Shown here piece after piece: positions 1 to 64,000 of a DNA stretch of 64,000 nt (positions are counted from its first letter, which is position 1; every line of letters starts with the position of its first letter). The translations under genes and the position numbers were made by a program. The notes beneath the pieces are model-generated. The model did no database searches, had not been told where the DNA came from, and was given only the letters and a program-made list of their open reading frames with translations. Origin of the DNA: Candidatus Woesearchaeota archaeon (lineage in GTDB: Archaea; Nanobdellota; Nanobdellia; Woesearchaeales; GW2011-AR15); NCBI GenBank assembly GCA_038874655.1, contig JAVZBY010000001.1, forward strand, positions 202,971 through 266,970, in the 5' to 3' direction.

Positions 1-1
1 T

Positions 2-766
2 TCAGATGATATTGACATATTAACATATTTTAGATCTCTGAAAGAAGTTGCATTATATAATGTTGCATTACCAACTGCAAATTTACTTAGGTATATTCCT
101 AGAGCATTTTCTGTTTCTATATTGCCTATTTCAGCTCATTTATATATAAATAATAAAAAACAACTTTCTGCAACAATCACACAAACATATAGATATTTAT
201 TTCTTTTAATGGTTCCATTAGCAATGATCTTTTTTTCTTTTTCAAAAGAAATAATAAATATTTTATTTGGATCTGATTTTATTGAAGCTTCAACAGCATT
301 ATCTATTCTAGCTGTTTCAATGATTTTTAATACCATTTATTTAGTAAATCAAAATATAATTATAAGTATAAATAAACCAGGATCTTATGTAAAATTTTTA
401 TTTTTAGAAGCATTAATTAGCACAATTTTAGATTTATTATTAATACCAAAATTTGGTATAATCGGTGCAGCAACAACAGCAGTTATAGCATCATTATCAT
501 TATTATTATATTCTTCAATTATAATAAAGAAACAAATTTTAAATTACATACCTTATAAGGCATGGTTAAAAACTTTTTTAGCAGGTTTTTTAACCTTAGG
601 TTTAATTTATATCATGAAAGTAAATATTAATATGTCTTTTTATTTTGAGGCAATAATAATTTCTTTTTCAGCAGTTGTTTTTTATTTAATTATTATATTT
701 ATTTTTAAATTGGTTACTTTTGATGAAATAAAAAATATTTTTTTAAAGATATTACCTAATAAATGA
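2..766 (+). CDS. Polysaccharide flippase (Wzx/MOP superfamily), 5'-truncated by window edge
   Basis: Frame open from position 2 (DILTYFRSLKEVALYNVALPTA); many TM helices; LLLIPKFGIIGAA motif typical of flippase C-terminus. Confidence 0.85.
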   Translation, partial: SDDIDILTYFRSLKEVALYNVALPTANLLRYIPRAFSVSILPISAHLYINNKKQLSATITQTYRYLFLLMVPLAMIFFSFSKEIINILFGSDFIEASTALSILAVSMIFNTIYLVNQNIIISINKPGSYVKFLFLEALISTILDLLLIPKFGIIGAATTAVIASLSLLLYSSIIIKKQILNYIPYKAWLKTFLAGFLTLGLIYIMKVNINMSFYFEAIIISFSAVVFYLIIIFIFKLVTFDEIKNIFLKILPNK

Positions 767-793
767 TTTTATTTTTTTTTATTTTTATTAAAC

Positions 794-1915
794 TTATTTT
801 TTAATTTTCTTTAGTAAATTATAATTTTTATTGTTTTTTAAAAAGTCAATGAAATTTTTTGTTAAAATTAAATAATTAATTAATTGTGCTTTTTTTACTA
901 TATTTTTTGAAAACGTTTTTCTTGTGTTGTAATCAATAAGTTTTTTGATTGCTTCTGCTAACCATACAGAATCGTTTTTTTCTAAAATATATATATCCTT
1001 ATTATGTTTAAAATATTCGTTTATTCCTTTTATATTAGAAGAGATTATAGGCAAACCAAAGCTTGCTGCTTCAAGTAATGCATTAGGAAATCCTTCTATA
1101 AAGCTTGGAAAAATAAAAATATCACTTTCTTTATAAATTGTTTCCATTTTATAATAGGGGATTTCACCTTTTTCAATTATTAATTCTTTTAAATGCTCAG
1201 GAACATTTACTTTTATTTTGCCAACCACAATAAGTTTTATATCTAAATCTTTGGTTTTATCTAATGCTTCTAATATTATTTTTGAGCCTTTGCTTTCTTG
1301 AGTTAAGCCACCCACAGTAAGTATTTTTATATTCTTTTTTGATATTTTTTTGTTTTTAATTTTTATATTTAATGTTCCAGAACAGGGAATAAAATATCTT
1401 TTAGATTTGAAGGAATAACTTTTTTCAAATTCTCTTTTTAATTCCTCAGAAGGAAACATATGATATTTTGCTTTTAGAACACATTTTTTTTCTAAATACT
1501 CTTGAAATAACAAATCAAAAAATAATATTATTTTGCTAATTAATGAAAGTTTTAATGTTTTTTTGTAATTTCTAATTAAGGGGATTGGACTTCCAGAAGC
1601 TCTCCAAATATAATCTTTTAAAAATATTCCAGAAAGACCCATAGCTAAAACATAGTCATATTTATTTTTTTTAAGATGGTGTTTTGCTAAAAAAGATAAG
1701 TGAATATATTTTATTGGTTTATTAAATAACTTAGGGAAAAAAATTTTTTTTCTTATGATTTTAACATTTTCAATATTAATTGGCTTATTTGTTTTTCCAG
1801 TTAAGATTGTTATTTCATGTCCTAATTTAGTTAATCTTGTGGAAAGTTCAATAACAAATCTTTCCATTCCTCCAAGATTTAAGTCCAATGTTGGAATTAT
1901 AATTAAAAATTTCAT
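794..1915 (-). CDS. Glycosyltransferase family 4
   Basis: GGMER N-terminal loop; DIFIFPSFIEGFPNALLEAASFGLPII (EX7E). Confidence 0.9.
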   Translation of the reverse strand: MKFLIIIPTLDLNLGGMERFVIELSTRLTKLGHEITILTGKTNKPINIENVKIIRKKIFFPKLFNKPIKYIHLSFLAKHHLKKNKYDYVLAMGLSGIFLKDYIWRASGSPIPLIRNYKKTLKLSLISKIILFFDLLFQEYLEKKCVLKAKYHMFPSEELKREFEKSYSFKSKRYFIPCSGTLNIKIKNKKISKKNIKILTVGGLTQESKGSKIILEALDKTKDLDIKLIVVGKIKVNVPEHLKELIIEKGEIPYYKMETIYKESDIFIFPSFIEGFPNALLEAASFGLPIISSNIKGINEYFKHNKDIYILEKNDSVWLAEAIKKLIDYNTRKTFSKNIVKKAQLINYLILTKNFIDFLKNNKNYNLLKKIKK

Positions 1916-1946
1916 TTTATCTTTATTATTATTTATTTTAATTAAA

Positions 1947-3173
1947 TCATTTTAATATTGTTTTGTATGCATTTATATAATTGTTTGCGATAATTTCATT
2001 TGAAAATTTTTCGTCAACTGTTTTTTTTGCATTTATTGAGAATTTTTTATATAAATTTTTGTCCTTAAGTAATTTGTTTATATTTTCTGCTATTATTTTT
2101 GGTTCTCTTGATTCAACAAGAAGACCATTATATTTGTTAATTACAATGTCTTTAATTCCAGCAATAGGATAGGCAACAACAGGTTTTCCAAACGACATTG
2201 CTTCAATTAATGTTCTACCAAATGGTTCATAATAAGTTGGGAAATGTGCAAATATATCACATGCTTTATAATATGTTCCAAGATTTTCATAATTAATTTT
2301 TCCTAAAAATACAATTTTATTTTTAACTTTTTCAGCAATTTTTTTTAATTCATTTTCATAGTCGCCCCAACCAGCTATTAAAAGTGTTGCTTTAATATAT
2401 TCCATAGCTCTTATTATATATTGAATTCCTTTATTTTCAGTTAATCTTCCAGCACAAAAAATAATTTTGCCTTTATGGTTTTTTTTTATTTTTTCTAGTT
2501 CTTTTTTATCAACATTAAGTTTTTTTCCTAGCAAATTATTAACTAAAATAATTCTTTTTTCATCAATACCCATATTTATTAGGAGTGGTTTCATGGCATT
2601 GCTAATTATTAAAAATCTATCCACATATCTGTATGACAATCTTAACATATTCATATAATATAAACTATAAATATAATAAAACACCCCGTTTAATTTCCAT
2701 TTATGTATCGAGCATAAAAATCTTTTTGATGCTTTGCAATTTAAGCATGTATTGTTTTTATAGTCAATTGCATTTTGTGTGAAGCAGCCAAAGTTTGGAC
2801 CATTTACTGTTGCAAAGATAGGTTTTTTGAATTTTTTTTTATAGTATATTGAAGATAAGGGTATAGATTCAAAATTTAGTAAATGTATAATGTCAGGATT
2901 TGTTTCTTGTATTATTTTAGAACTTAATTTTGCCATTTGTATATACATATAATCTAGATTAGAAATTTTAGATAAAATCTTTAATGTGGATATTTTTATT
3001 CTATAAATGGTTATTCCATCAATGATTTCTTTTATTGTTTCTTGTTCATGGAAAGTACAAACAATTATTTCATGACCTTTTTCTTTTAGTGTTTTTGCAA
3101 GATAGAATGCACTAATTTGGCCTCCTCCTTTTATATCAGGATAGAATCTTCTTGAAATGAATAATATTTTCAT
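1947..3173 (-). CDS. Glycosyltransferase family 4
   Basis: FYPDIKGGG; GRLTENKG; EPFGRTLIEAMSFGKPVV. Confidence 0.9.
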   Translation of the reverse strand: MKILFISRRFYPDIKGGGQISAFYLAKTLKEKGHEIIVCTFHEQETIKEIIDGITIYRIKISTLKILSKISNLDYMYIQMAKLSSKIIQETNPDIIHLLNFESIPLSSIYYKKKFKKPIFATVNGPNFGCFTQNAIDYKNNTCLNCKASKRFLCSIHKWKLNGVFYYIYSLYYMNMLRLSYRYVDRFLIISNAMKPLLINMGIDEKRIILVNNLLGKKLNVDKKELEKIKKNHKGKIIFCAGRLTENKGIQYIIRAMEYIKATLLIAGWGDYENELKKIAEKVKNKIVFLGKINYENLGTYYKACDIFAHFPTYYEPFGRTLIEAMSFGKPVVAYPIAGIKDIVINKYNGLLVESREPKIIAENINKLLKDKNLYKKFSINAKKTVDEKFSNEIIANNYINAYKTILK

Positions 3174-3205
3174 GTTAACTTAAAAATAATAATAAGATAT
3201 AAATA

Positions 3206-4222
3206 TTATCTGTTTTCTATAATTTTTTTAAATTTTTCACCTAGTATTTTTGTTGTAGAGTATCCTTCTAGTAATTTTACAAGATATATTTTTCCACCAT
3301 ACTTTTTTACTGTTGGAGCCTCAATACAATTTTCACCATACTCAGAACCATTTACATGTATATCTGGTTTTATTATTTCAAGCATTTTTATTGGGGTAGT
3401 TTCATTAAATATTGTCACATAATCTACTTCATCAAAATTTGCAATCATTTTAGCTCTTTGATAGTCATTATTTATTGGCCTGTTAGGACCTTTATTTTTT
3501 TTAACAGAGTTGTCAGAATTAATGCCAACAATAAGAATATCGCCTTGCTCTTTTGCTTCTTTAATTATTTTTTCATGACCTTTATGTAGTATGTCAAATG
3601 TGCCATTGAGAGTCACAATTATTTTTTTTTCTTTTCTTAATTTTTTAATTAAATTAGAAAGTTCTTCTCTTTTTACAATTTTTTCATATTTATCAAAGAG
3701 TATGTAATCTATAGCTTGTTTGAAATTAGCTGCAACATAATCTGGAAATAATTCTTTTGCTTTTTCTAAGTTTTTAACACCTTGACCAGTTAAAAGATAA
3801 ATAGATTTACAATTATTATTTTTTGCTAATATTACATCAATATAATGATCTCCGATGACAAAAGAATTAGAAAGGTTTAAATTATATTCTTTTTCAGCTA
3901 TTTTTAATGCATCTGTATAAGGTTTTCTGCAACTACATTTTGTTTCTGGTTTATGTGGGCAAAAAAATATTTTTTCTATACTAATATCTTCTTTTTTAAG
4001 TTCTTGAAGCAATTTTTCATTAAAATTATGCATATCTTTTTCTGTAAAAAAGCCTCTTTCAATTCCGGATTGGTTAGTTATTATAAAAAGTTTATAGTTT
4101 TTTACTCTTTTTAGATTTTCAATAACATCAGGATATATTTTTAAGTCTTCTATTTTATAAGTATAACCTTTATCTTCATTTAAAGTACCATCTCTATCAA
4201 GAAAAATAGCTCTATTTTTCAT
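3206..4222 (-). CDS. Fusion of GmhB-type heptose-1,7-bisphosphate phosphatase (HAD IIIA) and RfaE domain II heptose-1-phosphate nucleotidyltransferase
   Basis: N-term FLDRDGTLN, TNQSGI, CPH...CSCRKP, GD; C-term NGTFDILHKGH, GINSDNSV, GPNRPIN, GYSTT. Confidence 0.88.
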   Translation of the reverse strand: MKNRAIFLDRDGTLNEDKGYTYKIEDLKIYPDVIENLKRVKNYKLFIITNQSGIERGFFTEKDMHNFNEKLLQELKKEDISIEKIFFCPHKPETKCSCRKPYTDALKIAEKEYNLNLSNSFVIGDHYIDVILAKNNNCKSIYLLTGQGVKNLEKAKELFPDYVAANFKQAIDYILFDKYEKIVKREELSNLIKKLRKEKKIIVTLNGTFDILHKGHEKIIKEAKEQGDILIVGINSDNSVKKNKGPNRPINNDYQRAKMIANFDEVDYVTIFNETTPIKMLEIIKPDIHVNGSEYGENCIEAPTVKKYGGKIYLVKLLEGYSTTKILGEKFKKIIENR

Positions 4223-4224
4223 TT

Positions 4225-5205
4225 TTATTGTCGATTTTCAATAATTTTTTGTAATTCTTCTAATAATACAGGGCTTGTGCCAAATTTGCCTACTTTTATA
4301 CCTGCAGCATAATTTGCAAGTATTACAGATTCTTTTAAAGAAGCCCCAGAGCATAAAGATAAAGCTAAAGTAGCAATTACAGTGTCACCTGCACCAGAAA
4401 CATCATAAACCTCTTTTGCCATTGTTGGAATATAGAAGTCATTGTTATTTTTTTCAAATAAATGCATGCCATTTTCACCTAAGGTTATTACAACATTACA
4501 TTTTAAGTCATTAACAAGTTTTTTACCTGCTTTTTTTATTTTTTTTTGATTATCTATTTTAAAATTAACCATTTCTTCAGATTCTTTTTTATTAGGTGTT
4601 ATTAAAGTACATCCTTTATAAAATGATTTATGTTTTGGTTTAGGATCAACAAGAATAGGAATTTTTTTATTTGTTGCATATGTTATTAGTTCTTTTGTTA
4701 ATTCTTTTGTTATTGTACCTTTAGCATAATCTGATATAATTATTGCATCAAAATTATTTATTTCTTTTATTTTTTCTATTATCTTTTTATGAAATTTTTT
4801 TTCTATATAGTTGTCATCTTCATAATCTATTCTAATTAATTGTTGATTTTGAGAAACAACCCTAATTTTTTGTATTGTTTTTTTTTTAGAGTCTATAAAT
4901 AGATTAGAATTAATTTTTTTTAATTTTAATAATTCTAGCAATATATCTTTTTCTTTATCATCACCTACAACACCAAATAAGAAAGCATTACCACTTAAAC
5001 TTGCTATATTGTTTGCTGTATTAGCAGCACCTCCTAAAGAATATTTTTCTTTTTCGATTTTTATAATAGGTACAGGGGCTTCAGGAGAAATGCGTTCAAC
5101 TTTTCCAAATATATATTTATCAAGCATTATATCTCCTATAATAAGGATATTTTTTTCATTGAATCTATTTAAATATAAATTAAGAGCATCCATTTTTTTA
5201 TTCAT
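4225..5205 (-). CDS. hldA: D-glycero-beta-D-manno-heptose-7-phosphate kinase (RfaE domain I, PfkB family)
   Basis: GDIMLDKY, RISPEAPVP, LGGAANTA, SDYAKG, TPNKKE, DVSGAGDTV. Confidence 0.92.
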   Translation of the reverse strand: MNKKMDALNLYLNRFNEKNILIIGDIMLDKYIFGKVERISPEAPVPIIKIEKEKYSLGGAANTANNIASLSGNAFLFGVVGDDKEKDILLELLKLKKINSNLFIDSKKKTIQKIRVVSQNQQLIRIDYEDDNYIEKKFHKKIIEKIKEINNFDAIIISDYAKGTITKELTKELITYATNKKIPILVDPKPKHKSFYKGCTLITPNKKESEEMVNFKIDNQKKIKKAGKKLVNDLKCNVVITLGENGMHLFEKNNNDFYIPTMAKEVYDVSGAGDTVIATLALSLCSGASLKESVILANYAAGIKVGKFGTSPVLLEELQKIIENRQ

Positions 5206-5209
5206 ACTT

Positions 5210-6097
5210 TTAAATCATTTTGACATATTCTTTTATAGCATCTATTAGTTTGTATTTAGCTTGAAATCTAAGAAATTTTTTTGCTCTTTTAGTATCTGCT
5301 TGTGTATTTGCTTGATAAGTTTTTTTTTCATATGGCAGATCTATATAAATGGGTTTTAGATCTGTTCCTAAAGCTGAATTTATTAATGAAACTAGCTCAT
5401 TAAAACTAGTGCTTATGCCTGTCCCAACATTATATATGCCAGATTTTGCTTCTAGTGCTTTTATGTTGGCTAAAACACAATCTTTTACATAAATATGATC
5501 TCTTTTTTGTTCTCCCCATTTAAATATTTTAGGATTTTCTCCTCTTTTCATCATTTTTGTTAGATGATAAATCATAGATGCAGCTCTACCTTTGTATTCT
5601 TCACCAGGACCAAATACATTAAAATATCTTAATCCAATAATGTGCATATCAGAAAAATGATGACTTGCCATTTCGTCCATTATTAATTTTGATTTTGCAT
5701 AAGCACTTAATATTTCTTTAGGTTGATCTTCTTCTTGAGGTGCTTTTGTATTCCCATAAAGACTAGCAGATGAGGCATAAATAAGTTTTGATCTATCTTT
5801 TTTTGCTTTTTTTAAAACCCATTCAAAACCATCTAAATTTTGTTTTAATAACTCTTCATCATTAGGATATCTAGGATCTGTTATAGCAGCTAAATGAAAG
5901 ATTACATCAAATTTTTCTTTTAGATCTGGTTTTTTAGATATATCATATTCTATTATTTTTCCTTTAAAATTTTTAATATTGTTTTTATGTCCTGTAGAAA
6001 AATTATCAATTATTACAACATAATTTTTTTTTTCTTCAAGATATTTTGCTAGATTAGAGCCAATAAAGCCAGCGCCACCAGTAATGAGACATCTCAT
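5210..6097 (-). CDS. hldD: ADP-L-glycero-D-manno-heptose 6-epimerase-like NAD-dependent epimerase
   Basis: TGGAGFIGSNL, YASSASLYG, YAKSK, GLRYFNVFGPGEEYKGRAASMI; operon context with heptose kinase. Confidence 0.78.
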   Translation of the reverse strand: MRCLITGGAGFIGSNLAKYLEEKKNYVVIIDNFSTGHKNNIKNFKGKIIEYDISKKPDLKEKFDVIFHLAAITDPRYPNDEELLKQNLDGFEWVLKKAKKDRSKLIYASSASLYGNTKAPQEEDQPKEILSAYAKSKLIMDEMASHHFSDMHIIGLRYFNVFGPGEEYKGRAASMIYHLTKMMKRGENPKIFKWGEQKRDHIYVKDCVLANIKALEAKSGIYNVGTGISTSFNELVSLINSALGTDLKPIYIDLPYEKKTYQANTQADTKRAKKFLRFQAKYKLIDAIKEYVKMI

Positions 6098-6459
6098 TTT
6101 ATATCACTTATGTTTATTTTTGAAAGATCCACTTTTCCAGATAATTCTTCCCTATAGGAATCAGAGTCCTCATGATGTGTTGAAAATTCAATTATTTCAG
6201 AGTCCTCTAATCCAGTAAATCTATGTTTTTGCATTGGCCTTATAAGTTGAGAATCTCCAGGATTCATGATTATTTTTTTATTATCAATTTCTAATAAAAC
6301 TTTTCCTTTATTTATGTAAAAGGTTTCATCTTTTTTTTTATGATAATGCATACTACATCTGTATCCTTTTTTTAGTATTAATATTTTTCCACAATATTCT
6401 CTATTAACAATCCATCTTTCTTCTCCCCATTCTTTTTTAACGATATTTATATATGTCAT
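6094..6459 (-). CDS. Cupin-domain sugar isomerase-like protein
   Basis: KEWGEE, SMHYHKKKDETFY, HRF cupin metal motifs; ATG at 6459 preferred over GTG at 6468. Confidence 0.75.
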   Translation of the reverse strand: MTYINIVKKEWGEERWIVNREYCGKILILKKGYRCSMHYHKKKDETFYINKGKVLLEIDNKKIIMNPGDSQLIRPMQKHRFTGLEDSEIIEFSTHHEDSDSYREELSGKVDLSKINISDIK

Positions 6460-6471
6460 CTTTACCACAAT

Positions 6472-6489
6472 AGTATTACTAATTCATAC
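6472..6489. promoter_or_regulatory. Putative operator box 1 (AGTATTACTAATTCATAC)
   Basis: 15/18 identical to box 2; GTAT...ATAC dyad; lies between TATA-like TTTATAAA (6504-6511) and the heptose operon start. Confidence 0.6.
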
Positions 6490-6503
6490 CAAAATAAAAG
6501 CTA

Positions 6504-6511
6504 TTTATAAA
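6504..6511 (-). promoter_or_regulatory. TATA box candidate for the heptose operon
   Basis: TTTATAAA preceded on the minus strand by an A-run (BRE-like), about 45-50 nt upstream of ATG 6459. Confidence 0.45.
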
Positions 6512-6597
6512 TTTTTTGTTTATGGATTTATTTTTTTTACTCTGTTTAATTTTTTTATTATTTTTAATTATATTTTTTAAATTTTAATAAAATTAAT

Positions 6598-6620
6598 AAA
6601 GTATAACATATTCATACTTT
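6598..6620. promoter_or_regulatory. Putative operator box 2 (AAAGTAT-AACATATTC-ATACTTT)
   Basis: Perfect 7-bp inverted arms with 9-nt spacer, ending just before the ATG of the RHH gene. Confidence 0.6.
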
Positions 6621-6624
6621 TAAT

Positions 6625-7377
6625 ATGAGAAAATCTAAAATAGCTATTTCATTAGATAAGCCTCTTTTAGATATAATTGACAGTAAAGTAGATGGTTCTA
6701 TAATAAGGTCTAGAAGCCAAGCAATTGAATATTATTTAAAAAAAGGATTAGGAAATGATTTTATTGATATTGGAATTATTTTTTTAAAAGGTGAGCATCA
6801 AAAATACTCATTAATGAATTTACAAGGTAAACCTTTGATTTTTCATCAAATTTATTTATTAGAAACTGTTGGAATTAATTTTATTTATCTATTAACCCAA
6901 AATTCTATATATACAAATCAATTAGAAAAATTACTTGCTAAAACAAATGTTAAAATTGTTTTTACAAAAGCAAAAGGGACAGCCGAAGCATTAAATTCAA
7001 TTAGGAATATTTTACACAACAGAGAATTTATTGCTATGAGTGGCGATATATATAATATGTTTGATATTAAAAAAATGGTATTAAAACATAAATCTTATGG
7101 AAAAATAGTTACAATGGGCTTAATATCCAAAAGTGAAATGAGTAAAAGTGGTGCAGTTATTTTAGATGGGGATATTATAATTGATTTTGAAGAGAAGCCA
7201 AAAACTCCAAAATCTAATATAGCTAATGCAGGAATTTATATAATGTCTTCAAGAATTTTTGAATATTTGAATAGAGAAACAATTTCATTAGAAAGAGATG
7301 TTTTTCCAAAATTGGCGAAAAAAGAAGAATTAGTTGGTTTTTTTACTCATGGTGAGTATAAACATATGGAGCAGTGA
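6625..7377 (+). CDS. Ribbon-helix-helix DNA-binding domain fused to a degenerate sugar-phosphate nucleotidyltransferase domain
   Basis: N-term KIAISLDKPLLDIIDSKV...SRSQAIEYYL (CopG/NikR-type RHH); C-term GKPLI, GTAEAL, SGD, FEEKP, NAGIY, SLERDVFPKL; GGxGTR loop absent. Confidence 0.8.
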   Translation: MRKSKIAISLDKPLLDIIDSKVDGSIIRSRSQAIEYYLKKGLGNDFIDIGIIFLKGEHQKYSLMNLQGKPLIFHQIYLLETVGINFIYLLTQNSIYTNQLEKLLAKTNVKIVFTKAKGTAEALNSIRNILHNREFIAMSGDIYNMFDIKKMVLKHKSYGKIVTMGLISKSEMSKSGAVILDGDIIIDFEEKPKTPKSNIANAGIYIMSSRIFEYLNRETISLERDVFPKLAKKEELVGFFTHGEYKHMEQ

Positions 7378-7395
7378 AAAGTTAAAAGGTAAAAA

Positions 7396-8532
7396 ATGGT
7401 AAAGAAAATATTAGAAAAAAAAGAAAAAAACCAAGGAAAAAAAAGAATCTTAGTTTTAAATTTGGTTCCCAATACAGTAGGAGATTCAATTATAATGTTG
7501 CCTATGTTTAAAATTATAAAAAAAAATTTTCCTGATTCTTATTTAGTTGCAACAGGAGATAAAATCACAAAAGAATTATGGCAAAATAATAAAGAGATTG
7601 ATGAAATTATTGTTGTGGATGAATTAGAATATATTGGAAAAAGAGGTTTATTTAAGATTATTAAAGGATATTATTATTTTAAGATGTTTTTTAAATTAAT
7701 TAGAGAGTTTAGATCAAGAAAATTTAATATTTGTTTTATTGCATATCCTAATTTTTTTTTAATGCATCTTATTCCTTTTTTTTCAGGCATAAAAGAAAGA
7801 ATTGGTTTTACATATAAAGGTTCTATTTTTAGTTTTTTATTAACTAAAAAAACACCAAGTAAAATTTTATTTGACGGATATTATGACAGACATATTGTTG
7901 AGTCTTTTTTGGATTTGCTTAGAGTTTATGGATTAACTTTTACTAGCAAAGATAAAATTGTAAAAAGAGAAGTAAAAAAAGAAGACATTATTCTTGTTAA
8001 AGAAAAATTAAGAAAAATGAAAATTCATATTGAAAATAAAATAATAATCTCTTTACACACTTTATCAAAATTAGAAGTAAAAAATTGGCCAGCAATTTAT
8101 TTTAAAGATTTAATTAAACTTTTGGTTATAGAATATAATCCTTTAATTTTTTTATTGGGATCTAGTAAAGAATTTTCTTATAACGAAGAGATAAGAAAAG
8201 TTGCAGAAAACAATGTTTATAATTTATGTGGTATTTTTAGTTTAAATGAAGTAGGAGCAATTTTAAAATTAAGTGATTTATTTATTGGAAATGATTCTGG
8301 ATTAGGGCATTATGCATCAGCAGTTGGTACAAAAACAATATCTATCTTTGGAGCAACAAATCCTAAACAAGCAAAACCAATTGGTCATGGTAAGACAGAA
8401 ATAATATTTAAGAATATTGAGGATAATACTTATGCACATCTTAAAAAGAATGATGCATTATCAGCAATAGAAGCAATGAAAAAAATTAAACCTGAAGAGG
8501 TTTTTGAAGTAGTAAAAAATATTCTAAAATAA
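7396..8532 (+). CDS. Glycosyltransferase family 9 (heptosyltransferase-like)
   Basis: VGDSII, RIGF, KNWP, FIGNDSGLGHYASAVG, IFGAT motifs. Confidence 0.88.
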   Translation: MVKKILEKKEKNQGKKRILVLNLVPNTVGDSIIMLPMFKIIKKNFPDSYLVATGDKITKELWQNNKEIDEIIVVDELEYIGKRGLFKIIKGYYYFKMFFKLIREFRSRKFNICFIAYPNFFLMHLIPFFSGIKERIGFTYKGSIFSFLLTKKTPSKILFDGYYDRHIVESFLDLLRVYGLTFTSKDKIVKREVKKEDIILVKEKLRKMKIHIENKIIISLHTLSKLEVKNWPAIYFKDLIKLLVIEYNPLIFLLGSSKEFSYNEEIRKVAENNVYNLCGIFSLNEVGAILKLSDLFIGNDSGLGHYASAVGTKTISIFGATNPKQAKPIGHGKTEIIFKNIEDNTYAHLKKNDALSAIEAMKKIKPEEVFEVVKNILK

Positions 8533-8587
8533 AATATAAAACTTATAAAATCTAAAAAATTTTATAATTTAAACAGGTTTTTAAAAA

Positions 8588-9553
8588 ATGAAAGTATTTA
8601 TTATTGATTTAGTTGGTTGTAAACCATTTGAGATAGGATATCAAATAAAAAAAACATTGGAAAATTTAGGGCATGAAACAAAATCTTTTAATTATAGATT
8701 TTTTAAACTACAACATTTTAAGTTTTCAAATAAACTTTTGAATGAATATATGGTTTTTCAAGCAACAAGATATAAACCAGATTTAGTTTTAGTAAATAAA
8801 GGCGAGTCAATCTTACCTAAAACAATAGAAAAAATTAAAAAAATTGATTGCAAAGCAGTTTCTTGGAATCCTGATGAACCTTTTGGATATTTAGATTCTT
8901 TTAATAGGATTGAAAATGTTTCTGAGTATGATGCGTATTTTACATATGATAAACAATATTTAAATCCTTTGAAAAAATTGAATAAAAATGTTTTTCATTT
9001 GCCTCCAGGAGCAGATCCTTTTGAAGTTCATAAAGAGGTTATGGAACTGGAAAAAAGAAAATTTTCTGCTGATTTATGTTTAGTAGGAACAGCATATAAA
9101 AACAGAATTGAGTTATTATCAAAATTTTCTAATTATAAATTGAAATTAGCAGGTCCAAAATGGGATAAAGCGCCTAAAAAATTAGCAGAGCAAGCACTTC
9201 CAAGAGTTTCTATAAGAGAGATGGTTTCAATGTTTAATGAAAGTAAAATTGTTTTGAATCATTATGGTGAATCAAAATATTTTATTGTGCCTAATCCAAG
9301 AACTTTTGAAATACCAGCATCAAGATCTTTTCAATTAACTAATATGTCTAGAGAAGTAGAAGATTATTTTAAGCCAAATAAAGAGATTGTTGTTTATAAA
9401 GATGAGCAAGAATTTAAGGAATTAGTTGATTATTATTTAGATGATGATCAAGAAAGAAACGAGATAGCACAAAAGGGTTATGAAAGAGTTTTAAAAGAGC
9501 ATACAATGGAAAACAGAATAAAAAAAATGCTAGATGTTTTAGATAAAATATAA
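8588..9553 (+). CDS. CgeB/YkvP-family glycosyltransferase
   Basis: SKIVLN, PNPRTFEIPA, YYLDDDQERNEIAQKGYERVLKEHT. Confidence 0.82.
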   Translation: MKVFIIDLVGCKPFEIGYQIKKTLENLGHETKSFNYRFFKLQHFKFSNKLLNEYMVFQATRYKPDLVLVNKGESILPKTIEKIKKIDCKAVSWNPDEPFGYLDSFNRIENVSEYDAYFTYDKQYLNPLKKLNKNVFHLPPGADPFEVHKEVMELEKRKFSADLCLVGTAYKNRIELLSKFSNYKLKLAGPKWDKAPKKLAEQALPRVSIREMVSMFNESKIVLNHYGESKYFIVPNPRTFEIPASRSFQLTNMSREVEDYFKPNKEIVVYKDEQEFKELVDYYLDDDQERNEIAQKGYERVLKEHTMENRIKKMLDVLDKI

Positions 9554-9587
9554 TTCTTATTTTTTTGATTTTTTTAGTTGATTTTAC

Positions 9588-10703
9588 TTAAACTAATTTT
9601 TTTTCTTTTAATTCTTTATATGCATGATTCACTAAATCTTTTGCTTCAACTTCTTTAGACCAATCTATTATTTCTTGTAATCCCTCTTTTAAATCTACTT
9701 TAGGTTCAAAATCAAGTTTATTTTTTATTTTTGTAATATCAGCAAAACAATGTCTTATGTCTCCTTTTCTATATTCATTGTTGATTATAGGTTTGACATT
9801 ACTATCAAATAATTCTATTAATGTTTCTGAAACTTCACCTATAGTAATTTTTTTACCTGTACCAACATTGAATACTTCATAATTAGCAGAATTATTCTTT
9901 ATACTTAATAAACAAGCTCTAACTATATCATGAACACTTATGAAATCTCTACTTTGTTTTCCGTCTTCAAATATTAGAGGAGGGTTATTGTTTTTTATTC
10001 TGCTCATAAATATTGCTGCAACACCAGTATAAGGATTGCTTAAACTTTGTCTAGGGCCATATGTGTTGAAAAATCTTAAAGCAACAGATGGAATTCCATA
10101 AGCTTTACCAATGTTTAAAGTCATTTCTTCTTGATTTTTTTTGCTTATTGCATATATGCTACTGCTTTCTAAGGGTTTTGTTTCTTTTGTAGGAATAGGT
10201 TTTAATATAGAATTACAAAATGGACAATATGGCTCAAATTTCTTTTTTTTTAAGTCATCTTCTTTTCTTGAAACATTATTTATTTCTTTTTCACATTTTT
10301 CACAATAATAGGAGCCTTCACCATATATACTCATACTTGAAGCAACAATAACTTTTTTTACATTATGATTTTCATTAACTAAAGCATGTAGTAAGTTTGC
10401 AGTCCCTAGTTCATTAGTATCAATATATTCTTTTACTTGATACATGGATTGACCAACACCTACACGGGCAGCAAAATTTACAATAATATCAGAATCTATA
10501 ACTACATTTTTTAATTGCTCATAATTACGAACATCTCCTTTTATAAATTCTGCTTCAGGATTTAAATAGTCAGGAATTTTATTATTATGAACTTGAGGTT
10601 CTAAGTTATCATAAATTACAACCTCATCTCCTTGTTTTATAAGTTCATCAACTAAGAATGAGCCAATAAAGCCAGCGCCACCGGTAACTAATATTTTTGC
10701 CAT
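9588..10703 (-). CDS. NAD-dependent nucleotide-sugar epimerase/dehydratase with CxxC...CxxC insertion
   Basis: TGGAGFIGS, ASSMSIYGEG, YAISK, LRFFNTYGPRQ, RKGDIRH. Confidence 0.9.
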   Translation of the reverse strand: MAKILVTGGAGFIGSFLVDELIKQGDEVVIYDNLEPQVHNNKIPDYLNPEAEFIKGDVRNYEQLKNVVIDSDIIVNFAARVGVGQSMYQVKEYIDTNELGTANLLHALVNENHNVKKVIVASSMSIYGEGSYYCEKCEKEINNVSRKEDDLKKKKFEPYCPFCNSILKPIPTKETKPLESSSIYAISKKNQEEMTLNIGKAYGIPSVALRFFNTYGPRQSLSNPYTGVAAIFMSRIKNNNPPLIFEDGKQSRDFISVHDIVRACLLSIKNNSANYEVFNVGTGKKITIGEVSETLIELFDSNVKPIINNEYRKGDIRHCFADITKIKNKLDFEPKVDLKEGLQEIIDWSKEVEAKDLVNHAYKELKEKKLV

Positions 10704-10757
10704 GCATCCTAAAAAAAAGGATTTCTTTATAAAATTTTCTTATACTTTTTTGGTTTT

Positions 10758-11822
10758 TTAATATAATTTTTCTATAATTTTTTTCATTTGTAAACCTATA
10801 TGCACATTAGAAAATTCTTTTTTAAATAATAAATAACCTTTTTCAGATATTTTTTCTCTTAGTGTTTTATTTTCATATAATAATATTATTTTTTCAGCTA
10901 TGTCTTTTTCATCTCCAATGTTTGCTAAAAGACAATTTTCTTTATCTTTAAATTTTGATAATATTGCTTGAGTTTTTCCAGTTAGTAATGGCATTTTTAA
11001 TGCTATTGCTTCATATGCTTTATTTGGAATTACTCTTTTTGCTTTTTCTGTTATGCCAAAAATCCCTAATATAATGTGTCCTTTTAACAATATATCCGGA
11101 AGTTCATTCATATTTATTAATCCTAAAAATTTAATGTTTTTTAATTTTAAAGTTTCTGATAATTTTTTCATTTCTGGAAAGGTTTGACCCTTTCCTATAA
11201 GAATAAAATCAATTTTATTTTTATATTTCTTATTATCTTCAATTATTTTTGCAGATTTTATTATATATTCAATTCCTTGTAGTGGAATAAATGTTCCATG
11301 AAACATTACAGTAAATTTTTTGTTTTTCTTTATTTTTCTAGGATAGAAAATAGTTTCATCAGCACCAATTACAACTTCAGAAAATTTTTCTTTTTTTAAT
11401 TTAAATTCATTAACAAAATAATCAATGTGTTCTTTAGTATCTAAAATTATGTGATCAGATATTTGGCAACTAATTTTGTCTAAAAGCCAAAGAATTTTTG
11501 CTTTTATTGTTTTATCTTTTACAAGTTTTCTATCATTTACTAAAGTGTCATAATCAGATATAAAAGCATCAAATAATATTTTTTTTTTATGTATAAACTT
11601 TAATAAATATGCAAGAAATAAGTGTTTTTTGCCAGTTATAAATAATAAGTTGTAATCTTTTTTTAATAATCTTTTTACAACTTTTATAGGGTTTTTTTCA
11701 ATGTATTGCTCTACATGGAAATTTAATTTTTCTAATCCTAATTTTATGTTTTTTGTTCTTGAATGCATATTTGGATTATAATAACCAAGCATTAAGATTT
11801 TTTTTGTATTTAGTTTTTTCAT
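10758..11822 (-). CDS. Glycosyltransferase (GT4-like)
   Basis: FHGTFIPLQG, LGIFG, IPNKAYEAIA. Confidence 0.85.
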   Translation of the reverse strand: MKKLNTKKILMLGYYNPNMHSRTKNIKLGLEKLNFHVEQYIEKNPIKVVKRLLKKDYNLLFITGKKHLFLAYLLKFIHKKKILFDAFISDYDTLVNDRKLVKDKTIKAKILWLLDKISCQISDHIILDTKEHIDYFVNEFKLKKEKFSEVVIGADETIFYPRKIKKNKKFTVMFHGTFIPLQGIEYIIKSAKIIEDNKKYKNKIDFILIGKGQTFPEMKKLSETLKLKNIKFLGLINMNELPDILLKGHIILGIFGITEKAKRVIPNKAYEAIALKMPLLTGKTQAILSKFKDKENCLLANIGDEKDIAEKIILLYENKTLREKISEKGYLLFKKEFSNVHIGLQMKKIIEKLY

Positions 11823-11825
11823 TTT

Positions 11826-13103
11826 TTATCTATTGGATTTATTAATTAAATATTGGTAGATTTTAAATATCTTATTTTGGTTTTTGAATTTTTTTATGTG
11901 TTTTTTTATGAATTTAAGGTTAGTTTTTAATTTATCATCAATAGCTTTGCATATTAATTCTTTGAGTTCTTTTTCATTATTATATAGATAACCAGATTTT
12001 TTATCAATAATTATGTCAGTTATTCCACCAATATTGTTTGCGATTACAATTTTTTTTAATGAAATTGCTTCTAAAGCAGTTCTACTAAATGCTTCTGCTA
12101 CAATAGAGGGTATAATAATAATATCGTGTTTATTTATAATTTGTAAAACTTCATTTGAAGGAACTTCATCACTGATATTTATTTTTTGATTTTTGTGTTT
12201 TATCATATAATCTTTTAAAATTCCTTTTCCATAGAAATTTGCAATAAATTCTTTATTAATTTCTTTTAATACATCAAATAATATTTTACAGCCCTTTGGT
12301 TCTGTGTATGGGCCAAGATAAAGTATTTTTTTTATTTGTTGTTTTTCTTTGTTTTTATTTTTTATTTTATGTTTAATTTTTTTTGTTATGTTTTGATTTA
12401 TATTTTCAATTATATTGTATATTATTTCAATTTTATTTTCATTGATTCCTTCATTTATTAATCTTTTTTTCATGTAATTACTTATTGCTATATAGTAATC
12501 AAATTTAGAAAGTAATTTTTTATATTCAATATATCTTTTTCTTAATAAAAAGAAGGTTATTGGGTTATATTTTATTAATGGATTGAAGTTTATTTTTCCA
12601 ATGTTTTTTGATTTAAGATAGCATTTTGTATAATTTTTTAAATTACAATCTAAATTGCATTCGTGTTTATCTTGATAAATTAGTGTTCCTTTAGGGCAAA
12701 ATAACACGGGGCTGTTTACATGTAAGATAAAAGGTTTTTTTATTTTATTTTTCAATAATATTGAATAAATACTAGTGATATTAAAGCAATGGATTAAATC
12801 AAAATTTTCTTTTTTATTTAGGAGTTCTAAGTTTCTTAATAAAGATTTTTTAAATTCTAATCTTTTAATGTTTCCAATTAAAGAATTTGGCTCACCGGTT
12901 TTTAATAATCTGTGAATTTTTATATTTTCTGTTTCTTCATATTTTTTAAGATTATTATTTTGTGATGTTAACACATGAATTTTTATGTTTTTTTTATATT
13001 TTTTTGAGTATTCTAAAATGTATTTTGCTAATAAATAAGAACTAAGTTCTCCTCCACCTTTTATATTTGGATAAAAAAATTCAGATATAAATAAAATTTT
13101 CAT
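11826..13103 (-). CDS. Glycosyltransferase family 4
   Basis: FYPNIKGGGE; PSIVAEAFSRTALEAI; similar architecture to 1947-3173. Confidence 0.88.
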   Translation of the reverse strand: MKILFISEFFYPNIKGGGELSSYLLAKYILEYSKKYKKNIKIHVLTSQNNNLKKYEETENIKIHRLLKTGEPNSLIGNIKRLEFKKSLLRNLELLNKKENFDLIHCFNITSIYSILLKNKIKKPFILHVNSPVLFCPKGTLIYQDKHECNLDCNLKNYTKCYLKSKNIGKINFNPLIKYNPITFFLLRKRYIEYKKLLSKFDYYIAISNYMKKRLINEGINENKIEIIYNIIENINQNITKKIKHKIKNKNKEKQQIKKILYLGPYTEPKGCKILFDVLKEINKEFIANFYGKGILKDYMIKHKNQKINISDEVPSNEVLQIINKHDIIIIPSIVAEAFSRTALEAISLKKIVIANNIGGITDIIIDKKSGYLYNNEKELKELICKAIDDKLKTNLKFIKKHIKKFKNQNKIFKIYQYLINKSNR

Positions 13104-13189
13104 ATTAAGAAGAATTATTTTTTATTTTAATTAGTTTTTTATTTTTTAATTTAATTTTATAATTAATTTTATTAATTTTTTTTAAAGAT

Positions 13190-13546
13190 TTATTTTAATG
13201 ACTTTAATTGTTCTTCTATTTCTTGTAATTGTTCTTCTAATTTTTTTAAATCAGATTTTAGTTTTTTATTTGGTTGAATTAATGTTTCAGTTATTTGTTT
13301 TTTTTGTTCTGTTTTTTCTAATTTTCTTATTCCTTGTTTTGGCAATTTTTCTTTGAGTTTTGTTATTAATAAATCTAGTTCAGCAGAAACTTTTCTCATT
13401 TCTTTAAAGTACTTTAATTTTTGTTCTCTTATTCTTTCTAATTTTTCATAACTTTGAAGGCATTTTATCAAATCTCTAGATGATTCTAATAAGTTTCTTC
13501 TTACATCAACGGGCTCAGGGATTCCAACAAAAAGGTCTTCTGTCAT
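13190..13546 (-). CDS. Hypothetical coiled-coil protein
   Basis: 118-aa ORF with heptad-like helices; co-oriented with two related genes. Confidence 0.7.
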   Translation of the reverse strand: MTEDLFVGIPEPVDVRRNLLESSRDLIKCLQSYEKLERIREQKLKYFKEMRKVSAELDLLITKLKEKLPKQGIRKLEKTEQKKQITETLIQPNKKLKSDLKKLEEQLQEIEEQLKSLK

Positions 13547-13579
13547 TTTTATTTTTTATGAAATTTTTTTACAAACGAA

Positions 13580-13801
13580 TTAATATCTAGGTTCAAATAG
13601 TGTTTGATCTACAAATTTTAATTTTCTTTCGATATCATCTATAGAATTTTTCCAATTATCTATTTCTAAATCTTCTTGATTTTTGAGTTCGTTTATTTTT
13701 TCAAGTAGAATTTTTGCTTCTTTTACTTTTGCATTGATTAATGCGATAATATCCAATATTTCATTATATTCATCAATTTTTATGAATACATTTTTATCCA
13801 T
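13580..13801 (-). CDS. Hypothetical small helical protein, paralog of the upstream gene's C-terminus
   Basis: 73 aa; ATG overlaps upstream TAA; ungapped similarity to the last ~70 aa of 13801-14796. Confidence 0.75.
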   Translation of the reverse strand: MDKNVFIKIDEYNEILDIIALINAKVKEAKILLEKINELKNQEDLEIDNWKNSIDDIERKLKFVDQTLFEPRY

Positions 13802-14796
13802 TAAAACACCTCTTTTTGAAATAAAACTTTATCAACATATATAATTTTTCTTTGTAAGTCTTCTATGCAATTTTTAAATTTTTTATGTTCTATATCTTGA
13901 TTTTTTTTAAGGTTTTCTAAACTATAAATTATATTTGGTGAGTTGCTAGTATATTCTTTTATAGAATCAATTGTAGCTAAAATATTACTGTAATGATCAA
14001 CCCTTACAAATAATGGTTTGTTTTGGAATTTTTGTGTTGTATTTATTCCATATAATATATTTGAATTTGGTTCTTCAAAATCAAATACATTAATTATTGG
14101 CAAGGATAAAATATCATCATTTGTTTTTTCTATGCTAAAATTTTTTATTGTATCTGTATTAATATCTCTAAATATAGGAATATCTATTTCTTTATTAATA
14201 TCTATTTTAGGCAAAATATCTGGAATTTCCTCATTATTGAAATTACTATTAATTAAGTTATTTCTTAATGTAGTATGATTATCAATTCTTTCTTCATTTT
14301 TTTTTATATTTGGCAGTTTTAATGGAGGTAATTCTGGTAAAATGTTTGGAATATTTTTTTCAGCATCAATTTTCTTATTGTTTTGATTTATATCATGATT
14401 TAAATTAATTGTTTCTTGAAGATTCAGGTTTAATTTGCTTTCAAGGTTAGAAGGTTCTGATTTTATAGTTGTATTTGTGTTATCAATGCTTATACTTTGA
14501 TCATTTTCTATATTTTTTATTTCTATTAAAGGTGTGTTAATATTACTTTCTTTTATTTTTTGTTCTTGAATATTTAGATTATTATTTATAGGTTCTACTA
14601 ATGGTGGAGGTGGTAAGGTGATAGTTTGATTAATTTGTGTTTTATTGATATTGTTTTCTAGATTATTAGATTCTTTTATTATATTTGAAGGTGGTAAGGG
14701 TGGTGGAGGCAGATTTATGTTTTGTAGATTATTTGTATTAGAATTTGTTAAATTATTGAAATCCTCTTTTTTTTTGAAGCTATCAAAAAACCCCAT
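13801..14796 (-). CDS. Hypothetical protein: amphipathic N-terminus, Pro/Asn-rich linker, C-terminal helical domain
   Basis: MGFFDSFKKK start (ATG 14796), LPPPPLPP and LPPPPL motifs, conserved C-terminal domain. Confidence 0.75.
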   Translation of the reverse strand: MGFFDSFKKKEDFNNLTNSNTNNLQNINLPPPPLPPSNIIKESNNLENNINKTQINQTITLPPPPLVEPINNNLNIQEQKIKESNINTPLIEIKNIENDQSISIDNTNTTIKSEPSNLESKLNLNLQETINLNHDINQNNKKIDAEKNIPNILPELPPLKLPNIKKNEERIDNHTTLRNNLINSNFNNEEIPDILPKIDINKEIDIPIFRDINTDTIKNFSIEKTNDDILSLPIINVFDFEEPNSNILYGINTTQKFQNKPLFVRVDHYSNILATIDSIKEYTSNSPNIIYSLENLKKNQDIEHKKFKNCIEDLQRKIIYVDKVLFQKEVF

Positions 14797-14868
14797 ATTT
14801 ATTAATAAGTTAGCCAAAGTTTTTAAAACTTTTTATTTGATTATTTTACTTAACTTTTTTATGCTCGT

Positions 14869-15570
14869 TTATGAATTTTTGGATTTTAGATAATTATAGA
14901 ATTCTATTATAGATTCAGAATCTTTTTCTTTATCATTTTCAAAAGTTTTAATGAGTTTTAAGCTTTCTTCATGAGAAACATTATATCTTTTAAATCTTTC
15001 ATCAGTATTAATATGGGTTTTATTGGAATAAACTTTTTCAAGATATATCCCAAAAGAAAAGGCATATATATTAGAGTTTTCATTATTATTACCTTGATTT
15101 TTTATAAGGAGATAATATAAATATTGACCTATTACATTTATGTAATCTAAGATTAATTCATTTAGATTTTCTCTTACTCTTAAGTATAGACCTGAAGGAT
15201 AACCTTGATTTTTTTTGTCTTTTCTTTCTAAATAAAAAGGAAATTCAAAAGAATCTTTAAAATTTTCTGGTAAAAAATAAGTTTGTTCAAGAATTTTTAT
15301 TATGATTTGTTTATAATTTTTTTCTTCGCAAATTGCATTTATAATATCTTCAATAAAAGGAACAACCGTTTTTATTGATTCTATTATATTATTAATTATG
15401 TTTTCTATATTTTTAGAATTAGGACAATTAGTTGAATAGTCATTTGGATTCTTTCTTATAGTAAGCGTAGTTCTATAACTAATTATTGCAATAGGGGAGG
15501 AGGTATTTCTTATAGCGAGCTTTCTTTTGTTGTCTATTTCTATTAAACCAGGATAATATAATTTGATCAT
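14869..15570 (-). CDS. Hypothetical protein
   Basis: 233-aa ORF, no recognised motif. Confidence 0.55.
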   Translation of the reverse strand: MIKLYYPGLIEIDNKRKLAIRNTSSPIAIISYRTTLTIRKNPNDYSTNCPNSKNIENIINNIIESIKTVVPFIEDIINAICEEKNYKQIIIKILEQTYFLPENFKDSFEFPFYLERKDKKNQGYPSGLYLRVRENLNELILDYINVIGQYLYYLLIKNQGNNNENSNIYAFSFGIYLEKVYSNKTHINTDERFKRYNVSHEESLKLIKTFENDKEKDSESIIEFYNYLKSKNS

Positions 15571-15670
15571 TAGATTTTCTTTTTTTAACTTTTATTTAAA
15601 TCATTCTATTTATTATTTTATTATTAAAATAATAGTAAAATATTTAAATTTATATAATTTATTTTTTTTT

Positions 15671-17686
15671 ATGAGTTTTTTAGAAAAGCGAAATTTTGTA
15701 AATGTAGTTATCGTTTGTTCATTATTGTTTTTTTTTATTTTTCCTTGTTTTTCACTTGCAGAAATATTTATTTCAGAGATTATGTTTTATGATGATATAG
15801 AATGGATTGAATTTTATGCAAATGGCTCTTATGATATTTCAAATTTAAAGTTAAAAGATAATTATCAATCTGATGATATTGTGTGCTGTACTGAGAATTG
15901 CGATTTTTTTGTTAATGATGAATTTTTTTTGATTTTTGCTAAAAATAAAATTTTTGATGAAATAAAAAATTTTAAAAATATTTCTATCGAGCATTTAGAA
16001 AGTAATAATAGTTTTGATTTTAATTCTATAACCATAAAATATTTTTGTGTTGATGATTCTTTGATTGGTAATGGATTAGGCAATCAAAAAGATGATATTA
16101 TTTTATTTAGAAATAATTCTGCTGAAGATAAAGAACAAATTTTATTAAATTTTTCATATGATTTTGATACAAATTTTAATTATTTAATTCCTGTTAAAGG
16201 TAAATCATTAGGTTTATTTAACTATACTTATTATATAATGGAAAAATCACCTTTTGTTGAAAATAGTTATTCTAGGATTTTATTTAACTTTGTAAAAAAA
16301 GATATTTCCAATATTATCATAGAAAATAATTTAACTAAAAATGAAACTTTTAGTATTAATCTTTCCAATGTATCTATATTTGATAAAGAATTATCATTTA
16401 ACAATTCAATTAATCAAACAGATTTTTTTTCAGAGAATATTACTCTTAATACCTCATTATCTAATAACTCGTTGATTTCATATAATCTAACTTTTAATGA
16501 AGCGTTACAAAATACAAAAATACAAAATAGTTTTTTTAATTTAACAAGTATATCATTTTTTAATTCTTCTTTAGAGATAAATATATCTGGTTATAAGGGG
16601 AATACCTCTAAAAGAGCTATTTATGTATATTTAGAAAATTATAAAAAAAATAAAACAACTTTTTATGTTAATAGTAAATTTTCTTTTTTTAACTTTTCAT
16701 TAAGAATTAATTATAAATATTGTGGTTATTCACATATTATTGTTGAAGGTTTAGATATTGTGCTCAAAGAAGAGGTTAATATTCCTTGTCATAGCGATTT
16801 TTTTAATCAATCTTTAAGTTTTAATTCATCAGAATTTTTTAATCATTCAATGGTTAATAACATAATTGATAACAGAAATGATAATAGTTTTTTATATAAT
16901 AATGATTCTTATATTTCTATTGTAGAACTTAATAAAAAAACAGAAATAAAAGATTCAAAAAGCACAAATCCTAACAATCCTAACATTGTAGATAAATCTA
17001 AAAAGCAATATAATCTATTAAATTTTTCTTATAGTAGTGATTTTTACACTAGAAATTATTTTTCAGCTTTATTAGAAATTAATAATTTAGATAATATTAG
17101 TCATTTCTATAAAATACATTTTTATGCTTATAATGGCACAAAAAGATTTAGTGATGATAATATTTTTGAAATAAATATTAAATCCAAAAGCAATGAAATT
17201 ATTTTTTTAGAAAATAAAATAAATAAAAATTTTAATGGTATAATTAAAGTTAAAATTAAGATTTTTAGAGATGATAGAAAAACAGCATATGAAATAACGA
17301 ATAGCATGAATGTCTATTTTGTTGAGGATTTTGTTGTGAAAAGTCAAGATAATAAGCAAGATTATGATCTTTTATCTATTGAAGAGCAGTCAAATAATAT
17401 GGACAATTCTATTTTTAAAAATAATTCTTCTACTAATTATTCTGTTAATAGTATTTATGATAATCTTGATAATACCTTTTTAAGTGAAGAAAATAATAGT
17501 ATAAATTTTGACACAACTAAATCAGAGGAAAATGAGAAAAATTTTAGCAATAATGATATGATAACTGGAAATGTCATAAATTTTAAAGATTTTAAATTTA
17601 ATTTTAAAGATAAATCTTTTTTAAAATATTTTATTTTAATCTTGCCTTTTTTTATAGGCATATATTTTTTGTTAAAAAAACATTAA
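15671..17686 (+). CDS. Secreted, C-terminally anchored surface protein with lamin-tail-like domain
   Basis: Signal peptide; ISEIMF...EWIEF...GLGNQKDDIILF; many NxS/T sequons; C-terminal TM plus KKH. Confidence 0.7.
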   Translation: MSFLEKRNFVNVVIVCSLLFFFIFPCFSLAEIFISEIMFYDDIEWIEFYANGSYDISNLKLKDNYQSDDIVCCTENCDFFVNDEFFLIFAKNKIFDEIKNFKNISIEHLESNNSFDFNSITIKYFCVDDSLIGNGLGNQKDDIILFRNNSAEDKEQILLNFSYDFDTNFNYLIPVKGKSLGLFNYTYYIMEKSPFVENSYSRILFNFVKKDISNIIIENNLTKNETFSINLSNVSIFDKELSFNNSINQTDFFSENITLNTSLSNNSLISYNLTFNEALQNTKIQNSFFNLTSISFFNSSLEINISGYKGNTSKRAIYVYLENYKKNKTTFYVNSKFSFFNFSLRINYKYCGYSHIIVEGLDIVLKEEVNIPCHSDFFNQSLSFNSSEFFNHSMVNNIIDNRNDNSFLYNNDSYISIVELNKKTEIKDSKSTNPNNPNIVDKSKKQYNLLNFSYSSDFYTRNYFSALLEINNLDNISHFYKIHFYAYNGTKRFSDDNIFEINIKSKSNEIIFLENKINKNFNGIIKVKIKIFRDDRKTAYEITNSMNVYFVEDFVVKSQDNKQDYDLLSIEEQSNNMDNSIFKNNSSTNYSVNSIYDNLDNTFLSEENNSINFDTTKSEENEKNFSNNDMITGNVINFKDFKFNFKDKSFLKYFILILPFFIGIYFLLKKH

Positions 17687-17702
17687 TTTTTTTATTGTCA
17701 AT

Positions 17703-18158
17703 TTACAATTTAAGTAAATTATCATTATATTCCAAATTTTCAATTTCTTTCAAATAAGAATTAAGCCCTTCTATTTGTTTTAATTCGCTTTTTAATAACA
17801 TCTCTCTTAGTTTATTATTTACTTTTATGTGTTCTTTTTCTATATTTTCTTTTATTTTTGAATATAATTTTTTACCTTCTTTATCCAAGTCTGTTAATAT
17901 TACTATTTCTTTTTTATTTTTTTCTTTTTTTTTAAGAAGTTTTATATTAATTTCCTGTGTAAAACTAAAGATATCTTTTTTTATGGTTAATATGTTATTT
18001 TCTTTGATTCCTAAATTTATAAGGGATTTTTTATCTTTTTTACCTTCAACAATAATTAGTAAATCTTCTGTTTTTATTTTTTCTATTTCATTTATTATTT
18101 CTTCTTTTTCTATTATCTTTCTATTATTTTTATAACTTATTTTATTATGTTCTTTCAT
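17703..18158 (-). CDS. Stand-alone TOPRIM domain protein (RNase M5/small primase-like)
   Basis: IIVEGKKDKKSL and ILTDLDKEG motifs. Confidence 0.85.
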   Translation of the reverse strand: MKEHNKISYKNNRKIIEKEEIINEIEKIKTEDLLIIVEGKKDKKSLINLGIKENNILTIKKDIFSFTQEINIKLLKKKEKNKKEIVILTDLDKEGKKLYSKIKENIEKEHIKVNNKLREMLLKSELKQIEGLNSYLKEIENLEYNDNLLKL

Positions 18159-18297
18159 TTTTTAAGAAGTTTTTTTAATTTAATTTTTTTATAATTATTT
18201 TTAAACATTTTGTATAGTTCTTAAATTTTTTTGATAAAATCATTATAACTTTTTTAATATAATAAATGTTTTAAATTAGATAATGTTTTTTATTTTT

Positions 18298-19815
18298 ATG
18301 GATGTTAATGATAATGATATTACTAAACTACAAAAAAAATTAATGTATTATAAAAGAAAGGATATACAAAAAGCGATCTTAAGTTATTGTAAGAATAGAG
18401 AAGTCGGAGTTAGATATAATGATAGTTTTGGCAAAAGACCTGATACTTTGTTTTATGAAAGTGAAATTTTTAATTTTGTTAGAAAAGGAGCAACAAGTTT
18501 TCATCTTTCTGAAGAGAGGTGGAAAGATCCATTAGAACTTAATAATGAATTAAAAAGAGAACAGATTAATAATTTAAGAATAGGTTGGGATTTAGTTTTG
18601 GATATAGATTGTCCCTATTGGGAATATTCTAAACTATCAACATATCTATTTATTAAAGCTTTGAAACATCATGGAATTGAGTCAATAAGTTGTAAATTTT
18701 CAGGAAATAAAGGATTTCATATAGGCGTGCCTTTTGAAACCTTTCCTAGCTCAGTGAATAATGTTTCAATTAAAGACTGGTTTCCAGATGGGCCAAAAAA
18801 AATTGCTTTTTATTTAGTTAATTATATATCAAAAAATTTTATTAAGTATGATGGAAATTTTGTTTTTTTTGATAATATATATAAAACAAAACTTTCAGAT
18901 TTAGTAAAATTAACAGGAAAAAGTGAGAGTGAATTAATTATTAAAAAATGCTCTTCTTGTGATAAAAAAAAATGTATTTGTAAAAAAAATGATTATAAAG
19001 AATATTTTGATAGTTTGTCTATAGTTAATGTTGATACAATATTAATTTCACCACGACATTTATTTAGAAGCCCATATAGTTTGCATGAAAAAACTAACTT
19101 AGTCTCTATGCCTATCCCTTTAGGTAAGATTTTAACTTTTGAAAAAGATTTTGCTTTGCCAGATAAAGTTAGACCAGAAGATTTACCAATTTTTCTAGAT
19201 AGTACAAAAGCTAAAAATAATGAGGCTGAAAAATTGATTATTGCTGCATTTGATTTTGAAAATGAAAAAAACAAAACTTTTAATGGTATTTTTTTAATTA
19301 ATAATATTTTTGAAAAGAAAAAGGATAATGATTATTTAATAAGTGGTAATGAAATTCCAGTCGAATTATTTCCTCCTTGTATTTTGAAAATTTTAGAAGG
19401 TTTAGAAGATGGTAGAAAAAGGTCTTTATTTGTTTTGTTGAATTTTTTAAGGAATATGAATTGGAATTATGATAAAATAGAATCTTTCTTATTTGAATGG
19501 AATAAAAAGAATAAAGAACCTTTAAAAGAGAATATAATTAAATTGCAAATAAGATATCATAAACAAAAAAATGGAAAATATTTGCCCCCAAATTGTAAAC
19601 AATATTATCAAGATTTTTCTGTATGTAACCCTGATTCTTTATGTGAAAAAATAAAAAATCCTGTTCAATATGCTAAAAAAAGGATGTTATTATTAAATAA
19701 GGTTTCAAAAAAGAGAAATAGAGAAAAATTAACAGAAGAGCAAAAAGAAATGAGAAGAAAATATAGAGAAAAATTAAAAAAAGAAAAACTTAATAAGGAG
19801 CAAGAAAATAAATAG
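18298..19815 (+). CDS. Fused archaeal DNA primase small+large subunit (PriS-PriL)
   Basis: WDLVLDID, FSGNKGFH, HLFRSPYSLH (PriS); FPPCI, PPNC, CNPDSLCEKIKNPVQY (PriL Fe-S domain). Confidence 0.9.
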   Translation: MDVNDNDITKLQKKLMYYKRKDIQKAILSYCKNREVGVRYNDSFGKRPDTLFYESEIFNFVRKGATSFHLSEERWKDPLELNNELKREQINNLRIGWDLVLDIDCPYWEYSKLSTYLFIKALKHHGIESISCKFSGNKGFHIGVPFETFPSSVNNVSIKDWFPDGPKKIAFYLVNYISKNFIKYDGNFVFFDNIYKTKLSDLVKLTGKSESELIIKKCSSCDKKKCICKKNDYKEYFDSLSIVNVDTILISPRHLFRSPYSLHEKTNLVSMPIPLGKILTFEKDFALPDKVRPEDLPIFLDSTKAKNNEAEKLIIAAFDFENEKNKTFNGIFLINNIFEKKKDNDYLISGNEIPVELFPPCILKILEGLEDGRKRSLFVLLNFLRNMNWNYDKIESFLFEWNKKNKEPLKENIIKLQIRYHKQKNGKYLPPNCKQYYQDFSVCNPDSLCEKIKNPVQYAKKRMLLLNKVSKKRNREKLTEEQKEMRRKYREKLKKEKLNKEQENK

Positions 19816-19866
19816 AAATAATAAATTTAATTTTAAGTAAAAAACATAATTTTTTTGATTGTTAAA

Positions 19867-20661
19867 ATGAGGATTATAAGAAAAGAGCACAAAGGTGAAA
19901 ATGGTAAAGTTTTAGTTATTGGAGGTAGTAAAGATTATGTTGGAGCTCCAGCTTTTGTTGGTTTAGCAGCTTTGGCTACAGGAGTTGATATAGTTACAAT
20001 ATGTGCTCCTGAAAAAGTTGCATGGACAATTAATTGTTATAGCCCAGATTTAATCACAAAAAAGTTTTTAGGAGAGGAATTAAATTTAACTCATTGTAAA
20101 GAAATAATTTCTTTGAGTGAAAATTTTGATGTTGTTGTAATAGGAAATGGTTTAGGTCTAAATAAGGAGTTTGTTTTTAAATTAATAAGGGAAATAAAAA
20201 AACCGTTTGTTATTGATGCTGATGCAATTAAGGTATTAAATTTGGAAATTGTTTCTAATAGCGTTATAACACCCCATATAAAAGAATTTCAGATGCTTTA
20301 TCAAAATACCATGAAAAATGAGCAATGGGATGAAATTGATATAGAAATTAATATAAAAAATATACAGAAATTTATAGGCAATAATGTAATTTTACTTAAA
20401 GGGCAAAAAGATATTATTTTTAGTAAGCATAGAAGAAAAGAAAATAAAACAGGCCATAATTCGATGACTGTAGGTGGCACAGGAGATATATTAGCAGGAT
20501 TATGTGCTGGATTTTTAGCACAAACAAAAAATTTATTTGAATCTGCAGCTTATGCAGCTTATGTTAATGGTAAAGCTGGAGAATTTATGTTTAAACAAAA
20601 AGGATATGGGTATACTGCATTTGATATGGTAAAAGAACTTTGGAGATTTACTAAGCTTTAA
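19867..20661 (+). CDS. nnrD: NAD(P)H-hydrate dehydratase
   Basis: HKGENGKVLVIGGS, IGNGLG, VIDADA, TPH, LLKG, GGTGDILAG. Confidence 0.9.
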   Translation: MRIIRKEHKGENGKVLVIGGSKDYVGAPAFVGLAALATGVDIVTICAPEKVAWTINCYSPDLITKKFLGEELNLTHCKEIISLSENFDVVVIGNGLGLNKEFVFKLIREIKKPFVIDADAIKVLNLEIVSNSVITPHIKEFQMLYQNTMKNEQWDEIDIEINIKNIQKFIGNNVILLKGQKDIIFSKHRRKENKTGHNSMTVGGTGDILAGLCAGFLAQTKNLFESAAYAAYVNGKAGEFMFKQKGYGYTAFDMVKELWRFTKL

Positions 20662-20791
20662 TTTTTTTATTTTTAAGAAATTATTTTTAATTTATTTATA
20701 AACTTTATAAATACATTTATAAATTAAAAGTCTTTCTTTTTAAATAAAATTTAAATTAAAGAATATTAATTTTAAAAACGGGGGTGTAATT

Positions 20792-21349
20792 ATGCCAGAT
20801 GAGAAAAAAGAAGATAGACATATAGAAATTGTTAATATAGTTGTTTCTACAAGTTTAGAACATGATATCCCATTAGAGAAGTTAGCAGCAACATTAAGCA
20901 ATACAGAATATAATCCAGAGCAATTTCCTGGTTTAGTTATAAGAATAAGAGACCCCAAAACATCAGCTTTGATATTTAGTTCTGGAAATGTTGTTTGTAC
21001 AGGAGCAAAAAGTATGGAAAAAGTAGAACAATCTATTGATAAGATAATAAAAAGCTTGAAAAAGATAGGAATAAATATTACAATTAAGCCAGTAATAAGC
21101 ATTCAAAATATGGTCGCTTCAGGTAGTATTGGAATGGATTTAAATTTGAATGTTTTAGCAATGAAATTAGATAATACTGAATATGAACCAGAACAATTTC
21201 CAGGATTGGTTTATAAATTGGATGAAGCAAAAGCAACATTTTTATTGTTTAGTAATGGAAAGATTGTTTGTACAGGAACAAAGAGTGAAAAAGAAGTTCA
21301 TGAAGCAGTTGATAAATTAATAATAAATTTAAAAAAGGTTAATAAATAA
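20792..21349 (+). CDS. tbp: TATA-box binding protein
   Basis: Two repeats YNPEQFPGLV...LIFSSG and YEPEQFPGLV...LLFSNGKIVCTG. Confidence 0.97.
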   Translation: MPDEKKEDRHIEIVNIVVSTSLEHDIPLEKLAATLSNTEYNPEQFPGLVIRIRDPKTSALIFSSGNVVCTGAKSMEKVEQSIDKIIKSLKKIGINITIKPVISIQNMVASGSIGMDLNLNVLAMKLDNTEYEPEQFPGLVYKLDEAKATFLLFSNGKIVCTGTKSEKEVHEAVDKLIINLKKVNK

Positions 21350-21490
21350 AATATCTAAAATTTTTTTTATTTTTGTGTTTTGATTGGTCTATTGTTTATA
21401 TTGCTAAATATATTTTAAAAATTAAATTTTTGATTGTTTATATATTATTAATTAAATGTTTAAAAATAGATTTATTATTTGTTATTTAAA

Positions 21491-23506
21491 ATGGAAGCAA
21501 CAGACATAATAAAAAGGTTTTATGATTTTTTGGAGAAGAATTATTTAAAAGATATTTCAGATAGAGCATTTAAAGGTGAGAATTTCATTGTTGTGGATTT
21601 TAAATTGCTTTCTGAATATGACCCAGATTTGGCAAATTTACTATTAGAAGAACCAGAAGAAGTGATTAAAGGCGGAGAATATGCTTTACAGCAAATTGAT
21701 GTAGGTAAAGAATTAAAAAATTTTAATATAAGAATAAAAAATTTGCCATTAACTTCTGAGGTTATGATTAAAGATATAAGAAGTATTCATCTTAATAAAT
21801 TTATTTTAGTAAAAGGATTAGTTAGACAAAAATCAGATGTTAGGCCACAAGTTGTTAATGCAAGATTTGAGTGTCCTGCATGTGGTAATATTGTTTCTGT
21901 TTTGCAACATGATACAAAATTTAAAGAACCTGATAGATGTGGATGTGGTAGAAAAGGGAAATTTAAATTATTAAGCAAGGATTTAGTTGATGCACAAAAG
22001 ATAGTTTTAGAAGAAGCACCAGAAGATTTAGAAGGAGGGGAACAACCAAAGAGATTAGACATTTTTTTGAAAGGAGATTTAGTAAGTCCAATATCTGAGA
22101 AAAAAACAAATCCAGGAAGTAAAATTATTGTTAATGGTATTTTAAAGGAAGTGCCCATTCCAGCTAAAGATGGAGGTAAATTAACTAGATATGATTTGAT
22201 GATAGAAGCAAATTATATAGAGCCTGTAGAAGAAGATTATACAGAAGTTAAAATTAGTGAAGAAGAAGAGCAAAAAATAAAGGAATTAGCTAATGATCCA
22301 AAAGTATATGAAAAAATAATTAATAGTTTAGCACCAACTATTTATGGTCATGAAAAAATAAAGGAAGCATTGTTATTACAAGCATTAGGTGGTGTTCGTA
22401 AAAAAAAACAAAAAGGTTCTATAACTAGGGGAGATATTCATGTTTTATTAATAGGTGATCCTGGAGCAGGTAAATCTCAATTATTAAAAAGAATTTCGCA
22501 AATAGTTCCTAAAGCAAGATATGTTTCTGGAAAAGGTGCATCAGGAGCAGGATTAACTGCTTCTGTGGTTAAAGATGATTTTATTAGGGGTTATGCATTA
22601 GAAGCAGGAGCATTAGTTTTAGCTAATAGAGGTTTATGTTGTATAGATGAATTAGATAAGATGAGTAAAGAAGACAGAAGTGCAATGCATGAAGCATTAG
22701 AACAGCAAACAATAACAATTTCTAAAGCAAACATTCAAGCAACTTTAAGAGCAGAAACAACTGTTTTAGCAGCAGCTAATCCTAAATTTGGAAGATTTGA
22801 TCAATATGAATTAATTTTTAAACAAATTGATTTGCCACCAGCATTAATAAGCAGATTTGATTTGATATTTCCCATAAAAGATATTCCTGATGAAAAAAAG
22901 GATGAAGAAATGGCAAAATTCATTCTTGAATTGCATAAACAGAAAGAAGAGGTTAAAACAGAGTTAGACGCAGACTTTTTAAAAAAATATATTTCTTATG
23001 CAAGACAAAATGTTCAACCTGTTTTAAGTGAAGATGCATCAGAGGAAATATTAGCTTATTTTGTTAAAATGAGAAAATCAGGAGTAGAGGATGGAAATTT
23101 TAAATCTATTTCAATTACAATGAGACAATTAGAAGCACTAGTTAGATTAACAGAAGCATCTGCAAAAGTAAGATTAAGTGAAATTGCAACAAGAGAGGAT
23201 GCAATAAGAGCAATTGAATTAGTTCATTATTGTTTAACACAAATAGGGATGGATCCTGAAACAGGAAAAATAGATATTGATAGAATTTCTTCTGGTGTTC
23301 CTGCATCAGAAAGAAGTGCAATTAGTACTATAAAAGACATAATCAATAATTTAAGTGTTAAATACAAAGAAATTCCAATAGATGAGATTATAAACGAGGC
23401 AAAAGCAAGATCAATGAAAGAAGATAAAATAAATGAGATAATTGAAAAATTAAAAAGATCTGGAGATATTTTTGAACCAAAAAAAGATTTTATATCGAAA
23501 ATATGA
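21491..23506 (+). CDS. mcm: MCM replicative helicase
   Basis: Zn finger CPAC...CGC; GDPGAGKS Walker A; IDELDKM Walker B; SRFD arginine finger; C-terminal wH. Confidence 0.97.
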   Translation: MEATDIIKRFYDFLEKNYLKDISDRAFKGENFIVVDFKLLSEYDPDLANLLLEEPEEVIKGGEYALQQIDVGKELKNFNIRIKNLPLTSEVMIKDIRSIHLNKFILVKGLVRQKSDVRPQVVNARFECPACGNIVSVLQHDTKFKEPDRCGCGRKGKFKLLSKDLVDAQKIVLEEAPEDLEGGEQPKRLDIFLKGDLVSPISEKKTNPGSKIIVNGILKEVPIPAKDGGKLTRYDLMIEANYIEPVEEDYTEVKISEEEEQKIKELANDPKVYEKIINSLAPTIYGHEKIKEALLLQALGGVRKKKQKGSITRGDIHVLLIGDPGAGKSQLLKRISQIVPKARYVSGKGASGAGLTASVVKDDFIRGYALEAGALVLANRGLCCIDELDKMSKEDRSAMHEALEQQTITISKANIQATLRAETTVLAAANPKFGRFDQYELIFKQIDLPPALISRFDLIFPIKDIPDEKKDEEMAKFILELHKQKEEVKTELDADFLKKYISYARQNVQPVLSEDASEEILAYFVKMRKSGVEDGNFKSISITMRQLEALVRLTEASAKVRLSEIATREDAIRAIELVHYCLTQIGMDPETGKIDIDRISSGVPASERSAISTIKDIINNLSVKYKEIPIDEIINEAKARSMKEDKINEIIEKLKRSGDIFEPKKDFISKI

Positions 23507-23532
23507 TTTTTTAATATTATAATGAATAAATA

Positions 23533-24144
23533 ATGATGAAATTTAAAATGGAAAAACTTACAAGTGCATCAAAAAGATTATGGATAAAAGATGTTTTAAA
23601 TTCAACAACTGTTAAAAAGGAAAACTTGCCTAGCTTTGTTTTAACTAATTATGGAGCCTTTTATAAAATATTTCTTATGGGTGTTATTGTTTCTTTAGAT
23701 GAAAATGGATTTTTGATAGATGATGGCTCGGGAAATATTTTAGTTAGATTTTTTGATAAAAAAAAGGATATATTTAATTTAGGAGATATTGTTTTAGTGA
23801 TAGGAAGAGTTAAAGAATTTAATAATGATAAGTATATTACAGGGGATATAGTTAAAAAGGTTAATAGAATTTGGTTTGATTTGCATAGAGAAATTCTGAA
23901 AATACAAGCAAAAGAAAAAATAGATCTACCCATTGAAAAAAATGTTATAGATGAAGAGATTAAATTAGGTCCATATCAAAAGATTTTAAATGCAATAGCA
24001 GTATTAGATAAAGGTGATGGAGTAGATATCAATGAAATTATTGAATTTATTAATATTTCCAATAGTGATGAAATAATAAATACCTTAATTGAAGAAGGAG
24101 AAGTTTTTGAAATATCCCCAGGAAGAATAAAATTACTTAACTAA
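23533..24144 (+). CDS. RPA32-like OB-fold ssDNA-binding protein with C-terminal winged helix
   Basis: IDDGSGNI, GDIVLVIGRVKEF OB motifs; LIEEGEVFEISPG wH; next to mcm. Confidence 0.8.
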   Translation: MMKFKMEKLTSASKRLWIKDVLNSTTVKKENLPSFVLTNYGAFYKIFLMGVIVSLDENGFLIDDGSGNILVRFFDKKKDIFNLGDIVLVIGRVKEFNNDKYITGDIVKKVNRIWFDLHREILKIQAKEKIDLPIEKNVIDEEIKLGPYQKILNAIAVLDKGDGVDINEIIEFINISNSDEIINTLIEEGEVFEISPGRIKLLN

Positions 24145-24184
24145 TTTTTTTATAATTGTTAGAACTTATATTTTTTTTTAGTTA

Positions 24185-24754
24185 TTAATTATTAGTTTGT
24201 TTATTATTATTTTCTTTATTATCTTTTATTAAATGGTATAAATCTTTGTTTAATGTTATCATTTTTGTTTTTCCTAAATCAGATTTTTCAACAATTCCTT
24301 TTTTGATAAGATTTTCTATTATTCTGTGTGATTTAACTTTTGTAAAGCCTTCCATATAAGTAATTTCCATTTGTAATATCTTTCCTTCGTTTTCTACAAT
24401 TTTTTTTATTACTTTTCTTTCATCTGTGTTTAATAATTTTAAAATAATCTCACCATTATGTTGTATTATTTCTTTATTTTTTTCAATATCTTTGCTCATA
24501 ATATAGTATATTAGCAAACCAATCAATATACCAAAGAAACTAAATAAAGGAACTAAATAAAAAAAAGGTAAATGGTCTTTTGCTTGTTTGTTATAAATGT
24601 ATTGAATAATCTCTTCTTTTGTCATTAATTCAATTTCAGTAATATCAATTTTTCTTTCTTCTCTTATTTGATTAAAAAATAAAATAATTGTTATTAATAA
24701 TAAAATAAATGAGATGATTATTATAGAAACAACAAAGAATTTTTTTTTATCCAT
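24185..24754 (-). CDS. Membrane-anchored winged-helix transcription regulator (2 TM plus C-terminal wHTH)
   Basis: Two hydrophobic helices, then LNTDERKVIKKIVENEGKILQMEI...KVKSHRIIENLIKKGIVEKSDLGKT. Confidence 0.78.
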   Translation of the reverse strand: MDKKKFFVVSIIIISFILLLITIILFFNQIREERKIDITEIELMTKEEIIQYIYNKQAKDHLPFFYLVPLFSFFGILIGLLIYYIMSKDIEKNKEIIQHNGEIILKLLNTDERKVIKKIVENEGKILQMEITYMEGFTKVKSHRIIENLIKKGIVEKSDLGKTKMITLNKDLYHLIKDNKENNNKQTNN

Positions 24755-24796
24755 AACTATTAAGATTTGATATAATTTTAAAAATATTTTCATTAA

Positions 24797-24855
24797 GTTT
24801 CATTTTTTTATTTAATGGTTTCAGCAATTTAATAATATGGTTTCATCTTTATATA
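24797..24855 (+). promoter_or_regulatory. Three phased GTTTCA direct repeats followed by TATA box TTTATATA
   Basis: GTTTCA at 24797, 24818, 24840 (21/22-bp period; last two are ATGGTTTCA); TTTATATA at 24848-24855. Confidence 0.55.
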
Positions 24856-24922
24856 ACTATGTGGCAAATAAAAAAAAGATAAAATAAAAAATAAAAATTA
24901 AAAAAGCCACGGAGGAATAAAA

Positions 24923-25402
24923 ATGAAAAAAATATTATATGGAATAATGCTATTATTCCTAGTAGGGATAATTTCATTAGGAGTAATAGCTTATAGGGGA
25001 ACAACACAAAAAGGCCCAAATTATAATGAGGCTGTCCATGAGCAATTAGAAAAAGCTATTGAAGAAGGAGATTATGAAACATGGATTAAAATAAGACAAG
25101 AAAATAACTTACCAACAAAAGGAAAAATTTTTCAAGTAATTAACAAGGACAACTTTAATAAATATGTAGAGTTGCATAATGCAGTTCAATCTAATGATTT
25201 AGAAAAAGCAAATGCAATAAGAGCAGAGTTAGGATTAGGTCAGGGACAAATGAAAAGAGGCAATACACAATTAACTAATAACCAAGGAAAAATGATGAAA
25301 GGACAAGGAATTAATCCACAAGGAAAGGGCCAAGGTTCACAAGTAAGACAAAGAAGTTTTGTTGATGCAAATGGAGATGGCATTTGCGATAATTTAAATT
25401 AA
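24923..25402 (+). CDS. Secreted hypothetical protein with Gly/Gln/Met-rich tail and DANGDGICD motif
   Basis: GGAGG SD; signal peptide; helical core; DxNxDG calcium-loop-like C-terminus. Confidence 0.75.
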   Translation: MKKILYGIMLLFLVGIISLGVIAYRGTTQKGPNYNEAVHEQLEKAIEEGDYETWIKIRQENNLPTKGKIFQVINKDNFNKYVELHNAVQSNDLEKANAIRAELGLGQGQMKRGNTQLTNNQGKMMKGQGINPQGKGQGSQVRQRSFVDANGDGICDNLN

Positions 25403-25525
25403 AAGTAAAAAAATTTTTCTTTTTTTCTTTTTTTAAAATATAATTATAAAAAAATATTTAAACTAGTTTTAATGATTAATTTTTAGTTTAATTTTAATAT
25501 ATTTAAATTTATATTGGTGGTAAAA

Positions 25526-26272
25526 ATGAAAAAAATATTTGTTTTTTTTGTTTTATTGTTTATGGCATTTTATTTAGTTTTTGGTCAAAAGGGTGTACAT
25601 GAACCAGGAACAGGTTTAACAAATCCAGAGATTAAAGAAGCAGGACAAGGAACTGGGCAAGGATTACAAGAAAATGTAGAAACAGAAACACAAAATCAAG
25701 GTCAAGAGAATGAGATAAAAACAAAGAACCAAGAACAAGTTAGTAATCAGCAAAATCAACAAACAAATCAAGGTAATGGAGATAATCAACAAGTTATGGA
25801 AAGAAAACAAGAAAGAATAATGCAAAACCAAAATCTTGAATTAAGTAATGGAAAAAAATTAGAAGTGCAAGTAGAAAACAATGAGCAATTTAGGTTAAGA
25901 GCTAATAATGTAGAAGCAAAAACTAAAATTAATATGATGCAAGAGCAAACGCAAGAAGGTGTAAAATTACAAGTACAATTAAGTAATGGAAAAAACGCAG
26001 AAGTTAAAGTAATGCCAGACACTGCATCAGAAAGAGCAATCGAAAGATTAAGATTAAAAGTTTGCTCAGAAGAAAATAATTGTCAAATTGAATTAAAAGA
26101 AGTAGGCTCTAGAGAAAATATAAGAGTAGCATATGAAATAAGAGCCGAAAAAGAAACTAAACTATTTGGTTTATTTAAAGCAAAAATGCAAGTTAAAGCT
26201 CAAGTTGATGCAGAAAATGGAGAAGTTGTTCAAGAATTTAAACCATGGTGGGCATTTTTAGCAAAAGAGTAA
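25526..26272 (+). CDS. Secreted Gln/Asn-rich hypothetical protein with PepSY-like C-terminus
   Basis: Signal peptide, Q/N-rich linker, AYEI...QVDAENGEVV...KPWWAFL. Confidence 0.7.
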   Translation: MKKIFVFFVLLFMAFYLVFGQKGVHEPGTGLTNPEIKEAGQGTGQGLQENVETETQNQGQENEIKTKNQEQVSNQQNQQTNQGNGDNQQVMERKQERIMQNQNLELSNGKKLEVQVENNEQFRLRANNVEAKTKINMMQEQTQEGVKLQVQLSNGKNAEVKVMPDTASERAIERLRLKVCSEENNCQIELKEVGSRENIRVAYEIRAEKETKLFGLFKAKMQVKAQVDAENGEVVQEFKPWWAFLAKE

Positions 26273-26314
26273 GTTTAATATTCTATTTTTATATTATTAT
26301 TCTTTTTTTATTTT

Positions 26315-27166
26315 TTAAAAAAATATAGGCGTAACATATACTTCTAACCATGCAGCTATAACAAGCAATATTAAACTGCCTAATATTAATATAGACGAAT
26401 CCATTATTATATTTACATATTTTTTTGTTCCAAAATCATGTCTTATTACCGCAGTTGAAATAATGCCTCCTGCTAAGCCAGCAATAACATAAGCAAGTAT
26501 TTCTGGGATACCATGAATAGAATATCTTAATAATCCATAAGAGATTGCACTTAAATAATGTGGTGTAGTAGCTAAATGAAATTTTTCGCCAATTTGATAA
26601 ATGCCAGTTTTTATTGTATCTCCTATTGCAAAACCAATAACAGAGGCATTCCATGTTAATATGAATATTGCACCAATCCCATATAGAAAAGAGAATAATA
26701 AACAAAAAGCAAGTACTTTTACATTATTAGCTAAAATAGAAGCAAAGAAATTAAAACTATTATAAGCTTGTCCAGTAACATTGCTTCTTATATTTAGGAT
26801 AGCATCTATTTGAATTCTAAATATTGTAGAAGAAATTTTTTCAGGTAATATTAAATATGCTAATGAAAAAGCTAATGTTGCGCCCAAAAAATAATAAAAA
26901 AAAACTTTTAATGCTTTTGAATGTTCAATTAATAAATTTAGTTCATTAATATCTTGTAAGTCTTTTTTTTCCTCTATTTTTAGAATATTATATATTAAAG
27001 GAATTATAGCCATAGTAGTTAGAAAAACCATTATTAATGAATTATGTTCATAAAATATCCAATAACCTAATATTATTCCTAATATTACATAAAAAGCACC
27101 AAAAAAAAATATTCTACTAGGTTTTGTTTCTGCGGTTATAGGATCTGTTATATATTCAATTACCAT
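26315..27166 (-). CDS. SpoIIM-family (DUF95) integral membrane protein
   Basis: ILANNVKV, ILTWNASVIG, HGIPEILAY, IAAWLEVYVTP. Confidence 0.85.
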   Translation of the reverse strand: MVIEYITDPITAETKPSRIFFFGAFYVILGIILGYWIFYEHNSLIMVFLTTMAIIPLIYNILKIEEKKDLQDINELNLLIEHSKALKVFFYYFLGATLAFSLAYLILPEKISSTIFRIQIDAILNIRSNVTGQAYNSFNFFASILANNVKVLAFCLLFSFLYGIGAIFILTWNASVIGFAIGDTIKTGIYQIGEKFHLATTPHYLSAISYGLLRYSIHGIPEILAYVIAGLAGGIISTAVIRHDFGTKKYVNIIMDSSILILGSLILLVIAAWLEVYVTPIFF

Positions 27167-27412
27167 TTTTTAATTTATTTTTATTTCTTTACTTTTGTGT
27201 ATTAATTATTTATATTATCTTTATAATTTTTTTCATTTATTTCATTGTTTTTATATTTAATGTATATTAATTTATTATTATATTAATTTTAATTTTTCTG
27301 AAAACAATAAATATCGTAATATTTATAAATCTTTTATATTTTCATTTGATTACTTAAATTTAAAATATTATACAAAACACAAATAACAATTAACTAAATA
27401 TTAACTAAAAAA

Positions 27413-27550
27413 CAAATAAATTCAAACATAAAATGAATTTATTTGACCTGAAAAGGTTTCCTGAAAGATTTTCTTAAAGGAAGCCAAGAATAGGTCAGTT
27501 TTAATTGAAGTAAATAAATTAAATGGCCTATTCTTAAATATGATTAAGAA
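27413..27550 (+). ncRNA. Putative structured 5' leader of the rpl3 operon
   Basis: Several complementary segments: 27413-24/27434-45, 27455-62/27478-85, 27444-50/27491-97, 27486-97/27524-35, 27531-37/27544-50. Confidence 0.55.
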
Positions 27551-27602
27551 ACATAAAATAAACTAAAACACATTTAAATAAAAAACATAAGGAAGATAAA
27601 AA

Positions 27603-28592
27603 ATGCCAACTGTAAGACAACCAAGATCAGGATCAATGCAATTTTGGCCAAGAAAAAGAGCTAAAAGACATTATGCTAGAATTAGAACTTTTCCCAACAT
27701 AAATGAAAAAGGATTAGTTGCTTTTGCAGGATATAAAGTAGGAATGACACACATTATTGGAATAGAAACTAATAAAAATTCACATTATAAGGGTGAAGAG
27801 ATCTCTATTCCAGTTACTATAATAGAATGTCCTCCTTTAAGGATAGCCTCAATAAGGTTTTATAAAAAAGAGAATAATTGTCTTAATGTTAAAAAAGAAA
27901 TTTTTATAGGCACTTCTAAAGCATTGTCAAGAAAATTAAAATTAGCTAAAAATAAAAAAGATTTTGAAAAAGAGATTCAAAGTATTAATTTAAAAGATTA
28001 TGATGATATTAGAGTGGTAGTACATACACAACCAGAAAAAACATCTTTGGGTAAAAAGAAACCAGAACTTTTTGAAGTAGGATTAGGTGGCACTTTAGAG
28101 GATAAATTTAATTTTGTTAAAGAAAATAAGGATAAAGAGTTAATGGTTAATAGTTTTTTTAAAGAAGGGGAATCTGTTGATTTAAAGGCTATTACTAAAG
28201 GTAAAGGATTTCAAGGTCCAGTAAAAAGATTTGGTATTTCTTTAAGACAAGTTAAATCAGAAAAATCAATTAGAAACCCAGGTTCTTTAGGACCTTGGTG
28301 TGCACAAGGGCATATAATGTATAGAGTAGCACACGCTGGAAAAATGGGTTTTCACATGAGAACAGAATATAATAAACAAATAATGAAGATTATAGATGAA
28401 CCCAAAGAAATAACCCCAGTAGGCGGATTTTTAAATTATGGTAAAGTTAATTCACAAGTGATTTTAGTCAGAGGTTCTGTTGCTGGAGCTAGAAAAAGAT
28501 TAATTATTTTTGAAAAACCTGTTAGAAAATTTAGAAAAAAAGAATTACCAACAATACTAGAAATAGATATTTCAAGTAAACAAGGAAATTAA
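27603..28592 (+). CDS. rpl3: 50S ribosomal protein uL3
   Basis: PRSGSMQFWPRKRA, GYKVGMTH, TKGKGFQGPVKRFG. Confidence 0.97.
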   Translation: MPTVRQPRSGSMQFWPRKRAKRHYARIRTFPNINEKGLVAFAGYKVGMTHIIGIETNKNSHYKGEEISIPVTIIECPPLRIASIRFYKKENNCLNVKKEIFIGTSKALSRKLKLAKNKKDFEKEIQSINLKDYDDIRVVVHTQPEKTSLGKKKPELFEVGLGGTLEDKFNFVKENKDKELMVNSFFKEGESVDLKAITKGKGFQGPVKRFGISLRQVKSEKSIRNPGSLGPWCAQGHIMYRVAHAGKMGFHMRTEYNKQIMKIIDEPKEITPVGGFLNYGKVNSQVILVRGSVAGARKRLIIFEKPVRKFRKKELPTILEIDISSKQGN

Positions 28593-28627
28593 AAAATAAA
28601 TTAAAATTATTATTAAGGTTATTAAAA

Positions 28628-29554
28628 ATGAAAGCAATATTAAAATCAAAAACAGGAGAAAAAGAAATAGAATTACCCCTACAATTTAATGAGCCTATAA
28701 GACAAGATTTGATAAAAAGAGCTGTGTTAGCAATTCATTCACATAAAAGACAACCTTATGGGACAGATCCAGAGGCAGGAAAAAAACATTCTTCCAAATT
28801 ATCTAGAAGAAGAAGAGATTATAAAACAGCATATGGAATAGGAATTTCAAGGGTTCCTAGAAAAATTTTAAGTCATAGTGGTTCAAGATTTAATTGGGTA
28901 GCTGCAGCAGTGCCATATGCCGTTGGTGGAATGCAAGCACATCCTCCTAAAGCAGAGAAAAAATGGGCACAAAAAATTAATGATAAAGAAAGAAGAAAAG
29001 CGATTAGGTCAGCAATGGCAGCATCTGTTAATAAAGAATTAGTTTTAAAAAGAGGACATAAAATAAAAGAATTAAAATACCCCTTAGTTTTAGAAGATGA
29101 AATTGAAAATATTTCCAAAGCAAAGGAAGCTTTAGAAATGTTATTATCTCTAGGATTAGAAGATGAATTGAAAAGATGCTCAAAATATACTCAAAGATCA
29201 GGAAAAGCAACAACTAGAGGAAGGACCCAAAAATCAAGAAAAGGTCCATTAATAGTTGTTTCGAAAAAATGTAATTTAATGAAAGCAGTAAGAAACATTC
29301 CTGGTGTTGATGTTGTTGAAGTAAAAAATTTGAATGCTGAATTATTGGCTCCAGGAGCTGATATTGGTAGACTAACAGTATATACAAATGCAGCTATAGA
29401 ACTTTTGAAAAATGAGAATTTGTTTTTAGATAATAAATTAAAACTAGAAAATAAAATAATTTCAAAAGAAACAGAAGAAAAAAAGAAAAAAGAAACAACA
29501 AAAAATGAGAAAATAAAAAAGGAAACAAAGTCAAAAAAAATAAAGGAGAATTAA
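28628..29554 (+). CDS. rpl4: 50S ribosomal protein uL4
   Basis: GISRVPR, AHPPKAEK, LNAELLAPG. Confidence 0.97.
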   Translation: MKAILKSKTGEKEIELPLQFNEPIRQDLIKRAVLAIHSHKRQPYGTDPEAGKKHSSKLSRRRRDYKTAYGIGISRVPRKILSHSGSRFNWVAAAVPYAVGGMQAHPPKAEKKWAQKINDKERRKAIRSAMAASVNKELVLKRGHKIKELKYPLVLEDEIENISKAKEALEMLLSLGLEDELKRCSKYTQRSGKATTRGRTQKSRKGPLIVVSKKCNLMKAVRNIPGVDVVEVKNLNAELLAPGADIGRLTVYTNAAIELLKNENLFLDNKLKLENKIISKETEEKKKKETTKNEKIKKETKSKKIKEN

Positions 29555-29555
29555 A

Positions 29556-29810
29556 ATGTCAATAATTAAATATCCTCTATCAACAGAAAAAACAATTAGG
29601 TTAATGGAATCTAATAATACTTTGATTTTTGTAGTTGATAAAAAGGCAGACAAAAAATCAATAAAAGAAGAGTTAGAAAAATTGTATAATGTTAAAATTG
29701 AAAGTATAAACACAGTTATAGATACAAAAAAAAATAGAAAAAAAGCATATGTTAAATTTTCAAATGAAAGCCCTGCTATTGATTTAGCAACACAATTAGG
29801 CTTAATGTAA
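29556..29810 (+). CDS. rpl23: 50S ribosomal protein uL23
   Basis: YPLSTEK, KKAYVK, operon position. Confidence 0.95.
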   Translation: MSIIKYPLSTEKTIRLMESNNTLIFVVDKKADKKSIKEELEKLYNVKIESINTVIDTKKNRKKAYVKFSNESPAIDLATQLGLM

Positions 29811-29832
29811 AAAATATTAATGGTTAATTAAA

Positions 29833-30537
29833 ATGGGAAAAAACATAATTCAGCAAGCAAGAGGAAAAGGCTCTCCAACTTACAGAGCACCAAGTTTTAG
29901 ATATAAAGCTAAAGTTGAGTATCCTAATCAAGCGACCACAGGACAGATAGTTGATTTAGTAAAATGTAGAGGACATTCTGCACCATTAATAAAGGTTAAA
30001 TATGATTCAGGAGAAGAAAAGTTTATTGTTGCTCCTGAAGGAATAAAAGTAGGAGATAAAATTAATTTTGGAGAAAATGCTGAACCAAAAACAGGCAATA
30101 CTTTATATTTAAAAGATATTCCTGTCGGAACACCTATTTTTAATATAGAAATTAACCCAGGTGATGGTGGAAAATTTGTTAGAAGTGGAGGTTGTTTTGC
30201 AAAAATTATTTCAAAAAGAGAAAATGAAATTGTTGTAATGTTACCTTCAAAAAAAGAAAGAGTTTTTAATCCAAATTGTAGAGCAACAATAGGTGTAATT
30301 GCAAACTCCGGTAGAAAAGATAAACCTTTCTTGAAAGCAGGTAATAGATATTATTATATGAAAGCAAGAAATAAATTATATCCAAGAGTTAAAGGTCAAT
30401 CAATGAATGCTGTTGATCATCCACATGGTACTCATAGATCATCAAGAAAAGGTCAACCAACAATAGCAGATAAAAATGCTCCACCCGGAGCAAAAGTTGG
30501 TAAAATTAGACCAAGAAGAACAGGTATGCCTAGATAG
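29833..30537 (+). CDS. rpl2: 50S ribosomal protein uL2
   Basis: QARGKGSPTY, PGDGGKFVRS, MNAVDHPHG. Confidence 0.97.
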   Translation: MGKNIIQQARGKGSPTYRAPSFRYKAKVEYPNQATTGQIVDLVKCRGHSAPLIKVKYDSGEEKFIVAPEGIKVGDKINFGENAEPKTGNTLYLKDIPVGTPIFNIEINPGDGGKFVRSGGCFAKIISKRENEIVVMLPSKKERVFNPNCRATIGVIANSGRKDKPFLKAGNRYYYMKARNKLYPRVKGQSMNAVDHPHGTHRSSRKGQPTIADKNAPPGAKVGKIRPRRTGMPR

Positions 30538-30571
30538 GCTTATAATTAATAAATAATAATAAGGGTTTAAA

Positions 30572-30952
30572 ATGGCCAAAGAATTAACATACAAAGGAAA
30601 AACAATTGAAGAATTAAAAAAGATGACATTATCCGATTTTATGAATTTAATTCCTAGTAGAGTAAGAAGAAGTTTAAAAAGAGGTTTAACAGATGAACAA
30701 AAGAAATTAATGGAAAAAATAAAAAATAATGATAGTGATATAAAAACACATGCTCGTGATATGGTTATTATTCCAGAAATGTTAGGAAAAACAATAAAAG
30801 TGTATAATGGAAAAGAATATGTTCCAGTTATAATAACTGAAGAGATGTTAGGTCATTTTTTAGGTGAGTTTTCATTAACAAGAAAAAGAGTTATGCACAA
30901 CGCACCAGGTGTTGGTGCAACTAAGAGTAGTGCAAGTGTTTCAGTTAGATAA
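30572..30952 (+). CDS. rps19: 30S ribosomal protein uS19
   Basis: [22 protein letters not shown]. Confidence 0.97.
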
Positions 30953-30965
30953 ATAAGGTGTTAAA

Positions 30966-31427
30966 ATGAAGTTTAAATATTCCTTTCAAGAAGAAGAAAA
31001 TGATAATATGGCTAAAGCTTATGGTAGAGATTTGTCTATTAGCACAAAAAAAGCAGTAGAAATTTGTAATTTTTTAAGAGGTAAAAAATTAGAATATGCA
31101 AAAAATTTTTTAAATAGAGTTATTGATTTAAAAGCAGCAGTTCCAATGAAGAGATATAATAGGGATACAGCACATAAGAAGGGAATAGGTCCAGGAAGAT
31201 TTCCGGTTAAAGCAGCAAAAGAAATTTTATTTGTTTTAAAAAGTGCAGAATCTAATGCAGTTAATAAAGGTTTAAGTTCAAAAGATTTATTTATTTATCA
31301 TATTGTTGCAAATAAAGCAGCAAGACCATGGCATTTTGGTAGAAAAAGAAGACAAAAAATGAAAAGAACACATGTTGAAGTTATATTACTAGAAAAAAAG
31401 GTTAATACAGAAAATAAAAAGGTATAA
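30966..31427 (+). CDS. rpl22: 50S ribosomal protein uL22
   Basis: ISTKKAVEIC, GRFPVKAA, SAESNA. Confidence 0.96.
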   Translation: MKFKYSFQEEENDNMAKAYGRDLSISTKKAVEICNFLRGKKLEYAKNFLNRVIDLKAAVPMKRYNRDTAHKKGIGPGRFPVKAAKEILFVLKSAESNAVNKGLSSKDLFIYHIVANKAARPWHFGRKRRQKMKRTHVEVILLEKKVNTENKKV

Positions 31428-31429
31428 AA

Positions 31430-32146
31430 ATGATAGAAAGAGATTTTATATCAAGAAATAAAACTGAGTATCAAATTCAAGAATTCGTAAAAGAAAATTT
31501 AAAAGGCGTAGGTTTAAGTCATGTTAAAGTACAAAGAACACCCTTAGGAGAAAAAATAGTTATTTATGCATCTAGACCTGGTTTGATCATAGGTGGTGGC
31601 GGAAATAACATAAAAAAGCTTACAAAGCAATTAAAGAAGAAATTTAATTTGGAGAATCCGCAAATAGAGATAAGTGAAATTACAGATGTTAATTTAATAG
31701 CAGCTGTTGTAGCAGAAAGAATTGCTATAGCATTAGAGAAATTCGGAACTATGAGATTTAAAGGAATTGGACATAAAGCAATGGCAGATGTAATGAATGC
31801 GGGTGCAAGAGGTGTAGAAATTATAATTTCAGGAAAAATACCAAGTGCAAGAGCTAGATCATGGAGGTTTTATCAAGGATATTTAAAAAAATGTGGACAA
31901 CCAGCATTGGATTTAGTAGATACAGCATATGCAATTGCAAAATTAAAATCAGGAATAGTAGGGATAAAAGTAAGTATAATGCCACCAAATGTTAGATTGC
32001 CTGATGATGTAGAATTAAAAGATGAACAAACATTAGTAATGCAAGAAGCAAAAACAGAAGAATTAGATAATTTAGCAGATAAAAAAACAGAAGAAAAAAT
32101 TGAAGAAGAAAAACCAAAAAAACAGAAAAGATCAAAAAAAGAATAA
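31430..32146 (+). CDS. rps3: 30S ribosomal protein uS3
   Basis: RPGLIIG KH domain, GARGVEIIISGK. Confidence 0.96.
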   Translation: MIERDFISRNKTEYQIQEFVKENLKGVGLSHVKVQRTPLGEKIVIYASRPGLIIGGGGNNIKKLTKQLKKKFNLENPQIEISEITDVNLIAAVVAERIAIALEKFGTMRFKGIGHKAMADVMNAGARGVEIIISGKIPSARARSWRFYQGYLKKCGQPALDLVDTAYAIAKLKSGIVGIKVSIMPPNVRLPDDVELKDEQTLVMQEAKTEELDNLADKKTEEKIEEEKPKKQKRSKKE

Positions 32147-32156
32147 AGTGTGAAAA

Positions 32157-32342
32157 ATGAAAACAAAGGATTTATTTTCAAAATCAAAAGAAGAACTAGA
32201 ATCACAATTAGTTGAATTAAAAAAGGAGTTGATTAAATTAAATGCTCAAGTTGCTACAGGAACAAATTTAAAAAGTCCTGGGCAAGTTAGTAAAATAAAA
32301 AAAAATATTGCTAAAATATTAACAGTATTAAAAAGAAAATGA
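32157..32342 (+). CDS. rpl29: 50S ribosomal protein uL29
   Basis: ELKKELIKL...IKKNIAKILT. Confidence 0.93.
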   Translation: MKTKDLFSKSKEELESQLVELKKELIKLNAQVATGTNLKSPGQVSKIKKNIAKILTVLKRK

Positions 32343-32650
32343 ATATATGTAATACATGTGGTTTGCCAAAAGAACTTTGTGTATGTGAAAATATAGCAAA
32401 AGAAACACAACAAGTAATTATAAAATTGGTAAAAAAGAAGTTTGGGAAAAAAAATACAGTTGTAGAAGGGATTGACGCTAAACAAATTGATGTGAAGGAT
32501 TTAACAAAAAAATTAAAGAATATGTTGGCATGCGGAGGAACATTTAAAGAGGGCAGAATTGAATTGCAGGGAGAGCATGTCAATAAAGTTAAAGAAGAAC
32601 TTATAAAACTTGGATTTCCTCCGGAAACAATCCAAGTTGTTTATGAATAG
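32339..32650 (+). CDS. Translation initiation factor aIF1/SUI1
   Basis: CGLPKELCVC, LACGGT, IELQGEH. Confidence 0.95.
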   Translation: MNICNTCGLPKELCVCENIAKETQQVIIKLVKKKFGKKNTVVEGIDAKQIDVKDLTKKLKNMLACGGTFKEGRIELQGEHVNKVKEELIKLGFPPETIQVVYE

Positions 32651-32667
32651 TTGTGTAATAAGTTGAT

Positions 32668-32883
32668 ATGTTTAAAGATATTATAATTGGTGAAAAAGTA
32701 ATAATCCTTTATAATAAAAAAAATTATGATGCAATTATAATTGACGAAACAAAAAATACATTAAAAGCATTAGTAAGGAATAAGAAACTTACATTTTTGA
32801 AAAAATCGTCAATTATAAAAATAAATAATAAAACCATTCATGGGAAAGATATATTAAAAAGACCTGAAGATAGGATAAAATAA
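32668..32883 (+). CDS. rnp1: Ribonuclease P protein subunit Rpp29 (compact)
   Basis: IIDETKNT, RPEDRIK; conserved position between SUI1 and S17. Confidence 0.85.
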   Translation: MFKDIIIGEKVIILYNKKNYDAIIIDETKNTLKALVRNKKLTFLKKSSIIKINNKTIHGKDILKRPEDRIK

Positions 32884-32884
32884 A

Positions 32885-33145
32885 ATGAAACAGACAAAAA
32901 TTAAAACAAGAGGAAGAACATTCATAGGCGAAGTTATCAGTGCAAAAGCACAAAGAACTGTTACTGTGCAATGGCTTAGAAGAGTTTATGTTCCTAAATA
33001 TGAGAGATATTATCAAAAAAAGAGTAAGGTAAAAGCACATAATCCTGACGAGATAAGTGCAAAAGAAGGAGATAAAGTAGTTATTAAAGAATGCAGACCT
33101 ATAAGTAAAACAAAAAAATTTGTTGTTGTTGAGGTTTTAAAATGA
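32885..33145 (+). CDS. rps17: 30S ribosomal protein uS17
   Basis: [21 protein letters not shown]. Confidence 0.96.
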
Positions 33146-33543
33146 AAGCAGTTAAAGCAAAAATAGTTAGAGGTTTGCCTGTTGGAGCAGAAATTCCAAC
33201 ATGTGATAATTCAGGAGCCAAAACAATAGAAATAATCTCTGTTTTAGGATACAAAGGAGTAAAAAGAAGGAAACCTGCTGCAGGCGTAGGAGATTTAGTT
33301 AGGGCAGCAGTTAAAAAAGGTAAACCAGATATGATGAAACAGATGGTTTATGCAATAATTGTAAGACAGAAAAAAGAATATAGAAGACCTAATGGTATGA
33401 GGGTTAAATTTGAAGATAATGCAGCAGTTGTTTTAAAAGATGATAAAGGTAATCCAAAAGGAACAATTTTTAAAGGACCTATAGCAAAAGAAGCCACAGA
33501 AAGATGGCCTGCTGTTGCAAAAGTGGCTAGCATAATATTATAA
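33142..33543 (+). CDS. rpl14: 50S ribosomal protein uL14
   Basis: [14 protein letters not shown]. Confidence 0.97.
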
Positions 33544-33560
33544 AAAAATAGTGAGGCAAA

Positions 33561-33929
33561 ATGTCAAATTTTTCAACATCATGGAAATCTAGTAAAAAAC
33601 CAAAAAAACAAAGAAAATTTTTGTTAAATGCACCTCTTCATGTAAGAAGCAAGTTTTTAAGAGCACATTTATCAGACGAACTTATAAAAAAAATAGGTAA
33701 AAAGACATTACGAGTAAGAAAAGAAGATAAAGTCAAAGTGATGAAGGGACAATTTAAAGGAATTGTTGGAAAAGTGGAAAGAGTTGACACCAAAAAGTCA
33801 AAGGTTTATATTACAGGAGTTGAAATACAAAAGAAAGATGGTACTAAAGTTAAGTATCCTATACATGTATCTAACATAATGATAACTGAACTTTACACAT
33901 CAGATAAACAAAGAATAAAAAAAGATTAA
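33561..33929 (+). CDS. rpl24: 50S ribosomal protein uL24
   Basis: PKKQRK, APLH, KOW motif, IHVSN. Confidence 0.95.
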   Translation: MSNFSTSWKSSKKPKKQRKFLLNAPLHVRSKFLRAHLSDELIKKIGKKTLRVRKEDKVKVMKGQFKGIVGKVERVDTKKSKVYITGVEIQKKDGTKVKYPIHVSNIMITELYTSDKQRIKKD

Positions 33930-33940
33930 GAGGATAAAAG

Positions 33941-34630
33941 ATGAAAAGACATCTAAAAGCAATTACTGTTCCTAAAACATGGCCAATAAAAAGAAAAGGT
34001 ATAAAATTTGTAGTTAGACCTTTTCCAAGTAAGAAATTTAGTTATAGTATGCCCTTATCTTTAGTTTTTAAGGCATTATTGAAATATTGTAAAACAAATA
34101 AAGAAGTTAAGACTATTTTAAGAGATAAAGAAATATTAGTTGATGGAAGAAGAAAAAAAGATATTAAAGATTTATTAGGTTTTATGGATGTTTTATCAAT
34201 TCCTGTAGCAAATGAAAATTACAGGATGTTATTAAATCGTTTTAATAAATTGTCTTTAATACAAATAGATGATCAAGAATCTAAGTTTAAAATTGTTAAG
34301 ATAATTGGTAAAACAACATTAAAAAATGGAAAAATGCAATTAAATTTGTTTGATAGTAGAAATATTTTAGTTGATAATAACGATGAATATAAAGTTGGAG
34401 ATTCGTTGAAAATTGAATTACCAAGTCAAAAAATATTAGCGCATTATAAATTAGATAAAGGAGCATATGTCTATATTATTTCAGGGAAACACGCAGGTAG
34501 TTATGGTGTTATATCTAAATTAGATAATAATAATTTTTATGTTAAATCAAATGACGAAGAATATTTAGTTAATAAAGAAAGCCTTTATGTCATAGGCAAA
34601 GAAAAATCAGAAATAAAACTTATTGAATAA
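33941..34630 (+). CDS. rps4e: 30S ribosomal protein eS4
   Basis: HLKAITVPKTWPIKRK, GFMDVLSI, GKHAG. Confidence 0.95.
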   Translation: MKRHLKAITVPKTWPIKRKGIKFVVRPFPSKKFSYSMPLSLVFKALLKYCKTNKEVKTILRDKEILVDGRRKKDIKDLLGFMDVLSIPVANENYRMLLNRFNKLSLIQIDDQESKFKIVKIIGKTTLKNGKMQLNLFDSRNILVDNNDEYKVGDSLKIELPSQKILAHYKLDKGAYVYIISGKHAGSYGVISKLDNNNFYVKSNDEEYLVNKESLYVIGKEKSEIKLIE

Positions 34631-34641
34631 GTGATGATTAA

Positions 34642-35154
34642 ATGAATCCAATGAAACAAATAAAAATTGAAAAACTTACTTTTAATGTAGGTGCAGGTAC
34701 AAACCAAGAATTGTTAAAAAAAGGAATGAAATTAATTAAAAATTTAACTGGGAAAGAACCAGTTAAAACAATTACTAATAAAAGAATTCCAACATGGGGT
34801 ATTAGACCTGGTTTGCCAATTGGTTGTAAATTGACAATTAGAAATAAAGAGGAAATTGATAACTTACTAAAAAGATTGTTAGCTGCAAAGGAAAATAAAT
34901 TAAAAAGGAGTAATTTTGACAAAGATGGTAATTTATCCTTTGGGATCCATGAATATATAAATGTTCCTGGATTGGAGTATGATGCAGAAATTGGAATTAT
35001 AGGATTTGAAGTAACAGCAACTGTTTCCAGGCCAGGATATAGGGTTAAATATAGAAGAAAATGTCCATCAAAAATAGGAAAAAAACATAAAATTACAAAA
35101 GAAGAGAGCATAGCTTTTTTTAAAGAAAGATATAATGTTATTGTGGAGGAATAA
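34642..35154 (+). CDS. rpl5: 50S ribosomal protein uL5
   Basis: NPMKQIKIEK, WGIRPG, GNLSFGI. Confidence 0.96.
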   Translation: MNPMKQIKIEKLTFNVGAGTNQELLKKGMKLIKNLTGKEPVKTITNKRIPTWGIRPGLPIGCKLTIRNKEEIDNLLKRLLAAKENKLKRSNFDKDGNLSFGIHEYINVPGLEYDAEIGIIGFEVTATVSRPGYRVKYRRKCPSKIGKKHKITKEESIAFFKERYNVIVEE

Positions 35155-35156
35155 TT

Positions 35157-35393
35157 ATGACAACATCTGATCCTAATAAGATGCTTAAACAGCTATCAAA
35201 AAAACCTCAAAAAATGAAAAGATTTAGAAAGTATAATTTACCAAAACAAAGGTCTTGTGGAAGGCAAACATCAAAATGTATAAGATGTGGTAGAACAGGT
35301 GTTGGTGGTTTTGTAGGACAATATAATTTAAGATATTGTAGGTGCTGTTTTAGAGAAATAGCTACTGAAATAGGTTTTAAGAAGTATAATTAA
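35157..35393 (+). CDS. rps14: 30S ribosomal protein uS14 (Zn-binding, N-terminally extended)
   Basis: CIRCG...CRCCFRE...GFKKY. Confidence 0.93.
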   Translation: MTTSDPNKMLKQLSKKPQKMKRFRKYNLPKQRSCGRQTSKCIRCGRTGVGGFVGQYNLRYCRCCFREIATEIGFKKYN

Positions 35394-35406
35394 AAAGGTT
35401 GTTAAA

Positions 35407-35799
35407 ATGGTATTAAATGATCCCTTATCAAATGTGCTTTCAAGCATTAATACAGCAGAAAAGAAAGGTAAAAAGGTTGTTTTTGTTAAGAATAACTCCA
35501 AATTAATTAGAAATGTGTTAAACATAATGACAAAAAATAATTATTTGGGAGAAGTTAAAGAGCACAAAGATGATAAAGGTGGTTATTTAGAAATAAACTT
35601 GATAGGAAATATTAATAGTGTAGGTGTTATAAAACCTAGATATAAATCAAAAGTTGAAGAATATAAAAAATTTGAAAAGAGATATCTGCCAGCTTTTGGG
35701 TTTGGTTTTTTAATTGTTTCAACAAATAAAGGTTTAATGACACATGAAGAAGCAATTAAAAATAATTTAGGAGGAAGATTAATAGCATATGTTTATTGA
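35407..35799 (+). CDS. rps8: 30S ribosomal protein uS8
   Basis: DPLSN, IKPR, YLPA, STNKGLMTH, GGRLIAYVY. Confidence 0.97.
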   Translation: MVLNDPLSNVLSSINTAEKKGKKVVFVKNNSKLIRNVLNIMTKNNYLGEVKEHKDDKGGYLEINLIGNINSVGVIKPRYKSKVEEYKKFEKRYLPAFGFGFLIVSTNKGLMTHEEAIKNNLGGRLIAYVY

Positions 35800-35832
35800 T
35801 TATTATTAATTTTTATATTTAAAGGGTTAAAA

Positions 35833-36378
35833 ATGGTAAAAAAAGATTTACATGAAATTGTAAAAATTCCACAAGGTATAAATGTTAGTAAAGAAGGAGA
35901 TTTTTTTATATTTAAAAATCAAAAATCCACAATAAAAAAGAAATTTATTAATCCAAGAATAAAAATTGATATAAAAAATGGAGAGATAGAATTATTTTGT
36001 AAATCTGCAGATAAAAAGGATAAGGCAACCTTTCAATCATATATAGTACATTTAAACAATATTTTTGCTGGTTTAAAAGAACCATATAAATACACATTAA
36101 AAGTTTGTTCAGGTCATTTTCCAATGAATGTAAGTATTGTTAATGGTGTTTTGATTGTTAAAAACTTTTTAGGAGAAAAAATTCCAAGACAATTAAAGTT
36201 AAAAGAGAATGTAAATGTTAAAGTTGATGGAAATTTAATTTATGTTGAAAGTCCAGATAAAGAGTTAGCAGGTCAGGTAGCTGCAGATATAGAAAGAGTT
36301 ACTAGAAGACCTGGCTTTGATAGAAGAATATTTCAAGATGGTATTTATATAATTGAAAAAGCAGGTAAAGAAATTTAG
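35833..36378 (+). CDS. rpl6: 50S ribosomal protein uL6
   Basis: HFPM, NFLGEK, DRRIFQDGIYI. Confidence 0.96.
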   Translation: MVKKDLHEIVKIPQGINVSKEGDFFIFKNQKSTIKKKFINPRIKIDIKNGEIELFCKSADKKDKATFQSYIVHLNNIFAGLKEPYKYTLKVCSGHFPMNVSIVNGVLIVKNFLGEKIPRQLKLKENVNVKVDGNLIYVESPDKELAGQVAADIERVTRRPGFDRRIFQDGIYIIEKAGKEI

Positions 36379-36428
36379 TTTTAAAAATAATTATATGATA
36401 CTGATTTTATAAATAATGGAGACCTAAA

Positions 36429-36986
36429 ATGGATAAAAAATTATTAGACTTTAAAAATAAAAAAAAATCAAAAAATCCTAAGTTTATTAGGCAAGATGCT
36501 TATAAAAAAAAGAGAATCACACTCGGTTGGAGAAAACCTAGGGGTTGGGATTCAAAACAAAGAAAGAGAATGCAGAGACAAGCAATAGTTGAACCAGGTT
36601 ATGGAAGTCCAAAAGAGTTAAGAGGAGTACATAAATCAGGATTAAAAATAGTTTATGTGTCAAATTTAGAAGATATTAAAAAAATAAACCCTAAAGAAGA
36701 AGGGGTAATTTTAAGTAAAGTTGGTTTGAAGAAAAAATTGATGCTTATTGAAGAATTAATAAAAAACAATATTACAATCTTAAATATAAAAGAACCTCAG
36801 AAATATTTAGAATTGAAGAAAAAACAGTTAGAAGATAAAAAGAAAAAAAGTGAGGAAAAGAAAGAAAAAACAAAAGAAACAAAACCAGAGTCAAAAAAAG
36901 AATCTATAGAAGAAAAATTAAGTGATGAGGAAAGAAAAAAATTAGAGAAAGAAGAAATAGATAGATTATTAACAAAGAAATTTTAA
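36429..36986 (+). CDS. rpl32e: 50S ribosomal protein eL32 with charged C-terminal extension
   Basis: PKFIRQD, WRKPRG, GYGSP. Confidence 0.94.
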   Translation: MDKKLLDFKNKKKSKNPKFIRQDAYKKKRITLGWRKPRGWDSKQRKRMQRQAIVEPGYGSPKELRGVHKSGLKIVYVSNLEDIKKINPKEEGVILSKVGLKKKLMLIEELIKNNITILNIKEPQKYLELKKKQLEDKKKKSEEKKEKTKETKPESKKESIEEKLSDEERKKLEKEEIDRLLTKKF

Positions 36987-37029
36987 TTTTGATAAAATTT
37001 TAAAAATGATTATGAGATGATGATGTAAA

Positions 37030-37479
37030 ATGAAACCAATTCAAAAAAGATTAGCAGCAAAGATTACAAAAAGATCAGTAAAAAAAATTAAATTTGATCC
37101 TTTAAAAATTAATAAAATAAAAGAAGCAATTACAAGAGCAGATGTTAAATCTTTAATAAAGGATAATGCAATTATTATTGAAAAAGATAAAGGAATCTCA
37201 AAAGCAAGGATAAGAAAAGCAAAAAAACAAAGAGCAAAAGGTAGAAGAATAGGGCCCGGTTCAAGAAAAGGAAAAGCTACAGCGAGAAATAATCCAAAAA
37301 GGGCGTGGATAAATAAAATGAGATTGCAAAGAAGTTTTTTAAAAAATTTAAAAGAAAAAGGTAAAATAACAAATGATGTTTATAAAGATTTATATTTAAA
37401 ATCAAAAGGTGGATTTTTTAGAAGCAAAAGACATATTAAATTATATTTAACTGAGAAAAAATTAATAAAGACTGATTAA
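37030..37479 (+). CDS. rpl19e: 50S ribosomal protein eL19
   Basis: QKRLAA, AITRADV, GPGSRKG, KGGFF. Confidence 0.96.
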   Translation: MKPIQKRLAAKITKRSVKKIKFDPLKINKIKEAITRADVKSLIKDNAIIIEKDKGISKARIRKAKKQRAKGRRIGPGSRKGKATARNNPKRAWINKMRLQRSFLKNLKEKGKITNDVYKDLYLKSKGGFFRSKRHIKLYLTEKKLIKTD

Positions 37480-37480
37480 A

Positions 37481-37975
37481 ATGAGAAAAAAATTATATAC
37501 TGTTCCTTATAGAAGAAAAAGAGAAGGGAAAACAGATTATAGAAAGAGATTAATAATTTTAAAATCTAAATTGCCTAGATTAGTTATTAGAAAATCTAAT
37601 AAGCATATGTTAGCTCAGATCATAGTTTTTAATGAAACAGGAGATAAAGTTTTGTATTCAGCAAATACAAAAGAATTAAATAAATATGGTTGGGATAAAA
37701 GTACAAGTAATATTCCAAGTGCTTATTTAGTTGGATTATTAATAGCAAAAAAGGCATTAAAAGATAATGACGAGCTAGAGGTTGTTGTAGATTTAGGATT
37801 ACAAGCACCAATAAAGGGTTCAAAATTATTTGCTGTTGTTAAAGGTGCATCAGATGGTGGTTTAAAAATAAATTATTCAGAAGAAGTTGTTCCAAAAGAA
37901 GAAAGATTATTTGGAGAACATATATCTCTAAAAGATTTAGTATTGAAAGTTAAAGATAAAATCTTAAATCAATAA
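37481..37975 (+). CDS. rpl18: 50S ribosomal protein uL18
   Basis: RRKREGKTDY, RLVIRKSN, AYLVG. Confidence 0.96.
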   Translation: MRKKLYTVPYRRKREGKTDYRKRLIILKSKLPRLVIRKSNKHMLAQIIVFNETGDKVLYSANTKELNKYGWDKSTSNIPSAYLVGLLIAKKALKDNDELEVVVDLGLQAPIKGSKLFAVVKGASDGGLKINYSEEVVPKEERLFGEHISLKDLVLKVKDKILNQ

Positions 37976-37996
37976 AAATTTAATTGAATGATAAAA

Positions 37997-38775
37997 ATGG
38001 CAGATGAAATTATAGAAAATAATTATGATAATGAAATGGAGATTTTGGTAGACGAAGAAGCACCTATCATTATAGATGAGGGTGAATGGAAACCAAAAAC
38101 CGAATTAGGAAAGAAGGTTGCTTCAGGAGAAATTACAGATATAAACTTTATGTTATTTTAGAAAAAGGAATTGTAGATAAATTAGTTCCTGATTTGCAAA
38201 GCGATTTATTATTAATTGGACAAGCAAAAGGTAAGTTTGGTGGTGGTAAAAGAAGAGTTTTTAGACAAACACAAAAGAAAACAAAAGAAGGCAATAAACC
38301 AAAATTTGCAACATTGGCAGTAGTTGGAAATAAAAAAGGAATTATTGGTTTAGGATATGGGAAATCTAAAGAAACTGTGCCTGCAAGAGAAAAAGCAATT
38401 AGAGATGCTAAGTTTAATATTTTTAAAATAAGAAGAGGATGTGGTAGTTGGGAATGTGGTTGTGGTGAGCCACATTCATTACCTTTTACAGTTGAAGGAA
38501 AATGTGGCAGCACTATTATAAGATTAGTTCCTGCTCCTAAAGGAACAGGTTTAAGGGTTGATAAAGAGATAGCTAAAATTTTAGATTTAGCAGGAATAAA
38601 AGATGTTTGGTCAAAAACATATGGTCAATCAAGAACAAAAATAAATATGATTAAAGCAGCTGAAAGAGCTTTAAAGAAGTTGATGTCAACAAAATTACAA
38701 CCTGTACATTATCAAAAATTAAGTGCTATAGATGGTCCTACTGAAAAAGAAAAGCAAGGTGTTAAGAATGAATAA
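37997..38775 (+). CDS. rps5: 30S ribosomal protein uS5, split by a frameshift near 38145-38160
   Basis: Frame from ATG 37997 gives WKPKTELGKKVASGEITDI then TAG at 38159-61; the -1 frame continues ILEKGIVDKLVP...RGCGSWEC...PAPKGTG. Confidence 0.9.
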
Positions 38776-39169
38776 GATAGCAGTAATAAGGATTAGAGGA
38801 GATGTAAATTTAAGACAAGAAGTTAAAGATACTTTTAAGCATTTAAATTTATTGAGAAAAAATGTTTGTGTTATATTAGATAATACACCAGAAAATTTAG
38901 GACAAGTTGTTAAGGTTAAGGATTATGTTACATGGGGAGAAGTTTCTGATGAAGTTATTAAAATGTTGTTCGAGAAAAGAGGAGAATTATATAAAGGGAA
39001 TAAAGATAATTTTGTAGAATTTAATGGAAAAAAGTATAAAAAATATTTTAGATTGAATATGCCTAAAAAAGGGTTTGGCACAAAAGGAATTAAATATCCT
39101 TTTAATAAAGGAGGCGCCTTAGGATATAGAGGAGATAAAATTAATGATCTAATTATGAGAATGTTATAA
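38768..39169 (+). CDS. rpl30: 50S ribosomal protein uL30
   Basis: IAVIRIRG, VKDYVTWGE, GALGYRG. Confidence 0.95.
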   Translation: MNKIAVIRIRGDVNLRQEVKDTFKHLNLLRKNVCVILDNTPENLGQVVKVKDYVTWGEVSDEVIKMLFEKRGELYKGNKDNFVEFNGKKYKKYFRLNMPKKGFGTKGIKYPFNKGGALGYRGDKINDLIMRML

Positions 39170-39189
39170 TAATTAAGAGGATGATTTAA

Positions 39190-39648
39190 ATGCAACATAA
39201 GAGAAGTAAAAGGTCAAGAATAAGAGCAGCAAAAAAAACAGCAGGGCATGGTTCTAAAAAGAAGAATAGAGGTTCAGGTCAAAGAGGAGGATTTGGTAAA
39301 TCAAACATAGGTAAAAGGGGTAGTGCAAAATTAATGAAAATAGCAAAAGGATTAACCCAGCAAGAGTATTTAGGTAAATATGGTTTTAAATCTATAGAAA
39401 AAAAGAAAAATAAAAAAGATAAAACAATAAATCTTTTTGAATTACAAAACAGACTTATGAGCCTTTTTAATGAAGGTAAAATAAAAAAGGAAAATGATAC
39501 TTTTATAGTTGATTTAACGGAATTAGGTTACGATAAGTTGTTATCAAAAGGAGATGTTATTTACAAAATGAATATTAAAGTAAAAAAAGCAACAGAAAAT
39601 GCAGTAGATAAGATCAAAGAAAAAGGGGGAAATGTTGAATTAATATAA
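39190..39648 (+). CDS. rpl15: 50S ribosomal protein uL15
   Basis: RGSGQRGG, GKYGF, GYDKLL, KIKEKGG. Confidence 0.94.
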   Translation: MQHKRSKRSRIRAAKKTAGHGSKKKNRGSGQRGGFGKSNIGKRGSAKLMKIAKGLTQQEYLGKYGFKSIEKKKNKKDKTINLFELQNRLMSLFNEGKIKKENDTFIVDLTELGYDKLLSKGDVIYKMNIKVKKATENAVDKIKEKGGNVELI

Positions 39649-39774
39649 TTCTTTTTTAATTAATTTTTTTTAACTTTTTATTCTTAAATTTTTATAACCT
39701 AAAAATATAATAAACTAATTTTATAATATTAAATGCAAAAAGATTAAAAAGGTGTTTTTTTTCTAATAATTAAA

Positions 39775-41211
39775 ATGGGATTTTTTGATAATATTTTATT
39801 AAATTTACCAGAAGTTGAAGCACCAAAACAAAAAAGATTACCTTTTAATGAAAGGCTTAAATGGACCTTAATTGTGTTATTTTTGTTTTTTGTTTTAGGC
39901 ATGATTCCATTATGGCCTTTAGGAGAAAATACCTTAGCTCAATTTGAATATTTATCTATTATTTTAGGAGCAGAGTTTGGTAGCTTAATTTCACTTGGAA
40001 TTGGACCAATTGTAACAGGTTCTATAATATTACAATTATTAAATGGTGCAGGAATTTTTAAATTTGATTTAACAACCCATGAAGGGAAACAAAAATTTCA
40101 AGGTTTTCAAAAATTGTTTTCCATATTTTTTATAATTTTTGAATCAGCAATTTATGTTTTTATGGGAGGTATTTTACCTCCTTCAGGCTTATCAAGTTCA
40201 TTAAAATTACAAATGCAATTTTTGTTAATTTTTGAATTATTTTTAGGTGGAATGTTAATCTTATTTATGGATGAAATTGTTAGCAAATGGGGCTTTGGTT
40301 CAGGAATTTCTTTGTTTATAGCAGCTGGCATAAGTAAACAAATTGTAATAAGATTAATATCCTTTACTGATACAGCAGGCAATCTAATTTGGGAATCTGG
40401 ATTTCAGCCAGAACAAATTGTAGGAACCTTATGGAGCACTTTTATTTCTTTAAGTAATGGTAATTTACAAGGAGCATTAATAGCATTATCTGCGATTGTT
40501 GCAACAATTATTATTTTTGTAATTGCAGTTTATGCTCAATCAATGAAAATAGAAATACCTCTGTCATTTGGTAGAATAAGAGGTCAAGGTATAAGATGGC
40601 CTTTACAATTTATTTATACAAGTAATATTCCAGTTATTTTAGTAGCTTCTCTGTTCGCAACTTTACAATTATGGGTTAGATTATTGCAAAATTGGACAGG
40701 AGGCAATCCTTTGCCTATTATAGGTGGTTATACAACAGGAGGTGTCCCTGTTGGTTTAGTTGCTGTTCTAAATGGACCACATTTATTAAATGCATTAATT
40801 CAAAGTAATGGTCAATTTTCATTAATATGGCCTGTATTATTGCAATCATTAATTTATATTATCTTGATGATAGGAGGTTCTGTTTTATTCTCAATATTTT
40901 GGGTACAAACATCTGGAATGGATGCAGAAAGTTTAGCAAACCAAATTTTAGCATCTGGATTACAAATTCCAGGATTTAGAAAAGATAAGAGAATTTTAGA
41001 GAGAATGCTTAATAGATATATTATGCCATTAACAGTAATGGGTGCTATTACAGTAGGTTTTTTAGCTGCAGCAGCTGATTTATTAGGAGCACTATCTAGA
41101 GGAACAGGAATTTTATTGACTGTTATGATTGTTTATAAATTATATGAAGATATTGCTAGAGAGCATTTGTATGATATGAATCCTTTAATGAGAAAGTTTA
41201 TGGGAAAATAA
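39775..41211 (+). CDS. secY: Preprotein translocase SecY/Sec61-alpha
   Basis: LGIGPIV, SKWGFGSGISLFIAA, YTSNIPVIL, IPGFR, GTGILL. Confidence 0.97.
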   Translation: MGFFDNILLNLPEVEAPKQKRLPFNERLKWTLIVLFLFFVLGMIPLWPLGENTLAQFEYLSIILGAEFGSLISLGIGPIVTGSIILQLLNGAGIFKFDLTTHEGKQKFQGFQKLFSIFFIIFESAIYVFMGGILPPSGLSSSLKLQMQFLLIFELFLGGMLILFMDEIVSKWGFGSGISLFIAAGISKQIVIRLISFTDTAGNLIWESGFQPEQIVGTLWSTFISLSNGNLQGALIALSAIVATIIIFVIAVYAQSMKIEIPLSFGRIRGQGIRWPLQFIYTSNIPVILVASLFATLQLWVRLLQNWTGGNPLPIIGGYTTGGVPVGLVAVLNGPHLLNALIQSNGQFSLIWPVLLQSLIYIILMIGGSVLFSIFWVQTSGMDAESLANQILASGLQIPGFRKDKRILERMLNRYIMPLTVMGAITVGFLAAAADLLGALSRGTGILLTVMIVYKLYEDIAREHLYDMNPLMRKFMGK

Positions 41212-41242
41212 GAAATTAAAAAGTATTTTTTTATTGTTTATT

Positions 41243-42142
41243 TTAATAATCTTTTTTTACTTCATGGCCGCCAAATTTGTTTCTTAATAAAGCTACAATT
41301 TTTCCAGAAAAGCTTTCTTGTTGTCTTGATCTATATCTTAATGCTAATGCTAAACTTATCAATGGACTAGGTGTTTCAGTTTTTAATGATTCAAGTACAG
41401 TCCATTTTCCTGTAGATCCGCCACCAATGAAATCTTTTGTTTTATCAACATCTTTTAATGATTCAGCAGTTAGTTCTAAAAGCCATGATCTTATAACAGA
41501 ACCATTGTTCCATAAATTTGCAATTTTTTCTAAATCTTGATTTGTAAATTTATATTGTGAATTCTTTAATAACTCAAAACCCTCAGCATATGATTGCATT
41601 AACGCATATTCAATTCCATTATGTATCATTTTTACAAAATGACCAGAGCCACTTTCACCTATATAAGAATAACCATTTTTAGCAGATAATACTTCTAATA
41701 ATGGTTTTATTTTTTCATATGCTTTTTTATTACCTCCAACCATTAAACAATAACCGTTTTTTTCACCATGAATTCCGCCACTTGTTCCAATGTCTAAATA
41801 ATAAATACTCTTTTTTTCTAATTCTTTTGCTCTTCTGATTGAGTCTTCATAAAAAGTATTGCCACCATCAATTAAAATGTCTTCTTTATTTAAAAAAGGT
41901 AATAAATCTTTTATTGTATCATCAATAGCTTCATGAGGAATCATCATCCAAATTATTTTATTTTTAGGTAATTTATGAGATAATTCTTTTAATGAATATG
42001 AAGCTTCTGTATTTTTTATTTTTTTTACAGCTTCTTTTGTTTTTTCAGGGGTTCTATTATAAACAACAATATTATGTTTTTTTGATAATCTTTTTACCAT
42101 TGAAAAACCCATTTTTCCTAAACCAATAAAACCAATTTTCAT
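41243..42142 (-). CDS. gnd: 6-phosphogluconate dehydrogenase, decarboxylating (short form)
   Basis: IGLGKMG, IDGGN, GTSGG, GHFVKMIHNGIEY, LRNKFGGH. Confidence 0.95.
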   Translation of the reverse strand: MKIGFIGLGKMGFSMVKRLSKKHNIVVYNRTPEKTKEAVKKIKNTEASYSLKELSHKLPKNKIIWMMIPHEAIDDTIKDLLPFLNKEDILIDGGNTFYEDSIRRAKELEKKSIYYLDIGTSGGIHGEKNGYCLMVGGNKKAYEKIKPLLEVLSAKNGYSYIGESGSGHFVKMIHNGIEYALMQSYAEGFELLKNSQYKFTNQDLEKIANLWNNGSVIRSWLLELTAESLKDVDKTKDFIGGGSTGKWTVLESLKTETPSPLISLALALRYRSRQQESFSGKIVALLRNKFGGHEVKKDY

Positions 42143-42184
42143 ATTTTCACCTTTTTAATTTTGTATTATATGATTTTATATTAT

Positions 42185-42877
42185 TTAGTCAATTTGTAAT
42201 ATTATTGAGTTTATTTTGTAAGCTAATTTAGCAGGGCATTCATTAATTTTTGTTTTTTTATCTAAAAATTTTTCAAATGCTTGCTTTTTTTCTTTTCCTA
42301 TAAATAAAAATATGCCTAATTTTGTTTTTAGAACAAGGCTTTTTGTAGAAGTCATTCTATTTTTTGGTAGTTTAGGTGAGTCATTTATTTCAATAAAATA
42401 TTTACTATTATTTTTTATACTATGATGGTTTGGAAATAATGCACAAATATGACAATCTTCGCCAACACCAAAAATTGCAATATCAAAATAACCAAATTTT
42501 TTTAATTCACTTGTATAAGAATTTATATCATGTTTTTCTATATCAAAAGGATGTATGTTTTTTTCTGGAAGCCCTTTTTCTTTTGTGAGAGTATTAAGTA
42601 ATTTATTTTTTAGCATATTAAAATTGCTTTCTTCATGATGCAATGGAACAATTCTCTCATCAACTAAAAATATGTGCACTTTTTTCCAATCAATATCTTC
42701 TTTTTTTAATTCGTTAAACAGAATTTGGACACTTCTTCCTCCTGGAAAACCAAACACAATAGGTTTTTTTGATTTATTTATATAATTTTTAATCTTTTTT
42801 ATAACTTCTTTTATGTTGTTTGTAATAATTAGGTTTTTTTCTTTTTGTTTTGATTTATTTTTAGATTTTTTTTTCAT
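42185..42877 (-). CDS. pgl: 6-phosphogluconolactonase
   Basis: PGGRS, VDERIVP..HEESN, GVGEDCHICALFP, DSPKLPKNRMT. Confidence 0.9.
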   Translation of the reverse strand: MKKKSKNKSKQKEKNLIITNNIKEVIKKIKNYINKSKKPIVFGFPGGRSVQILFNELKKEDIDWKKVHIFLVDERIVPLHHEESNFNMLKNKLLNTLTKEKGLPEKNIHPFDIEKHDINSYTSELKKFGYFDIAIFGVGEDCHICALFPNHHSIKNNSKYFIEINDSPKLPKNRMTSTKSLVLKTKLGIFLFIGKEKKQAFEKFLDKKTKINECPAKLAYKINSIILQID

Positions 42878-42918
42878 TTTTTTTATATTTATCTATTTTA
42901 GGATATTGATTTTTATTT

Positions 42919-44292
42919 TTATAAAGGTTCTTTCCATTTTGTTATTTCAGCTTGATGAGGACCCCAACTAAATTTTTCATATAAATATATTTTCTTAGGT
43001 TTTTTTGTTATTTTATCAATTATTTTCCATGAATATTTTACTTCTTCCCAACTTGTGAATAATGTTTTATCTCCTACTAAAGCATCATATATTAATTTTT
43101 CATATGCTTCAGGTGTATTTAAAGGAAAAAGACATTCATGACAAAAGTCCATAGAAACAGGAATTAATTTGAATTCATTTCCTGGGTTTTTTGCATTAAA
43201 TTGTAAATGAATTCCTTCATCAGGTTGAATTCTTATTCTTAGAATATTGTTTTCTGCTTCTTTGTTTTTTCCTTTTTTAAAGATTATCACAATTTCAGAT
43301 GCTTTTCTTTTTAAGTATTTTCCAGTTCTTATAAAAATAGGTACATTTTTCCATCTCTTATTATTTATTTCAATTTTTAGTGCAGAATATGTGTCTGTTT
43401 TTGAATTTTTTTTTACATCTTTTTCTTCTAAGTAGCCAATATATTGACCTAAAATAATTTTTTTTATTTTTACTTTTTTTAAAATTTCTATTTTTGCTTT
43501 TTTTATGTCTTTAATATTATTGCTTCTATTTTCCATTGTTACTAATGAAACTAATTGTAATAGATGATTTTGAATCATGTCTTTTAATGAACCATAATTG
43601 TCATAGTAATTACCCCTGTTTTCAATTCCAATATTTTCTAAAACAGAGATTTGTATTTCTTCAATGTCTTTGTTGCTCCAAAGTTTTTCAAAAATTCTAT
43701 TTGAGTATCTTAATGCCAATAAATTTTGAACAGTTTCTTTTCCTAAGTAATGGTCTATTCTATAAATAGAGTTTTCAGAAAATAATTGATTTAATATTTT
43801 ATTAAGATTTTGTGCAGATTTTAAATCATGTCCAAAAGGTTTTTCTATTATTATTCTGTGAACTTTATCTTTTTTTATACATTCATTTAATTTTAGATTT
43901 TTTATAATATTTTCAAAATGTTCAGGTTTTGTTGCTAAATAAAATATTCGGTTTCCTTTTGTATTGTGTTTTATGTCTAAATCACTAAGCAATTTTTTTA
44001 ATTCGTTATAGTCTTGTTCAGTGTCAAAATCATTTTTAAAATAATAAATTTTATTTGTTAATCTGTTAATTATTTCCTCTTTATGATGTTTTGTATATTT
44101 TTTTATAGATTCTTTTACTTCGTTTCGATATTCGTCAGTTGTTTTTTCTTTTCTGGCAATACCTATAATGGCAAAGTTTTCAGGCAATAACTTTTTTGAT
44201 TCTAAATAATATAATGCAGGCATTAGTTTTCTGTGGGTTAGATCACCTGTAGAACCAAATATTATAAATAATGTATCAATTGGTTTTTGCAT
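42919..44292 (-). CDS. zwf: Glucose-6-phosphate 1-dehydrogenase (bacterial/eukaryotic type)
   Basis: IFGSTGDL, IEKPFG, YRIDHYLGKETVQN, QNHLLQ, RIQPDEG. Confidence 0.96.
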   Translation of the reverse strand: MQKPIDTLFIIFGSTGDLTHRKLMPALYYLESKKLLPENFAIIGIARKEKTTDEYRNEVKESIKKYTKHHKEEIINRLTNKIYYFKNDFDTEQDYNELKKLLSDLDIKHNTKGNRIFYLATKPEHFENIIKNLKLNECIKKDKVHRIIIEKPFGHDLKSAQNLNKILNQLFSENSIYRIDHYLGKETVQNLLALRYSNRIFEKLWSNKDIEEIQISVLENIGIENRGNYYDNYGSLKDMIQNHLLQLVSLVTMENRSNNIKDIKKAKIEILKKVKIKKIILGQYIGYLEEKDVKKNSKTDTYSALKIEINNKRWKNVPIFIRTGKYLKRKASEIVIIFKKGKNKEAENNILRIRIQPDEGIHLQFNAKNPGNEFKLIPVSMDFCHECLFPLNTPEAYEKLIYDALVGDKTLFTSWEEVKYSWKIIDKITKKPKKIYLYEKFSWGPHQAEITKWKEPL

Positions 44293-44439
44293 AATTTTTT
44301 GTAATGGTTTTTATTTTATTAATATTTTGTTTATGTGAATTTTTTTATTGATTTTTTTCTTATTTGTTTTTTAGTTTTTATTTTTTATTTAGTTTGGTTT
44401 AAGAATAATTTTATAAAAGAATTCATTCTTTTAATTTTT

Positions 44440-45279
44440 ATGATAAAGCCAAATGCATTAATGTTTGGAACAGCAGGAATTCCGATTTCAAGTAAAAAAA
44501 AAGATACTTTCGGTGGTATTGAAAGGGTTAGGGAATTAGATTTAGATGCAATGGAGTTAGAGTTTGTACATAATGTAAATGTTAGTAAAGAAAAAGCACC
44601 TGAAGTTAAAAAAGTAGCATTGGATAAAAAGGTTTTATTGACTTGTCATGCACCCTATTTTATTAATTTAAATGCTGTTGAGCATGAAAAAAGACAGGCA
44701 AGCATAGATAGAATTTTAAAATCAGCAGAAATATTGTATTTAGCAGGTGGCTATAGTGTTTGTTTTCATCCTGGGTTTTATTTAAGTATGGAAAAAACAA
44801 AGGTTTATGAAACAATAAAAGAAAACATAAAAAAAATTAGAAAAGAAATGGATGATAAGGGTTATGATGTTTATTTAAGACCTGAGACAACAGGAAAAGA
44901 AACGCAATTTGGAAATGTTGAAGAATTATTAAAAATAAGTCAAGAGATTAATGGTGTTATGCCTGTTATTGATTTCTCTCATTTGCATGCTAGAACAAAT
45001 GGAAGATATAATTCCTATGAAGAGTTTAAAGAAGTTTTAGAACTAGTTGAAAAATATTTAGGTAAAGAGGGCTTAAATAATATGCATATTCATTTATCTG
45101 GAATTGATTATAGTGAAAAAGGAGAGAAAAATCACTTAATCTTAGAAGAATCTGATCTAAATTATAAGGATTTAATTAAAACATGGAAAGAATTTAAAAT
45201 AAAAGGTGTTGTAATTTCTGAAAGTCCAAATATAGAGGAGGATGCTTTGTTGATGAAAAGAATTTATAATAGTTTTTAA
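44440..45279 (+). CDS. nfo: Endonuclease IV (AP endonuclease family 2)
   Basis: FGTAGIP, HAPYFINL, FHPG, PETTGK, DFSHLHAR, HIHLSG, ISESP; start at ATG 44440. Confidence 0.92.
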   Translation: MIKPNALMFGTAGIPISSKKKDTFGGIERVRELDLDAMELEFVHNVNVSKEKAPEVKKVALDKKVLLTCHAPYFINLNAVEHEKRQASIDRILKSAEILYLAGGYSVCFHPGFYLSMEKTKVYETIKENIKKIRKEMDDKGYDVYLRPETTGKETQFGNVEELLKISQEINGVMPVIDFSHLHARTNGRYNSYEEFKEVLELVEKYLGKEGLNNMHIHLSGIDYSEKGEKNHLILEESDLNYKDLIKTWKEFKIKGVVISESPNIEEDALLMKRIYNSF

Positions 45280-45292
45280 TTATTTTTTGTAA

Positions 45293-47869
45293 TTATTTGA
45301 ATTCTGCTTTCATTCTTTCTAAATGTTTTTTATTTATTCTTATTTTTTCTAATACTTGAGCTAATGTCATTTCTAATCCTTTGGGTCTTTTTTTGAAAAA
45401 TTCATCAATATCTTTTTCACTTTCTGAGTCAGATAGTACTGCTAAGTTTGAGACAACTCTTCTTAATAGCATTTTTGTTTCTCCTAATCTTTTATCTAAT
45501 TCAGTCCAATTTTCTTTAATAAAAGGCCAAAGCATTTTTTTAGCGATTGGGTTCCCAGCTAAACCAGAAGCAGGATATAAAATATCTGAAAATCTTATTT
45601 CATCAGAAAGCATAAAATCAAATGTTTTTTTAAGTAATTTTTCATCTTTGAAAGAAGTAAGTGCTAATAAAAATCTAACTTTTTCTTCCTGTGTTTTTGC
45701 GTTTCTATAAAAATCTAAAAATTTATTATAAAGTAATTCAGAATTTTCATTCCAAGCTAATATATTGAAAACAGGCATTTGTAAATCAGGGTCAAGATTG
45801 TTTTTCAAGTATGAATTAAATCTTTTTTTTGCTTCTTCTATTATTTCTTGATTTTCTAATTTGCCTAAAAATGAAATTACTTTTGCTCTTAACATAGGAG
45901 TTGTGTGTTTTTCATTATTTTGTTTATCCCAAGTTAATTTTTTAAATGATTCATACAAGAATTTTTTGATAAACTCTGAGATAGTTTTGTTAAATGTTTC
46001 ATAATAAGTTAAATAATAAATTGATCCAAGATTATCTAAAATATCAGAGCAAACTAAAAAATCAATTTCACCATAATAATTAGTTATAAAATCTAGATAC
46101 TCTTTTGTTTTTATTTCTCCGGATTTTGCTAATGCATATAAATCATTTTGTAAAGCCCATCTATCAATGTTAGAGAAATTATTTAATTTTGTTTTTAAGT
46201 AATTTAAATTTTTTGAATTGTATTTAACTCTGTAAAATCCATAATAGCCTTCATTTATTAAATAGGGGGATATTTTTTCTATTTTTGCTTCTTTATTTAA
46301 TAAAATATCTTTTTTAGTATTTTTTTCAATAAAGTTAATTCTTACAGGGATAAGCCATTTATCTTTTGAATTTTGTTTTTCTAATAAAAATCTCTTTTGT
46401 TTTAATATTATAAATTCTTTTTGTTTTTGTTTTGTTTTTTTTACTTTTTCATCAGCAATAACTAAAGGATAGCCAGTTTTTTTAATCCAATTTTTTAAAA
46501 ATTTTTTAATTGGTTTTTTTGAAACTTTTTCCCAAGAGTTCCATAAATCAATTGACTCAGTATTAGAATATTTGTATTTTTTTAGATAATATTTAATGCC
46601 TTCAATAAAGTGTTTTTCTCCAATATAGTGATTAAGCATTCTTAAAATGCTGCCTCCTTTGTCATAACTAATGTCATCAAATATTTCTGCTATTTCTTTT
46701 GGTGTTTTTACTTTTGCCTCAATTGGATGAGAGCTTTTTAATGAGTCAATTCTCATAGCACTTTCTGTTGAGTCGGATAAAAATTGGTCCCAAAAGTCAA
46801 ATTCAGGAAACACATCAGCAACAGCTTTTGTTGCCATATAAGTAGCAAAACTTTCATTAAGCCATAAGTCATTCCACCATTTCATTGTAACTAAGTTGCC
46901 AAACCATTGGTGGGCAATTTCATGAGCAATGATTTCAGCTATTCTTTGTTTTGTTGCAGTTGAGGAGATCTTAGGATCAAAGAGTAAGGCATTCTCTCTA
47001 AAAGTTATTGCTCCCCAATTTTCCATTGCTCCAGCAGCAAAATCTGCAATTGCAATTAAATCCATTTTTGGCAATGGATAAGGTATTTGAAAGTAATCTT
47101 CATAATATTTTAAGAATTTTTTTCCTAATTCTAAAGCATAATAACCTTGCTCTTTTTTCCCAGGAGTTGTTATAACTCTTATGAGTGTTTCTTTTTCTTT
47201 ATTTCCTATTTTGTTTTTTACTTTATCTTCAATCCATTCAAAATTACCTGCAGATAAATAAACTAAATAAGTAGACATTATTGGAGTTGTTTCAAAAATG
47301 TGTGCTTTTTTTGTTTCTTTTATTATTTCTTTTTTTTCATTTTCTCTTTCTAATATAATTGTTTTTATTTCTTTCATAGGCATATTAGATATTGCGGTTT
47401 CATTTTCTTTTGTTATTATTGTTATATCAAAAGTCGCTTTATAATTAGGATGGTCTATACAAGGAAAAGCTCTTCTTGCATCAGCAGCTTCAAATTGTGT
47501 TGTTGCCATGTATTTTTCAATTTTAGAATTTGTTTTTTCATCATAGATGTAATATTTGCTTCTATAGAAACCAACTAATTGATCATTAAGAATACCTTTA
47601 AAATTAATTTTTATAACAATTTTTCCAGAAACTTTTTTTGGCAATGTCAATATTAATTCTTCATTTTCATTATTTATTTTTATTTTTGGTTCTAGTTTAT
47701 TTGATTTATAGATTATTTCTGCTTTTTTTATTTCTAAATCTGCACTGTTTAAGATAATTTTATTGGTGGGATTTGTTTTTAGTAAAAGCTCAACAATTCC
47801 ATCAAAAGTAAATTTTTCTAGATCGGGTTCAAAAGTTAATTTGTAATTTAAAGGTTTTATTTTATTCAT
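45293..47869 (-). CDS. M1 family aminopeptidase (PepN/tricorn-interacting-factor-like)
   Basis: TQFE, GAMENWG, HEIAHQWFG...WLNE, YDKG. Confidence 0.95.
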   Translation of the reverse strand: MNKIKPLNYKLTFEPDLEKFTFDGIVELLLKTNPTNKIILNSADLEIKKAEIIYKSNKLEPKIKINNENEELILTLPKKVSGKIVIKINFKGILNDQLVGFYRSKYYIYDEKTNSKIEKYMATTQFEAADARRAFPCIDHPNYKATFDITIITKENETAISNMPMKEIKTIILERENEKKEIIKETKKAHIFETTPIMSTYLVYLSAGNFEWIEDKVKNKIGNKEKETLIRVITTPGKKEQGYYALELGKKFLKYYEDYFQIPYPLPKMDLIAIADFAAGAMENWGAITFRENALLFDPKISSTATKQRIAEIIAHEIAHQWFGNLVTMKWWNDLWLNESFATYMATKAVADVFPEFDFWDQFLSDSTESAMRIDSLKSSHPIEAKVKTPKEIAEIFDDISYDKGGSILRMLNHYIGEKHFIEGIKYYLKKYKYSNTESIDLWNSWEKVSKKPIKKFLKNWIKKTGYPLVIADEKVKKTKQKQKEFIILKQKRFLLEKQNSKDKWLIPVRINFIEKNTKKDILLNKEAKIEKISPYLINEGYYGFYRVKYNSKNLNYLKTKLNNFSNIDRWALQNDLYALAKSGEIKTKEYLDFITNYYGEIDFLVCSDILDNLGSIYYLTYYETFNKTISEFIKKFLYESFKKLTWDKQNNEKHTTPMLRAKVISFLGKLENQEIIEEAKKRFNSYLKNNLDPDLQMPVFNILAWNENSELLYNKFLDFYRNAKTQEEKVRFLLALTSFKDEKLLKKTFDFMLSDEIRFSDILYPASGLAGNPIAKKMLWPFIKENWTELDKRLGETKMLLRRVVSNLAVLSDSESEKDIDEFFKKRPKGLEMTLAQVLEKIRINKKHLERMKAEFK

Positions 47870-48024
47870 TTTCTCACCATTTTTTATCTTACAATTTTTA
47901 ACTTATAATATTTTTAGGTTATCAAAATTATTTATTTACTTGTTTTTATAACTTTCCTTTATATCTAATTTTTAATTTTTTCATTATAAAAAAATAGTAT
48001 TAACAATAGAATTTTTTTTAGATT

Positions 48025-49035
48025 TTAGATTATAATGCTGAATAAGGAACTTAATAGGTTTAATGAGATTATATATACAAAATATGAAATTGGTACAAAT
48101 AAAAAAATGTATTTCAAGCCAGCTTTTATGCTACCTTCCCTTAAATCAGCAATTATCATAGCAGATATAGTGGATATTATTATTATGCAAATTTTCGAAA
48201 ATAGTATGAAATCTTTTGGTTGTATTGTTTTAAATTTAAAGTTAAAAGGCAATACATTATATGATGAAGTTATGCTTAATTTTTCACCTAAATTTTGAAT
48301 TATAGTCATTAAATTAAATGATAAGGAAAATAGAATTGGTGAGATTATTACTGCTGTGAAAGCAATGAATATGACAAAACTTGTAACAGATGCAATAAGT
48401 TCTTTTTTCAAGTAATAGGCATCTTTTACGTTTTCGGCAATTTTTTCTATTAATTCTGATATGTTTGTTCCAGATTTTAATCCTACTATAATCATGTCAA
48501 TACTTTCCTGTAATAATGTGCTATTATATTTTTCAGCAAATTCTTTTAATGCCTCTTCTGTGTCATAACCTGCCATTACTTTTTTAGCAACAATTTCAAT
48601 TTCCTTTTCTAAAATACCATATTGTGGTGCAATGGAATTCCAAAGTGCTTTATCAAATGACATTCCTGATCTAAGATTAACAGAAACATCATCTAAAAAA
48701 TCAGGCAAAACGTTTTCAATTTCTCTTGTTCTATTAAAAATAACAAATTCATAATAAAGAAAGTATATTAAAAAAATTAACCCTATTGTAATAAACTCAG
48801 TTATAGTTAAAATAATAAATGAAGAAATTCCAACAGCAAAAGGAGAATTTTTTTTTATATAATTATGTGCAAATAAAAAATAAGAGGTTATTGTTAAAAT
48901 TATTGACAAAAAAAATACAAAACCATATTGAGAATAAGGAACATTATAATTGCCTGTTTTAGCTAAGTATTTTTTTAAATTAAGTCTTATGTTTTTTGGA
49001 ATTATTGCTTCCCCTAAATTTTTGAAAATGCTCAT
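48025..49035 (-). CDS. Type II/IV secretion platform membrane protein (TadC/FlaJ-like)
   Basis: IENVLPDFL...LRSGMSF, multiple TM; downstream of ATPase. Confidence 0.88.
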   Translation of the reverse strand: MSIFKNLGEAIIPKNIRLNLKKYLAKTGNYNVPYSQYGFVFFLSIILTITSYFLFAHNYIKKNSPFAVGISSFIILTITEFITIGLIFLIYFLYYEFVIFNRTREIENVLPDFLDDVSVNLRSGMSFDKALWNSIAPQYGILEKEIEIVAKKVMAGYDTEEALKEFAEKYNSTLLQESIDMIIVGLKSGTNISELIEKIAENVKDAYYLKKELIASVTSFVIFIAFTAVIISPILFSLSFNLMTIIQNLGEKLSITSSYNVLPFNFKFKTIQPKDFILFSKICIIIISTISAMIIADLREGSIKAGLKYIFLFVPISYFVYIISLNLLSSLFSIII

Positions 49036-49838
49036 TCCATCACCATTGGTTTTAATGATTTAAATAATAAAATAAAAAAAAGCTGTACAACAAAAACAAT
49101 AAATGCTAATGCTAATAAAACTTTCATATTTATTATAATTATGCCTGGCATGAAACTAGTAGCAACAACTAATAATGCAGTTCCCAAGGAAGGAAGTATT
49201 GTTCCAATTATTAAATAAAACATGGTAGCTGGGTTTAGTTTTTTACCATATTCTTGTATTTGAATTAAGTGTTCTTTTGTTATGTCTTTTAGTGTTTCTT
49301 TTAATGTGTGTTTAATTTCTGACCCAGTTCTTAGAGCGCTTAAAATTTCTTCCATTAATTTTGAATAAGCTTTTGATGGGCTTAATTCAATTGATTTTTT
49401 AATAGCATCTTCTAATGGCATACCTAAATCTATATCATAGATAAGCTCTTTAAAATAATAGCTGGAATTAGTTTTTAATTTTGAAACACTTTCTAAAGCA
49501 TTTACTAAAGAAGAACCACTTTCCAATTTTAATAGTAAATGTCTTGCAGAATATAATAAATCAGATTCAAGCATGGCTTTTCTATTTTCTAATGAAAAAT
49601 TTGGAAGTAATTTTATAAAATTAAAAACAAAGATAAAACTAATAAAAAATATTAGCGCTAAATAATATAATGGAAAAGGTCTATTCAAATATAAAAAAAA
49701 ACCAAATGATGTAAAACTTAAAGCAATTATAAAACTAAAAAAATAGGTTATCTTAACAAATTTTTCAATATTATAATCGATTTTTGCTTTTTTTATTGTT
49801 TCTTCAAAATTTTTTGAAAAAAAAAGATATTTCTTCAT
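49032..49838 (-). CDS. Type II/IV secretion platform membrane protein (TadB-like)
   Basis: LESGSSLVNAL, LGMPLEDA, EYGKKLNP, ILPSLG. Confidence 0.85.
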   Translation of the reverse strand: MKKYLFFSKNFEETIKKAKIDYNIEKFVKITYFFSFIIALSFTSFGFFLYLNRPFPLYYLALIFFISFIFVFNFIKLLPNFSLENRKAMLESDLLYSARHLLLKLESGSSLVNALESVSKLKTNSSYYFKELIYDIDLGMPLEDAIKKSIELSPSKAYSKLMEEILSALRTGSEIKHTLKETLKDITKEHLIQIQEYGKKLNPATMFYLIIGTILPSLGTALLVVATSFMPGIIIINMKVLLALAFIVFVVQLFFILLFKSLKPMVME

Positions 49839-49891
49839 TTTGTTAATTTTATTTTTTAATTTTTTTATTAAAGCTATAGTGGTTTAGGATT

Positions 49892-51373
49892 TTATTTTTT
49901 ATAATCTAAGTTATTCAAAACAAATCTCATTAATTCATCTTTGTCTGTGTAATAATCACTCATAATTAAACCGATTGTGTTTATATCTTCAATATTTTTT
50001 ATGACCATCCACTTTAGAATACTAATTTTTTCCTTTAAATCATCATATATCATTTTAGCTGTCATACCAGTATAAAGATTTAAAGTTCTTATGAGTTTAT
50101 CAGGATTATTTAATTGTTTCATAATACTATTTAATTCGTCATATTGCATTATCATATTTGGCAAGCCATTTTCTAGTATTTCAGCAATCTGGAATGTTTT
50201 TCTTTTTCCAGTTCTTCTATTTCTGTTTTGAACAACTATTAAACCAATAGAGGAAAGTAGTTGTTTTGGCAAGTTTATAGGAGGATTTGTTAATCTTGCA
50301 ATTGCTTCATCAACATTGCTTGCATGAAATGTTGAATATACACTATGACCTGTGTGTATGGCTTCAAACATAACTTCAATTTCTTTTTCTCTTCTAATTT
50401 CACCAACTATGATTCTATCTGGTCTCATTCTTAAGGTGTTTATCATACAATCAAGCATTGTTATTTCGCCTTTTCCCTCTGGATTTGGCAATCTGCTTTG
50501 CATTGGAATCCAATGTAATGTTTCTGGCAAATTTAATTCTCTAGTATCTTCAATTGAAATTATTCTTTGATTTGGCGGAAAAAAGTTTGAGATGCTATTT
50601 AAAAAAGATGTTTTTCCTGAACCTGTTCCACCGACAATTAATATAGAAATTTCATATTGGATTGCTTGCCATATTAACGCAGCAGAACTTAAATCAATTG
50701 TTCCATTTTTTATTAGCGATGTTATTGTCCATGGGGTTTTTGAAAATTTTCTTATTGTGATGGTGTTTCCTTTACTAGTTATAGGCATTAATGTTGCATT
50801 TACTCTGTCTCCAGTTTCTAAATGTGCATCTAATAAAGGTTGTAGATAACTAATACCTCTATCAACTTTTCTTCCAATGACTGTAGCAAAATGTCGAATT
50901 TTGTTTTCATCATTAAAAATTATATTTGTTTTTAACCAACCATGTTTTCTATGATAAACCCAAACAGGTGTTTTTGCATTGTTAACCACAATTTCTTCTA
51001 AATTTGTATCTTCTAATAGAAATTCAATCTCAGCTAAACCCAAACTTGTAATTAATATGTAATTTGTTATTATATCAATAGTATTTTGATCTGCATTAGA
51101 AAATTGAGTTTTTACTAATTCTTTTAACTTTATTTTAAATTTTTCTCTAATGTCTTTCTCAGAATCAGTAGTTTTTTTCTTTGATAATTCAAAACTTAAA
51201 TTTAATATAATTTCTTCTCTTATTTTTTCAATAATTCTTTTTGTTTGCTCAGAAATATTTAAGAGAGATAAATAATATATAGGGACAGGTTCTCCTTTTT
51301 GTGTATAAATGTGAATTTGTAAAGGTATTTTGTTAATTTCAATTTGATAAGAATCTAATGTTTTAGTTTCCAA
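49892..51373 (-). CDS. Type IV pilus assembly ATPase (TadA/CpaF/FlaI family)
   Basis: GGTGSGKT Walker A, IEDTREL, LRMRPDRIIVGEIR, HTGH..STFHA. Confidence 0.95.
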   Translation of the reverse strand: METKTLDSYQIEINKIPLQIHIYTQKGEPVPIYYLSLLNISEQTKRIIEKIREEIILNLSFELSKKKTTDSEKDIREKFKIKLKELVKTQFSNADQNTIDIITNYILITSLGLAEIEFLLEDTNLEEIVVNNAKTPVWVYHRKHGWLKTNIIFNDENKIRHFATVIGRKVDRGISYLQPLLDAHLETGDRVNATLMPITSKGNTITIRKFSKTPWTITSLIKNGTIDLSSAALIWQAIQYEISILIVGGTGSGKTSFLNSISNFFPPNQRIISIEDTRELNLPETLHWIPMQSRLPNPEGKGEITMLDCMINTLRMRPDRIIVGEIRREKEIEVMFEAIHTGHSVYSTFHASNVDEAIARLTNPPINLPKQLLSSIGLIVVQNRNRRTGKRKTFQIAEILENGLPNMIMQYDELNSIMKQLNNPDKLIRTLNLYTGMTAKMIYDDLKEKISILKWMVIKNIEDINTIGLIMSDYYTDKDELMRFVLNNLDYKK

Positions 51374-51551
51374 AATGGACCCTCTTTTTTAAGATTTATT
51401 TTATGTTAATAATTTTTTTAAACAATTTTTTAACAATATTATTTTTTGACTATATATATTTATAAATTAAATATTAATCTTTTTTAAATCTTTCTACTTT
51501 AGAATTTAAAATTATTATATAAAAAGTCGTAGAATAAGTTTTAATAATTAA

Positions 51552-51725
51552 TTATATACCAAATAAGTTTTTTCCATACATATTTAATAATAAAATAAGA
51601 ATTATTATGAAAATTGCTAAAAATATAATATGCCCAGGTTTAAATTCTATTTTAGATCTGTAATCTTCAAAATATCTTGTTAAGCCAGCACCACTCATAG
51701 GCATACTAATTTTATCTTTTGCCAT
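51552..51725 (-). CDS. secG: Preprotein translocase Sec61-beta subunit (missing from ORF track, 57 aa)
   Basis: Hand translation MAKDKISMPMSGAGLTRYFEDYRSKIEFKPGHIIFLAIFIIILILLLNMYGKNLFGI; AGLxRYF motif plus single TM. Confidence 0.9.
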   Translation of the reverse strand: MAKDKISMPMSGAGLTRYFEDYRSKIEFKPGHIIFLAIFIIILILLLNMYGKNLFGI

Positions 51726-51875
51726 CTTATTTTCTTAAAAATTAAATTTATTTAAAAAAGTTTTGATTAAAGAAGGGGTAAAAATAATTTTCTAACTCTT
51801 TTTTTATTTTTTAAGTAATTTTTAAAGGCATTATTTTAAGTAATATTTTTAAGTATTTAGGTATTTAATTTAAGA

Positions 51876-53000
51876 ATGATAAAAAAAATAAAGAAACTTT
51901 TTTTTTCATATTTTTCTTTTATGAGTAAGGAATTAAATCCAAATACAATTACTTTTTTTAGATTTTTCTTTGGCATAATAATGATATATTTTGCTTTTTT
52001 CAAGAATAGGGAATTTTTTTTTATGAGTTATGCTTTTGCATTAATTACAGATATTTTAGATGGATTTGTGGCTAGAAAATATAAAAAAGAAACACATAAA
52101 GGAAAGATATTAGATATTTTAGCTGATAATTTTATTTTAGTTTGTTTGTTTATTGGTTTTTTGCTAATGAAAAAGGTCTTTATTTTAGCTTATAAACCAC
52201 ATTTGATTTTTATTTTGAGTTATTATTTTTTTGTACAGATTATTAGCTTTATTTTTACAAGCAAATTTATCTTTAAAAGAACAATTGCAGCAAATATAGC
52301 TGCTATTATTTTTCCTTTTTTAATTTTTTTTATGTTTTTTTTTGATTTAAATTTTTTAGTTTATCCTTATCTTATTTTTATGATATTTAGTTTGAGTGAG
52401 AAACTTATCTTAACATTAGCTAATGAAGATAGAATTTCTTTGTTTTTGATTAAGTCAAATGTACATAAGATTTTTTTATTTTTTATTGTGATTTTGATGA
52501 CTTTTTTTTTATTTTTATTAACAGGTTTTTCAGAAAATTATTTTTTTGAAGAATTATCTAATAAAACATTAGAGAATAACAATATAGATTCTTTAAATCC
52601 AAGTTCTAATGATTATTTAGAAGTTTGTTTTGAAAATTCAAAATGTATTATTGCAGAAGTTAGAGATAATGATAGTGAGAGAATTTTAGGTTTAATGTAT
52701 CGAGAAAATATTAATGAAAGTTTTGGAATGCTTTTTGTTTTTGATAGTAATGTTGATTATGCTTTTTGGATGAAAAATATGAAATTTAATATTGATATTA
52801 TTTTTATTGATGAAAATAAAACAATTGTTTCAATAGTAAAAGGTGCTTTTCCATGTAATAAGCCAGATAACGAATGTGAGCTTTATTTTTCAAAAAAGCC
52901 CTATAAATATGTAATTGAAGTAACATCTGGATTTACAAATAAATATGATATTTTTGAAGGACAAAAGGTTTTTTTTGAGTTTAATTTATCTAAGAAATAA
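51876..53000 (+). CDS. CDP-alcohol phosphatidyltransferase fused to C-terminal DUF192 domain
   Basis: TDILDGFVARK...GKILDILAD signature; C-term GLMYRE, GMLFVF, FWMKNM, IDIIFID, YVIEV; start may be ATG 51921. Confidence 0.82.
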   Translation: MIKKIKKLFFSYFSFMSKELNPNTITFFRFFFGIIMIYFAFFKNREFFFMSYAFALITDILDGFVARKYKKETHKGKILDILADNFILVCLFIGFLLMKKVFILAYKPHLIFILSYYFFVQIISFIFTSKFIFKRTIAANIAAIIFPFLIFFMFFFDLNFLVYPYLIFMIFSLSEKLILTLANEDRISLFLIKSNVHKIFLFFIVILMTFFLFLLTGFSENYFFEELSNKTLENNNIDSLNPSSNDYLEVCFENSKCIIAEVRDNDSERILGLMYRENINESFGMLFVFDSNVDYAFWMKNMKFNIDIIFIDENKTIVSIVKGAFPCNKPDNECELYFSKKPYKYVIEVTSGFTNKYDIFEGQKVFFEFNLSKK

Positions 53001-53086
53001 AAAATATTTACTTTATAACTATCTTGTAAAATAAATTATAGAACAGATTAAATACTTTTTTATTTTTTCTAATTTTTATCTAAAAT

Positions 53087-53851
53087 ATGATAAAAAACAC
53101 ATTTATTTTTTTGCCTAAATTTGGCTATGAAAAAGAAAAAAAGTTATGGGAATTAGGGATTAAAACTTGGGATGATTTTCTTGCAACAAAAAAAATATTA
53201 GGAATCTCAGATTTTAATAAAAAAAGATATGATGAGATTATTAAAAATGCAAAAAAAGCACTTTTAGATAATAATAGTAGTTATTTTTTGGACAAATTAA
53301 AGCATAGGGATAATTGGCGTTTATATGATTTTTTTAAGGAAGATTCTGTTTTTTTGGATATTGAAGTTTCAAGAATAAATGGTTTTTTAACAATGATTGG
53401 TTTATTTGATGGCATAGATACTAAAATAATGGTTAAAGATCTAAATTTGAATTTAGATGCATTAAAAAAAGAACTTTCTAAATATAAGTTGATTATAACT
53501 TTTAATGGTAGTGTTTTTGATATTCCTTTCTTAAATAAAAAATATCCTAATTTATTACCAAGCATACCAAATATAGATGTTAAACATTTGTGTAATTTAA
53601 TAGGGTTAAAAGGCACATTAAAAGAAATAGAAAAGAAATTAGAAATAAAAAGACAAAATGAAATAGTCAATAAATTATATGGTGGAGATCCGTTTAGATT
53701 ATGGAAAATATTTAAAGCAACAGGAGATAAATATTATTTGGATTTATTAGTTGAATATAATGAAGAAGACATTATTAATTTGAAAAAGATTTGCGAGTAT
53801 TGTATCAACGAATTAAAAAATGAGATAAACAATATATTTAAATTATTTTAA
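53087..53851 (+). CDS. RNase H-like exonuclease (YprB/RNase_H_2 family)
   Basis: FLDIE, TFNGSVFDIPFL, LKEIEKKL, YNEEDI. Confidence 0.88.
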   Translation: MIKNTFIFLPKFGYEKEKKLWELGIKTWDDFLATKKILGISDFNKKRYDEIIKNAKKALLDNNSSYFLDKLKHRDNWRLYDFFKEDSVFLDIEVSRINGFLTMIGLFDGIDTKIMVKDLNLNLDALKKELSKYKLIITFNGSVFDIPFLNKKYPNLLPSIPNIDVKHLCNLIGLKGTLKEIEKKLEIKRQNEIVNKLYGGDPFRLWKIFKATGDKYYLDLLVEYNEEDIINLKKICEYCINELKNEINNIFKLF

Positions 53852-53865
53852 TTTTATTTCTATTT

Positions 53866-54480
53866 ATGCTTAAATTTTCAAAAGATGAAATAGAGCAGTT
53901 AATTAAAGCAGGAATTGTTTTAAGTTTAGCATTTACTATTTTAAATATTGGTTTGAGGGATTTGATATTTGGTTTTAATAATATCTATAAATTTTTTAAT
54001 ATATTTATAATTTTCATTATTACTTTATTAACTGTCGGACTGGCTTTTTTAGTACATGAATTAGCACATAAATTTTTAGCACAAAAATATAAATGTAAAG
54101 CAGAATTTAAAGCAAATAATACAATGCTTTTTTTTGGTCTTATGACTAGTTTTTTAGGCTTTATTTTTATTTCACCAGGAGCAGTATATATTCAAGGAAG
54201 AATTAATAAAAGTCAAAACGCTAAAATCTCCTTAGTAGGACCATTATCTAATTTAATACTAGGTTTTATCTTTTTTGTTTTTTTTGTTTTTTTTAGAGAT
54301 ACAATAATTAGTAATTTCTTTTTTTATGGTCTAAAAATTAATTTCTTTTTAGGATTTTTTAATTTATTGCCTTTTTATGGTTTTGATGGATTTAATGTTT
54401 TTAAGTGGAATAAATTTATATATTTCTTTTTTTTAATAATTGCATTAATTTTATGGTTTCTTTCATTTTTTATTATATAG
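53866..54480 (+). CDS. M50 family (site-2) membrane metalloprotease
   Basis: HELAH, GPLSN, FNLLP..FDG. Confidence 0.9.
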   Translation: MLKFSKDEIEQLIKAGIVLSLAFTILNIGLRDLIFGFNNIYKFFNIFIIFIITLLTVGLAFLVHELAHKFLAQKYKCKAEFKANNTMLFFGLMTSFLGFIFISPGAVYIQGRINKSQNAKISLVGPLSNLILGFIFFVFFVFFRDTIISNFFFYGLKINFFLGFFNLLPFYGFDGFNVFKWNKFIYFFFLIIALILWFLSFFII

Positions 54481-54546
54481 TTTTTCTACTTTTTCTACTT
54501 AATCTTTTTATATTAATTATTTTTTTTGTCTTTTAAGTTTTTTTAT

Positions 54547-54607
54547 TTAAGTTATTGTTAATAATATGATAATAAGTTAAGTTATGGCTAATAAATTAAG
54601 TTATAGC
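54547..54607 (+). repeat. Three copies of TTAAGTTATNG upstream of the foldase gene
   Basis: Copies at 54547, 54577, 54596; the last two lie in a 19-nt tandem duplication. Confidence 0.45.
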
Positions 54608-54697
54608 ATATATCTTTTTAAATAAATTTTATTTTTTCAATTTTAATTCAATATTTTTTGTTTGTTTATTTGTCATTGTGTTATTTAGGGTGATTAT

Positions 54698-55825
54698 ATG
54701 GAAAAAAGCATGAAGAAAAAAAATGTTTCAGAAAATAAATACAAAGAAGAAGCAAAAAAATATGTAAAGAAAAATTTTATAATCAATATCTCACTTTTAT
54801 TAGTTTTTATTTTCTTGTTTATTTCTACACTTTTTATTATTTTTTTGAATACAAGAGAAATGAGTCCAAATGACCCAAGTTTTTTGAAAAGTGCATATTC
54901 TTTTAATGAGAGGTTATTTAAAAAAGAAAAAATGCCTGTAGCAATAGTAAATGGCGAAAAAATAGATTTTGTAGATATAGAAAAAAGATATAATAGCTTA
55001 CCAGATATTTATAAAAGTGTAATGTCTTATGATGATATTTTAAATCAAGTTATAGATGAAAAGATTTTACTTCAAGAGGCAAAAAAAGAAAATATATTGG
55101 TGACTGAAGAAGAAATTAACACAGAGATTCAAAATATTTTGGCATATAATGGTTTAAGTGAAACAGATTTAATTAATCTTTTAAAAGAAAGAAATATGTC
55201 AATAAATGATCTAAAAAATTTATATCAATATCAACTTTTAATAACAAAACTTTTGAATAAAACAATTTTATCTAAGATAATTGTAAATGATAAAGAAATT
55301 AAAGATTATTATGATGAAAATATTGAGCTTTTTAAAGTTCCAGAGACTATCAATGTTAGTCATTTAATCATTTGCCATAATGAGAGTATAAGGTGTGTTT
55401 CTGATTTATCAAAAGAAGAATCCTACAAATTAATCCAAAAAATTAAGAAAGAAATTGATGATTCAAATGAAGCATTTGATTTTTTTGTTAGAAAATATTC
55501 AAATGAACCTAATGTCAATATAACAAATGGAAATTTAGGTTGGTTAAGTAAAAAAGATAACATAGATAAGGATTTTTTAACAAATGCATTTAATATGACT
55601 ATAAATGAAACAAGAATAGTAGAAACACAATTTGGTTATCACATAATTAAGGTTTTTGATAAGAAGCCAGAAGAAATAATAAAATTAGATAAAGTTAAAG
55701 ATCAAATTAATCAAAGTTTATATCAAACAAAAGCAGAAGAGCTATATTTAAACTATTTAAGTGAATTAAGAAATAAATCAACAATAAACATTTTTTTAAA
55801 CTTAAGTAATTATAATAAAAAATAA
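54698..55825 (+). CDS. Membrane-anchored SurA/PrsA-like parvulin peptidyl-prolyl isomerase
   Basis: N-term TM, VAIVNGEKI, LLQEAKK, VSHLII, GNLGW, VETQFGYHIIKV. Confidence 0.88.
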   Translation: MEKSMKKKNVSENKYKEEAKKYVKKNFIINISLLLVFIFLFISTLFIIFLNTREMSPNDPSFLKSAYSFNERLFKKEKMPVAIVNGEKIDFVDIEKRYNSLPDIYKSVMSYDDILNQVIDEKILLQEAKKENILVTEEEINTEIQNILAYNGLSETDLINLLKERNMSINDLKNLYQYQLLITKLLNKTILSKIIVNDKEIKDYYDENIELFKVPETINVSHLIICHNESIRCVSDLSKEESYKLIQKIKKEIDDSNEAFDFFVRKYSNEPNVNITNGNLGWLSKKDNIDKDFLTNAFNMTINETRIVETQFGYHIIKVFDKKPEEIIKLDKVKDQINQSLYQTKAEELYLNYLSELRNKSTINIFLNLSNYNKK

Positions 55826-55884
55826 AATCTTTAATTATTATTTATTTTTTTAAGGATTTTAAAGTTTAAATAATTGATAAGAAA

Positions 55885-56145
55885 ATGCTTTTTATTTTAA
55901 TTTTTAAAAAATTAGGATTAAAGTTGAATAAATATGTTTTAGCAATTTTATATGGTTTTTTCTATTTTTTTTTAACACTTTTAATTTTCTTTTTAGTTTC
56001 TTTTAAAATTAAGCGATTTATAATTTCTCCATTTTTGTTTTCTTTGATTGTAGGTTTTTTTATGGGAATTTTTTTTCTTTTTAAGGAAGAATATTTAATA
56101 TTAGAAAAAGATATTATAATTATGAAAGGAAAAAAGAAGAGATAA
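55885..56145 (+). CDS. Small hypothetical membrane protein
   Basis: Two hydrophobic segments and basic tail; T-rich sequence so could be spurious. Confidence 0.45.
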   Translation: MLFILIFKKLGLKLNKYVLAILYGFFYFFLTLLIFFLVSFKIKRFIISPFLFSLIVGFFMGIFFLFKEEYLILEKDIIIMKGKKKR

Positions 56146-56205
56146 TTATTTTTTATAATTTTTAAAAAGAAAAAATATATTAAATATGATTAAATCTTTT
56201 TGTTT

Positions 56206-56895
56206 ATGAAGTTTAAATTGAATTATCTTTTTTTGTTATTACTTATTATAACTTTTATTTTTGGTTATTTTTATTTTTTTCAAATTTCCCCGTTTATAGA
56301 AAAACCTCTTCCAATTTATAATTCAAATGAAAGGCAGAATGATCATGATTCAGACATAGATTTGAAAAATAAAATTATCTATTTCTTATATAATCTTGAG
56401 GCATATAAATTGCATAGTAATATTTTAGATAATACTAAACCTAAAATTTATGTTATTATTACAGATGAAATAAATAATAACCTATCCTTAGAATACTATA
56501 ATCAACCAAATTATATTTTAGAAACAAATTTTTATTCTTTTTATATTGAAAATAATGAGGTCATTAATTCAGATGATATATTAAATGATAATAACTATGA
56601 TTTAGGATTTATTATAAAAAAAGATTTTTTTAATTCAGATATAAATACTAACACAATATTAGAAAATATAGAAAAAGGTAATATAAAAATTAATGTTATT
56701 TCAGATGAAAAAACATTGATATTAAAAGGTTATAAAGTATTATATGATAAATTTAAGAAGATTCAAGAAAAAAATAATGAGATAACAGGAAACTTTGTAA
56801 ATATAAGACCATTAAAATCAGTAAAAATTTTTAATTTATTTTTTATATTTTTGTTTGCTTCTTTTGTAGGGTTGCTTATTGAGAGAGAAAAATAA
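56206..56895 (+). CDS. Hypothetical membrane-anchored extracellular protein
   Basis: N-terminal and C-terminal TM helices; ITGNFV before the C-terminal TM. Confidence 0.65.
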   Translation: MKFKLNYLFLLLLIITFIFGYFYFFQISPFIEKPLPIYNSNERQNDHDSDIDLKNKIIYFLYNLEAYKLHSNILDNTKPKIYVIITDEINNNLSLEYYNQPNYILETNFYSFYIENNEVINSDDILNDNNYDLGFIIKKDFFNSDINTNTILENIEKGNIKINVISDEKTLILKGYKVLYDKFKKIQEKNNEITGNFVNIRPLKSVKIFNLFFIFLFASFVGLLIEREK

Positions 56896-56950
56896 TTAAA
56901 TAGATTTGAAGAATAATATAAAAATTAATAAAAAAAGAATTTTATTAAAA

Positions 56951-57541
56951 TTACTTTATTAAATTATATTTTTTTAATGTTTCTTTATATTTTTGATAAT
57001 CTTCTGTATTCTTAAATTCATGTAGTACTTCTTTTGGTAATTTTGAAAGCCATTTATTTTGTATTTTTAAAACTTCTTTTATGTCATCAGGCAATATTTC
57101 TTTTTTTTCTTCTATTGTTTCTTCTTCCTCTTCATCAAATTCGGCTTCTTCACTGAACCATGATCTTATTTTTGCAAAAAAGCCTTTTGATTTTTTTGCT
57201 TTTTTTTCACTTTTAAGATCATCATTGTAATTAATTTCGTTATTTTCTTCTCTTTTGGTTTCTAAGCTATTTTCATCTTTTTTACTTTTTATATTTTCAT
57301 CTAATGTTTCTTCTTCCATATTGTCTTCATCTCCAGATATAAAATCTAAAAATCTTTTTATAATTCCTTTTTTTGGTTTTTTAGTTTTTATTTCTTTTTC
57401 ATCATTTATGTCTTTTTTTATATCCTCTATATTTTTTTTATCTTTTTTTATTATTTTTTTTTCATAATTAGGATTTTCTTTTTTTCTTTTTTCTAAGTAT
57501 TCATCTAATTCAAAGTTTATGTCTTTTGTAATTTTTATCAC
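56951..57541 (-). CDS. Charged hypothetical protein with two amphipathic-helix repeats
   Basis: KKGIIKRFLDFISG and KGFFAKIRSWFSE each followed by acidic runs; helical C-terminal domain. Confidence 0.7.
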   Translation of the reverse strand: MIKITKDINFELDEYLEKRKKENPNYEKKIIKKDKKNIEDIKKDINDEKEIKTKKPKKGIIKRFLDFISGDEDNMEEETLDENIKSKKDENSLETKREENNEINYNDDLKSEKKAKKSKGFFAKIRSWFSEEAEFDEEEEETIEEKKEILPDDIKEVLKIQNKWLSKLPKEVLHEFKNTEDYQKYKETLKKYNLIK

Positions 57542-57906
57542 CTAATTTATTATTCTTATTTTTTGATATTTTTTAATAGTTATATTTTTTTAATGTATGT
57601 TTTATGAGTATATTAATCTTTCTTTGATAACTTTGATAATTTTCTTTTATCTATTTTTTTAATATTATCTTGTTATTAATATATCTTGTAATTAATATAG
57701 TTTGTATATTTCTGTATATTATATTTATTTATATCTTTTTTTATCTTTTTTGTAATTTATTAGTAATTAGTTATTAATAATTTCTTTAATAAGCACATAC
57801 TATCTTTTTATTTGTTTGTTCTTTATTTTAATTATTAACTAATTTTCATTTGATATTTTTTTATTTTTCCATTATATTTATATAGTTTTTATTCTTAATT
57901 TTTTGT

Positions 57907-58392
57907 ATGAATAAGTTTTTTTGTTTTTTTAAAGGAAAAATTTCAATAAAAAAATCAAACTTTTTTTTGAAAATAACTAAAAAATCAAATAAATCTCAAG
58001 TTAGTATAGAATTTTTGACTATCTTTGGTTTTGTTTTTTTGATGATTGTGCCTTTAATTATTATATATTTTGATCAGTTAAATTTTCTTAAAGATTCTAT
58101 CTCTGAAAATCAAATTAGGAATATAGCAATTAAAATAGTAGATAAAGCTGAATCAGTTTATTATATGGGTGAACCCTCTCAAACAAAAATGTTAGTTTAT
58201 TTTCCAGAAAATATAGATTCTGTTAATATAACTAATAATGCTATAATGTTTAATTATAGAACACAGAGTAATCTTTTGCATACTATATTTTTTAATTCTA
58301 AGGTTAATTTAACAGGTAGTTTATCTCCAAAATCAGGAATACATAAAATTATTATTAAATCACAAAATGGTGTTGTTAATATTTTTGAATAA
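57907..58392 (+). CDS. Pilin-like protein with class III signal peptide
   Basis: KS/QVSIEFL followed by hydrophobic helix (Q+1, E+5). Confidence 0.8.
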   Translation: MNKFFCFFKGKISIKKSNFFLKITKKSNKSQVSIEFLTIFGFVFLMIVPLIIIYFDQLNFLKDSISENQIRNIAIKIVDKAESVYYMGEPSQTKMLVYFPENIDSVNITNNAIMFNYRTQSNLLHTIFFNSKVNLTGSLSPKSGIHKIIIKSQNGVVNIFE

Positions 58393-58497
58393 CTTTTTAT
58401 GATAAAAGAAGATTTTTATCTTTGGATAATAAAATTTTGTAATAATAAAAAATTAATAAAATTAAAAGATTTATAAATAGGATGTTGAAAAATTAAA

Positions 58498-58896
58498 ATG
58501 ATTAAAAAAAAATTTTTTAAAAGGTCTCAACTAAGTATAGAATTTATTTATATGATTACTGCTGGAGTTCTTTTTTTGATTGTTTTTACAATTATCTTCT
58601 CAGATATTTACAAAGATGTTTATAATGAAAAAATGGATAAACTTTTTTTTGATTTTGGTACAAGTATCCAGAATGAATTTTTATTAGCTGAAAATGTTAA
58701 TTTAGGATATGAAAGGATAATTTTTATACCTGATAGATTAGAAAATTTTGACTATGATCTATGGAACAATGAAAGAATGTTTTTTTTAAATTATAGTGGT
58801 AAAACAATAGCTTTTCAAATACCTTTTGTTATTGGTAATTTAAAAAAGGGTTATAATACACTATATAATAATGGGACAATAGTTATAAAAAATTGA
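58498..58896 (+). CDS. Pilin-like protein with class III signal peptide
   Basis: RS/QLSIEFI followed by hydrophobic helix. Confidence 0.8.
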   Translation: MIKKKFFKRSQLSIEFIYMITAGVLFLIVFTIIFSDIYKDVYNEKMDKLFFDFGTSIQNEFLLAENVNLGYERIIFIPDRLENFDYDLWNNERMFFLNYSGKTIAFQIPFVIGNLKKGYNTLYNNGTIVIKN

Positions 58897-58993
58897 CTAT
58901 TAATTATGATATTGATTATTATTGTTGGTTATTCAATTAATAAAAAAGATTTTAATAAAATATTATAATATTATTAAAAGAGAAAAAATAAAG

Positions 58994-59515
58994 ATGAAAA
59001 AACTAAAAGTAAAATCACAGATATTTTATTTGGATTTTATATTAGGTTTAACTATTTTTTTAGTAATTATTTTTTTGGCTTTTAATTTTATTTATAGAGA
59101 TAAAATTGAAGAAAATAATTTAGTTATAGAAGCAGAAAGAATCTCTAATATTCTTTTATCAGAAGGCATACCTAAAAACTGGAATGAAGATAATTTAACT
59201 ACAAATATTTCCTTTTTAGGCATAGTGTCTGACAAATCACTAGATATTGAAAAATTAAGAGCACTTAGTTCCTTATGTTTGAACAACTATACAAAGGTTA
59301 AAAATATTTTTTCTGTAAAATATGACTTTTATGTATATTTTGAAAATCTTAATCAAGAGATTATTAATCTTACTATTATTAATTCAACAGATACTTTTTT
59401 GTGTAATTACAAAAAAGATGTTGAGGATTACATTACTATAAACAGATTATTAGTCTATAGACATGATGATATTGCAGAAGTTTTAAATATGAAAATTGTT
59501 GTTTATTCCAGTTGA
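58994..59515 (+). CDS. Pilin-like protein with class III signal peptide
   Basis: KS/QIFYLDF; LLSEGIPKNW motif; start at ATG 58994. Confidence 0.75.
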   Translation: MKKLKVKSQIFYLDFILGLTIFLVIIFLAFNFIYRDKIEENNLVIEAERISNILLSEGIPKNWNEDNLTTNISFLGIVSDKSLDIEKLRALSSLCLNNYTKVKNIFSVKYDFYVYFENLNQEIINLTIINSTDTFLCNYKKDVEDYITINRLLVYRHDDIAEVLNMKIVVYSS

Positions 59516-59594
59516 TAATGTCATTTTCAATACTTTGTTAAAATTAAGTTTAGTAAATAAGTTTTAATTAATAATAGAGTAAATAAAAATTAAA

Positions 59595-62500
59595 ATGAAA
59601 AAAAGAGGGGTATTTTTTATTTTGGATGCTATTTTTGCAGTTTCTTTAATAGCAATAGCTTTAATATTATCATTAAAGTTTTTTATCATAGATACAAAAC
59701 CCACACAGGTTAAGTTATATTCACAAGATATAATTGATGTTTTTTCAAATATTAAAGTAAAAGAAATTAATAATTCTTATGTTAAATTGTTGATTTCAGA
59801 AGGTAAAATAAATAATTTAGATAATACAATTATAGAACAAATAGGTGAATTTTATGTTTTAAACATGACAGAGTATGCTAAAAATTTCTCTGAGTTATTT
59901 GTTAGTAATTTATCAAAAAATTATGGCATAGAAATTTTAGTAAATAATGAACAAATTTTTTTAAAGGAATCATTATACAATAAAAATGATGAGCAAATAA
60001 GTTCTCGAAAATTAATTTCTGGAATTGAAAAATTTAAACCTTTAAAAGGAGCGACATCAAAAGTTTTTTTGACTGGGTTGGAAAAAAAGAAATATTCAAG
60101 CTATGCTTATTTTGGAGGTTTTATAGGACAAGGAAATATTTCCATAACAATGTATTTACCAAATAATTTAAATTTTACAAATCTTTATCTTGAATTAAAC
60201 ACAATTTCTAGTTTTCTTTTTTATGTTAATGATAGACAATGCGAAGATGTATTTTATCCTTCATTAGTTTATATGGGCGCAGATTCTTATGATTTGAAAA
60301 ATTGCACATCCTATTTAGTAAAAAATGCAATTAATAATTTTAGTTTTGTTTTTTTAGATACATTGGATAAAGCATATATAGGAGGTGGTTTTTTAAGAGT
60401 TGATTATTATACAGATGAGATGAAACCTGAAGAAAAAAATTATTATATAAATAATACTTTATATGGTATTAATGGAATCGTAAATGTATATGATTCTTTT
60501 TTTGTTCCAGGCAATATAAAAAATATAAGTGTTTATTTGCATTATGACATAGATTTAAAAAATTTGACTAATAATACTTTTTATTTTACAATAGGAAATG
60601 CAACTATTTTTCGAGATAATAATTTAACAGGAGAAAAAAGTGTTTTTTTAAGTTATAATAATATAACTTCTAAAATTCAAGCTTCTATATTAAGCTTTAA
60701 TACAATACCCTTTAGAATTGGATTTGAAAATGCATCTTTTGGCTATATTTATGAAGGAAATGCTGATGTTGCTTTAATAACAGATGTTTCAGGAAGTATG
60801 CAATGGACAATGGTTAATTCAAATAATGGTGTTCTAAGAGATTGTGATGATCCTAATATAAATAATTCTGATACAGCAAGAATAAGTGTGGCAAAATGTT
60901 TAGATAAACAATTTACAGATGATATTTTGAATATAACAGGAAATAAGTTAGGTTTAGTTTCTTTTTCAACTAATACAATAACAAATCAATTAGTAGCGCC
61001 AACTAATGATAAAAATTTTTTATACACAACTATTAATTCTTATGTAGCAACCGGTTCAACATGTATTTGCTGTGGGATTAATTCAGCAAGAATGTTATTA
61101 ACAAATAAAACTAAGAGAACAATTTTAATTAATAGAAATAGTAATTGGTTGTATAATAATTTCAGTTTAACTAATGAGCCAGAATTAGATGCAAATGGTA
61201 ATCCTTGGTATGCTTATTCATATGATAAGGAAAAAGAATGGTTTGAAGGAAATACAATATTAGGTAGCACAAATAGCTTAGTTTATAGCCCTTTTGTTAA
61301 TAAAGAAATTGGTTCTAATTTGTCATACAATTCTAAGTTTGCCAATTTATGGGAACATTATTTAGATAATCCAGGGCCACCAAATGATTTTACATCAGGA
61401 ATATTGAATTATAGTGCAAACACATATGGAATTAATGGGAATGATGATGGTTGGGATTGGGATCTAATTAATGGAGTTGGTGTTTTTGGATATGATGACG
61501 ATATTGACTATAATTTTATTGTCAATGGTATGCTTGAATTAGATTCTGGAACTGGAAATCCTGTTAGAAATAGATGTTCGAATTATGATTGTTCTGGTGC
61601 ATATGGTATAGAGATAGTGATTAGTGAAGATATTTATAATAATTTATTATCTGGAGGGAGTGCAATTTTATCTTTTTATTATGAATGGCGTGAACAAAAT
61701 GGTAATCCCTTTGAAAACGATGATGAAGCGTGGATTAAAGCTAGATGGACAAGTCCATATTCAGGACAGCATTATTTAGGAGGAAATTATGATAATTATG
61801 GAACAATATATCAACATTCTGGTGCAGATAATACATTAGAAATAATGGCAATTGAAAATCCTGATGTTGATCAAACAGGGCATTATTTACAAGATATTAG
61901 TTCTTTTATAGAGGGTCCGGGTAATTATTATTTAGAGATAGGTGGTAAATTATTAGCAAATGCAAATGATGAATTTGGTTATTGGAGATTTGATAATATT
62001 CAACTAGAATTTACAAATTCTACAAACACATATTATTTTAGAAAAAATTTCACAATTACAGACTTAAGCTTAGTTAGAAAGGGAATTTTAAATGTTCTAT
62101 CTGATGATTATGCAGAAGTTTATTTAAATGGTGAGCTTATAGATATTGATACTTCTAAACATTCAGCATATTATTGGAATAGAAGGGGGATTATAATACC
62201 ACAAGAAAAATTTATATTAGGGAATAATGTGATAGCAATAAAATTAGTGAACACAAATTTTTCTGCAAAATTTGATTTAGAATTAATAGCTTTAAATGAT
62301 ACAAGGGATTATGCTATGCTAGTTATGACAGATGGACAAGCTAATTATTATTGTTCTGATTATAATGATACTACAGGCACTTATGATGTTCAAAGAGCAA
62401 TAAGTTCAGCAATAAATGCTTCTTGTTATTCAAGAGAAAATTATGGAATTACTGTTTATGCAGTTGGTTTTAGTGATGAAGCAGATGAAGATACTCTACA

Positions 62501-63389
62501 AAAAATCGCTGAATGTGGTTTAGGTATGTACAGAAAAAGTGATAATGTGTCAGCATTAAGAGAATTTTATAAAGATGTGGCTTCTTCTATTGTTTCAGCA
62601 AGTAGACATTCACAGACAATAGAAATGCAAGGAAATATTACTTATAGTAAATTGTATCCAGATTCTTATATTTTTATTGAATATGAACCCTTATTGCAAG
62701 AACAATATTTTGCTGAACTGTCAAAAATTGTTGAAATAAAAAATTTTGACAATTGTAATTTTACTGTTTTTATACCAAATGAGGTAAGAGTTTCTGATGC
62801 TAAATTAACAAGTTATTCAGCAGAGCATTGGACAGATGGATTAAAGGTTAATGATAATGTTATTTATAATTTAAGTCTTTTTTCAAAAGATTATACTGGC
62901 TTAGGAGATCCTTTTTTTATCAATATACCAGTACAATATTTAAGAAGAGGTAGTAATTATTTTGAATTAAGAACGGGTGATAGTTTAGAGAATTCAACAG
63001 GTTGCTCATTAAATAATACATTGATTTATGTTGCTAATGTTCAAGGAAGTGCATCATATAATGATGTATTAGAAAAAGCAGTTGGTTGTGAGTGGTTTAT
63101 TGAATTTGATGATGGTGATACAATAAGTATTAATGTTCCACCAGATTATAATGGAAATAAAAAATGTAATTATACAAATCAACAAATAATATCAGGAATT
63201 CCAGGATATGACTTAAATGATACTTATGATGATGCTATGTTTAAATTATTAAGTAATTTGGATTTTGATAAAGATGGTAGAATATTTATTAATTTAAAAG
63301 AGAATGATTTGATTGTTGGCGCAATATCAGTTGGAAAAGTTCCTTATCCATGGGGCCCAGCTATTGCAGAAATAAGGGTTTTTGGTTAA
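59595..63389 (+). CDS. Large pilin-like adhesin with vWA (MIDAS) domain and inserted beta-sandwich domains
   Basis: KRG/VFFILDA signal; TDVSGSM, GST, VMTDG, VYAVGF vWA motifs; TYYFRKNF...SDDYAEVYLNG jelly-roll motifs. Confidence 0.85.
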   Translation: MKKRGVFFILDAIFAVSLIAIALILSLKFFIIDTKPTQVKLYSQDIIDVFSNIKVKEINNSYVKLLISEGKINNLDNTIIEQIGEFYVLNMTEYAKNFSELFVSNLSKNYGIEILVNNEQIFLKESLYNKNDEQISSRKLISGIEKFKPLKGATSKVFLTGLEKKKYSSYAYFGGFIGQGNISITMYLPNNLNFTNLYLELNTISSFLFYVNDRQCEDVFYPSLVYMGADSYDLKNCTSYLVKNAINNFSFVFLDTLDKAYIGGGFLRVDYYTDEMKPEEKNYYINNTLYGINGIVNVYDSFFVPGNIKNISVYLHYDIDLKNLTNNTFYFTIGNATIFRDNNLTGEKSVFLSYNNITSKIQASILSFNTIPFRIGFENASFGYIYEGNADVALITDVSGSMQWTMVNSNNGVLRDCDDPNINNSDTARISVAKCLDKQFTDDILNITGNKLGLVSFSTNTITNQLVAPTNDKNFLYTTINSYVATGSTCICCGINSARMLLTNKTKRTILINRNSNWLYNNFSLTNEPELDANGNPWYAYSYDKEKEWFEGNTILGSTNSLVYSPFVNKEIGSNLSYNSKFANLWEHYLDNPGPPNDFTSGILNYSANTYGINGNDDGWDWDLINGVGVFGYDDDIDYNFIVNGMLELDSGTGNPVRNRCSNYDCSGAYGIEIVISEDIYNNLLSGGSAILSFYYEWREQNGNPFENDDEAWIKARWTSPYSGQHYLGGNYDNYGTIYQHSGADNTLEIMAIENPDVDQTGHYLQDISSFIEGPGNYYLEIGGKLLANANDEFGYWRFDNIQLEFTNSTNTYYFRKNFTITDLSLVRKGILNVLSDDYAEVYLNGELIDIDTSKHSAYYWNRRGIIIPQEKFILGNNVIAIKLVNTNFSAKFDLELIALNDTRDYAMLVMTDGQANYYCSDYNDTTGTYDVQRAISSAINASCYSRENYGITVYAVGFSDEADEDTLQKIAECGLGMYRKSDNVSALREFYKDVASSIVSASRHSQTIEMQGNITYSKLYPDSYIFIEYEPLLQEQYFAELSKIVEIKNFDNCNFTVFIPNEVRVSDAKLTSYSAEHWTDGLKVNDNVIYNLSLFSKDYTGLGDPFFINIPVQYLRRGSNYFELRTGDSLENSTGCSLNNTLIYVANVQGSASYNDVLEKAVGCEWFIEFDDGDTISINVPPDYNGNKKCNYTNQQIISGIPGYDLNDTYDDAMFKLLSNLDFDKDGRIFINLKENDLIVGAISVGKVPYPWGPAIAEIRVFG

Positions 63390-63416
63390 ATATAAATTAT
63401 AAAAAATTTATAAAAA

Positions 63417-64000
63417 ATGAAAATAAAAATTTTTAAAACAAAGAAAGGATTTTTTTTCACATTAGCCTCTATTCTTTTGATTATTTTACTAATCTCAATT
63501 ATAAGCACAAGAAATACTTATAGATATAAAGAAAAACAAGATTCTATAAGCACAAGGATTAAGACAATGAATTCTTTTATAGAAGATTTTGAAAATGATT
63601 TAGATAGAGAGTTATATATTGGTGGATATAGAGCAATTATCAGTATGACTTCATATTTAAAGGAAATACAATCTTTTTTATATGATACAAATTTTGTTTT
63701 TAGCGAAGTTTTTCTCAATGGAACAATAAATAATACAAATCAAGTGTTAATGAAACAAGAAACAAATGGAATAGAAACAGGCGCAGACTTTAAAAGTTGG
63801 CTTTCTAGAATTAATCAAGAAGCAGATAAATTAAATATTTTTGTTAGCGTTAATATAAATGAAGTAAAAATTTTTCATGAAGATCCTTTTAATATTACTA
63901 TCTATCTTGAAGGAAATTTTCTTTTTGAAGATAAAAATAGTTTGGCAAAATTTAATTTCACTAAAAATTTCACAAAAAAGATACCTATTACTGGTTTTGA
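63417..64000 (+). CDS. Pilin-like protein with class III signal peptide, 3'-truncated by window edge (not in ORF track)
   Basis: Hand translation MKIKIFKTKKG/FFFTLASILLIILL...RIKTMNSFIEDFENDLDRELYIGGYRA; no stop seen before the edge. Confidence 0.78.
   Translation, partial: MKIKIFKTKKGFFFTLASILLIILLISIISTRNTYRYKEKQDSISTRIKTMNSFIEDFENDLDRELYIGGYRAIISMTSYLKEIQSFLYDTNFVFSEVFLNGTINNTNQVLMKQETNGIETGADFKSWLSRINQEADKLNIFVSVNINEVKIFHEDPFNITIYLEGNFLFEDKNSLAKFNFTKNFTKKIPITGF

Follow-up and report, generated by a model that had tools for sequence, protein, structure and literature searches.

A ribbon-helix-helix protein fused to a degenerate sugar nucleotidyltransferase as a candidate repressor of an archaeal heptose operon

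What is the function of a protein that joins a DNA-binding head to the fold of a sugar-nucleotide enzyme, and that is encoded divergently from an ADP-heptose operon? The gene belongs to a tiny, uncultured archaeon of the Woesearchaeota and lies in a 64,000-nucleotide stretch of its genome, referred to here as the window. The initial annotation proposed a ribbon-helix-helix (RHH) repressor with an enzyme fold repurposed as a sensor, and this overall reading is partly supported by our analysis. On the evidence of the sequence, we consider it likely that the protein is a local repressor of the NikR type, and that its pseudo-enzyme domain senses a heptose nucleotide or heptose phosphate. The open reading frame is genuine, starts with ATG and encodes 250 amino acids, for which PF00483 and RHH_1 are the sole Pfam matches. 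The gene and the parts of its product are as follows.

6625..7377, plus strand: RHH–NTP_transferase-like fusion gene, candidate heptose-operon repressor (ORF, Pfam and family alignment)
6625..6756, plus strand: ribbon-helix-helix head, residues 1–44 (RHH_1, AF2 model and structure search)
6769..7374, plus strand: sugar-1-phosphate nucleotidyltransferase-like (GT-A/Rossmann-like) domain, residues 49–250, candidate ligand sensor (PF00483, AF2 and Foldseek)
6781..6801, plus strand: FLKGEHQ, residues 53–59, a shortened loop replacing G-G-x-G-T-R…P-K (family alignment and profile alignment)
7351..7368, plus strand: GEYKHM, residues 243–248, replacing G-x-W-x-D-x-G (family alignment)

The RHH_1 model matches residues 8–40 in the full-length scan with a score just below the cut-off (E 7.8e-4; 19.8 bits against 20.5) and passes the cut-off when the N-terminal 50 residues are scanned alone (23.1 bits). 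Among 40 N-termini from the family, 33 match RHH_1 at E ≤ 0.01. Together with the match of residues 65–232 to positions 27–211 of the 245 in PF00483 (NTP_transferase; E 2.8e-19), this bears out the claim that an RHH head is joined to an NTP_transferase fold. The N-terminus also models as an RHH domain. An AF2 model of residues 1–50 (pLDDT 80.6) is extended over residues 1–11, with helices at 12–20 and 30–40, and has the strand-helix-helix topology of ~45 residues. When this model was compared with 48,161 representative solved chains, RHH proteins made up nearly all of the best 33 rows (Z 4.4–3.2, 39–44 aligned residues), led by the N-terminal domain of MazE9 (4.4), Helicobacter pylori NikR (2ca9_A; 4.4) and E. 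coli NikR (1q5v_A; 4.3, 31% identity), with ArtA, TraM, the RHH head of PutA, Arc and omega also present. Z never rises above 4.4, and a low absolute value is expected for so short a domain. Foldseek returned no match to the 50-residue model at E ≤ 1e-3, with E. coli NikR (1q5v_C) ranking top. A sequence profile of the RHH part gave no significant match to solved structures, the best being the RHH antitoxin Rv0298 (E 0.089).

The full-length monomer model is poorly resolved in the RHH part (pLDDT 50–62, a low confidence) and exceeds 90 across most of the C-terminal domain. For the latter, Foldseek finds GDP-mannose pyrophosphorylases and the GMPPA/GMPPB complex (E ~1e-18, query-normalised TM 0.70–0.73), and the protein stops at residue 250, right after the Rossmann-like domain. 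A homodimer prediction from two full-length copies and alignment A1, for which controls were not folded, scored 0.02 against a mark of 0.42, a result that weighs neither for nor against dimerisation.

The fusion is a conserved family of DPANN archaea (Woesearchaeota/Nanoarchaeota) and not a one-off. A family search over 2656 candidates gave 1343 matches at E ≤ 1e-3. The top 120 of these, of which the first is the window's own protein, are 248–286 aa long and 48–100% identical over 98–100% of the query. The strand residues predicted to face DNA (K3, K5, A7 and S9) are invariant across the family. The public names encountered for its members are only “nucleotidyltransferase family protein”, “sugar phosphate nucleotidyltransferase”, “mannose-1-phosphate guanylyltransferase” or “hypothetical protein”; a regulatory role is not visible in public annotation.

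Which genes might such a protein regulate? The divergent heptose operon spans 3206–6468 on the minus strand, and two glycosyltransferase-family genes follow the regulator gene on its own strand.

6094..6459, minus strand: cupin gene that opens the divergent operon (orthologs point to the ATG at 6459 as the probable start; the ORF list gives a GTG at 6468)
5210..6097, minus strand: NAD-dependent epimerase, HldD-like (Pfam)
4225..5205, minus strand: PfkB-family sugar kinase, heptose-7-phosphate kinase-like, of the HldA/HldE N-terminal type (Pfam)
3206..4222, minus strand: HAD phosphatase (GmhB-like) fused to a cytidylyltransferase-like adenylyltransferase (HldC-like) (Pfam)
7396..8532, plus strand: GT9 heptosyltransferase-family gene, 18 nt past the regulator gene (Pfam)
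8588..9553, plus strand: Glyco_trans_1_2 (CgeB-like) gene (Pfam)

The divergence from heptose genes extends well beyond the window: opposite-strand heptose genes lie upstream in 58 of the 60 loci with at least 3 kb of upstream sequence. The initial annotation also had the gene heading a GT9/CgeB unit. This holds in the window, where both genes share its strand and the GT9 gene is probably co-transcribed with it, but only there: the majority of related loci have GT9 downstream and on the opposite strand, and a co-directional GT9 is peculiar to the window.

Antitoxins often carry RHH heads, and the nearest structures include several antitoxins. We also considered a toxin-antitoxin-like module, in which an RHH antitoxin would be paired with a nucleotidyltransferase toxin. 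We rejected this because the fold is that of a PF00483 sugar nucleotidyltransferase, not of the Pol-beta type (NTP_transf_2-like). The sugar biosynthesis context in 58 of 60 loci and the single polypeptide also argue against it, and we regard it as exceedingly unlikely.

Association with the heptose pathway is also apparent across genomes. In a sample of 151 genomes of the order, 38 (about a quarter) have a match to the regulator (E ≤ 1e-30), with close orthologs (E < 1e-45) accounting for 31 of the 38. A heptose kinase is found in 28 of the 31 genomes with a close ortholog and in 24 of the 113 without a regulator match, counts that overstate the case because related genomes are not independent. 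Since 24 of the 55 kinase-positive genomes are without the regulator, it is dispensable for the heptose pathway.

A perfect palindrome, GTATGAA-N3-TTCATAC, is present in 64 of 80 related loci (64 sites in 904,374 bp), and 54 of the 64 sites are no more than 400 bp upstream of the regulator gene. Ten Markov-simulated sets contained none. Palindromes with one mismatch number 12, as against 0.2 in simulation. In related loci, one site is placed after the minus-strand TATA/BRE and ahead of the operon's first gene. A second site, or an array of three heptads, comes right after the plus-strand TATA, and in 50 of 81 sequences its end falls 1–10 nt short of the ATG. With 10 bp from one half-site centre to the next, two RHH dimers would share one face of the DNA. 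Short half-sites repeated in helical register near a promoter, as in RHH operators, thus appear to be present. The putative elements in the window are as follows.

6473..6489, no strand: putative distal operator, GTATTAC-TAA-TTCATAC, in the interval from the minus-strand TATA box to the heptose-operon start
6504..6511, minus strand: TATA-like box of the heptose-operon promoter, TTTATAAA (by eye and from its position in related loci)
6593..6600, plus strand: TATA-like box of the regulator promoter, TTAATAAA (by eye)
6601..6617, no strand: putative proximal operator, GTATAAC-ATA-TTCATAC, adjoining the plus-strand TATA-like box on its downstream side, 7 nt ahead of the regulator ATG

The regulator transcript is probably leaderless. 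Both window operators are two bases off the consensus, in the left half-site, and matches to the consensus with up to two mismatches occur in the window's genome at chance level (7 sites against 9.0 simulated), which gives no sign of a wider regulon there. The window operators are identified by their position and by the uniqueness of their variant: GTATWAC-N3-TTCATAC, with at most one mismatch, occurs at only 2 sites in the 1.26-Mb genome, both within the intergenic region 6460–6624. This pattern revealed no further targets in that genome.

A second family of RHH–nucleotidyltransferase paralogs provides a comparison. Its strand reads K-I-S-I-T-I, as against K-I-A-I-S-L in the window's family, and 25 of 30 of its own loci carry a different putative operator, a tandem ATCTTAC-N3/4-ATCCTAC that is found in 0 of the 80 loci of the first family. 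Reciprocally, the palindrome of the first family is found in 0 of the 30 paralog loci. In the window's genome, the tandem motif occurs once, in the intergenic region of the second paralog.

An alternative explanation for the palindromes is that another factor binds them, that the N-terminal extension has a role unrelated to DNA, and that the gene is an ordinary member of the heptose cluster. The modest structural scores of the RHH head (Z ≤ 4.4) would be in keeping with this. However, no second DNA-binding gene was found among the genes identified in these loci, whose other ORFs were scanned in part; the palindrome is restricted to the regulator locus within the genome; and the second paralog, in which the RHH strand differs, is accompanied by another putative operator. 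We consider this explanation very unlikely, and take the RHH head to be the probable reader of the palindromes.

Is the C-terminal domain still an enzyme? In enzymes of this fold, the signature G-x-G-T-R-x(n)-P-K serves triphosphate binding and catalysis, and the aspartate of G-x-W-x-D-x-G binds metal. The motifs quoted in the initial annotation are all where the translation should have them: besides FLKGEHQ and GEYKHM, these are GTAEAL (residues 118–123), SGD (139–141), FEEKP (188–192) and NAGIY (201–205). The losses that it described are also real. PF00483 positions 1–26, which hold the GGxGTR loop, are unmatched, and FLKGEHQ stands there instead; the W-x-D aspartate is missing from GEYKHM, its place being taken by H247, which is shared by 26 of 26 sequences. 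Profile alignments to solved enzymes begin at family residue ~63–65, which is enzyme residue ~26–28. Hence, 14 residues (49–62) replace the ~24-residue catalytic loop of GDP-mannose pyrophosphorylases. The sequence of the loop region at the signature site is IGIIFLKGEHQKYSL; both the GxGTR arginine and the PK lysine are absent, and the loop is ~10 residues shorter. For three further NTP_transferase genes of this genome, the match to the profile begins at position 1–2, and GxGTR…PK is present.

Residues that in the enzymes line the pocket for base and sugar phosphate are retained. T91, Q92, G118, D141, E190, N201, G203 and Y205 are invariant and K191 nearly so, and D141, E190, N201, G203, Y205 and K191 align with the same motifs of VTC1 and GMPPB. 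In alignment A1, H58 and Q59 of the replacement loop are also invariant, and K55 is nearly invariant. The conserved KGEHQ loop and H247 are compatible with a ligand site and also with an altered catalytic site. As judged from its sequence, this enzyme body without the catalytic loop and one metal-binding aspartate is probably a pseudo-enzyme.

Not all RHH fusions have undergone these losses. Fully canonical catalytic motifs are found in a fusion from a Diapherotrites MAG (P0207) and in a third paralog in the window's genome (C13:740-1570), and canonical and intermediate fusions carry W-x-D. Among representatives, 8 of 116 full-length RHH fusions keep GxGxR and PK; hence, fusion to an RHH head does not by itself imply a dead enzyme. 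These canonical fusions favor a bifunctional enzyme-repressor comparable to BirA, NadR or PutA. Such a protein would bind the operators and would also use K55, H58, Q59 and H247 to act on a heptose phosphate or NDP-heptose, by nucleotidyl transfer or a related reaction. The replacement loop and H247 are, moreover, conserved as strongly as the retained pocket residues. Nonetheless, one metal-binding aspartate and both phosphate-binding residues of the signature loop are lost, that loop has been shortened by ~10 residues, the operon already encodes the pathway adenylyltransferase (the HldC-like domain), and the gene is absent from 24 of 55 kinase-positive genomes. We therefore consider a bifunctional protein unlikely.

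The domain could instead be a mere oligomerisation scaffold that spaces two RHH dimers in a ligand-independent repressor. Dimers and larger assemblies, built through various interfaces, are described for enzymes of this fold in passages of a published account (PMC9168903), and two or three RHH dimers, set 10 bp apart, would be needed on the operators. However, the pocket residues from T91 to Y205 listed above are invariant in a family whose members are otherwise ~50% identical, which is hard to explain without ligand binding. A scaffold without a ligand is, in our judgment, quite improbable, and we favor a pseudo-enzyme that senses a ligand.

We propose that the protein is a one-component transcription regulator on the NikR plan. 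The RHH head would bind the palindromic operators GTATGAA-N3-TTCATAC. The C-terminal fold appears to have kept the pocket for base and sugar phosphate and to be without the triphosphate/catalytic loop and one of the metal-binding aspartates; it would act as the ligand sensor and probably also as an oligomerisation module. Because the operators lie between TATA box and start codon at both divergent promoters, binding would most likely repress transcription by blocking initiation, rather than activate it. The repressed targets would be the ADP-heptose operon and the regulator's own transcript, here regulator-GT9-GT. The ligand is likely to be a product or intermediate of the pathway, for example an NDP-heptose or a heptose phosphate, and as a co-repressor it would provide end-product feedback.

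To our knowledge, almost nothing is known of gene regulation in DPANN archaea, or of how archaea control the supply of nucleotide sugars for surface glycans. In the literature that we searched, from which subscription journals were largely absent, we found no description of such an RHH/nucleotidyltransferase regulator of heptose synthesis; papers that touch on DPANN archaea and RHH transcription factors deal with CdrS and other subjects. A kind of regulator that joins an RHH head to a dead sugar-nucleotide enzyme thus seems not yet to have been described in print. The family offers a complete regulatory unit: the regulator, two putative operators, a target operon and a few candidate ligands. 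It also belongs to a graded series within one protein family, from apparently active enzyme-repressor to pseudo-enzyme receptor, which is rare and provides a natural case study of enzymes turning into sensors. The window's genome has three such fusions: the canonical one beside a phosphomannomutase-like gene, a second (C1:188741-189541) that is half-degenerate and faces a UDP-glucose dehydrogenase gene, and the fully degenerate one facing the ADP-heptose operon. It is possible, although we hold it somewhat short of probable, that these represent a DPANN class of one-component regulators with an RHH head, an active or dead sugar nucleotidyltransferase, and a paralog-specific operator and pathway. 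The window's protein would then be the end point of the passage from enzyme to receptor, and the first prokaryotic transcription factor that senses NDP-heptose or heptose phosphate. NDP-heptoses are innate-immune agonists made across kingdoms, according to passages of a commentary (PMC11461863). If our reading is true, a protein that specifically binds them could serve as a biosensor.

How does the proposed regulator compare with known systems? Like the regulator proposed here, NikR is a local repressor with an RHH head and a C-terminal, ligand-binding, oligomerising domain in one chain. The C-terminal domain of NikR is an ACT-like nickel-binding tetramerisation domain, whereas here it is a PF00483 NTP_transferase, and the DNA-facing strand residues here, unlike those of NikR, are K/A/S. 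The NCBIfam nikR model matches only residues 5–43, at E 0.087, and scores 13.1 bits where the cut-off is 175. For E. coli NikR, passages of PMC7055735 give GTATGA-N16-TCATAC as the operator; its hexamers are the same as those here, but the spacing is N16 in NikR and N5 here.

MetJ, Arc, CopG and omega share the RHH fold and the use of short-repeat operators in helical register by several dimers. Unlike the fusion, they are single-domain proteins, and in MetJ the co-repressor binds on the RHH domain itself. Omega binds 7-bp heptads, in the words of a structure entry title (2bnw).

PutA, BirA and NadR combine metabolic-enzyme and DNA-binding domains in one chain and control genes of their own pathways, and the RHH head of PutA (2rbf_A) matches the N-terminal model with Z 4.0. 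These enzymes are catalytically active, whereas the window's protein is missing the signature catalytic residues; the canonical paralog at C13:740-1570 would be the closer analogue.

RmlA, GMPPB/VTC1, HddC and ST0452 share the fold and the pocket motifs SGD, EKP and NAGIY, with profile E-values of 1e-18 to 1e-13 for sugar-1-phosphate nucleotidyltransferases and 6.5e-15 for the heptose-1-phosphate guanylyltransferase HddC (5xhw). The window's protein differs from them in having no G-x-G-T-R…P-K, histidine for the W-x-D aspartate, and an added RHH head. GMPPA, a non-catalytic paralog of the same fold, binds GDP-mannose and regulates GMPPB, as described in PMC11228364 and PMC9168903. The GMPPA/GMPPB complex (7d72, 7d74) is among the best structural matches, and GMPPA matches by profile at E 1.5e-8. 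GMPPA/KONJAC has a degenerate catalytic site and has been retained as an NDP-sugar sensor, according to PMC11228364; a degenerate site with a retained NDP-sugar pocket, as in pseudo-enzymes of the GMPPA type, is what the window's sequence suggests. Unlike GMPPA/KONJAC, however, the window's protein carries a predicted DNA-binding head and nothing beyond the Rossmann-like domain, and transcription would be its level of action.

The open reading frame divergent from the heptose operon encodes a putative regulator in which a ribbon-helix-helix (RHH) head precedes a nucleotidyltransferase-like body. The motifs that the initial annotation had ascribed to it all lie at the residues it stated, and both of the domains claimed were detected by Pfam: NTP_transferase at residues 65–232 (profile positions 27–211 of 245, E = 2.8e-19), and RHH_1 at residues 8–40 (E = 7.8e-4), scoring 19.8 bits in the full-length protein against a cut-off of 20.5, and 23.1 bits when the N-terminal 50 residues are scanned alone. 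RHH_1 is also matched at E ≤ 0.01 by 33 of 40 N-termini of family 1, the regulator's own family, and the NCBIfam model nikR weakly matches residues 5–43 (E = 0.087). All NCBIfam matches to sugar-1-phosphate nucleotidyltransferases are sub-threshold, the top one being Arch_glmU (74 bits; cut-off 292). Pfam likewise recovered the expected neighbours on both strands of the window:

6625–7377, plus strand: regulator gene (ORF, 250 residues)
6473–6489: candidate operator GTATTAC-TAA-TTCATAC
6601–6617: candidate operator GTATAAC-ATA-TTCATAC
minus strand: cupin, epimerase, PfkB kinase and HAD-phosphatase + cytidylyltransferase-like fusion genes, together the gene set of the ADP-heptose route
plus strand: GT9 gene and Glyco_trans_1_2 gene

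In a whole-protein AF2 model built on 26 aligned sequences, pLDDT exceeds 90 across most of residues 49–250 but is just 50–62 for the first 40 residues. Modelled alone (40 sequences), the head reaches pLDDT 80.6, with an extended N-terminus and helices at 12–20 and 30–40. A Foldseek search of solved structures gave this head model no match at E ≤ 1e-3, the top entry being apo-NikR (1q5v_C, E = 0.85, 32% identity). When it was compared exhaustively with 48,161 representative chains, the top rows went almost exclusively to RHH proteins, led by the MazE9 N-domain (Z 4.4), H. pylori NikR (Z 4.4) and E. coli NikR (Z 4.3), with ArtA, TraM, the PutA RHH, AmrZ, Arc, omega and ParD ranking lower. It is the consistency of this list, and not the Z values, low in absolute terms, that argues for an RHH head. 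That the gene belongs to a toxin-antitoxin module we consider extremely improbable.

The body most resembles GDP-mannose pyrophosphorylases (Foldseek, E ~1e-18), with Arabidopsis VTC1 and the human GMPPA/GMPPB complex at a query-normalised TM of 0.70–0.73, and RmlA and ST0452 next. The family-1 profile also matches eIF2B epsilon, eIF2B gamma and GMPPA, known non-catalytic members of the fold. Its alignment with the enzymes starts only at family residue ~63–65 (enzyme residue ~26–28), and hence 14 residues (49–62; IGIIFLKGEHQKYSL in the regulator) stand for the ~24 in which enzymes carry G-G-x-G-T-R…P-K. At the C-terminus, G-E-Y-K-H-M replaces the enzymes' G-x-W-x-D-x-G. Across 26 aligned sequences, the invariant residues are K3, K5, A7, I8, S9 and R28-S-R-S-Q-A33 in the head; H58, Q59, T91, Q92, G118, S139-G-D141, E190, N201, G203 and Y205 in the body; and G243, Y245 and H247 at the C-terminus. 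K55 and K191 are nearly invariant.

K55, H58, Q59 and H247, conserved in place of the lost catalytic motifs, lie by homology where enzymes hold phosphates and metal. Since these replacements fit either an altered ligand-binding mode or altered chemistry, a bifunctional enzyme-repressor is a live alternative, albeit an unlikely one. Somewhat less probable still is a body that serves as a scaffold without a ligand, given that the retained invariant pocket residues argue for one.

Of 2656 candidate relatives, 1343 pass E ≤ 1e-3. The top 120, the first being the window's own protein, have 48–100% identity, 98–100% query coverage and lengths of 248–286 aa, and their named sources are Woesearchaeota or Nanoarchaeota MAGs. 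We compared 80 loci from public genomes, some of whose records carry a generic 'Methanosarcinales' label. Heptose genes lie upstream on the opposite strand in 58 of the 60 loci that extend 3 kb or more upstream (kinase in 57, GmhB/HldC in 58), and a GT9 gene lies downstream in 54 of the 66 that extend 3 kb or more in that direction. In the two exceptions, L005 and L019, three GT9 genes take the place of the heptose genes upstream. These two and L053, where the upstream sequence is too short to tell whether heptose synthesis genes adjoin, share a different upstream element, which ends in ...GGTAT[GT]C[AC]AAAG[GT]-ATG and holds one GTATG-type half-site.

The divergent operon opens with a gene for either a cupin or an SIS-type GmhA, depending on the locus. 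In the window it is a 121–124-aa cupin (6094–6459, minus strand; Cupin_2, with weak lyxose/mannose-6-P isomerase similarity); SIS GmhA occupies the same position at L008:6303-6866, L002:5472-6029 and L015:3006-3554. No SIS_2-type GmhA scored above cut-off in the window's own genome (97.3% complete), and the cupin may stand in for sedoheptulose-7-phosphate isomerase without being homologous to it. In some operons the HldD-like epimerase is replaced by a 300–308-aa protein whose Pfam match is faint and deoxyhypusine-synthase-like, or absent altogether (L008:5408-6307 and L004:1537-2460, both minus strand).

Among 151 genomes of the order that are at least 70% complete, including the window's own and one flagged as unpublished (G130), 38 match the regulator (E ≤ 1e-30), 55 the heptose kinase (E ≤ 1e-40) and 31 both; 24 have the kinase without the regulator. 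Close orthologs (E < 1e-45) occur in 31 genomes, 28 of them with the kinase, and in 21 of those 28 the two genes lie within 5 kb on one contig. Two of the three close orthologs lacking a kinase match (G062, G099, G128) are at contig ends. Omitting G130 (n = 150) leaves 37, 54 and 30, with the kinase in 27 of 30 close-ortholog genomes. These counts are descriptive, related genomes being non-independent.

Upstream regions of family-1 genes have in common a palindrome, GTATGAA-N3-TTCATAC, a candidate operator that is new here. A perfect copy is present in 64 of the 80 loci, giving 64 sites over 904,374 bp, of which 54 lie no further than 400 bp upstream of the gene; ten sets simulated from these loci with a first-order Markov model contained none. 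One-mismatch copies number 12 against 0.2 per simulated set, and two-mismatch copies 14 against 5.4. With up to two mismatches allowed, 75 loci contain 90 sites altogether, and 75 of these sites fall within 400 bp upstream. The arrangement is stereotyped. In a typical locus, the minus-strand start codon of the operon's first gene is followed by ~13 nt with a GGTGA-like element, the palindrome, a few nt, and the minus promoter's TATA/BRE (TTTATAAA/CGAAAG-type); then come a spacer, the plus TATA, immediately after it a second site, and the regulator ATG. This second site takes one of two forms: a single palindrome, or three heptads set in 10-bp register as a 27-bp array, GTAATAC-TTT-CTACTAC-TTA-TTCATAC being an example. 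In 50 of 81 sequences the final half-site of the second site stops 1–10 nt short of the ATG, which makes a leaderless regulator mRNA probable. Archaeal repressors block initiation from sites between TATA and the transcription start.

Candidate operators remain at the divergent promoter even where another gene, such as one for an EamA transporter, precedes the regulator. Such an EamA-family gene (L002:6153-7001, plus strand; similarly in L003, L020 and L075), lying downstream of the operator-bearing promoter, would be co-regulated, and its product could transport sugar nucleotides or metabolites. In the window's own genome (1,263,075 bp), GTATWAC-N3-TTCATAC with up to one mismatch occurs only at the two window sites, and the consensus palindrome with up to two mismatches shows no genome-wide enrichment (7 sites versus 9.0 simulated); neither scan reveals a wider regulon there.

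Five proteins of the same genome match PF00483, and two besides the regulator have an RHH head:

C1:188741-189541 (L081:2745-3542), minus strand, ~14 kb before the window: RHH-nucleotidyltransferase paralog 2, 266 aa
C13:740-1570, plus strand: third RHH fusion, strand R-L-T-I-T-L

Paralog 2 (strand K-I-S-I-T-I, loop SGGSEEN) is divergent from a UDP-glucose/GDP-mannose dehydrogenase gene; Pfam reported no RHH_1 at E ≤ 0.01, and its head was assigned from alignment to RHH fusions. Tandem heptads, ATCTTAC-N3/4-ATCCTAC, occur in 25 of 30 paralog-2 ortholog loci (111,360 bp), in none of the 80 family-1 loci, and once in the window's own genome, in paralog 2's own intergenic region; the family-1 palindrome is found in none of the 30 paralog-2 loci. 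Different DNA-facing residues thus accompany different conserved operators at their own loci, as expected if the heads bind these sites; we regard binding of the palindrome by a different factor as very unlikely. The catalytic site of the third fusion is canonical throughout (GGKGTRFRP…PK, WFDTG); its gene has direct heptads upstream (ATCATAC-ATT-TTCATAC) and is followed by a 445-aa ORF that is phosphomannomutase-like by appearance. It is a candidate active enzyme-repressor.

A crude motif test was applied to 151 sequences (150 representatives at 50% identity and the query), 35 of which were excluded (no RHH by regex, or shorter than 230 aa). Eight of the 116 full-length RHH fusions counted keep GxGxR and PK (three of the eight also WxD), 48 keep (L)AGG and have lost GxGxR, and 59 lack GG wholly, 33 of these with a [YFH]xH C-terminus like the regulator's; 30 have lost GxGxR and kept WxD. 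Named distant members, from Diapherotrites and Micrarchaeota MAGs, are annotated merely as nucleotidyltransferases.

The best-supported reading is that the regulator is a NikR-like local repressor: the RHH head would bind the palindromes and repress locally, and the pseudo-enzyme body would act as a sensor for a heptose nucleotide or heptose phosphate. The in silico results themselves show the architecture, the loss of motifs, the synteny and the operators, including where these sit at the promoters and how they differ between paralogs; DNA binding, repression, oligomeric state and lack of catalysis, together with the identity and sign of the ligand, are inferred. No published description of an RHH-nucleotidyltransferase regulator was found in the literature searched, most subscription journals being outside it. 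PutA, BirA and NadR are enzyme-repressors and functional analogues. Like NikR, the regulator is predicted to join an RHH head to a C-terminal sensing and oligomerising domain, and the NikR operator hexamers given in an excerpt of PMC7055735, GTATGA/TCATAC, are identical to those of the family-1 candidate operator. However, its C-terminal domain and half-site spacing differ, and it is therefore not a NikR. The body resembles GMPPA, described in excerpts of PMC11228364 and PMC9168903 as a non-catalytic paralog that binds GDP-mannose, but lacks the beta-helix domain of GMPPA, and the regulator would act, if at all, on DNA.
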